From Acaryochloris marina MBIC11017 (lineage in GTDB: Bacteria > Cyanobacteriota > Cyanobacteriia > Thermosynechococcales > Thermosynechococcaceae): a DNA stretch of 32,000 nt. The notes beneath the pieces are model-generated. The model was not told the origin of the DNA. It saw nothing but the letters and a program-made list of their open reading frames with translations, and searched no databases. Below, one piece after another: positions 1-32,000 of this stretch. The stretch is from contig NC_009925.1 in the NCBI RefSeq assembly GCF_000018105.1, positions 2,880,001-2,912,000 of the forward strand, read 5' to 3'. How positions within the stretch are numbered: position 1 is the first letter of the stretch; every line of letters begins with the position of its first letter. The position numbers and the translations under genes are program-made.

Positions 1-394
1 GCCGAAAATTGCCCTGATTTTTATCGGTACGATTTTCTTCAATGTGCTGATGATTATGGATGCCGTTAAGTTTGTCCCGAAAGAACTGATTGAAACGACC
101 TATACCCTGGGCGGGAATCGGACTCAAGTCTTGCTTCAGGTAATTACTCCCTATGTTATTCCTCGCATTATTGACGCCTTCCGCGTCAATATGGCGGCGT
201 CTTGGAATCTAGTGGTGGTCGCAGAGTTGGTCGCAGCCGACGAAGGTCTGGGTAAACGAATTCTGCTAGCCCAACGCTTTAACAGTGTGGATAAGATTTT
301 TGTCTGCTTAATTGTGCTAGGGTTGCTGGGATTTAGTTTGGATCTCTTTTTTCGCTGGCTACAACATGTCACATGTCGATGGGCCATTGAATAG
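1..394 (+). CDS. ABC transporter permease, NitT/TauT (nitrate/sulfonate/taurine/bicarbonate) type; 5' end lies outside the window
   Basis: The frame is open from the window edge (frame of position 2): PKIALIFIGTIFFNVLMIMDAVKFVPKELIETTYTLGGNRTQVL... This is the cytoplasmic-loop region plus the last hydrophobic helices typical of binding-protein-dependent ABC permeases. The stop at 392-394 lies 2 nt before the cognate ATPase gene. Confidence 0.8.
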   Translation, partial: PKIALIFIGTIFFNVLMIMDAVKFVPKELIETTYTLGGNRTQVLLQVITPYVIPRIIDAFRVNMAASWNLVVVAELVAADEGLGKRILLAQRFNSVDKIFVCLIVLGLLGFSLDLFFRWLQHVTCRWAIE

Positions 395-396
395 CA

Positions 397-1173
397 ATGC
401 ATTTAGAAACCATCCATTTGTATAAAAGCTTTGCGGTTCGCCAAGGGCAGCTTTCAGTTCTTGAAGACATTAATCTGCATGTGGAAGCGGGGGAGTTTGT
501 CTGTGTTGTCGGTGCCTCAGGTTCAGGTAAATCGACACTACTCCGTCTAGTGGCCGGTTTGGACACGCCGACCTCCGGCTTAATTACGGTAGATGGTCTC
601 CGGGTGATTGGTCCGGGTAATGACCGCGGTATGGTGTTCCAACGCTATACCCTTTATCCCTGGATGACTGTGGCTGAGAATGTGGCTTTTGGCCTGAAGC
701 TGCAAAAACTGCCTAAATCAGAGCGCCAGCAGCGGGTAGCCTATTATTTGGAGGTCGTGGGTCTCACTAATTTTGCCCGAGCCTTACCCCGTGAACTTTC
801 GGGTGGAATGCAGCAACGAGTCGCCATCGCACGTTCCTTAGCCTGTCAACCCAAAATTTTACTGATGGATGAACCGTTTGGGGCCTTAGATGTGCAAACC
901 AAAGAGACCATGCAGGAATTTTTACTGGATCTATGGCGACGGACAGGGACGACCATTTTAATGATCACCCATGATGTGGAAGAAGCCATTTTCCTGTCGC
1001 AGCGCATTTATGTTCTCACCGCTCGCCCAGGTTCGGTTCAACGGGAGGTGTTTATTAACCTACCTGCAGAACGGACGTATACGATCAAGCGTCAGGCTCT
1101 CTTTCAAGACTATCGCGATGAAATTATGGATCTGTTACGGGAGAAATCTGCCTTAGATCCAGTGATAGACTGA
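397..1173 (+). CDS. ABC transporter ATP-binding protein (NitT/TauT family, SsuB/TauB/NrtD-like); substrate cannot be determined
   Basis: Walker A GASGSGKST, ABC signature LSGGMQQR, Walker B ILLMDEPF and H-loop ITHD are present. It is a 258-aa single-NBD protein, adjacent to the permease with a 2-nt gap. Confidence 0.9.
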   Translation: MHLETIHLYKSFAVRQGQLSVLEDINLHVEAGEFVCVVGASGSGKSTLLRLVAGLDTPTSGLITVDGLRVIGPGNDRGMVFQRYTLYPWMTVAENVAFGLKLQKLPKSERQQRVAYYLEVVGLTNFARALPRELSGGMQQRVAIARSLACQPKILLMDEPFGALDVQTKETMQEFLLDLWRRTGTTILMITHDVEEAIFLSQRIYVLTARPGSVQREVFINLPAERTYTIKRQALFQDYRDEIMDLLREKSALDPVID

Positions 1174-1180
1174 GGTTCAG

Positions 1181-1666
1181 CTACCCAGGTTGCCGTTCTA
1201 AAGTCGCTTCCATAGTATTAAGCAGATAGTGGTCGCTCATCATGCCGCTCGACAAGCGGTAGATATTATCAGCAATGCGATGAATGGTTTCAAAACCACT
1301 GCGGCGTTCCCGATCGCCCAAAACCCAAAATCGCTGCACAATCGATTCAGGACCGATCCAGCCTTCGCCTTCGACTTGGCCGAGTTGGCTATGTTTAAGG
1401 ACATAGGTATACCGCTGGTCGTTACTGCCTAAACGACCGCGATACTGCATGATAATTTCTGGGGTGCCTTGACGAGCAATAGCAGACTCTTCCGGGAACA
1501 ACAGCTTGGTTGCCATGGTAAACCAGCTGTCACAGTTCCACGCCACTAGAGTGCGGCCATGGATAGCAACAGGGTCTTGATTCCGTTCCATCCAAGTCCC
1601 TTTAAAAGTCCATCGGCCCGCATCCAATAAAAATGTGTGGGTCGCAGTGCCCCTATTCTCTGGCAT
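1181..1666 (-). CDS. Hypothetical protein, 161 aa; possibly a small beta-barrel/lipocalin-like fold (tentative)
   Basis: The track ORF 1181..1816 starts at TTG and overlaps the anmK 3' end. An in-frame ATG at 1666 (MPENRGTATHTFLLDAGRWTFKGTW...) removes the overlap. A GxW motif sits near the N-terminus. I recognise no catalytic motif. Confidence 0.55.
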   Translation of the reverse strand: MPENRGTATHTFLLDAGRWTFKGTWMERNQDPVAIHGRTLVAWNCDSWFTMATKLLFPEESAIARQGTPEIIMQYRGRLGSNDQRYTYVLKHSQLGQVEGEGWIGPESIVQRFWVLGDRERRSGFETIHRIADNIYRLSSGMMSDHYLLNTMEATLERQPG

Positions 1667-1728
1667 TTTGTTAATGTTGGTGAGTCCTTGTTCTTTCCTT
1701 AGGATGCCCACTGGGCCAAGCCTCTGGA

Positions 1729-2868
1729 TCAGACAAGGTGCAATTCTCCCAGGAGAATCGGGCCTGATGCTCCGGTCACCGCCGGTACGTTGCCAGGGAT
1801 TTGCAGCTGTTGCCAATAGGCCAATACGGCAAATGCGATCGCTTCCTTCGCATCAGAATTCAACCCCACATCATCCGTCGTTAACACAGTGCTACCGCCT
1901 AAGCGCTGCTGCAAACACTGCCGTAAATAACCATTGCGACTCCCACCTCCACAGAGAACCACTTGATCAGGAGGATGTGGTAAAAACTGGTCATAGTTAT
2001 AGACAATGGTGGCTGCGGTAAAATCCGTCAGCGTCGCCAGCATATCCGCCGGACTGAGCTGATAAGACGCTGCCGTTTGCAAACAAGTCTGTAAATAATC
2101 GGGACTAAATAATTCTCGTCCTGTGGACTTAGGGGGTGGCGCTTGAAAGAAAGGATGCCTCAGCCATTCCTCGATTAAAGGCTGACAAGGATTTCCCTGA
2201 GCCGCCCAGGCTCCGTCGGCATCGTAGGTGAGTTCGCCCTTAGAAAAGTGCGCCACGGCCAAATCCATTAAGACATTGCCTGGGCCAGTGTCCCAACCTT
2301 TAACGCCCATCCCCAGTTGGCTGGCATCGGTTAACGGCGGCAGGTAGGTAACATTGCCAATCCCGCCAATATTTTGCACACAGCGGTAGAACTCAGGATG
2401 GCTGAGTAAACAGATATCGAGTTTGGAGACCAAGGGAGCGCCCTGACCCCCGGCTGCCATATCGGCAACCCGGAAATTGCTGACAGTGTTGATGCCTGTT
2501 TGGTGGGCAATCACAGCACCACGTCCGATTTGGAGGGTATAGCCTAGGTTTCCCTGGGGAGGACGATGAAACACCGTTTGACCGTGGGAGCCAATCAGTT
2601 CAGCAGTCAGCGTGGCCTCAGCCTGAATCGACTGGGCCGCTTGGGCAAATTGCATGGCAATCGCATCATCCAATCCTGCCAATGCCTCAATACTGAGGGG
2701 CTCTCCCCGACAGACCGCGAGAATTTGATTTCGGAGGGCATCGGGATAGGGATAGGTCTGAGCGGCAATCAGATCAACCTGTAAATCCAGTTCTCGGCCA
2801 GAAATCTCTACGAGGGCGGCATCAATCCCATCCACGGAGGTGCCGCTCATCAAGCCAATCACATGCAT
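1729..2868 (-). CDS. anmK: Anhydro-N-acetylmuramic acid kinase
   Basis: The N-terminus [22 protein letters not shown] is the characteristic AnmK ATP-binding motif. The length (379 aa) and overall pattern fit AnmK. The ATG at 2868 lies 2 nt after the kinase stop codon (TAACCATG). Confidence 0.9.
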
Positions 2869-2870
2869 GG

Positions 2871-5303
2871 TTATCCTTCTCCCAAAGAACGTAAAACACT
2901 AAGTACGTTGTTGTAGTCATCGGTGCGACCCTGCTTGGCATACAGATCAGCCGCTTTCTTTAGATCAGTAATGGCGTCTTGTCGCTTATTTTGCACGGAA
3001 TAGAGTAAGCCCCGTTTATAGTAATCTTCAGCCGCATCTGGCTTAATCCGCAGGGCATCATTGAGATCTTGTAAGGCTCCATCCAAATCTTTGAGCTGGA
3101 TTCTAGCGCTAGCACGGTTAGAATAGGCCGCTTGACTGCGCACCTCACTCTTGCGGGTGTCATTAATTTGAATCGTGCGTCCATAATCTTGGATCGCTTT
3201 TTCATACTGCTTCAACCGCAAATAAATATTGCCGCGCACCGTATACAAAGCAGCACTGCTAGGATTAATCTCCAGGCCTTTGTTGCAGTCTGCCAGGGCA
3301 CGCTGCAGTTCATTCAGGGAAAATAAGGCCCCACAGCGATTGTTGAGGACAAAGGGATCCTTAGGGTTAATGGCGATGGCGCGATCATAATCTTGAAGCG
3401 CCCCTTCAAAGTCCGCCTGCTGGCCTTGATAAGCCCGCAGTTCCCCCCTAAGCAGATAGGCACTGGTCGAGTTGGGATTAATCTGGAGCGCCTGGTCAAA
3501 GGATTGACGGGCCTGCTCGATTTCCCCCTGCTCATAGAAAACTCCACCCAGATTGGTATGGGCACGGGTAAGTTGGGGGTTAATGGTCAACGCCTGGTTA
3601 TAATCTGCGATCGCATCTTGTTTTCGGTCCAGTCTAGATTTGGCATAGCCCCGACTCGCATAGTCTTTCGCCGTGCGTACGGGCAGTTTCAGGGCCTTTT
3701 CCCAGTCTTGTTCTGCCCCCTCTGGGTCTCCTAGAACCGAGCGATAGCTACCCCGATTGACGTGGGCTGATAAATGATTCGACTCGGCTTGGATGGCCTT
3801 ATCTAGCTCTTTGACCGCCGCTTCTAGCTTCCCCTGGACAAAAAATACAGAGCCTAAATTGAGATAGCCTTGGGCCTGGTTGGGCTGCAACCGGATTGCC
3901 TTGCGATAATCAGCAATGGCCGCTTCATACTTACCCAGCTCCACCTGGGCATCTCCCCGATGGTTATAGGTTTCCGCATCTTTAGGGTCAAGGGTTAGGG
4001 CTTCGTTATAATCTGAGATCGCAGCTTGATATCCTCCAGTAGCAAAGCGAATTTCACCTCGCTCGCGAAAGGCTGCTGCCGTTTTCGGCTGCTGTTTTAA
4101 CAACGTATCAAACTGGGCAATGGCTTCCGGATATTTGCCAATTTCGGCATAGGTTTCACCCAACTTCAGAGCCGCTTCCGTATAGTCCGCTTTGAGTTCT
4201 AACGCCTGTTCAAAATTTTCAGTGGCCGACTGCCAGTTGCCGGATTGGGCTGCCTGCTGTCCCCAAAAATAATGCCATTGGGGACGAAAGAGAAAAAAGA
4301 GACTTGCAGATGCGATCGCAGCTCCCCCTACTCCTAAACCAATCCACTGCCACTTAGGCTTCTGGATCTTAGATGTAGGCTGGCGGGCAGTTGATAGTCC
4401 CGATTCCGTGGAAGCAGGCTCAGAACTGGCAGGTGCAACCTCATCTTCCGCCGAGGGATGGGACAATACCGTACTGGCTTGGGCCACAGACTGTAATGCT
4501 GTTCGCATGGCTGCGACTGTGGCAAATCGGTGCTTCGGGTGGGGCTTAACCAGTTGATCGAGCAAGCTTCGAAAGGGAGTGCTTAGATGTTCACAATCTT
4601 GTTTCCACTGCAAACGCCCCGTGGCACTATCGGTCTCAAACTGATCGGGAAACTTGCCCGTCAGTAAATAAATCGCCGTTAACCCCAAACTATATAGATC
4701 GCTGGCAAACGTTGGTCGCCCCGCTGCCTGCTCTCGGGGCATAAAACCGAGGGTACCAATCACAATCGAGCGGCTGGGCTGGCCCTGGGCATTTATTTGG
4801 GTCGCCATTACTTCCTTAACGGCCCCAAAGTCAATCAGACACGGCTGCTGGTCAGCATTACGAACAATAATATTGTCGGGTTTAATATCGCGATGAATAA
4901 TGTTATGACCATGAATGTAATTGAGCACATTCAAAATCTGATAAAGCAGTTTGATCACCTCTGCTTCATTCAGGGAACCTTGGGCCGTGACAATTTCGGT
5001 GAGGGTCTGGCCTTCAATCCATTCCTGCACCAAATTGAACTGCCCCTCTTCTTCAAAGTAAGCAAATAGATCAGGAATTTGCGGATGCCCTTGACCAATC
5101 CGTTCTAAGATGGCCGCTTCCCGCTGAAATCGTTCCAGCACAATTTTCTGCACCCGATCATTGTTGAGTACAGGTTTGAGCTGTTTAATCACACAAAATC
5201 GCCGGGATGGCATCTGCACATCTTCAGCTAAGAAGGTTTTACCGAATCCACCCTCATTTAAAGCTTTGAGAATCTGATATCGGCCATTAACAAGTCCTAC
5301 CAT
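2871..5303 (-). CDS. Ser/Thr protein kinase with a central TM helix and a C-terminal TPR-repeat array
   Basis: Hanks kinase motifs are present: [14 protein letters not shown] (Lys), [12 protein letters not shown] and [11 protein letters not shown] hydrophobic segment [20 protein letters not shown] follows, then about a dozen TPR-like repeats (A..Y..AL.L.P....Y..RG pattern) run to the C-terminus. Confidence 0.9.
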
Positions 5304-5356
5304 TTATTCTGTGATGCGCTGTATTCCCTTCAACAAGCAAGACAAACCCTGAATCC

Positions 5357-6241
5357 TCATGCCGCTAGGGTAACCTGCATTCGCTTTTGTTGCCGTAAAT
5401 AGCCATGCAAAATTTCAGCATCCATACCGTGAAGCATCAGCCGAAAGCCAGCATGGAGGGTGATCAGCGGGATACAGGGATGGCGGTTGTTCACTAACCC
5501 CAAGGCCAGGGGATCTTGTAACAATTTGCTGATGTAAATGGCAATGGTTTCATCTAACTGCAATGAATTGGTGGCCCGCCAGAAATCATGATCCGACAGA
5601 AATAAGGCATAAACTGGCGTATACACCTCAATAGCAGACTGTAAATCCACAAAATTCAGCCATCCCTGGCGTCCAGGATTGATCTCAAACTCTCCATCCG
5701 TAATTGCGTCAAAGTTGAGCCGTTGTGGTGCTTCCAGGATTCGATTCTCCGCCTTCAGCTTTTGATTCAGCTCAATAATAAAGTTGTAAATATTCAAGTC
5801 ATGAATCAGGAAGGTATTATCCTTTAAATCTTCTAGGCAGGTGGGACGTAAGGATTGGGTAGACGTGATTTCAACCCCAGCATTATCCGCAATAAATTTC
5901 AGAATCTCCGTCCCAATCACAAAGTGCCGCAAAATCAGATAGTTGCTATCGGGGGTCACAAAATACTTCAATCCCCAATAGATTAGCTGATGCAGCAGCC
6001 TCGACGAGCTTAACCATTCGGGAATCACAATCCGCAGCAGCTTCACCACCACAATCATCAACTTTGCAAAAGGGCGAACCAAGGGCAAAAAGATCCGGCG
6101 TGAGCGGCTATTATGCCCCCTCAGTAGCGCTCGTTTAGATTCATCATGGAGGGGCAGACTCGCATCTATATAAAGGGCCAACCAAGGATTGGGGTCTTTA
6201 ATATTAACGATTTGTTGATCAAACTCAGTCTGCCAACTCAT
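5357..6241 (-). CDS. Orphan hypothetical protein, 294 aa; third gene of the KAS III / HDO-like operon
   Basis: A long ORF with the ATG at 6239-6241 sharing one base with the stop of the upstream gene (TGATG). One hydrophobic stretch is present (FAKLMIVVVKLLRIVIP). I recognise no catalytic or cofactor motif. Confidence 0.7.
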   Translation of the reverse strand: MSWQTEFDQQIVNIKDPNPWLALYIDASLPLHDESKRALLRGHNSRSRRIFLPLVRPFAKLMIVVVKLLRIVIPEWLSSSRLLHQLIYWGLKYFVTPDSNYLILRHFVIGTEILKFIADNAGVEITSTQSLRPTCLEDLKDNTFLIHDLNIYNFIIELNQKLKAENRILEAPQRLNFDAITDGEFEINPGRQGWLNFVDLQSAIEVYTPVYALFLSDHDFWRATNSLQLDETIAIYISKLLQDPLALGLVNNRHPCIPLITLHAGFRLMLHGMDAEILHGYLRQQKRMQVTLAA

Positions 6242-6942
6242 CAATACTGTCCTAGTTCTTCTAGCTGTAGGAGGTATAGCCGAGCCGTAACTTTGGCAGT
6301 GCGGACAATCGACTCATCCATTCCTGTTATATCCAAAATTGAGCTAGACAGCAGGTCTTCCAGTTCCTGAAGATGATCTTCATCATGGACCGCATGGTAG
6401 CGATAGAACTCAAGCTGATCGGGATCCGTGATTAGAGGGTTCTCGTCTAAGGCATTGGCAAAAGTTTGGGCAAACCGTTTACCTAAGCCTTCGATAATAA
6501 ACATGGCTCCCAGTAGATCAAAGGGGTTAGGCTGCGAGGCTCGCTGATACATCCAGGCCGACAACGCTTCCGAGCCAATATTTTTACGGGCACTGATCAA
6601 CGCCTCTTTTTGTCCCCCAGAAGCCAGATAGCTTTTCTCCAACATTTGATAGTCGAGATGTTCCGTGGCCGCATGGCGGATAAAGATAGAGCGCTGATCT
6701 AAGTAAGGAGCTGTAATTGAAGAGGCTGCTCGACTAATCCAACCACTCCCTTCCACCACTTGCTGGTAATGATCGCTAATTAGGGTGAGATAGTCCGCCA
6801 ATCGCAGCTGCTGCTGCATCGCCCGAGCAACAATCGGCACCTTCAATAACCGACTCTCAAAATCGGCCCACACCATGGTGAGCTGGCGCAGCACCCGCTG
6901 GGCCTGGGTAACGTTGCTATGGAGTCGGGGTTGAGTTTGCAT
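6241..6942 (-). CDS. Heme-oxygenase-like fold protein, putative diiron oxidase (iron-containing redox enzyme / CADD-PqqC-UndA-like superfamily)
   Basis: A 233-aa protein with helical-looking composition. The C-terminal YRYHAVHDEDH gives H-x3-D-x2-H, the spacing of the last metal-ligand helix in CADD/UndA-type heme-oxygenase-like diiron oxidases. A mid-protein carboxylate lies in MFIIEGLG. The N-terminal E/H ligand pair is not clearly alignable by eye (RHAATEH). Confidence 0.65.
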   Translation of the reverse strand: MQTQPRLHSNVTQAQRVLRQLTMVWADFESRLLKVPIVARAMQQQLRLADYLTLISDHYQQVVEGSGWISRAASSITAPYLDQRSIFIRHAATEHLDYQMLEKSYLASGGQKEALISARKNIGSEALSAWMYQRASQPNPFDLLGAMFIIEGLGKRFAQTFANALDENPLITDPDQLEFYRYHAVHDEDHLQELEDLLSSSILDITGMDESIVRTAKVTARLYLLQLEELGQY

Positions 6943-6946
6943 GGAA

Positions 6947-8077
6947 TTACACCACAGTTAAATGCATAAAGGCGGCAATACAGCGCCCACTTTCGGGCAC
7001 AAAACAAAGGATCCGCTGTCCGGGCTGCAATGGATGTTTTTGGACCAGCTCCTCTAGCATGATAAAGATGGAGGCCGTCCCGGTATTACCATAGCGCTCT
7101 AGGTTATTGCACCATCTCTCTTCCACGATCATGGCTCCTGTGCGGCGCAGCAGCCGCTTCATTTCCTCGCCCAAAGAGTGGGAAGAGTAGTGAGGTAAAA
7201 AATAATCAATGGCGTTGGGATCGAGATCGTACTTTTCTAGCAGCTCCAGATAGTAGCCCACCCACACGGGGAACATGGCATAGAGAATCTCAAAGTCTTG
7301 CTTGAGGGCGATGGCACCGGCTTCATAGGCAGCCTGAGGAGACTCATATAATCCCCATCCCTGGTCATCAGCCCCAGTATTGCTTTTGGCCCCTGCATAC
7401 ATACAGGGCGGAAATCGATCGGCAAAGGACTTAAATTGAATCCAATCAACCCGCAAAGAGACGCCATCAGGTTTAGGGCCGGGCTCTAGCACCAAGGCTC
7501 CTGCCCCATCAGACAGGGTCCACCGCAAAAATTCAATTTGCGGATCCGGTCTAGCCGCTTCGTCATAAAAAGGCCGATAAACCGAAGGGCGAAACCAACG
7601 GCTGGCAAATTCGCTGCCACTGGCGACGGCGAGCTGAGACTCACCCACTTTGACGTTGAGCCAGGCATTTTTAACCGCCATCAGGCTGCTAGCACAAACA
7701 CTCTGAAACGAAAAAATGGCTAAGGGGGGAATGCCCAATTCACCATGGACTGCACTGGCAAAACCTGGCACCAGATAATCCCCTTGGGTCGTACTAGTGG
7801 CCAGTAAATCTACCTGTTCAGGCTGACAGCGAGCTTGCTTGAGGGCATCGTGGATGGCATGGGCTGCCATCGATGCGTTGGTATATCGATAGCCCCCTTC
7901 CGTATCGAGAGCATAGAAGCGATGCTTAATCCCATTTTTTCGTAGGATGGCAGATCCTAGGGTAGAGCTACGTTTGCTAATACTGCCGATATACGCCGCC
8001 ATATCCTGATTAGCAACGGGCTCTCCGGGCAAAAATTTGCCGACTCCAGTGATAAAAACCGCTTGACCGGGAGACAT
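6947..8077 (-). CDS. KAS III (FabH)-like beta-ketoacyl synthase / thiolase-fold condensing enzyme
   Basis: 376 aa from the ATG at 8077; the track's TTG at 8083 adds 2 aa. The order of a Cys-His-Asn triad is present: FQSVCASSLMA, FLPHYSSHSL, LERYGNTGTASIF. The length and N-terminal ITGVGKFLPG are typical of FabH-like enzymes. Confidence 0.85.
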   Translation of the reverse strand: MSPGQAVFITGVGKFLPGEPVANQDMAAYIGSISKRSSTLGSAILRKNGIKHRFYALDTEGGYRYTNASMAAHAIHDALKQARCQPEQVDLLATSTTQGDYLVPGFASAVHGELGIPPLAIFSFQSVCASSLMAVKNAWLNVKVGESQLAVASGSEFASRWFRPSVYRPFYDEAARPDPQIEFLRWTLSDGAGALVLEPGPKPDGVSLRVDWIQFKSFADRFPPCMYAGAKSNTGADDQGWGLYESPQAAYEAGAIALKQDFEILYAMFPVWVGYYLELLEKYDLDPNAIDYFLPHYSSHSLGEEMKRLLRRTGAMIVEERWCNNLERYGNTGTASIFIMLEELVQKHPLQPGQRILCFVPESGRCIAAFMHLTVV

Positions 8078-8632
8078 AGGCAAAGCTAACTCAGAGGGCA
8101 GTAATGGTTGGCTGGTTTATACTCGATGCTGTCGCAGCATCTACTGCTGAATCATAGCTCGTCTCGGGTTGACTCGCGCTAAAGAGTGGACTACATTAAT
8201 TTCCCGTCTTATATTGGTTTTCAGAAAGGAAATCACAACCCTCTATCCATGCCTTTACCAGACTTGAGGCAAGTCATTGGTTCGGCTCGCTACATTTGTA
8301 GCTTCACAGGCTGTTGTATTGTCAAAAGATGGTGAAACACGGGCATTCGATTAATTCCTCTGATAAACGGCCAAATCCATATTTGTTAATAGATTTACCG
8401 ATTGAGACCTATAAGTTTGGCATCGAAATGGGCACACTACAGTCATCGGTGTTGATGGAGATTTGATATCCAGGCTATCGCCAACAATGGTTTGTCCTAG
8501 TCGTGTCCTAGCACACAAGTAGCAAGTTTAGCTTGCGGTCTCAGCGGTCGGGGGAGCCTGCATTAAGTTGCAGTAGGCCATCGCTTTTTTCAGCAATAGA
8601 GTCACGTCCTCTTTCGAGATGTAAGTTTTACA

Positions 8633-9547
8633 GTGGTGTTTTTTCAAAGATTATTTCGTCAACCTCAGCCGCCTAACCATGCCACACCTTCTGAAAGCCT
8701 AGAAGCGCGTTTAGCTGAGTATGATCAGGCGATCGCCCATGGAACAGATAATAACGATGTTTGGTTTGGGCGAGGGTGCGTCCAAGTTGAACTGAAGCGG
8801 TATCAAGAAGCCATTCGTAGCTTCGATAAGGCTTTGGCCCATCGTCCTAACCATTTAGATAGTTGGCACAATCGGTCTTTAGCCTTTTGTCAATTGGGTC
8901 TCTATGAAGAAGCGGTGAGTAGCTATGAACAAGCGCTTCATTTTAGTAGCGTCCCCTCTCAAGATTGGTATTTCTACGGCACCTTACTCGCTCAGCTCGA
9001 TCGCTATGAAGAAGCCATTGATAGTTACGAGGAAGCGCTAAAGAAGGATCCTGAACGGGCTTTGATTTGGTACGACCGGGGGATTGCCTTGTCTTGGTTA
9101 GGGCAGTTCGAAGATGCGATCGCAAGTTACGATCAAGCCCTCAATCTAGATGCCACCCTTCACCAAGCCTGGTTCCGACGCGGCTTAGCCTTTAATCAAT
9201 GTCACAACTATACCCAAGCTCTAAAATCCTTTGATAAGGCCCTATCAATAGACACCAAAGGTTCTGAAGTATGGGCTGCCAAGGGATTAGCACTCCTCCA
9301 ACTTCAGCAATATAAAGACGCCATTACCGCCCATGATCAAGCGATCAAACTCAATGCCAAGGATGATCAAGTTTGGTACAACCAAGCCTGCTGCCATGCC
9401 CATTGTCAACAGTTAGATCAAGCCATATCCAGTCTTGAACAAGCCATACACCTCAATCCAGACGCCATCCGTGAATTGGCGAGTACGGATCCCGACTTAC
9501 AGGTTTTGCATCAACACCCCACTTTTCAAAAGCTGATTTCGATGTAA
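8633..9547 (+). CDS. TPR-repeat protein
   Basis: About seven or eight tandem 34-aa repeats carry the W..RG.AL..LG.YEEAI.SYD.AL consensus. The GTG start at 8633 is uncertain (GTG at 8636 is also possible). Confidence 0.8.
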   Translation: MVFFQRLFRQPQPPNHATPSESLEARLAEYDQAIAHGTDNNDVWFGRGCVQVELKRYQEAIRSFDKALAHRPNHLDSWHNRSLAFCQLGLYEEAVSSYEQALHFSSVPSQDWYFYGTLLAQLDRYEEAIDSYEEALKKDPERALIWYDRGIALSWLGQFEDAIASYDQALNLDATLHQAWFRRGLAFNQCHNYTQALKSFDKALSIDTKGSEVWAAKGLALLQLQQYKDAITAHDQAIKLNAKDDQVWYNQACCHAHCQQLDQAISSLEQAIHLNPDAIRELASTDPDLQVLHQHPTFQKLISM

Positions 9548-9678
9548 GTCTCAGTTCTCAGGATTCTTATAAAACGTTCATGGACGATTCAGTCAATCCG
9601 ATGACTTTACCCAGATAGTCATCATTCCAGCTTCAGGTACCTCTCTTACATTGGAGTCAATGAAGTTGGATAACAAAC

Positions 9679-9987
9679 ATGAAACGCACGACTCGAACTG
9701 CTTTATCGCTCTTAACCAGCCTGACGCTCCACAGCATCGGATTTACATCACCTACCCTGGCTGAAACTACCCTCACCCGTGGTCCCAATTTTGCCGCCCA
9801 CCCGGTCAACATAGACAACAGCCCTGTCCCTGCGAACGCTCAAGGTTCCTCAGGAGCAACCCAGAGTCTGAATGATACAGCCCCTATTACCCAGACTGAA
9901 TCAGGACGCGACACTACGACCCAGTCTTCAGAACCTCCTAAAATTATCACCCGTGGTCCCAATGGTGCAGCCCATATTTTGAATTAG
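9679..9987 (+). CDS. Small secreted protein (102 aa) with a TRGPN-x-AAH-xx-N motif at both ends of the predicted mature chain
   Basis: A signal-peptide-like N-terminus is present (MKRTTRTALSLLTSLTLHSIGFTSPTLA/ET). The middle is rich in Thr, Ser, Gln and Pro. A strong hairpin terminator lies downstream. No clear SD sequence is seen, so coding status is moderate. Confidence 0.5.
   Translation: MKRTTRTALSLLTSLTLHSIGFTSPTLAETTLTRGPNFAAHPVNIDNSPVPANAQGSSGATQSLNDTAPITQTESGRDTTTQSSEPPKIITRGPNGAAHILN
9775..9789 (+). repeat. Direct repeat copy 1 (ACCCGTGGTCCCAAT) encoding TRGPN
   Basis: An exact 15-nt match to 9949-9963 inside the same small ORF. Confidence 0.9.
9949..9963 (+). repeat. Direct repeat copy 2 (ACCCGTGGTCCCAAT) encoding TRGPN
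   Basis: An exact 15-nt match to 9775-9789. Confidence 0.9.
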
Positions 9988-10116
9988 TCCCATCATATTG
10001 AGGATGACCAGTTGATACACCCCACGACGCAGGGTCGATTGCTATAAGCAAACGGCCCATGTTGAAGTGCAAGTGATTTTCCCCTGGAAAGTCACTGAAT
10101 CCATCTTCATTTGCCC

Positions 10117-10160
10117 CCTACTACTGAGAGACCTGTCTTGGTAGTAGGCTTTATTCTTCT
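10117..10160 (+). terminator. Rho-independent terminator-like hairpin downstream of the small secreted-protein gene
   Basis: A perfect 8-bp stem CCTACTAC (10117-10124) / GTAGTAGG (10141-10148) has inner AGAC/GTCT pairing and is followed by the T-rich CTTTATTCTTCT. The minus-strand reading lacks a T tract. Confidence 0.55.
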
Positions 10161-10225
10161 GAATCAGTGACCCTCTCTTGAGATCTCACCAAAATCTTCC
10201 TCTCTATAGGTAGGAACACCGCTAC

Positions 10226-10618
10226 TCACCCAGTATTTGAGGCTGCGGATTGCTTTAGGTAATTCAAAAACCAGTTCACGGCAGTGGCCCGGCGAGTTCG
10301 GCGCGGATTAAGCTCATCGACCGTGTACCCCCCAAAGCCTAATTCTGATTTCAGCAGCTGTTTGTTTTCTTTGGGAATGGAGCGGGTGAGTTTGATGGTG
10401 GCAGGACGACTGCCAATGAAGTCTGGCGGATCTGGGTAGGTTTCTGTCCAGACTTCATCCACTTGTGAAACATCCCATGCCTGCGAGGCTGGATCATAGC
10501 GATAGCCCAAGTGATACCAGAGCATCTGATTAACGATTTCATCAGGAATTTTGTCGTCCAAGATGGCCCAAAAGGTTTCTGCTATTAATTCCGGTAAATC
10601 AGATTCTGAAACAGACAT
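10226..10618 (-). CDS. Conserved hypothetical protein of the cyanobacteria/plastid lineage (DUF1823-like; family name tentative)
   Basis: A 130-aa soluble protein whose ATG lies 3 nt after the upstream gene's stop. The pattern WYHLGYRYD...W...YPDPPDFIGSRPATIKLTRSIP matches my recollection of DUF1823. This was not verified by a search. Confidence 0.75.
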   Translation of the reverse strand: MSVSESDLPELIAETFWAILDDKIPDEIVNQMLWYHLGYRYDPASQAWDVSQVDEVWTETYPDPPDFIGSRPATIKLTRSIPKENKQLLKSELGFGGYTVDELNPRRTRRATAVNWFLNYLKQSAASNTG

Positions 10619-10621
10619 AGA

Positions 10622-11209
10622 TCATCCCGTTGGGCGCTGTTGAGTAGTGCGCTGAAGCAGCCATAATGACGCAACCACACCGGCAAACTGCCCAGCGATC
10701 GTATTGATACAGGCTTGAATCACAAATAGATCAATCGGTTCTACCAGTTGATTGGGGTTTAGGCTAAATACCGCCACCCCTTGAGAAATGGCCTTACCGA
10801 TAATCGCCCCCACAAACCATTCTCCCCCAATTACGGTTACTAAAATACCGACTAGATCCGTAAGCAAGACCATTTTCAGTAATCTTAGGGTGGCGGCTTT
10901 AGAAGGGGCATTGGCACTAGACGGCGCTAAAAAACGACGTCCCCAGCGGGTATAGCGAAAACTCCAGAAAACGCTCACTCCCAAGAGCAAAATGCCTGCC
11001 ACCGTAAATAACAGGCCTAAACCGCTGATCGTATTGCCCGCCTGATTCGGATTACTGGCGCGGCTGAAGAAGGCGAATAGAACCGTTACGCCCGAGATGA
11101 TGCCTAACACCGCCTTGATCCAGAAACTGATCCAGCCCACAATGCGGAATGCACCACCCAAATTTTTCAAATTGGGCGACCGGGATAGAGCGTCAGACGG
11201 TCGGGTCAT
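10622..11209 (-). CDS. Four-TM membrane protein, DUF3611 family (TIC21/PIC1-like)
   Basis: Four hydrophobic helices are present (WISFWIKAVLGIISGVTVLFAFF; LGLLFTVAGILLLGVSVFWSF; LLTDLVGILVTVIGGEWFVGAII; IQACINTIAGQFAGVVASLWLL). At 195 aa it matches the size and topology recalled for DUF3611. It starts 6 nt after the bciB-like stop. Confidence 0.75.
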   Translation of the reverse strand: MTRPSDALSRSPNLKNLGGAFRIVGWISFWIKAVLGIISGVTVLFAFFSRASNPNQAGNTISGLGLLFTVAGILLLGVSVFWSFRYTRWGRRFLAPSSANAPSKAATLRLLKMVLLTDLVGILVTVIGGEWFVGAIIGKAISQGVAVFSLNPNQLVEPIDLFVIQACINTIAGQFAGVVASLWLLQRTTQQRPTG

Positions 11210-11215
11210 GCAAAT

Positions 11216-12409
11216 TTAGTCCGGTAAGTCATATTGACTGACAATGCGCTTGGCGTACTCAGGTACATGGGCATCTACCTTATCAGGATAGTTGCGCTTC
11301 ACATACAGGTAGTTCCGGGTAAAGTGGGAATCAATGGAGAACCGCGCATATTCTAAACCTCGGGGACCAATCTTGTCGATCACCACGCCCATCAGCTTCG
11401 CCGCCCACATGGGCAAGGTCACCCCTTTATCATAAGCAGGGATACTATTTTGCACTGCGGCATGGCGATCGCCTTCGGAAATCACGGGCTGGGTTTCCAG
11501 CTGATCCATCACCAGATCCAGCATTTCTTGCCCCGTTTCATTACGCACCACAAGCCACTGCCAGCCATAGGGCGACCCCATATAGCCCACCACAAGATCC
11601 GCCAGGGAATTGGTGTAGTCGAAGCAGCTCATGCAGGACGGCGCAAAAATATCCTTGAGCTTATTGGTCTTCAGGCCAAAGAACGGCACCGTTTCAATCG
11701 AGCCATCTTCATGCTTAAAGTGGATGCGGAAATCCTGCATAAATTCGTAGTGGACAACCGTATCTGGAGATCGGCTCGTGGTTTCTAAAAAAGTCTGTAA
11801 CCCGGCTCGATTCACATTGTCTACACAAGGGGTTCCCAGAACATACAGCTTTTCTAGTCCTAAGCTGTCCTGAACAGACCGCAAAGCCTGGGTTTGACAG
11901 CCCACGCCAATCACACACAAACGCTTCAGGCCCGACTGTTCAATCTGCTCCAATACCGAGAGATTGGGGGAGAGGGTGGGCTTATTCACCCGAGCTGCCA
12001 ACACCTCTTCTGGAGTACGAGCAATAATCGGCTTGGGTTGGAACCGATCTTCATCGGTATTTTGGATACAGACAACGCCGTCCACTTTGCCCTGCTTCAG
12101 CATTTCCATACCGATGGTGCTGACAATGCCTGTCCATTGCGCTCCCGGAATGGGATCGACCTTGCGGGCCGTCATCATTTGGTTGCTGACCCCAAAGTAC
12201 CAATCATCTTCGTTATCCAAGTCACGGCTACGACCGTGGGCTTTTTCTTCTAATTCAGCTACCTGCTGATTTAAAAAGGCACAGGCTTCTTTTACATAGT
12301 GAATGTAGTAGGTATCGCACAGACCACATTCACTACAGAGTTCTTTAGCCGGTCGGCGACTCGTAGACTTGAGGGCTTTGGCTTTTTTATGGGGTTGTAC
12401 CGCAGTCAT
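11216..12409 (-). CDS. bciB: Ferredoxin-dependent divinyl chlorophyllide 8-vinyl reductase family protein (BciB/F-DVR; FrhB-like, homologue of plant HCAR)
   Basis: 397 aa from the ATG at 12409; the track's TTG at 12508 adds 33 aa. The N-terminal Cys cluster CSECGLCDTYYIHYVKEACAFL and the segments GAQWTGIVSTIGMEMLK and ARTPEEVLAARVNKPTLSPNL match the HCAR/BciB family as I recall it. Confidence 0.75.
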   Translation of the reverse strand: MTAVQPHKKAKALKSTSRRPAKELCSECGLCDTYYIHYVKEACAFLNQQVAELEEKAHGRSRDLDNEDDWYFGVSNQMMTARKVDPIPGAQWTGIVSTIGMEMLKQGKVDGVVCIQNTDEDRFQPKPIIARTPEEVLAARVNKPTLSPNLSVLEQIEQSGLKRLCVIGVGCQTQALRSVQDSLGLEKLYVLGTPCVDNVNRAGLQTFLETTSRSPDTVVHYEFMQDFRIHFKHEDGSIETVPFFGLKTNKLKDIFAPSCMSCFDYTNSLADLVVGYMGSPYGWQWLVVRNETGQEMLDLVMDQLETQPVISEGDRHAAVQNSIPAYDKGVTLPMWAAKLMGVVIDKIGPRGLEYARFSIDSHFTRNYLYVKRNYPDKVDAHVPEYAKRIVSQYDLPD

Positions 12410-12550
12410 AGTCAAATTAGGGTTCAGTCCTGCGAAGTAAGGGCAGGAGACCGAACTGAATGGTGATATCGCATTCCGATTGTAAACAGTTTCGGGACCG
12501 CGACCCAAGCCCCCTCCTTTTTTTCCTTCGCTGGATGCGTTTAGGAGCCG

Positions 12551-14074
12551 CTAATCATTATGGGCATGATCAAACGTGTACACATAAAACATGCGGCTAA
12601 ATCGCTGGAGTAAATAGCCCCCCGTCGCGAAAACCACGCTACAGAGCACTAACTCCCAAAACTCAGGCGGGGGAGCCATTAAGAGTACAGAAGCATCGGG
12701 ATGAGTGATGGCGTATAGGGCTTGCGATCGCGCATCCAGCATCACCCCCAATCCAAAACACACCACTGCGCTGATCCACATGACGACTTTCAGCTGCTGA
12801 ATTCGATTTAAGGCCCCGCGGCAGACTTGGCAATCTTTAGTGTGGGTGTTCCAAATATCAAAGAGCTGTTCCTTATCGCGCTGAGGGGGTGGCAGTTGGG
12901 GATCACATTGCCACGGAATCCCTCCGCCTGCTCGGGTTTTGATCCACTGCCGTAGAGCAATTACCATCTTGTCTTGGGGATTAGGGGTATAGACCGTTTC
13001 TAGCCAATCTCCCGGTTCTTGATGCCCAATGCGCTTTTCCTGATAGTGGAGAAACACTAAATCTTGATGGAGAAAGAGGGGGGCCAAGACATGGCCGAGC
13101 CATTTTGGCATGGGCCAAGCAAAAAAGCCCAAACCGGGAGGGGTTTTTCCATCCTTATCTTTAATTAACACCTGGCAACCAATATGGCGACACCAGCCTG
13201 GGCGAGTGGGGCTGGCATAGAGCGCCAAAATCATCTGCCCATCCCTGGCAAAGGTGGTTTCAATCCGCATATGACAAGGGGGCTGAAAATTATGGACGGC
13301 CTTTCTGAGAATCGTATTGGCAAGAGGGGTGATATCAAAGGCAAAGCCTTCTTGAGTCGACACCTCCCGTACCGGACTCATATCGTAATAATTGGCATCT
13401 CGATAGCGATTGCCCATAATGCCATGATGCGACACCGGTACATGGGCTGGATCCGCAATATTCTCCATAAAAAAATCCCAGCCATAGGGCAGATCGCGCA
13501 CATACCAGAACAGCTGAATGGCCCGATCGGGCAACTCTTCTAGCTCCGGGATAATCCGAGGAGAGCGCTCCTGGCTGAGGGTCTGGGAGTCTTCACTGGG
13601 ATCGGGCCACACCCAAATGAGCCCTTGCTGCACCTGAGTCGGATAGGAAATTGCACAGGAGCGCGGGTTGGCTCGATTCTGTTTAGCCGTTTCTAAATCA
13701 CGACTTTGAGGAATATCTAAGCACTGCCCCGAACCGTCAAATCGCCAGGCATGATAGGCACACATTAAGGTGCCATCGACTTCGATTCGTCCTTCCGATA
13801 GGGGTGCAAGGCGATGGGGACAGCGATCTTCAAAACAATGCCATTCTCCCTGCTGATCATGCCAAATCACCAGCTCTTTTCCCAACAATTGAATGGCATG
13901 CGGGCTTTTTGGAGCCAAGAACTCTACTACCGCCACTGGATACCATTGTTGTGTCCATTGAAATTGTTCAGGTGTGGCGAGGGACGTTTCAGCGTCTGAC
14001 ATGGGGGATGAGGTCTCGACCTGCTGAGAGGCGTCATGGGTTGGATCAAGGGACAAGCGGTTTTGAGTCGTCAC
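12551..14074 (-). CDS. Rieske [2Fe-2S] / mononuclear-iron oxygenase of the PAO/TIC55/PTC52/CAO family, membrane anchored
   Basis: The Rieske motif is CPHRLAPLSEGR...CAYHAWRF. The mononuclear Fe motif E-x3-D-x2-H-x4-H appears in ENIADPAHVPVSHH. A C-terminal CxxC (CQVC) and two C-terminal TM helices are present, as in PAO-family proteins. The start is either GTG at 14074 or ATG at 14002. Confidence 0.85.
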   Translation of the reverse strand: MTTQNRLSLDPTHDASQQVETSSPMSDAETSLATPEQFQWTQQWYPVAVVEFLAPKSPHAIQLLGKELVIWHDQQGEWHCFEDRCPHRLAPLSEGRIEVDGTLMCAYHAWRFDGSGQCLDIPQSRDLETAKQNRANPRSCAISYPTQVQQGLIWVWPDPSEDSQTLSQERSPRIIPELEELPDRAIQLFWYVRDLPYGWDFFMENIADPAHVPVSHHGIMGNRYRDANYYDMSPVREVSTQEGFAFDITPLANTILRKAVHNFQPPCHMRIETTFARDGQMILALYASPTRPGWCRHIGCQVLIKDKDGKTPPGLGFFAWPMPKWLGHVLAPLFLHQDLVFLHYQEKRIGHQEPGDWLETVYTPNPQDKMVIALRQWIKTRAGGGIPWQCDPQLPPPQRDKEQLFDIWNTHTKDCQVCRGALNRIQQLKVVMWISAVVCFGLGVMLDARSQALYAITHPDASVLLMAPPPEFWELVLCSVVFATGGYLLQRFSRMFYVYTFDHAHND

Positions 14075-14421
14075 TGTCTTAACAATTGCGCTCGCAGCTA
14101 GGGTTCATCTTCCCCAATATAATCCTCAACGTTCCACGGGTTAAGCGATTCCAGGCCACCCCGCCATCAAACCGATGCATTTTGGCACTGCCCCCTCACC
14201 GATCCGCTTAAAATCGAGGAACCGCTGACCTCGCTTCACCATCACTAACTCCAGGATGATGGAGATGAAAGGCCTCGGTTTGACAAAAGGCCAAAGAATA
14301 AGAATCATAATCCCCAGAAGCTTTGACAAGCATCCGAGGAATACTGAGCTCGATTTGTCTCCGGCTTGTTTAGACTCGCTTATTCTCTATTTCGCTGTCC
14401 ACCCTCAACCTAAAGTGACTC

Positions 14422-15231
14422 ATGACCGTCTCTGAGAACCGCCCTAACTTGCCGCCCTCATCCCGGGTTCTGACCTTGGTGGGTCTGATTCTAATCCTGA
14501 CCTTCTTTCTAGATTTTCTGGTCCGCTTGACCTCGCCCCAGCTTGGCAATGCCGAAGTCCAATTGACCCTACTCAATGACTTAATCGATCGCGGCGTCAT
14601 TCCCTTGATCGGTTTATCCCTGATTTATGCGGGCTTCTGGTTTCATCTATATACCAAGCCACCCCTGGTTACTGATGCTCAAGACGATAAGGAACTGCGG
14701 GCAGCCTGGCAAGATCCCAAATTCTGGACCTTTGTCTTCGCCAGTCTTCTAGGGTTGATGTTCTTACTGATTATTCCATTTCACTATGCCAAAACCGGAG
14801 ATGTGATTCAGAAAGCCCTGGATCAAGTTGAAGCGGAATGGACGCGTAACAAAGCCACCATTGATCAGCAACTCAATCAGGTCAAAGTCGAAGAGCAGCA
14901 ATGGCAAGCCATCGGTAAAGACCCCACCCAGCTCGATCAGCTGCTGAATAATCCCCAGATGCCGCCCCAACAGAAAGCTGCCCTCACCCAACTCAAGAAA
15001 GATCCCCAGGTACTGAAACAAAATGTAGATGCTCGGGTCAAGCAGCTTCAACAACAGCAAACCCAAGTCGCAGGCCAGTTAGCAGATGCTGAAAAGCGTA
15101 AAGCTGAAGTGGTCAAACGGGCAGAAGGAGAGCGATCCTTGACTCGTCTGCGGGCCGGAATTCGCAGTATCTTACTTGCGATCGCATTTGCCAGTATCGG
15201 CTGGACCGGACTACGGGACTCTTCCAACTAG
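14422..15231 (+). CDS. Membrane protein with a Gln-rich coiled-coil domain (HpsJ-like; tentative)
   Basis: TM helices lie near the N-terminus (VLTLVGLILILTFFLDFLV; GVIPLIGLSLIYAGFWF; FWTFVFASLLGLMFLLIIPF) and at the C-terminus. The central Q/K-rich heptad-like region is QQLNQVKVEEQQWQ...VKQLQQQQTQVAGQL. The LD..V......Q..L....IDRGVIPLIG pattern resembles HpsJ-family proteins from memory. Confidence 0.7.
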   Translation: MTVSENRPNLPPSSRVLTLVGLILILTFFLDFLVRLTSPQLGNAEVQLTLLNDLIDRGVIPLIGLSLIYAGFWFHLYTKPPLVTDAQDDKELRAAWQDPKFWTFVFASLLGLMFLLIIPFHYAKTGDVIQKALDQVEAEWTRNKATIDQQLNQVKVEEQQWQAIGKDPTQLDQLLNNPQMPPQQKAALTQLKKDPQVLKQNVDARVKQLQQQQTQVAGQLADAEKRKAEVVKRAEGERSLTRLRAGIRSILLAIAFASIGWTGLRDSSN

Positions 15232-15298
15232 GGCCATCAGCAGACGGCCAGCAAGGTTTAGGGGATAATGACTAGCAGTCTTTAGAACATCCTCTCCC

Positions 15299-16645
15299 AT
15301 GACCTTGCAGGCTCCCCTTGCCCAACTAATCGAGATTCTGGCCGCACAGCCCCTTCATATCCCTGGTGCTTTAACCTCCCAGCAGGTTCAAGGCGTTAAT
15401 ACGGACACTCGCAGCCTGAAACCCCAGGAAATTTTTCTGGCCTTCTCGGGGGAGAACTTTGATGGTCATCGGTTTGCAGAATCGGCAGTGCAGCAGGGCG
15501 CAATCGCCGCTATTGTCGATCACCCCATCGATGCGGCTACTCCCCAGTTAGTGGTTCCAGATACCCTGGTGGCCTATCAACGCTTGGGGCAATGGTGGCG
15601 ACAGCAGTTTCAAATCCCGATTATTGCCATTACAGGCTCTGTCGGCAAAACCACCACTAAAGAGCTGATTTCGGCGGTCCTCGGCACGGCTGGATCCGTC
15701 CTCAAAACCGAAGCCAACTACAACAACGAAATTGGTGTTCCCAAAACCTTGTTAGGATTAACCGCCGATCATGACTATGCAGTTGTGGAAATGGGGATGC
15801 GGGGGCCAGGAGAAATCGCAGAACTATCTCAGATTGCCCAACCCACCATTGGTGTAATCACCAATGTCGGCACTGCTCATATTGGTCGTCTAGGGTCTAG
15901 AGAAGCCATTGCCCAAGCCAAATGTGAGCTACTGGCCCAGATGCCTGCAGAGAGTCTGGCGGTTCTCAATGCCGATAATTCTTTACTGATTGAAACGGCT
16001 CAAACCGTGTGGTCGGGGGCTCAAGTCACCTATGGCCTCGACTCTGGCGATTTACAAGGTCAGCTAGCAGATCAAACACTACAGGTAGCGGATCATTCCT
16101 TTCCATTACCCCTGCCAGGGGCTCATAATGCCTTGAACTATTTAGCCGCCCTGGCCATCGCCCAGCATCTCCATTTGGATCTCGCTCCCCTACAGCAGGG
16201 TATTTCCCTAGAACTTCCCTCCGGTCGAGCTCGTAAACTCACCCTGCCCAACGATGTGGTGGTTCTAGATGAGACCTATAACGCTGGCCTGGAGTCCATG
16301 CAGGCAGCTCTCCATCTACTCGCCCAAACACCCGGTGAGCGGCGAATTGCGGTACTGGGGCCGATGAAAGAATTGGGAGAATATGCCGCCGAACTCCATC
16401 GCCAAGTGGGCCGTTTAGTCCAGACCCTAAACATCGATCAGCTTTTGATCCTCGATCAAGGACCGGAAGGAACCGCCTTAGCAGCAGGAACAACCACGGT
16501 CCCCACGGAGCAGTTTGCTGAACACCAAGCCCTGATGGACTATCTCGATCAGCATATTCAGCCGGGCGATCGTCTTCTCTGCAAAGCGTCCCACTCCGTG
16601 GGGCTAGACCGCATTGTCGACCATTTCACCCAAGTCAAGGCTTAG
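15299..16645 (+). CDS. murF: UDP-N-acetylmuramoyl-tripeptide--D-alanyl-D-alanine ligase
   Basis: The Mur-ligase P-loop ITGSVGKTTTKE is present, with NYNNEIGVP, VVEMGMRGPGEI and DETYNA motifs. The length is 448 aa. Confidence 0.9.
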   Translation: MTLQAPLAQLIEILAAQPLHIPGALTSQQVQGVNTDTRSLKPQEIFLAFSGENFDGHRFAESAVQQGAIAAIVDHPIDAATPQLVVPDTLVAYQRLGQWWRQQFQIPIIAITGSVGKTTTKELISAVLGTAGSVLKTEANYNNEIGVPKTLLGLTADHDYAVVEMGMRGPGEIAELSQIAQPTIGVITNVGTAHIGRLGSREAIAQAKCELLAQMPAESLAVLNADNSLLIETAQTVWSGAQVTYGLDSGDLQGQLADQTLQVADHSFPLPLPGAHNALNYLAALAIAQHLHLDLAPLQQGISLELPSGRARKLTLPNDVVVLDETYNAGLESMQAALHLLAQTPGERRIAVLGPMKELGEYAAELHRQVGRLVQTLNIDQLLILDQGPEGTALAAGTTTVPTEQFAEHQALMDYLDQHIQPGDRLLCKASHSVGLDRIVDHFTQVKA

Positions 16646-16649
16646 GCGC

Positions 16650-17369
16650 TTACGAGGCTAACGCCTGACGCTGGGCCTCGATTAACTGTTGAATGCCAAT
16701 TTCTGCCAGGTCTAACATTTGATTGAGCTGGGGACGAGGCAAAGTGCCTTCTTCCGCCGTCCCTTGAACTTCTAGCAGCTCTAGCTGTTCCGTTGCCACG
16801 ACATTCAAATCCACCGCCGCACCGACATCTTCTGGGTAGTTGAGATCTAGAAAGGGCTGACCTTCTAGCAACCCAACCGATACGGCGGCGACATGATGAC
16901 GAATGGGGGATTGGGGAATTTCTCCCTTGCTCACCAGCTGATTCACCGCATCCACAAGGGCCACAAATCCACCTGTAATGGATGTCGTGCGCGTTCCTGC
17001 ATCGGCTTGTAAGACATCGGCATCCACCACCAAGGTTCGTTCTCCTAGAGCCTGTAAATCGAGGGCTGCCCGCAAACTCCGACCGATTAACCGCTGAATT
17101 TCTTGAGTGCGTCCCGATAATTTCATCAGTTCTCGGCGCTGCCGTTCTGGGGTTGAGCCAGGGAGCATGCGATATTCTGCCGTTAACCACCCCTGGCCCG
17201 TATCTTCTAAAAACCGGGGGACACCGGGCTGCACAGAGACCGTACACAGAACTTTCGTCTGTCCACATTCTGCCAGTACCGATCCAGCGGCAAAGTGGGT
17301 ATACTCTCGGTGAAACCGAATCGGTCGAAGCTGATCCGGTTGACGACCATCAGGACGTTGCCAAGTCAT
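16650..17369 (-). CDS. rph: Ribonuclease PH
   Basis: [15 protein letters not shown]..., [17 protein letters not shown] and [12 protein letters not shown] are present. At 239 aa it shows the classic RNase PH pattern. Confidence 0.95.
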
Positions 17370-17609
17370 GTATGCTTATTCTCAACTACACAGGGGCTGG
17401 CATCCACCACTGACCTAAGTATTGTGGGTGAGCCAGTTTAAATCCCAACCAGCATACTCTAGATCACCCACTCGAAATCCGGGCTTTAGTAAAAGATTCT
17501 TTCAAAACTTAATACTTCCCATAAAAATGTTGACGGATCCGATAGATATGGTGTTGACTATGGGGGAAAGTTACAGGTGAACGCTACATCTGTTGTTAGC
17601 ATCTAAACT

Positions 17610-18146
17610 ATGGTAGCCCAGCTAGATACTCCTCCCCGCGCAGTTGATTCTCCATCACGCCATATTGTCGAAGGCTTGGTCAAAATCTTCACTGCACCAC
17701 ATCGCAGCTTTTTCACTTCGGTGATGGCGCAAGCACTTCGGGAGGCTGGGCAAGGGACGCGGGTACTCGTCGTCCAATTTTTGAAAGGGGGCATCAATAT
17801 GGGCCACCACCACCCCATGCATCTCTGTCAAAATTTGGACTGGTATCGCTGCAATTTACCGCGCTGTATTGATACACCAGAGTTAGAGGCCGATGAAATG
17901 CAGGCCATGGAAGATCTTTGGCAGCATACAAAAACTGCGATCGCAGATGGGGATTACTCCCTTGTGATTTTGGATGAACTCAGTTTGGCCCTCCACCTCA
18001 ATCTCATTCCCGAATCAGAAGTCTTAGGGTTGATTAAGCAACGTCCTCAGCATATTGATATGATTTTGACGGGGCCGAATATGCCCTCGTCCCTGATGGA
18101 TGTCGCCGACCAAATTACTGAGATGCGACGCAGCGTTTGCCCTTAG
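17610..18146 (+). CDS. CobA/CobO/BtuR-family (cob(I)yrinic acid a,c-diamide adenosyltransferase-like) protein with a degenerate P-loop
   Basis: The family core is present: VLVVQFLKGG, LVILDELSLAL, IDMILTGPNMP..L...AD.ITEMR. Where canonical CobA has GNGKGKTTAA, this protein reads TAPHRSFFTSVMA. Confidence 0.75.
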   Translation: MVAQLDTPPRAVDSPSRHIVEGLVKIFTAPHRSFFTSVMAQALREAGQGTRVLVVQFLKGGINMGHHHPMHLCQNLDWYRCNLPRCIDTPELEADEMQAMEDLWQHTKTAIADGDYSLVILDELSLALHLNLIPESEVLGLIKQRPQHIDMILTGPNMPSSLMDVADQITEMRRSVCP

Positions 18147-18162
18147 TCCTGAAGAGGTTTCT

Positions 18163-18759
18163 GTGATCAAAAATGATGCCTGGATCACCAGGATGGCTAG
18201 TCAAGGCATGATTAGCCCTTTTGAACCCCAGCTCGTACGGGAAGTGGAAGGCAATCCAGGGGTCTCTCAGCGCGTGATTAGCTATGGTCTATCGTCCTAT
18301 GGCTATGATTTGCGATTGAGTGCCAACGAATTTCGTGTCTTTCGCCACATCCCTGGCACCATCGTTGATCCCAAGCATTTCAACCCTGCAAATTTAGAAC
18401 CCGCAGCCCTGCATACCGATGAGAATGGCAGCTATTTTATCTTGCCAGCCCACTCCTATGGTTTGGGGGTCGCCCTTGAGCGTTTAGCGGTGCCGGAAAA
18501 TGTCACGGTCATCTGTATTGGCAAAAGCACCTATGCCCGTATTGGTCTCATCGCCAATTTGACTCCCGCCGAAGCTGGCTGGCGGGGCCATTTGACTCTG
18601 GAGTTTTCGAATTCATCCAGCGCTGACTGCCGGATTTATGCCAATGAAGGCATTGTCCAACTGCTCTTTTTTGAAGGCGAGCCCTGCACCGTTAGCTACG
18701 AAACCCGGCAAGGGAAATATCAAGACCAAGAAGAACAGGTCACCCTAGCCAGGTTGTGA
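18163..18759 (+). CDS. dcd: dCTP deaminase
   Basis: The GTG at 18163 (VIKNDAWI...) follows an SD-like GAAGAGG and avoids overlap with the upstream gene. The track's start at 18100 overlaps it by 47 nt. Motifs present: GMISPFEP, SYGYDLRL, IGKSTYARIGL and GHLTLEFSN (catalytic Glu context). Confidence 0.85.
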   Translation: MIKNDAWITRMASQGMISPFEPQLVREVEGNPGVSQRVISYGLSSYGYDLRLSANEFRVFRHIPGTIVDPKHFNPANLEPAALHTDENGSYFILPAHSYGLGVALERLAVPENVTVICIGKSTYARIGLIANLTPAEAGWRGHLTLEFSNSSSADCRIYANEGIVQLLFFEGEPCTVSYETRQGKYQDQEEQVTLARL

Positions 18760-18770
18760 TCCCCGTCGCA

Positions 18771-19613
18771 TTAACGCCGAATCCAGCCATTGATCGTAAA
18801 GCGACTGTCGGCAAACTGCTTCGAGGGACAAGTCACTGGTAACACTTCATGCATATAACGGCTGAGAAAAAAGACAATGCTGTTATTGCGGGGATCAACA
18901 GTTTGAAACGAATCTGCCTGGACGTAAAAGTTATTTTCGATTTTGCTGTCATACACCCGCAGCTCTCCCCCTGAGAAGGGCTTGGGTTCTTTATAGAAGT
19001 AGTAAACGTAAGTCAGCTCACGGGTCGCTGTATCAGGACTGCCGTTATCGTTATGCAATTTGTAAAAGTTGCCATCATTGTGGGACGTGAGCTGAGTTTC
19101 AATTTCCGAGGCTTGAAAAGCAGGCAGCTTCAGCTGTGTCAAAACGGCGGGCAAGACCTGCTCAATGCGTTCCATCACCCGCTGGGCCAAGCCATCTAAA
19201 TTCGGCAGAATCATGGACTGACGGTAATCAGGGGTATCCGTTGTGGTTTGGGTGGGCACAAACGCAGATTCTTGTTGAATGGTGGTTTGGAGTAAGGCCT
19301 GATGTTCAGCAGCCGTCAAAAACTGCTCCATCTGCACATAGGGAGAGGGGAGCACCTCTAAAGGCGCTGGATTGAACGTCGGCTGAATATACATGGGGGG
19401 TTCAGTCACCAAACCCACTAAATGTTGACTGGAAAAGCACAGCCCCGCATGGCCTGCCTGTAACGGGATTTGAAACAATTCTGGCGGCTGAGACTTAGCC
19501 GAAACCGCTTGAAACAAACGCTGTAGCAGCGGATCTGTAGACTGCAAATAAACGGTTTGATGATGTCCGCCCTGGAGGAGCAATTCGACTTTAACGATAG
19601 AAGGTGGGGTCAT
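18771..19613 (-). CDS. 2OG-Fe(II) oxygenase superfamily protein (prolyl-hydroxylase-like) with an N-terminal extension of about 90 aa
   Basis: The HxD facial-triad context is YKLHNDNG, the distal His is in RYMHEVLPV, and basic residues lie near the C-terminus (SRFTINGWIRR). The N-terminal segment has no motif I recognise. Confidence 0.7.
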   Translation of the reverse strand: MTPPSIVKVELLLQGGHHQTVYLQSTDPLLQRLFQAVSAKSQPPELFQIPLQAGHAGLCFSSQHLVGLVTEPPMYIQPTFNPAPLEVLPSPYVQMEQFLTAAEHQALLQTTIQQESAFVPTQTTTDTPDYRQSMILPNLDGLAQRVMERIEQVLPAVLTQLKLPAFQASEIETQLTSHNDGNFYKLHNDNGSPDTATRELTYVYYFYKEPKPFSGGELRVYDSKIENNFYVQADSFQTVDPRNNSIVFFLSRYMHEVLPVTCPSKQFADSRFTINGWIRR

Positions 19614-19669
19614 AGCTGAATGTATTTCAAATCATGGCAGCCCACATCAGCGGTCTGGTCTTCCACATC

Positions 19670-20461
19670 TTAGACCGGTTTCTGGTGGAGGGCAGCTTGG
19701 CAAAATTGCACAGCAGCTTCTATATCGCTCGTTTGGTGCGGATAGGGCAATATAGGTCGCTTGATGATGATCAAGGTAACGCCCAAGGCCTGAGCCACAC
19801 GACGCTTAATATCCTCTCCCCCAGGCTGGCCAGACGCTTTCGTAACAACAACAGAGATTTGCCACTGCTGCCAAAGGGCTTTTTCCAGATCGAAGGAAAT
19901 GGGAGGGCGCAAAGCAATAATGCGATCGCAACTAAATCCTGCGTCATCTGCCGCCTGAAACGCTTGGGCACGCGGCAATATTCTCGCAAATAATGTGCTG
20001 GTGGATTGGTATTCTTGAAAGAGCGATAGCCATTTACTGCCAAGCGTCAATAAAACTCGCTGCCCCTCTAGGTATTGCCCATTCACTAGTTGCGAAATGG
20101 TATCAACCTTCACCACCCAAGGATTTTGAGTCACCCTATCATCAGCCTCAGAGAATCGCTCAAATCTTAAGTAAGGGATCCGGAGCTGAGTTGAAGCTTG
20201 CATGGCCAATTTCGAAATTTCCGTCGCATAGGGATGAGAGGCATCCAAAATCGCGCTAATTTGGTGGTCTCGGCAAAATGTTTGCCAGGTGTGATCGGTT
20301 AAAGCCCCTGTACAAATAGTTAGTCCCAACGCCTGAGGATACAGCGTCTGCGCCGAGGCAGCCAAGACCGTAATCACGCCAGGAAGACCAGCGTTATCTA
20401 AGGCAGAAGCTAACTGAACACTTTCTGTTGTCCCTCCAATAAGCCAAATTCGAGCAGGCAT
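19670..20461 (-). CDS. cobK: Precorrin-6A / cobalt-precorrin-6A reductase
   Basis: The N-terminus is MPARIWLIGGTTES, the CobK/CbiJ Rossmann-like start. The C-terminal part is VVVTKASGQPGGEDIKRRVAQALGVTLIIIKRP. The ATG at 20461 is preferred; an alternative ATG lies at 20494. Confidence 0.75.
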   Translation of the reverse strand: MPARIWLIGGTTESVQLASALDNAGLPGVITVLAASAQTLYPQALGLTICTGALTDHTWQTFCRDHQISAILDASHPYATEISKLAMQASTQLRIPYLRFERFSEADDRVTQNPWVVKVDTISQLVNGQYLEGQRVLLTLGSKWLSLFQEYQSTSTLFARILPRAQAFQAADDAGFSCDRIIALRPPISFDLEKALWQQWQISVVVTKASGQPGGEDIKRRVAQALGVTLIIIKRPILPYPHQTSDIEAAVQFCQAALHQKPV

Positions 20462-20721
20462 CTTTAAGCAATTGAGAGTAATTAGCTTTAACATTAAGTG
20501 AACACTGAGTCTATGGCTAGACTGCTAAATTAATGCCTGAAGAAAAATGCACTTTAACTAGACTTTTTTGGGCATCCTAGGGATTAAGAACCAATTCGTT
20601 CTACCTCAAGGGGGGAAACCTAGCAATAGGTTGTGAGGTTGTCGATATCAACGCAGGTACCTAACCAAAAGGCGCTGCTGTTATAAGCCTTTTAACAACT
20701 CTCAATAGACTTGAGTACGAC

Positions 20722-23427
20722 TTGGTTGTGGAAATCAATCAGAAAAAACAGGCCCGACATTTACTCATTTTTGAGGACAAAGAAGGGTTAAGGTTGGTGC
20801 CTCTCGAGGCCTCCTCACACTCTTTGGGGCGTGATCCAACCAATTCCATAGTGCTGCATTCAAAAGCAGTTTCCCGTCAGCATGCGTTATTACTGCGGGT
20901 GACCAGCTCTGATCCCAATAACTATGGCTTCTTACTGATTGACGGCGACTTACAAGGCCAGCGCAGCACAAATGGCATTAAGGTCAATGGCGTTAAATGT
21001 CGGTCACGTCGCCTGCAAGATCAAGATCTACTCACCTTTGGCAACCACATCAAAGCTCGATACATTGCCGTTGTTCCTCAATCTGATGCAGAATTTGAGG
21101 AATATTGTCGTACTGCCGATTATGAAGCCCTCTTCACCCCTCCTGCGTCTCAATCGACAGTCGTCCCCGAACAACCTTCAGCCCTAGAAGAGGAAGGTTT
21201 GGACGAGGCCCCTCTCATTCGACTGGCCTCTTTCCCCGAAATTTCACCCAGCCCCATGCTGGAGATTAATCTCGAAGGAGAACTGACGTATCTCAATCCA
21301 GCCGCAGTCAGCGCCTTCCCAGAACTCCCTCTATTAGGGATGCAGCATCCAGCCTTAAACGGCCTCCTTAATTTCATCCACACCTCTGATACCAACATCT
21401 TAGTCCGGGAAATTACTGTTGCCGACAAGATGTATGAACAATCCATTCACTTTATTTCTGAGAGCGATCTGATTCGCTGCTGCGTCTTTGATATTACCGA
21501 GCGCAAGCTAGCTGAAGCTGAACTCCGCAAACGAGATCGCCTACTACAAAGCGTGGCTCAAGCCACTACACATCTCCTAGAAAATGTTGGATACGACGCC
21601 ATTGACACGGCTTTGGCGATTTTAGGTGAAGCCGCTGGTGTGGATCGCATTTGTATTTGCAAAAATCACACGCTACCGGATACCGGCGAAAGCGGAACTA
21701 GCATGCGGTTTGAGTGGGTTCGCTCCTCCATTGAGTCCGTGCGCCACCGTCCCCATAGACAAGAGCAAAGCTATCACTCCCCCCATCTCAGACGCTGGTA
21801 TCACGCCTTAACCGACGAGGTCACCATTCGCAGCCTGGTCCAGGACTTGCCCGAAATCGAACAACAGGTCTTAGCCCAAGACAGTATTCTGTCGATTTTA
21901 GTGGTTCCCATTATTGTCAATCACCGATTTTGGGGATTTATTGAACTTCATAACTGCACCCGCGAATATCACTGGTCCCTGCAAGAAGAATCCATTCTAT
22001 TTGCCATGTCAGCCAGTATTAGCGCGGCACTACAGCGGCAAGACAAAGAAGAAATTATCCGCCATCAAGCCTTTCATGACGCCCTCACCGATCTGCCCAA
22101 CCGTGTCCTCTTCAACGATCGGCTGAATATCGCCTTAGCATCTGCCCAGCGCAACAATGGCAGTGTTGCAGTTATGTTTATGGACTTAGACCGCTTCAAA
22201 TTGATCAACGATACCTTAGGGCACTCCATCGGTGATGAGCTTCTTAAGGAAGTGGCCCTTCGTCTCCAGGATTGTTTGCGGGATGGAGACACCGTTGCCC
22301 GGTGGGGCGGCGATGAATTTACCGTTCTCCTGCCCAAAATTGAGTCTGTCAACGACGCCATTAATACGGCCTATCGAATTTTGGATGCGCTCAAAGCAGC
22401 ATTTGTCATTCGTAGGCACGAATTGTTTGTCACCACCAGCATTGGCATTGCCATCTACCCCGAAGATGGCCAAGAAGCAGAAATCTTATTGCAAAATGCA
22501 GACGTTGCTTTATATCGCAGCAAAGAACAGGGTCGAGGCACGTGTCAGCTATATAACCCCACTATGAATGCCAAAGAGCAATTCATTCTGGAAAACAGCT
22601 TGCGCCATGCCCTAGATCGCGATGAATTTATTTTGCACTATCAGCCTAAGGTCAATATCTGCACCGGCGAAATTGTCGGTCTAGAAGCCCTTGTTCGTTG
22701 GGAGCATCCAGAAATGGGTTTAGTCTCACCAGCCACCTTTATTCCCATCGCAGAAGAAACCGGCTTAATTGTGGAGTTGGGAGAATGGGTGTTAAGAACC
22801 GCCTGTCAACAGGCCGTACTCTGGCACAAACTGGGACTAGCGCCTTTATCCGTTGCCATTAATCTATCCGCTCGCCAGTTCTATCAACCGAATTTAGTTG
22901 AAATTGTGGCCCAGGTCATAGAAAGTACCGGCCTCAATCCCCAACAACTCGAACTGGAAATTACAGAAACCATTGCGGTAAAAAATATGGAATTTGCAAA
23001 ATCCATTCTCTGTAATTTGCAGGCCCTAGGGGTTCATATCGCCATGGATGACTTTGGCACTGGCTACTCTTCCCTCAATTATCTGAAGCAACTCCCTTTC
23101 AATACCCTCAAGATTGATCAGTCTTTTATTCAAGATTTAAAGCCCGCCTCTAAAGATGTGGAAATTATCAATGCCGTGATTGCCTTAGGCAAAGGTCTCG
23201 ACCTGAAAGTGGTGGCCGAAGGTGTGGATAATGAAGAACAGCTAGAACTCCTCAGATCCCTCAATTGTGAGATTGTTCAAGGTTATTTATTTAGCCGTCC
23301 CTTGAGCGTCGATAGTACAACGGATATCCTACAAGCCAACTGGCTCCAACGGAACCAATCTCAATCTCTCTTGCGAACCCTAGTCTCTAGTCCAGAATTA
23401 AGTCAATCCACCTCTGTACAAACCTAG
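20722..23427 (+). CDS. FHA-PAS-GAF-GGDEF-EAL multidomain c-di-GMP turnover protein
   Basis: FHA motifs: LGRDPTNSIVLHSKAVSRQHALL and NGIKVNG. GGDEF domain: RWGGDEFTVLL, with RDGD five residues upstream (RxxD I-site spacing). EAL domain: EALVRWEHP, ELEITE, DDFGTGYSSL, KIDQSF, EGVDNEEQ and QGYLFSRP. The start is non-ATG (TTG 20722 or GTG 20728). Confidence 0.9.
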   Translation: MVVEINQKKQARHLLIFEDKEGLRLVPLEASSHSLGRDPTNSIVLHSKAVSRQHALLLRVTSSDPNNYGFLLIDGDLQGQRSTNGIKVNGVKCRSRRLQDQDLLTFGNHIKARYIAVVPQSDAEFEEYCRTADYEALFTPPASQSTVVPEQPSALEEEGLDEAPLIRLASFPEISPSPMLEINLEGELTYLNPAAVSAFPELPLLGMQHPALNGLLNFIHTSDTNILVREITVADKMYEQSIHFISESDLIRCCVFDITERKLAEAELRKRDRLLQSVAQATTHLLENVGYDAIDTALAILGEAAGVDRICICKNHTLPDTGESGTSMRFEWVRSSIESVRHRPHRQEQSYHSPHLRRWYHALTDEVTIRSLVQDLPEIEQQVLAQDSILSILVVPIIVNHRFWGFIELHNCTREYHWSLQEESILFAMSASISAALQRQDKEEIIRHQAFHDALTDLPNRVLFNDRLNIALASAQRNNGSVAVMFMDLDRFKLINDTLGHSIGDELLKEVALRLQDCLRDGDTVARWGGDEFTVLLPKIESVNDAINTAYRILDALKAAFVIRRHELFVTTSIGIAIYPEDGQEAEILLQNADVALYRSKEQGRGTCQLYNPTMNAKEQFILENSLRHALDRDEFILHYQPKVNICTGEIVGLEALVRWEHPEMGLVSPATFIPIAEETGLIVELGEWVLRTACQQAVLWHKLGLAPLSVAINLSARQFYQPNLVEIVAQVIESTGLNPQQLELEITETIAVKNMEFAKSILCNLQALGVHIAMDDFGTGYSSLNYLKQLPFNTLKIDQSFIQDLKPASKDVEIINAVIALGKGLDLKVVAEGVDNEEQLELLRSLNCEIVQGYLFSRPLSVDSTTDILQANWLQRNQSQSLLRTLVSSPELSQSTSVQT

Positions 23428-23541
23428 ATTCATCTCATCCTGAGCTCACCTTCACTCTTGATTTCAAAAGCCATCATGAATGATGGACGATTAGTAAGGA
23501 AATATAGTATCCTTAGATCTTGTGACTTTTTGTGAAAAATT

Positions 23542-23904
23542 ATGCACGCTGAGGAGATCATTCGCTCAATTGAAGCGGAGCATTTCAAAGAAACATTACC
23601 AACAATCTATGTTGGCGATACTGTCCGAGTCGGAGTCCAAATCCGAGAAGGCAATAAAGAGCGCACCCAGCCTTATGAAGGGACTGTCATTGCTAAACGT
23701 CATGGTGGAATCAATGAGACCATCACCGTTCGGCGGATTTTCCAAGGTGTCGGTGTAGAACGGGTTTTTCTGATTCACTCTCCTCGCATCACCAATATCA
23801 AGGTGGTTCGCCGAGGTAAAGTGCGCCGCGCTAAGCTGTATTACTTACGCGATCGCGTCGGCAAGGCAACTCGTGTCAAGCAACGGTTTGATAGAGAGCT
23901 GTAG
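23542..23904 (+). CDS. rplS: 50S ribosomal protein L19
   Basis: [42 protein letters not shown]...[11 protein letters not shown]...IKV matches the L19 consensus. The length is 120 aa. Confidence 0.95.
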
Positions 23905-24037
23905 AGGGAGTTTGGTGTGGTTCGCACATTATCCAACCAGCCTCAATCATCTATCAGTGCTACCGTAGCAAGGTAAACTTGAGAAAGTAGAGGTCCTTGA
24001 GACCCTAAACCTACTCAGTCCATCTAGGTAGCCCTAT

Positions 24038-24110
24038 GCGCCTTTAGTTCAGTTGGTAGAACGCAGGTCTCCAAAACCTGATGTCGGGGGTTCGAGTCCT
24101 CCAGGGCGCG
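24038..24110 (+). tRNA. trnW: tRNA-Trp (anticodon CCA)
   Basis: Hand-folded cloverleaf. Acceptor stem GCGCCTT/AGGGCGC, D arm GTTC-AGTTGGTA-GAAC, anticodon stem CAGGT/ACCTG with loop CTCCAAA. Variable loop ATGTC, T arm GGGGG-TTCGAGT-CCTCC, discriminator G. The 3' CCA is not encoded. Confidence 0.9.
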
Positions 24111-24305
24111 CTCAATTCAGATCAGTTTAGATGGACTGTGTCATGGGCTGAGTCAACCAGATTGATTTTCAACTCATGCCCTAGGTTTGCTTAAACGCAA
24201 TTGCCTTATCTATAGCCAATTTAGTTGGCAAGCTCGATTTATAGTCGGCCGTGGGCAAGCTCGGGGCATAAATACCCAGCAGTTGGTATCCAAGGATTAG
24301 CAAAA

Positions 24306-24662
24306 GTGGCTAAAAGAAGAAAGAAAAAAAACAACGCAGCAAACAGTCAGCCGTCACCCGCATCCAACGTTGATGCAACGCCTGAACCCATGGCTGCCAC
24401 TACTGCTAGTGCTGGGGAATCTTCAGAAAGCTCTAGTCCTACGCCAGAGCGAGCTGCGGTAGCAGCTACTAGCTCTAATGCCGCCAGCTCAACTGGTTTT
24501 TTGCAAGGAACCAAAGAAGAACTGGAAAAAGTGGTATGGCCCGATCGTCAACAGCTGATTAGTGAGTCGATTGCAGTCTTTTTGATGGTTTCACTCTCTG
24601 CCTTCATTTTTTCATTTATCGATAACTTGTTTAGGTGGGTTTCCACACTCGTATTTGGATAA
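24306..24662 (+). CDS. secE: Preprotein translocase subunit SecE (start uncertain)
   Basis: The C-terminal TKEELEKVVWPDRQQLISESIAVFLMVSLSAFIFSFI is the conserved SecE segment plus a single TM helix. The GTG at 24306 follows AAGGA at a 9-nt spacing. Alternative starts are TTG 24225 (track) and ATG 24390. The position between tRNA-Trp and nusG is canonical. Confidence 0.7.
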   Translation: MAKRRKKKNNAANSQPSPASNVDATPEPMAATTASAGESSESSSPTPERAAVAATSSNAASSTGFLQGTKEELEKVVWPDRQQLISESIAVFLMVSLSAFIFSFIDNLFRWVSTLVFG

Positions 24663-24668
24663 GTGCCC

Positions 24669-25289
24669 ATGACTGATGACCCCCTAAGTACCACTCCGGC
24701 TGTTAGTTCAGTCCCCGAAGGTCCCCTTGAAATTCGGCATTGGTATGCCGTTCAAGTTGCTTCTGGATGCGAGAAAAAGGTCAAGCATAACCTGGAACAA
24801 CGCCTGCAAACCCTAGATGTTGCAGACCGTATTGTTCAGATTGAAATTCCACAAACCCCGACTATTAAGGTTCGGAAAGATGGTAGCCGTCTAACAGGCG
24901 AAGAAAAAGTCTTTCCCGGCTATGTACTAGTCCGCATGATTTTAGATGACGAAACCTGGCAGGTGGTCAAAAACACCCCCAACGTCATCAACTTTGTCGG
25001 TGCCGAACAGCAACGTCGGTACGGTCGTGGTCGCGGTCATGTTAAACCGATGCCCCTCAGTCCTTCAGAAGTCGAGCGGATCTTCCGCCAGGCTCAAGAG
25101 CAAGAGCCTGTGGTCAAAGTCGATATGTCTGTTGGCGATAAGATTCAAGTTCTCAATGGTCCATTCAAAGACTTTGAGGGTGAAGTAATTGAAGTTAGCC
25201 TTGAGCGTAACAAGCTCAAAGCGCTACTTTCGATTTTTGGGCGGGATACCCCCGTAGAATTGGAATTTAATCAGGTGCGAAAAGAGTAA
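24669..25289 (+). CDS. nusG: Transcription termination/antitermination factor NusG
   Basis: The NGN domain is [14 protein letters not shown]...FPGYVLV and the KOW motif is [21 protein letters not shown]. The ATG at 24669 is preferred; GTG 24663 directly abuts the secE stop. Confidence 0.9.
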
Positions 25290-25296
25290 TTCATCC

Positions 25297-25722
25297 ATGG
25301 CAAAAAAAGTAGTAGCAATTATTAAATTGGCAATCGCAGCTGGCAAAGCCAACCCTGCCCCCCCAATTGGACCCGCCTTAGGACAACATGGTGTCAATAT
25401 CATGATGTTCTGTAAGGAATACAACGCCAAAACGTCTGATCAAGCTGGTCTCGTCGTACCGGTTGAAATTTCAGTTTACGAAGACCGCAGTTTTACCTTT
25501 ATTCTCAAAACGCCACCCGCTTCTGTCCTTATCAAGAAGGCTGCTGGCATTGAGAAGGGATCAGGAGAACCCAATGCAGTCCAAGTAGGGCAAATTACCA
25601 AGGCCCAACTGCAAGAAATTGCCCAGACTAAAATGCCTGACCTCAATGCCAATGACATTGAAGCAGCCATGAACATTGTGGCTGGAACGGCCCGCAACAT
25701 GGGCGTTGCTGTCGTTGATTAA
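25297..25722 (+). CDS. rplK: 50S ribosomal protein L11
   Basis: [44 protein letters not shown] is the classic L11 N-terminus. Confidence 0.95.
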
Positions 25723-25812
25723 GCCCAGTGATCAGGGTATGCTTTAATACCCGTCTTTGTTCACCTATTTGGGGAAGAGGCCATGGCTTCGTTAGTACCC
25801 CAGGAGTAAATT

Positions 25813-26523
25813 ATGACTAAGAAAGTTTCTCGCCGGATGCGCGAGTTAAAACAGCAGGTTGAAGACCGTGCCTATGAACCCCTAGAAGCACTAGAGCTGT
25901 TGTGCAAAACCGCCACAGCTAAGTTTCCAGAATCGGCTGAAGCACATATTCGTCTTGGTATTGACCCCAAATATACAGATCAGCAACTGCGGACAACGGT
26001 GGCCTTACCTAAAGGCACCGGTCAAGAAGTGCGTATTGCTGTAGTCGCCCGGGGTGAGAAAGTTAAAGAAGCGACAGATGCCGGTGCTGACGTAGTGGGT
26101 TCAGAAGAGCTGATCACTGAAATTCAGCAAGGTCGGATGGATTTTGACCTGTTAATCGCCACTCCAGATATGATGCCTCAGGTGGCCAAAGTGGGTCGAA
26201 TTCTGGGTCCTCGGGGTTTAATGCCGTCGCCAAAGGCAGGAACCGTGACGTTCGATCTGCCCCAAGCGATTGAAGAATTCAAAGCGGGTAAACTTGAATT
26301 TCGAGCGGACCGCACTGGAATTGTGCACGTGATGTTTGGCAAGGCTAAATTCTCTGCTCAAGATCTATTAGAGAATCTGAAGGCCCTTCAAGACACCATC
26401 GATCGCAATCGTCCATCGGGTGCCAAGGGACGGTACTGGCGTAGTCTCTATGTGTCAGCCACCATGGGGCCGTCCATCGAAGTTGATATTTCGTCCTTAC
26501 GAGACCTCAACCTGACTGACTAG
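25813..26523 (+). CDS. rplA: 50S ribosomal protein L1
   Basis: An AGGAG SD lies at 25802-25806. The protein carries [22 protein letters not shown] and [18 protein letters not shown], matching the L1 consensus. Confidence 0.95.
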
Positions 26524-26776
26524 CCCAAACACATTTAAGTTTTTAAGGATCAAGCCTTTGCATTAATCCCTCATGCAACTGAATAGTAAAGACCGTAGAC
26601 GGTAGGGGCTCAACGCTTAATGGCCTACTGAGGTTTTGAATGATAGCTCTTAAAACGCAAAAGCGTTCTAAGTCAGCGTTATCAAAAGACCTTGGACCTA
26701 CCTGCACCCAAGGTCTTTTGTTGTGGGGACTGACAAGTTTCGTTTTTATGTACCGATTAAGGAGGTGAACAGAAGA
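26524..26776 (+). promoter_or_regulatory. Putative rplJ (L10) leader / autoregulatory 5' UTR
   Basis: A 253-nt non-coding gap between rplA and rplJ contains several stems, including a 12-bp perfect hairpin. L10(L12)4-binding leaders upstream of rplJ are widespread in bacteria. The assignment is by position only, with no covariance model run. Confidence 0.4.
26684..26719 (+). terminator. 12-bp perfect hairpin: candidate attenuator or rplKA terminator
   Basis: AAAAGACCTTGG (26684-26695) pairs with CCAAGGTCTTTT (26708-26719) around a 12-nt loop. The 3' arm ends in TTTT and is followed by GTTG. The hairpin ends 58 nt before the rplJ ATG. Confidence 0.5.
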
Positions 26777-27307
26777 ATGGGTAGAACCCTAGAAGATAAA
26801 AAGCAAATTGTGGCAGGGCTGCAAGAGAATCTAAGTGATACCGTCATGACGATTGTCATTGACTATCAAGGATTAACAGTGGCAGAAATTACGGAGCTAC
26901 GTAATAAGCTACGTCCTGCAGGTGCTCAGTGCAAAATCACCAAAAATACTTTGATGCGTCGAGCCATCAAAGGTGATGAAAAGTGGGAGCCTTTATCAGA
27001 CTGGTTATCCGATTCCTCTGCTTTTTTGCTGATTAAGGATGACTTAGGTGGCGCTATTAAGGCCTACCAAGCCTTTCAAAAAGCAACGAAGAAAACAGAG
27101 CTCCGGGGCGGCGTCATGGACGGCCAGCCTCTTTCTAAAGAGGATATCAAGGCCATCGGTGACCTCCCATCACAAGAAGTCTTGGTGGCTCAAATTGCTG
27201 GGGCTATCAACTCTGTGACTGCCAAGGTTGCTGTGGGTATCAATGAGGTTCCCGCTTCACTGGCCCGAGCCTTACAAGCGCATTCAGACTCTGATAAGGC
27301 TGCTTAG
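26777..27307 (+). CDS. rplJ: 50S ribosomal protein L10
   Basis: The ATG at 26777 is preceded by AAGGAGG (26759-26765). The track's GTG at 26723 adds 18 unlikely residues. MGRTLEDKKQIVAGLQENL...DYQGLTVAEITELR matches the L10 consensus. Confidence 0.9.
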   Translation: MGRTLEDKKQIVAGLQENLSDTVMTIVIDYQGLTVAEITELRNKLRPAGAQCKITKNTLMRRAIKGDEKWEPLSDWLSDSSAFLLIKDDLGGAIKAYQAFQKATKKTELRGGVMDGQPLSKEDIKAIGDLPSQEVLVAQIAGAINSVTAKVAVGINEVPASLARALQAHSDSDKAA

Positions 27308-27351
27308 CCGCATTTTCCATCCAATCATTAATACAAAAAAGGAAGTGAACC

Positions 27352-27741
27352 ATGTCTGCAACTGAAGAAATTCTAGAAAAGCTAAAATCCTTAACCCTTC
27401 TTGAGGCTGCTGATTTAGTCAAGCAAATTGAAGAAACCTTTGGTGTGAGCGCTGCTCCTGCCGCAGGTGTGATGATGGCTGCCCCTGGTGCTGGTGGAGC
27501 AGCAGGTGGTGAGGAAGCCGAAGAAAAGACTGAATTTGATGTCGTCTTGGAAGAAGTGCCTTCAGACAAGAAGATTGCCGTTCTTAAGGTCGTCCGCACC
27601 TTGACTGGTTTAGGTCTGAAAGAAGCCAAAGAAATGGTGGAATCTACACCCAAGTCCATCAAGGAAGGGGTTTCCAAAGAGGACGCCGAAGAAGCCAAGA
27701 AGAGCCTGGAAGATGCAGGTGGAAAGGCTTCTCTCAAGTAG
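27352..27741 (+). CDS. rplL: 50S ribosomal protein L7/L12
   Basis: An AAGGAAG SD is present. [25 protein letters not shown] is followed by an Ala/Gly hinge, then [25 protein letters not shown]. Confidence 0.95.
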
Positions 27742-27837
27742 TGCCTAGCGTTGCCGTTTAGCCGGTTAAACCTGGCTGAATCAGCTATATCCTCTACATT
27801 CAAATTTCAAACTAAAGGCTTGTTAGGAGACCTTCTC

Positions 27838-28119
27838 TTAGCAAGTCTTTAATTGTGTGATGATATCGACGGTGGGAGGCGTAAACAGATAAAGTTGATG
27901 CCCCAGTTGTTGTTGATGTCCTGAGATCGCACACGTACTGCCGGCCGCAAAATCGGCAAATCGTTGAGCCAGTTCAGTCCCCAAGCTGGCAAAATTTAAG
28001 AGGATAACGGTTCCCGCCTTAAGGGCATCGACAGCCTGGGCAGTTTCGTCAAAGGTCTGGGGGGTAAGAACAGCAATTGTATAATTGGATATCCCAGGAA
28101 GTGGCAGTAAGTTAGCCAT
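27838..28119 (-). CDS. SepF-family (DUF552/YlmF-like) small protein, short form
   Basis: At 93 aa it corresponds to the SepF C-terminal core: VLTPQTFDETAQAVDALKAGTVILLNF...LAQRFADFAAGSTCAISGHQQQLGHQLYLFTPPTV. It lacks the N-terminal amphipathic helix and linker of full-length SepF. Confidence 0.6.
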   Translation of the reverse strand: MANLLPLPGISNYTIAVLTPQTFDETAQAVDALKAGTVILLNFASLGTELAQRFADFAAGSTCAISGHQQQLGHQLYLFTPPTVDIITQLKTC

Positions 28120-28175
28120 ACTTGCTCACCTGAATCCATTGATCGTTACCGTCTAAACTAGCGCAACTTGTCAAT

Positions 28176-28628
28176 ATGCAGAAGCCTTTACTGCCAAAAG
28201 ATTGCCAATTGCGTCCTGCCATCGCTACAGATATTGGCTCTATTCGGCGATTAGTCTGGTCTGCCAGACTGGATCCAACCCAGATCCGATGGTCTCAATT
28301 CTGGGTGATTGAACAACATCAAACTGTTATCGCTTGTGGACAACTGCGGGTCTTTCCAGATGCTCAAGAACTGGGTAGCTTAGTCGTGAAACCCACCCAT
28401 CAAGGTCAAGGGCTAGGCACCCTATTGGCTCAACACTTAATTGAACAGGCATCCCAACCCCTATATCTCGAATGTCTAGGGCAACGATTATGCCAGTATT
28501 ATCAGCGCATGGGATTTCAGATCGTGGAGTGGCAGGCACTGCCCCCAGGGTTGAAACGAAAATTTGGACTCTCCAGAGTTGCGAAGGTTTTACTCCGCAT
28601 TCCCGTTGAGTTTATGTACTATGCGTAG
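28176..28628 (+). CDS. GNAT family N-acetyltransferase
   Basis: Acetyl-CoA binding motif A is LVVKPTHQGQGLGTLLAQHLIE. The size is 150 aa and a downstream YYQRMGF motif is present. Confidence 0.8.
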   Translation: MQKPLLPKDCQLRPAIATDIGSIRRLVWSARLDPTQIRWSQFWVIEQHQTVIACGQLRVFPDAQELGSLVVKPTHQGQGLGTLLAQHLIEQASQPLYLECLGQRLCQYYQRMGFQIVEWQALPPGLKRKFGLSRVAKVLLRIPVEFMYYA

Positions 28629-28690
28629 TCCCTCGCTAATAGTGAAGAGGCAACGTATACAGACCTCATACAATTGATTGCCCTATCAGC

Positions 28691-29425
28691 CTAATGAACG
28701 AAATTAGGAAGTTCTGGCTGGGGAGAAGATGGATAGGAGGGTTGGATTTCTACATCCACCGTTGGCGGTGACTGCTTCTCTACGGAAGACTGAGAGGTAG
28801 GTAACGCCACAGTCTGAGGGCTAGTCTGTCGACCGCCTGTATTTTGTAGACCTAAGGCAGCTAGCTTCCGACAGCAAATCGCAAAGGCATCAGAGACACT
28901 GCTGGGATCCGTGGCAGACCAAGGCGAGACGGCGGAAGAAGAGGTTAGCAGCGAATCATCCACGGCCACGGTGGCATAGCCAAAGGAAACCATTTGCCGA
29001 GGGGTAACTTTAGCATTCGGTACAAAGGTGTTGGAGTTATTTTTCAATACTGTTTTGTATTCACAAATGCGGGCTTGTTGGCGACGAAGTTGCGATCGCA
29101 AGTCCTGACAAATCGACTGAAACTCTTGCAGCTTTTCAGCTTCCCGATGAGCATCCCGCTCGGCATTCTCTAAATCTTGCTCGAGCTGCGCGCGATGAGA
29201 TTCATGGCCCACTAATTGTTCAGTGAGGGAATCGATCAAACATTGCTGATATTGCAGCAAATTATGGGCCGTTTCCAATTCTTGTCGCAAGACTGCTACA
29301 TCTTCTTCCCCCAAAACTGTATCGACTGGCAACAGCTTGTCTTGCCATCGATGACTATTCAATTCAGAATCCACAAGGGTTTTGAGCCTGGGAACAGAAG
29401 ATGGAATGATGCTTTCGTCGTGCAT
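28691..29425 (-). CDS. Hypothetical coiled-coil protein
   Basis: 244 aa. The N-terminal half is heptad-rich and charged (LRQELETAHNLLQYQQ...QLEQDLENAERDAHREAEKLQEFQ...LRRQQARI). The C-terminal half is Ser/Pro/Thr-rich. I recognise no enzymatic motif. Confidence 0.6.
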   Translation of the reverse strand: MHDESIIPSSVPRLKTLVDSELNSHRWQDKLLPVDTVLGEEDVAVLRQELETAHNLLQYQQCLIDSLTEQLVGHESHRAQLEQDLENAERDAHREAEKLQEFQSICQDLRSQLRRQQARICEYKTVLKNNSNTFVPNAKVTPRQMVSFGYATVAVDDSLLTSSSAVSPWSATDPSSVSDAFAICCRKLAALGLQNTGGRQTSPQTVALPTSQSSVEKQSPPTVDVEIQPSYPSSPQPELPNFVH

Positions 29426-29719
29426 GGGAGTGCCCTATGAATTGAGCTATGGTGGCGGTTGACTCAAAGCAAACAGTCTACGCGCGCTTTGAATCGCATA
29501 GCATTCCATATCTGCAGGCCTAGGATTAGAGAAAAATCTTTAAGCTAAAACTGAAGCCTAAAATTGATAGCTGATCGAACGGTTCACAACCGACAGATGT
29601 AGAACGCGACTTTTTAAAGTTGTCAGTATGGGACCACCTCATATAAGATAGCTTCTTCTTCAAGGGAAGCAGGGCAATATCAGTGGTTTGAAACCTAAAT
29701 TTACATATATTTATCAAAA

Positions 29720-32000
29720 TTAGATGACATCTTGACGATGTTGGATAAAAACCACCAGACTCAGCATTCCCACCATGATTAATCCTAATTTCAGCCAATG
29801 TTTACCAACATTGACGGCAAATGCAGTGCCTGCCTTATCATGAAATCGCCCCACTAGGAGTTCTGCAGCTGCGATCGCAGTTCCGCGTTTTTCCCGCCAA
29901 TCACTAAACTGATCTTGCCAAGTGTCCAATTGGTCACGATAGTCCTTAACCTGGTCGTTATAGTCTTCGATCTCATCTTCATAAGTCGACCGATTGTCAG
30001 CCGTTAATTTGGGCGGATCGCCTGGATCTTCCGGTTTAGCAGGCTGAGGCTGATCTACGGCTGGATCATATTCTTGGCGTAGGGCAGGGAAAGTACATTG
30101 GGTAAAAATTTGTGGTCCCAAACATTGGCAGTTCTCTTTACCCTCATCACTCAACTGTTCTCGCGCGTCCGTCGATAGTTGCCAGCAAGAATCTCCTGCA
30201 ATATCTTTGCCCACTTCAGACAGGGTAATTAAACTTTCATAGGGCCAGCGAGTAACCGTCAGCTGACTCAGGACTTGTCCTGGCGTGCCCAGGGAATCCA
30301 GAGAGATAATGGCCCCAGAAAAAGTGATTTGAGGGAGTAAGAACAGAATCGTCAGCAAAGGTGCCACACTCTGGTTAGGAGCCAAGGCAGAGACAGACAG
30401 ACCCATCACCATGCCCCCCAAGGTAGCCAAGAAAAGGGTGATATACATGCCTAGGAGGCCATGCCAATCGATGGGCAAGTTCACGGCCAAAACCTTGGTC
30501 AGCAGGAAGATAGCGGCTTGGTACAGAGCTAACAGGAGGCTCAGCCAGACCTTGGAAAATACATAGGGCAAAATCTTGAGCCCAATCATCCGTTCGCGTC
30601 GATAGATCTCCCGTTCCTTGACGATCTCCCGCATCATCGCCAAGCTGCCAACCATCACAGCCGTCAAAACCGTAATAAAGAGCAGCGTGAACACCTGCCC
30701 CGGATCACCCTTGGTGGCATCAAACATGGGGCGCTGCCACATCACGAAATCTAGCAGGCCCAAAATGGGAGCTAATGCCAGCATTAAAATCAAGCTAGCC
30801 CGATCTTGACGCAGAATGGTCCAATTGCGCTGGGCCAGAATCGCAAACTGCCGCCAACCTGAAATAGCCGTCGTTCGCGGCTGAGGGGGCTTAGATTTTG
30901 CTTTTTGGGGCGTGGTGGGAACGGATAAACTGGCCTGACGCTGAGTGATATAGGTCTGATAGAGGGTGGACTGGCGGTATTGCTGTTCCCAGATTTCTGG
31001 CGTTTGCTCTCCTTCTATTTTGAGGTAGATTTCATCAAAATCCTCTACTCCAAAATAGGTCAAGGCTTCAGCCGGGGGACCAAAATAGGCAATCCGCCCT
31101 CCCTTCGCCAAAAACACAACGAGGTCACAAACCATGACATTTTTGGTGGCATGGGTGATCAGAAGAATGGTTCGCCCTTGATCCGCAAGCCGCCGCAGTA
31201 ACCGCATCATCAAGGTTTCAGTCCCCGGGTCTAGCCCCGAAGTGGCTTCATCCAAGAAAAATAAACTGGGCTGGGTTAATAGCTCCACCCCAATCGAGAC
31301 TCGTTTGCGTTGACCACCACTTAAGGAGCGCACGCGCAGATGCTCCCGTTCCCGCAGCTCTAAATCTTGAAGCACAGATTGAATCTGCTGTTTACGTTCG
31401 GCTCGCGTTACATCAGCTGGAAGCCGCAGACGCGCTGCATAATCTAGAGCCTGGCTCACGGTCAGCTCCCGATGAATAATATCGTCTTGGGGAACGTAGC
31501 CTAGCTCTGTGCGAAAGAGGTTGAAGTTCTTATATAAATCCTGGTCATTGACCAAGACGGAGCCACTCGTAGCAGGGCGAAGTCCATTTAAAGCATCCAG
31601 AAGGGTCGACTTGCCCGCTCCACTCACCCCCACTACTGCGACAAACTCCTGAGGCAAGATCGATAGGGAAATATCGTTTAAAAGAATATTTTTCTTGCTG
31701 GTCACCTTACTCAGGTGCACCGCATCAAGGCGGAGGTTGCCTGAATCATTCTGCTGAATCAGGGTTTCATCAAAATTAAAGACAAAGTGATAAGGGCCAA
31801 TGCGAATCGTATCGCCTGGGCGGAGGGGTTGGGGATTGCGGAGCTGGCGACCGTTTACGTAGGTTCCATTCGATGAATGGAGATCTTCGATCACCCAGGT
31901 GCCGCTTTTGAGGCCAATTTGGGCATGAAACCGGGAGACCACAGGATGATCAATCACGGTAGTATTGCGTGGATCACGACCAAAACTCAGACTTTTCAGT
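29720..32000 (-). CDS. FHA domain-fused ABC exporter (NBD plus ABC-2/ABCG-like membrane domain); N-terminus lies outside the window
   Basis: The frame stays open beyond the track's GTG at 31957, to the window edge: ...LKSLSFGRDPRNTTVIDHPVVSRFHAQI is mid-FHA domain. NBD motifs: GVSGAGKSTLL, LSGGQRKRVSIG, LFFLDEATSGLD and LLITH. Six predicted TM helices follow, with a loop of about 170 aa before the last one. Confidence 0.9.
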   Translation of the reverse strand, partial: LKSLSFGRDPRNTTVIDHPVVSRFHAQIGLKSGTWVIEDLHSSNGTYVNGRQLRNPQPLRPGDTIRIGPYHFVFNFDETLIQQNDSGNLRLDAVHLSKVTSKKNILLNDISLSILPQEFVAVVGVSGAGKSTLLDALNGLRPATSGSVLVNDQDLYKNFNLFRTELGYVPQDDIIHRELTVSQALDYAARLRLPADVTRAERKQQIQSVLQDLELREREHLRVRSLSGGQRKRVSIGVELLTQPSLFFLDEATSGLDPGTETLMMRLLRRLADQGRTILLITHATKNVMVCDLVVFLAKGGRIAYFGPPAEALTYFGVEDFDEIYLKIEGEQTPEIWEQQYRQSTLYQTYITQRQASLSVPTTPQKAKSKPPQPRTTAISGWRQFAILAQRNWTILRQDRASLILMLALAPILGLLDFVMWQRPMFDATKGDPGQVFTLLFITVLTAVMVGSLAMMREIVKEREIYRRERMIGLKILPYVFSKVWLSLLLALYQAAIFLLTKVLAVNLPIDWHGLLGMYITLFLATLGGMVMGLSVSALAPNQSVAPLLTILFLLPQITFSGAIISLDSLGTPGQVLSQLTVTRWPYESLITLSEVGKDIAGDSCWQLSTDAREQLSDEGKENCQCLGPQIFTQCTFPALRQEYDPAVDQPQPAKPEDPGDPPKLTADNRSTYEDEIEDYNDQVKDYRDQLDTWQDQFSDWREKRGTAIAAAELLVGRFHDKAGTAFAVNVGKHWLKLGLIMVGMLSLVVFIQHRQDVI

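Follow-up and report, generated by a model that had tools for sequence, protein, structure and literature searches.

A conserved trio of ketosynthase, heme-oxygenase-like oxidase and DUF6999 genes in Acaryochloris marina, probably for an oxidised lipid-like small molecule

What is made by three minus-strand genes that lie next to each other almost without spacing in Acaryochloris marina MBIC11017, and do they belong together at all? The trio AM1_2844-AM1_2843-AM1_2842 is part of the window, i.e. the whole stretch of 32,000 nucleotides that was analysed. Based on the comparisons described below it is predicted to encode a stand-alone ketosynthase (KS) of the StlD/DarB type (8077..6947, 376 aa), a heme-oxygenase-like dimetal oxidase/oxygenase (HDO; 6942..6241, 233 aa) and a protein of the DUF6999 family (6241..5357, 294 aa), all on the minus strand. 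The close packing had been described in the initial annotation and is seen both in the sequence and in public gene calls. The KS stop codon TAA (6949-6947) is followed by a 4-nt gap and the HDO start ATG at 6942, and the HDO stop TGA (6243-6241) has its A in common with the ATG of AM1_2842 (6241-6239), leading to an overlap of the form TGATG. Public gene calls on identical contigs contain the same three models of 376, 233 and 294 aa. From the extent of 5357-8083 proposed initially the three open reading frames are retained, but the KS start is likely the ATG at 8077 rather than the in-frame upstream TTG at 8083, because the public call comprises 376 aa.

The 555 bp between the KS start and a divergent TPR gene (8078..8632) are presumed, by their position only, to hold the promoter and 5' region of the trio. 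Promoter-like matches in the scanned region were no more frequent than in shuffled sequences, and the promoter and terminator scans for operon boundaries gave counts at chance level. The Rfam search upstream of the trio returned no family and so no regulatory RNA, and the region was not alignable to that of a related Acaryochloris MAG at E<=1e-20. Next to the trio lie genes for a Ser/Thr kinase-TPR protein, for AnmK and for a TPR protein. No regulator gene was found around the A. marina trio, the surroundings of which consist of housekeeping genes, and no ACP, thioesterase, adenylation enzyme or transporter gene adjoins it, as had been stated before from the sequence.

To judge whether the three genes form a unit, the 80 best-matching loci were compared, 74 of which are complete; the conservation of ligands and other residues was calculated over 71. 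Gene order is identical in all of the 80 loci with sufficient flank, and the trio occurs in at least eight phyla, its hosts belonging to the Cyanobacteriota, Gamma- and Alphaproteobacteria, Myxococcota, Acidobacteriota, Planctomycetota, Bacillota and Bacteroidota. KS and HDO are encoded by a single fused open reading frame in 45 of the 74 complete loci, and Pfam confirmed both domains in two such fused frames. Pairwise divergence in one protein of the trio correlates with that in the others (Mantel r 0.65-0.85), the observed value being reached by none of 999 permutations. The adjacency of the three genes is far beyond chance, because the order recurs, the divergences are correlated and KS and HDO are so often fused. 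This fusion is the strongest evidence of functional coupling, above the overlap of stop and start codons. All three proteins are strongly conserved, and DUF6999 is the most conserved and the constant partner.

Concerning the first reaction, the best PDB relative of AM1_2844 is StlD (5gk0, E=3.9e-74, full length), while OleA is matched with approximately 1e-5 to 1e-6, PqsD with approximately 8e-7 and the 3-oxopimeloyl-ACP synthase 9j6e weakly with E=6e-4. The residues C128, E156, H296 and N331 align to C126, E154, H302 and the catalytic Asn of StlD; they are conserved in 79, 78, 79 and 79 of the 79 aligned KS homologues, respectively. The order Cys-His-Asn observed initially is therefore kept. 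The accompanying description as a FabH-type enzyme with a beta-ketoacyl product holds with regard to a condensing enzyme and is otherwise too generic for a relative of StlD/DarB, the chemistry of which is given below. The FabH model TIGR00747 gave 85 bits (cut-off 292.1) and PRK09352 gave 98.9 bits (cut-off 249), both below their thresholds. Judged by its sequence, AM1_2844 is a head-to-head ketosynthase of the StlD/DarB type and not a housekeeping FabH.

Members of the StlD/DarB family join two fatty-acyl chains head to head to a carboxy-cyclohexanedione (carboxy-CHD), which is the substrate of the aromatase in the DarB/StlD pathways (PMC6836626). AM1_2844 remains below the cut-offs of both the StlD/DarB family model NF005293 (367.4 bits versus 450) and the DarB model NF053539 (310.6 bits versus 550); for comparison, a KS linked to DarA and ACP on a plasmid of B. 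pseudomallei reaches 599.8 on NF005293. A review from 2019 noted “DarA-less” DarB homologues in Acaryochloris, and pointed out that such homologues may differ in reactivity and may not form carboxy-CHDs (PMC6836626). The scores below both cut-offs, together with this caveat, are an argument against a carboxy-CHD as the KS product. In a neighbour-joining tree of uncertain rooting the KSs of the trio are not cleanly split from DarB/StlD. We also considered a NocG-type identity for AM1_2844 and rejected it, NocG falling in a PpyS-related clade.

The second protein, AM1_2843, matches Pfam PF14518 with 34.9 bits, which is above the gathering cut-off of 28.9. Its AF2 model (pLDDT 92) was compared to solved structures with Foldseek. 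The closest ones are CADD (CT610; 1rcw/8va9, TM 0.78-0.87) and the structural-genomics entry 3dde (Sden_3740, TM 0.81), and UndA (4wwj/4wx0) is matched with TM 0.74-0.78, each with a probability of 1.00; TenA and HmuO gave weaker fold matches only. According to the model AM1_2843 has a seven-helix heme-oxygenase-like fold near CADD, 3dde and UndA. The TenA/THI-4, PqqC and heme-oxygenase models of Pfam and NCBIfam do not match at E<=0.1, the match to the CADD model of NCBIfam is negligible (16 bits versus a cut-off of 200), and both CADD and UndA are out of reach of sequence or profile searches from AM1_2843. The earlier assignment to heme-oxygenase-like oxidases of the diiron type, and not to TenA, PqqC or heme oxygenase, agrees with the fold, the lack of matches to those families and the residues considered next.

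Seven residues (H90, E94, D97, E151, H183, D187, H190) do not vary across 51 database homologues and the 71 genome loci, and all of them except D97 are candidate metal ligands. H183, D187 and H190 represent the HxxxDxxH motif of core helix 3 (YHAVHDEDH) and E151 the Glu of core helix 2 (IIEG), both being part of the published motif definition of HDOs (PMC13133933). An HMMER alignment indicates that 3dde possesses each of these six candidates. In sequence alignments the order on core helix 1 is H90-x3-E94, with H95 present in 66 of 71 loci, whereas UndA, CADD, SznF and RohS have the order E...H. We count this different spacing against the UndA-like role proposed below. Position 64, a Glu in A. 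marina, is an Asp or Glu in 68 of 71 loci and could serve as a protein-derived seventh ligand, and if so, the case for an UndA-like enzyme triggered by a substrate carboxylate becomes weaker.

Gene 3 had been regarded as an orphan, and indeed no structural match was found, but AM1_2842 does belong to a Pfam family: PF22523 (DUF6999) is matched with 392.4 bits (gathering cut-off 27) over positions 3-275 of a profile of 275. Searches of NCBIfam, of PDB sequences and with PADLOC gave no match. The AF2 model (pLDDT 90.8, pTM 0.90) is all-alpha, and its Foldseek comparison to PDB and BFVD gave no match (best E 1.1 and 0.38). H84, R105, H106, H147, D148, D199, R222, Q228, D230, E231, N252 and H254 are invariant in the 71 loci. 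DUF6999 looks like an enzyme because at least 12 polar residues, including four to five His and four to six Asp/Glu, do not vary. A profile search against 1.84 billion representatives retrieved DUF6999 members alone and no divergent bridge to a known family.

Several other identities were tried and dropped. A disguised DarA was rejected on an hhalign probability of 0.15% versus a putative DarA and also on the fold, the N-terminus of putative DarA being flavodoxin-like and DUF6999 all-alpha. A distant heme-oxygenase-like protein is unsupported (3% in hhalign versus the HDO profile), and so is a duplicated ferritin-like protein, as the N- and C-terminal halves lack similarity and the Foldseek matches to Dps/ferritin are insignificant (E>1). 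With no PADLOC match the trio was also discarded as an anti-phage defence system.

We then asked which genes accompany the trio. A membrane fatty-acid desaturase gene (PF00487) is inserted in 16 loci and one variant of the cassette holds an FA_hydroxylase gene (PF04116), both of which support a lipid as the substrate. No further flanking family beyond the desaturase was recurrent. Two ORF “families” with 11 loci each are located on the opposite strand and overlap the trio genes, and are read as spurious antisense ORFs. DarA and ACP were absent by tblastn from the window and from ±8 kb of the 80 loci. The DarA queries were two putative proteins from plasmid loci with KS and ACP, which share 35% identity (E=7e-49).

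On balance we lean towards the view that the trio provides an O2-using route to a small oxidised lipid, starting from two fatty-acyl chains of primary fatty-acid synthesis; its product is probably an oxidised lipid-like small molecule. As suggested by homology, the KS would join two acyl thioesters head to head, and by analogy to DarB/StlD a beta-ketoacyl and a 2-enoyl thioester would yield a carboxy-dialkylcyclohexanedione. The HDO, for which the physical coupling to the KS is observed, with a fusion in most lineages, would act directly on this product. The most plausible chemistry could be an UndA-like oxidative decarboxylation or desaturation, known for the HDO family from UndA and BesC as oxidative decarboxylation or olefin formation (PMC13133933). 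The ring would thereby be aromatised, with the HDO standing in for the missing DarA aromatase. DUF6999, which may be peripherally associated with the membrane, would be the third catalytic component and perhaps a metalloenzyme whose fold is new. In some lineages the membrane fatty-acid desaturase or hydroxylase might provide the means for further tailoring. The order of these steps is tentative. By analogy, the product may be a lipid or signal similar to dialkylresorcinols or cyclohexanediones; the initial proposal of an olefin, a ketone or a signal molecule remains speculation. We regard as doubtful the further-reaching possibility that the KS-fused HDO performs a reaction new to HDOs, e.g. 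a DarA-independent decarboxylative aromatisation, that DUF6999 is a new-fold metalloenzyme, and that a new class of lipids or signals exists in at least eight phyla.

A route without any ring closure appears unlikely to us. Here the KS would catalyse a non-decarboxylative head-to-head Claisen condensation similar to OleA or NocG, and the HDO would convert the resulting 2-alkyl-3-keto acid to a long-chain ketone, enone or olefin, modified by DUF6999 and the desaturase. The reservation of the 2019 review about carboxy-CHDs from DarA-less DarB homologues (PMC6836626) and the scores of AM1_2844 under the StlD/DarB cut-offs are in agreement with such a route, as are the release of beta-keto acids and ketones by NocG, a stand-alone cyanobacterial KS, and the conversion of fatty acids to olefins by UndA-type HDOs (PMC13133933). 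Yet AM1_2844 is far nearer to StlD (E=4e-74) than to OleA or PqsD, and the equivalent of Glu154 of StlD is kept. Furthermore, the UndA mechanism needs a beta-hydrogen and a 2-alkyl-3-keto acid has none, so that UndA-type chemistry on this intermediate is hard to reconcile with it.

One may also think of primary metabolism, with the trio making or repairing a cofactor or a core component of membrane lipids, given that p-aminobenzoate is formed by CADD-type HDOs and a precursor of biotin by the FabH-like BioZ. The location amid housekeeping genes with neither transporter nor regulator, the strong conservation of all three proteins, CADD among the nearest HDO structures and the weak KS match to 9j6e would fit this role, which we nevertheless consider improbable in view of the distribution of the genes. 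The spread is patchy: DUF6999 is encoded in at least about 590 of 185,579 species genomes, and the sole cyanobacterium among the 80 best-matching loci is an Acaryochloris MAG. KS phylogeny and taxonomy are incongruent, the Acaryochloris KS nesting among marine Gammaproteobacteria in the tree mentioned above, and copies of the trio reside on a Pseudoalteromonas chromid and, decayed, on a Nostoc plasmid. The negligible score on the CADD model points in the same direction. The trio is best read as a self-contained, horizontally mobile cassette. Finally, it is highly improbable that the trio degrades or detoxifies compounds of the alkylresorcinol, cyclohexanedione or lipid type. Thiolase-superfamily reactions are reversible in principle, the HDOs BesC and FlcD cleave C-C bonds (PMC13133933), and export or resistance genes are absent beside the A. 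marina trio; against this, all characterised relatives of StlD/DarB are biosynthetic (PMC6836626) and genes for CoA ligase, dehydrogenase or hydratase do not recur in the flanks.

Compared to described systems, the favoured O2-using lipid route resembles the DarAB(C), StlCD and BrtCD pathways to dialkylresorcinols, bacterial stilbenes and bartolosides, respectively. The KS belongs to the same family, the cluster is small, intermediates of fatty-acid synthesis are drawn on, and an oxidative partner comes after the KS. In contrast, the trio loci lack an aromatase of the DarA/StlC type and an ACP, and the partners of their KS, the often fused HDO and DUF6999, are known from none of the dialkylresorcinol pathways. 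The fatty-acid oxidative decarboxylase UndA, which forms 1-undecene, has the fold, the HxxxDxxH motif and the core Glu in common with AM1_2843, and the substrate of the latter would likewise probably be a fatty-acid-derived carboxylate. However, both proteins are only about 15% identical, UndA has no counterpart of Asp/Glu 64, and it stands alone, whereas the HDO of the trio neighbours a ketosynthase or forms one protein with it. CADD forms p-aminobenzoate from its own residues and its genomic context is unlike that of the trio. OleA and NocG share with the KS the thiolase fold and a Glu base with Cys/His/Asn, and couple a pair of fatty-acyl chains with no extension by malonyl units. In sequence they lie much further away, NocG grouping with PpyS and not with DarB, and their partner genes differ, namely OleBCD for OleA, and an FAAL and an aminotransferase for NocG. 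The listianol cluster was discarded as a relative, as canonical DarA and DarB are used there.

The literature search found no paper or characterised cluster describing the set of KS, HDO and DUF6999, in line with the view from the sequence that the combination is undescribed. The initial annotation had also named what would speak against it. On these four points the trio is kept together across at least eight phyla, the HDO falls outside the TenA, PqqC and heme-oxygenase families, the catalytic Cys of the KS is present in all aligned homologues, and a matching known cluster was not found.

If the proposed route is true, it offers a candidate answer to the question which products arise from “DarA-less” DarB homologues and what takes the place of the aromatase. 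The HDO superfamily would gain a new reaction and, with the fusion to a KS, a new domain architecture. The route would further assign a role to the 2,800-member DUF6999 family, for which the confident model has no counterpart among solved structures. As there are three genes only, no dedicated carrier protein, and cultivable carriers including Microbulbifer, Myxococcus, Paenibacillus and Acaryochloris, the trio should be easy to express in a heterologous host. We further report one metagenomic contig on which the KS gene is directly followed by DUF6999 with no HDO in between. This counts against the favoured reading, as the second enzyme that the route requires could be DUF6999 instead of the HDO.

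The ketosynthase gene AM1_2844 (KS, 8083/8077..6947), the gene AM1_2843 for a heme-oxygenase-like dimetal oxidase/oxygenase (HDO, 6942..6241) and the DUF6999 gene AM1_2842 (6241..5357) follow each other as open reading frames on the minus strand of this part of the Acaryochloris marina MBIC11017 chromosome, with 376, 233 and 294 aa in public gene calls. Their products are identical to ABW27844, ABW27843 and ABW27842, publicly named "beta-ketoacyl-ACP synthase III", "iron-containing redox enzyme family protein" and "DUF6999 family protein". The close packing described in the initial annotation is found in the sequence: the KS stop codon (TAA, 6949-6947) is separated by a 4-base spacer from the HDO ATG (from 6942), and the HDO stop codon (TGA, 6243-6241) overlaps the DUF6999 ATG (6241-6239). 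Its span of 5357-8083 holds at the 5357 end; for the KS start ATG 8077 is favored because identical contigs were independently annotated with a product of 376 aa.

The neighbors of the trio are unrelated to it, namely a Ser/Thr kinase with TPR repeats and then AnmK downstream, and a divergent TPR protein upstream. No ACP, thioesterase, adenylating enzyme or transporter lies beside the three genes, as had been stated. The 810-aa kinase with its long TPR array is encoded at 2871-5303 (minus strand), starting 53 nt past the DUF6999 stop on the same strand, and the AnmK gene follows 2 nt behind. Co-transcription of the kinase gene with the trio is possible, and is not a conserved feature: the kinase-AnmK arrangement is kept in an Acaryochloris MAG and absent in other phyla. 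Promoter and terminator scans gave results no better than shuffled sequence, and the 555-bp spacer upstream of the trio matched no Rfam family.

The trio is conserved and inherited together as a unit. About 2,800 DUF6999 homologues occur in a 90%-clustered protein collection, and at least 590 of 185,579 species-representative genomes encode one. We compared the loci of the best 80 of these at least 590 genomes, which belong to Cyanobacteriota, Gamma- and Alphaproteobacteria, Myxococcota, Acidobacteriota, Planctomycetota, Bacillota and Bacteroidota; the cyanobacterial locus among them is that of the Acaryochloris MAG, which runs collinear with the window (80-86% identical DNA). StlD/DarB-like KS and HDO genes lie upstream of DUF6999 on the same strand in every one of these 80 loci with sufficient upstream DNA, the few exceptions being contig ends, so that the trio is syntenic across phyla. 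Pairwise identity in one protein of the trio correlates with that in the others (Mantel r 0.65-0.85; 0 out of 999 permutations reached the observed value). Clustering of all flanking ORFs of the 80 loci yielded no additional shared family, and homologues of the aromatase DarA or of ACP were found neither within 8 kb on either side in these loci nor anywhere in the window. A more divergent trio was seen on a Pseudoalteromonas chromid. An unannotated stretch of the Nostoc flagelliforme CCNUN1 plasmid pNFSY08 (L083, 6001-8620) contains a full-length KS match, a partial HDO (137 aa) and a partial DUF6999 (153 aa), and is probably a decaying trio copy on a conjugative plasmid.

In 45 out of 74 complete loci KS and HDO form a single ORF of approximately 620-640 aa, and Pfam found both domains in both of two fused ORFs inspected. 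The two proteins are thus physically coupled in most lineages, and this fusion is, in our view, the best argument for direct cooperation of HDO and KS. In a neighbor-joining tree every split form, including Acaryochloris, Saccharospirillum, Microbulbifer, Sorangium and many Alphaproteobacteria, falls in one part of the tree. Because the split forms group together, the 4 nt that separate the two genes in the window appear to be what one fission event left behind, or else the counterpart of one fusion event. Horizontal acquisition is suggested by the position of the Acaryochloris KS among marine Gammaproteobacteria.

The first gene had been called KAS III-like; it is of the StlD/DarB type. FabH models score it at 85-99 bits where 249-292 are required, which rules out a housekeeping FabH. 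It scores best with the models for the StlD/DarB family (367 bits) and for DarB (311 bits), though below their cut-offs of 450 and 550. Its closest solved structure is the Photorhabdus stilbene ketosynthase StlD, matched over the full length (E=3.9e-74), followed by an ordinary FabH (1e-16). Counted from ATG 8077, residues C128, E156, H296 and N331 align with C126, E154, H302 and the catalytic Asn of StlD, a register confirmed by the H302A mutant entry 5gk2. The postulated Cys-His-Asn set is kept in 79/79 aligned homologues at each position and the Glu in 78/79, so that by alignment the KS carries the catalytic residues of StlD/DarB. A beta-ketoacyl thioester and an alpha,beta-unsaturated one are linked by DarB, StlD and BrtD through a Michael addition and a Claisen condensation; the resulting carboxy-dialkylcyclohexanedione is then decarboxylated and aromatised by the aromatase DarA/StlC (PMC6836626). 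This 2019 review of cyanobacterial alkylresorcinols already mentions DarB homologues that are "DarA-less", among them a clade of two Acaryochloris strains; their products, it says, "remain to be discovered", and their reactivity may differ (PMC6836626). Canonical-looking dar loci with a putative DarA, a DarB-type KS and an ACP were observed on a Burkholderia pseudomallei plasmid (L082, 4039-6436) and a Streptomyces plasmid (L084, 4718-7131); their putative DarA proteins are 35% identical to each other and match no Pfam or NCBIfam model above cut-off.

By score (PF14518, 34.9 bits, cut-off 28.9), predicted fold and five of six ligand positions, gene 2 is a member of PF14518. Its AlphaFold model from a 51-sequence alignment (mean pLDDT 92) matched 3dde (TM 0.81), Chlamydia CADD (TM 0.78-0.87), UndA (TM 0.74-0.78) and TenA proteins in Foldseek, and no TenA, PqqC or heme-oxygenase model of Pfam or NCBIfam matched the sequence. 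The HDO signature comprises Glu and His in core helix 1, Glu in core helix 2 and HxxxDxxH in core helix 3 (PMC13133933). H183-x3-D187-x2-H190 and E151, the Glu of the IIEG motif, are invariant, in line with the initial annotation as a putative diiron-type oxidase. Core helix 1 contains H90, E94 and D97 in every sequence and H95 in 66/71; its order is H-x3-E, whereas characterized members have E...H; in a HMMER alignment 3dde has the same residues at all six candidate ligand positions. Position 64, in the auxiliary helix that precedes core helix 1, is Asp or Glu in 68/71 sequences and could be the counterpart of the "seventh" ligand of SznF/RohS. In fold and candidate ligands the HDO is like an O2-activating dimetal enzyme.

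Pfam assigns gene 3, described as an orphan, to DUF6999 as a full-length member (392 bits); NCBIfam, PDB sequences and PADLOC gave no match. The confident all-alpha model from a 56-sequence alignment (pLDDT 90.8, pTM 0.90) found nothing significant with Foldseek in PDB (best E=1.1, TM about 0.13) or BFVD. Among 1.84 billion representative proteins, a profile search reached DUF6999 members and no other family, and profile comparison revealed no internal duplication. The same comparison showed no relationship to the HDO (3%) or to a putative DarA (0.15%). Within the trio conservation is strongest in DUF6999, whose mean pairwise identity across phyla is 56%. H84, R105, H106, H147, D148, D199, R222, Q228, D230, E231, N252 and H254 are invariant and E112, E205, H271 and E276 nearly so, a pattern that looks like that of an enzyme, possibly with a metal site. 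A hydrophobic, Arg/Lys-containing helix at about residues 46-72 (Kyte-Doolittle maximum of 1.83 over 19 residues) hints at a possible association with the membrane.

Some loci vary from this pattern. A four-gene variant occurs in 16 loci (Acidobacteriaceae, Bryobacter, Pyrinomonadaceae, Myxococcaceae): between HDO and DUF6999 it has a PF00487 fatty-acid desaturase gene, whose product of roughly 260-290 aa weakly matches the DesA family. The desaturase gene follows a fused KS-HDO gene in L016, L017, L019, L022, L025, L026, L028-L031, L039, L040, L046, L054 and L064 (mostly at about 7090-7960; 5090-5914 in L040) and in L051 (2-343, cut by the contig end). In the divergent locus L089 (1783-3350) a PF04116 fatty-acid hydroxylase gene comes after DUF6999. 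These accessory genes point to a lipid substrate. On a short contig (L088, 121-2247) the KS is directly followed by a divergent DUF6999, with no HDO between them; the partner that the KS cannot do without may therefore be DUF6999 instead of the HDO. In L086 (8001-8927) a divergent DUF6999 stands alone between aldo-keto reductase and beta-lactamase-family genes.

In its working the trio is most alike the DarAB/StlCD pathway, and differs from it in a KS below the curated score cut-offs and in the lack of an adjacent DarA and ACP. The KS would draw two acyl thioesters from fatty-acid synthesis and condense them head to head, in the simplest view to a carboxy-cyclohexanedione as with DarB; the HDO would oxidise this product, and DUF6999 with the optional desaturase or hydroxylase would act on the same lipid. 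We lean slightly towards this general scheme. The more specific proposal that the HDO aromatises the ring by oxidative decarboxylation, replacing the missing DarA, would be chemically economical, because carboxy-cyclohexanediones are the aromatase substrates (PMC6836626) and HDOs such as UndA combine loss of CO2 with formation of a double bond (PMC13133933); we put it forward tentatively. A route by Claisen condensation only, leading to ketones or olefins, appears unlikely to us, a role of the trio in cofactor or primary-lipid metabolism is less probable still, and catabolism is very improbable.

The initial observation of the trio is thereby confirmed and its interpretation as a candidate small-molecule pathway supported and sharpened. 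The trio represents a widespread, so far uncharacterised variant of the pathways built on head-to-head ketosynthases, marked by a new domain fusion and by a partner whose fold is unmatched. In line with the claim of an unrecognised combination, we found no published account of it (DUF6999, AM1_ tags, PF14518, DarB/resorcinol with HDO) in the mostly open-access literature covered; an earlier description outside it is possible. It represents a good experimental target, not a solved case.

Elsewhere in the window a minus-strand gene at 11216-12508 encodes an F420-hydrogenase beta-like protein with the N- and the C-terminal FrhB/FdhB domain. A Rieske and PaO-domain oxygenase gene (12551-14074) adjoins it on the same strand, and the two are a redox pair of the chlorophyll-metabolism type in an organism with chlorophyll d. 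Two more minus-strand genes, for DUF1823 (10226-10618) and DUF3611 (10622-11209), are 3 nt apart and sit immediately downstream of the FrhB-like gene. The sole Rfam match in the window is a tRNA gene at 24038-24110 (plus strand).
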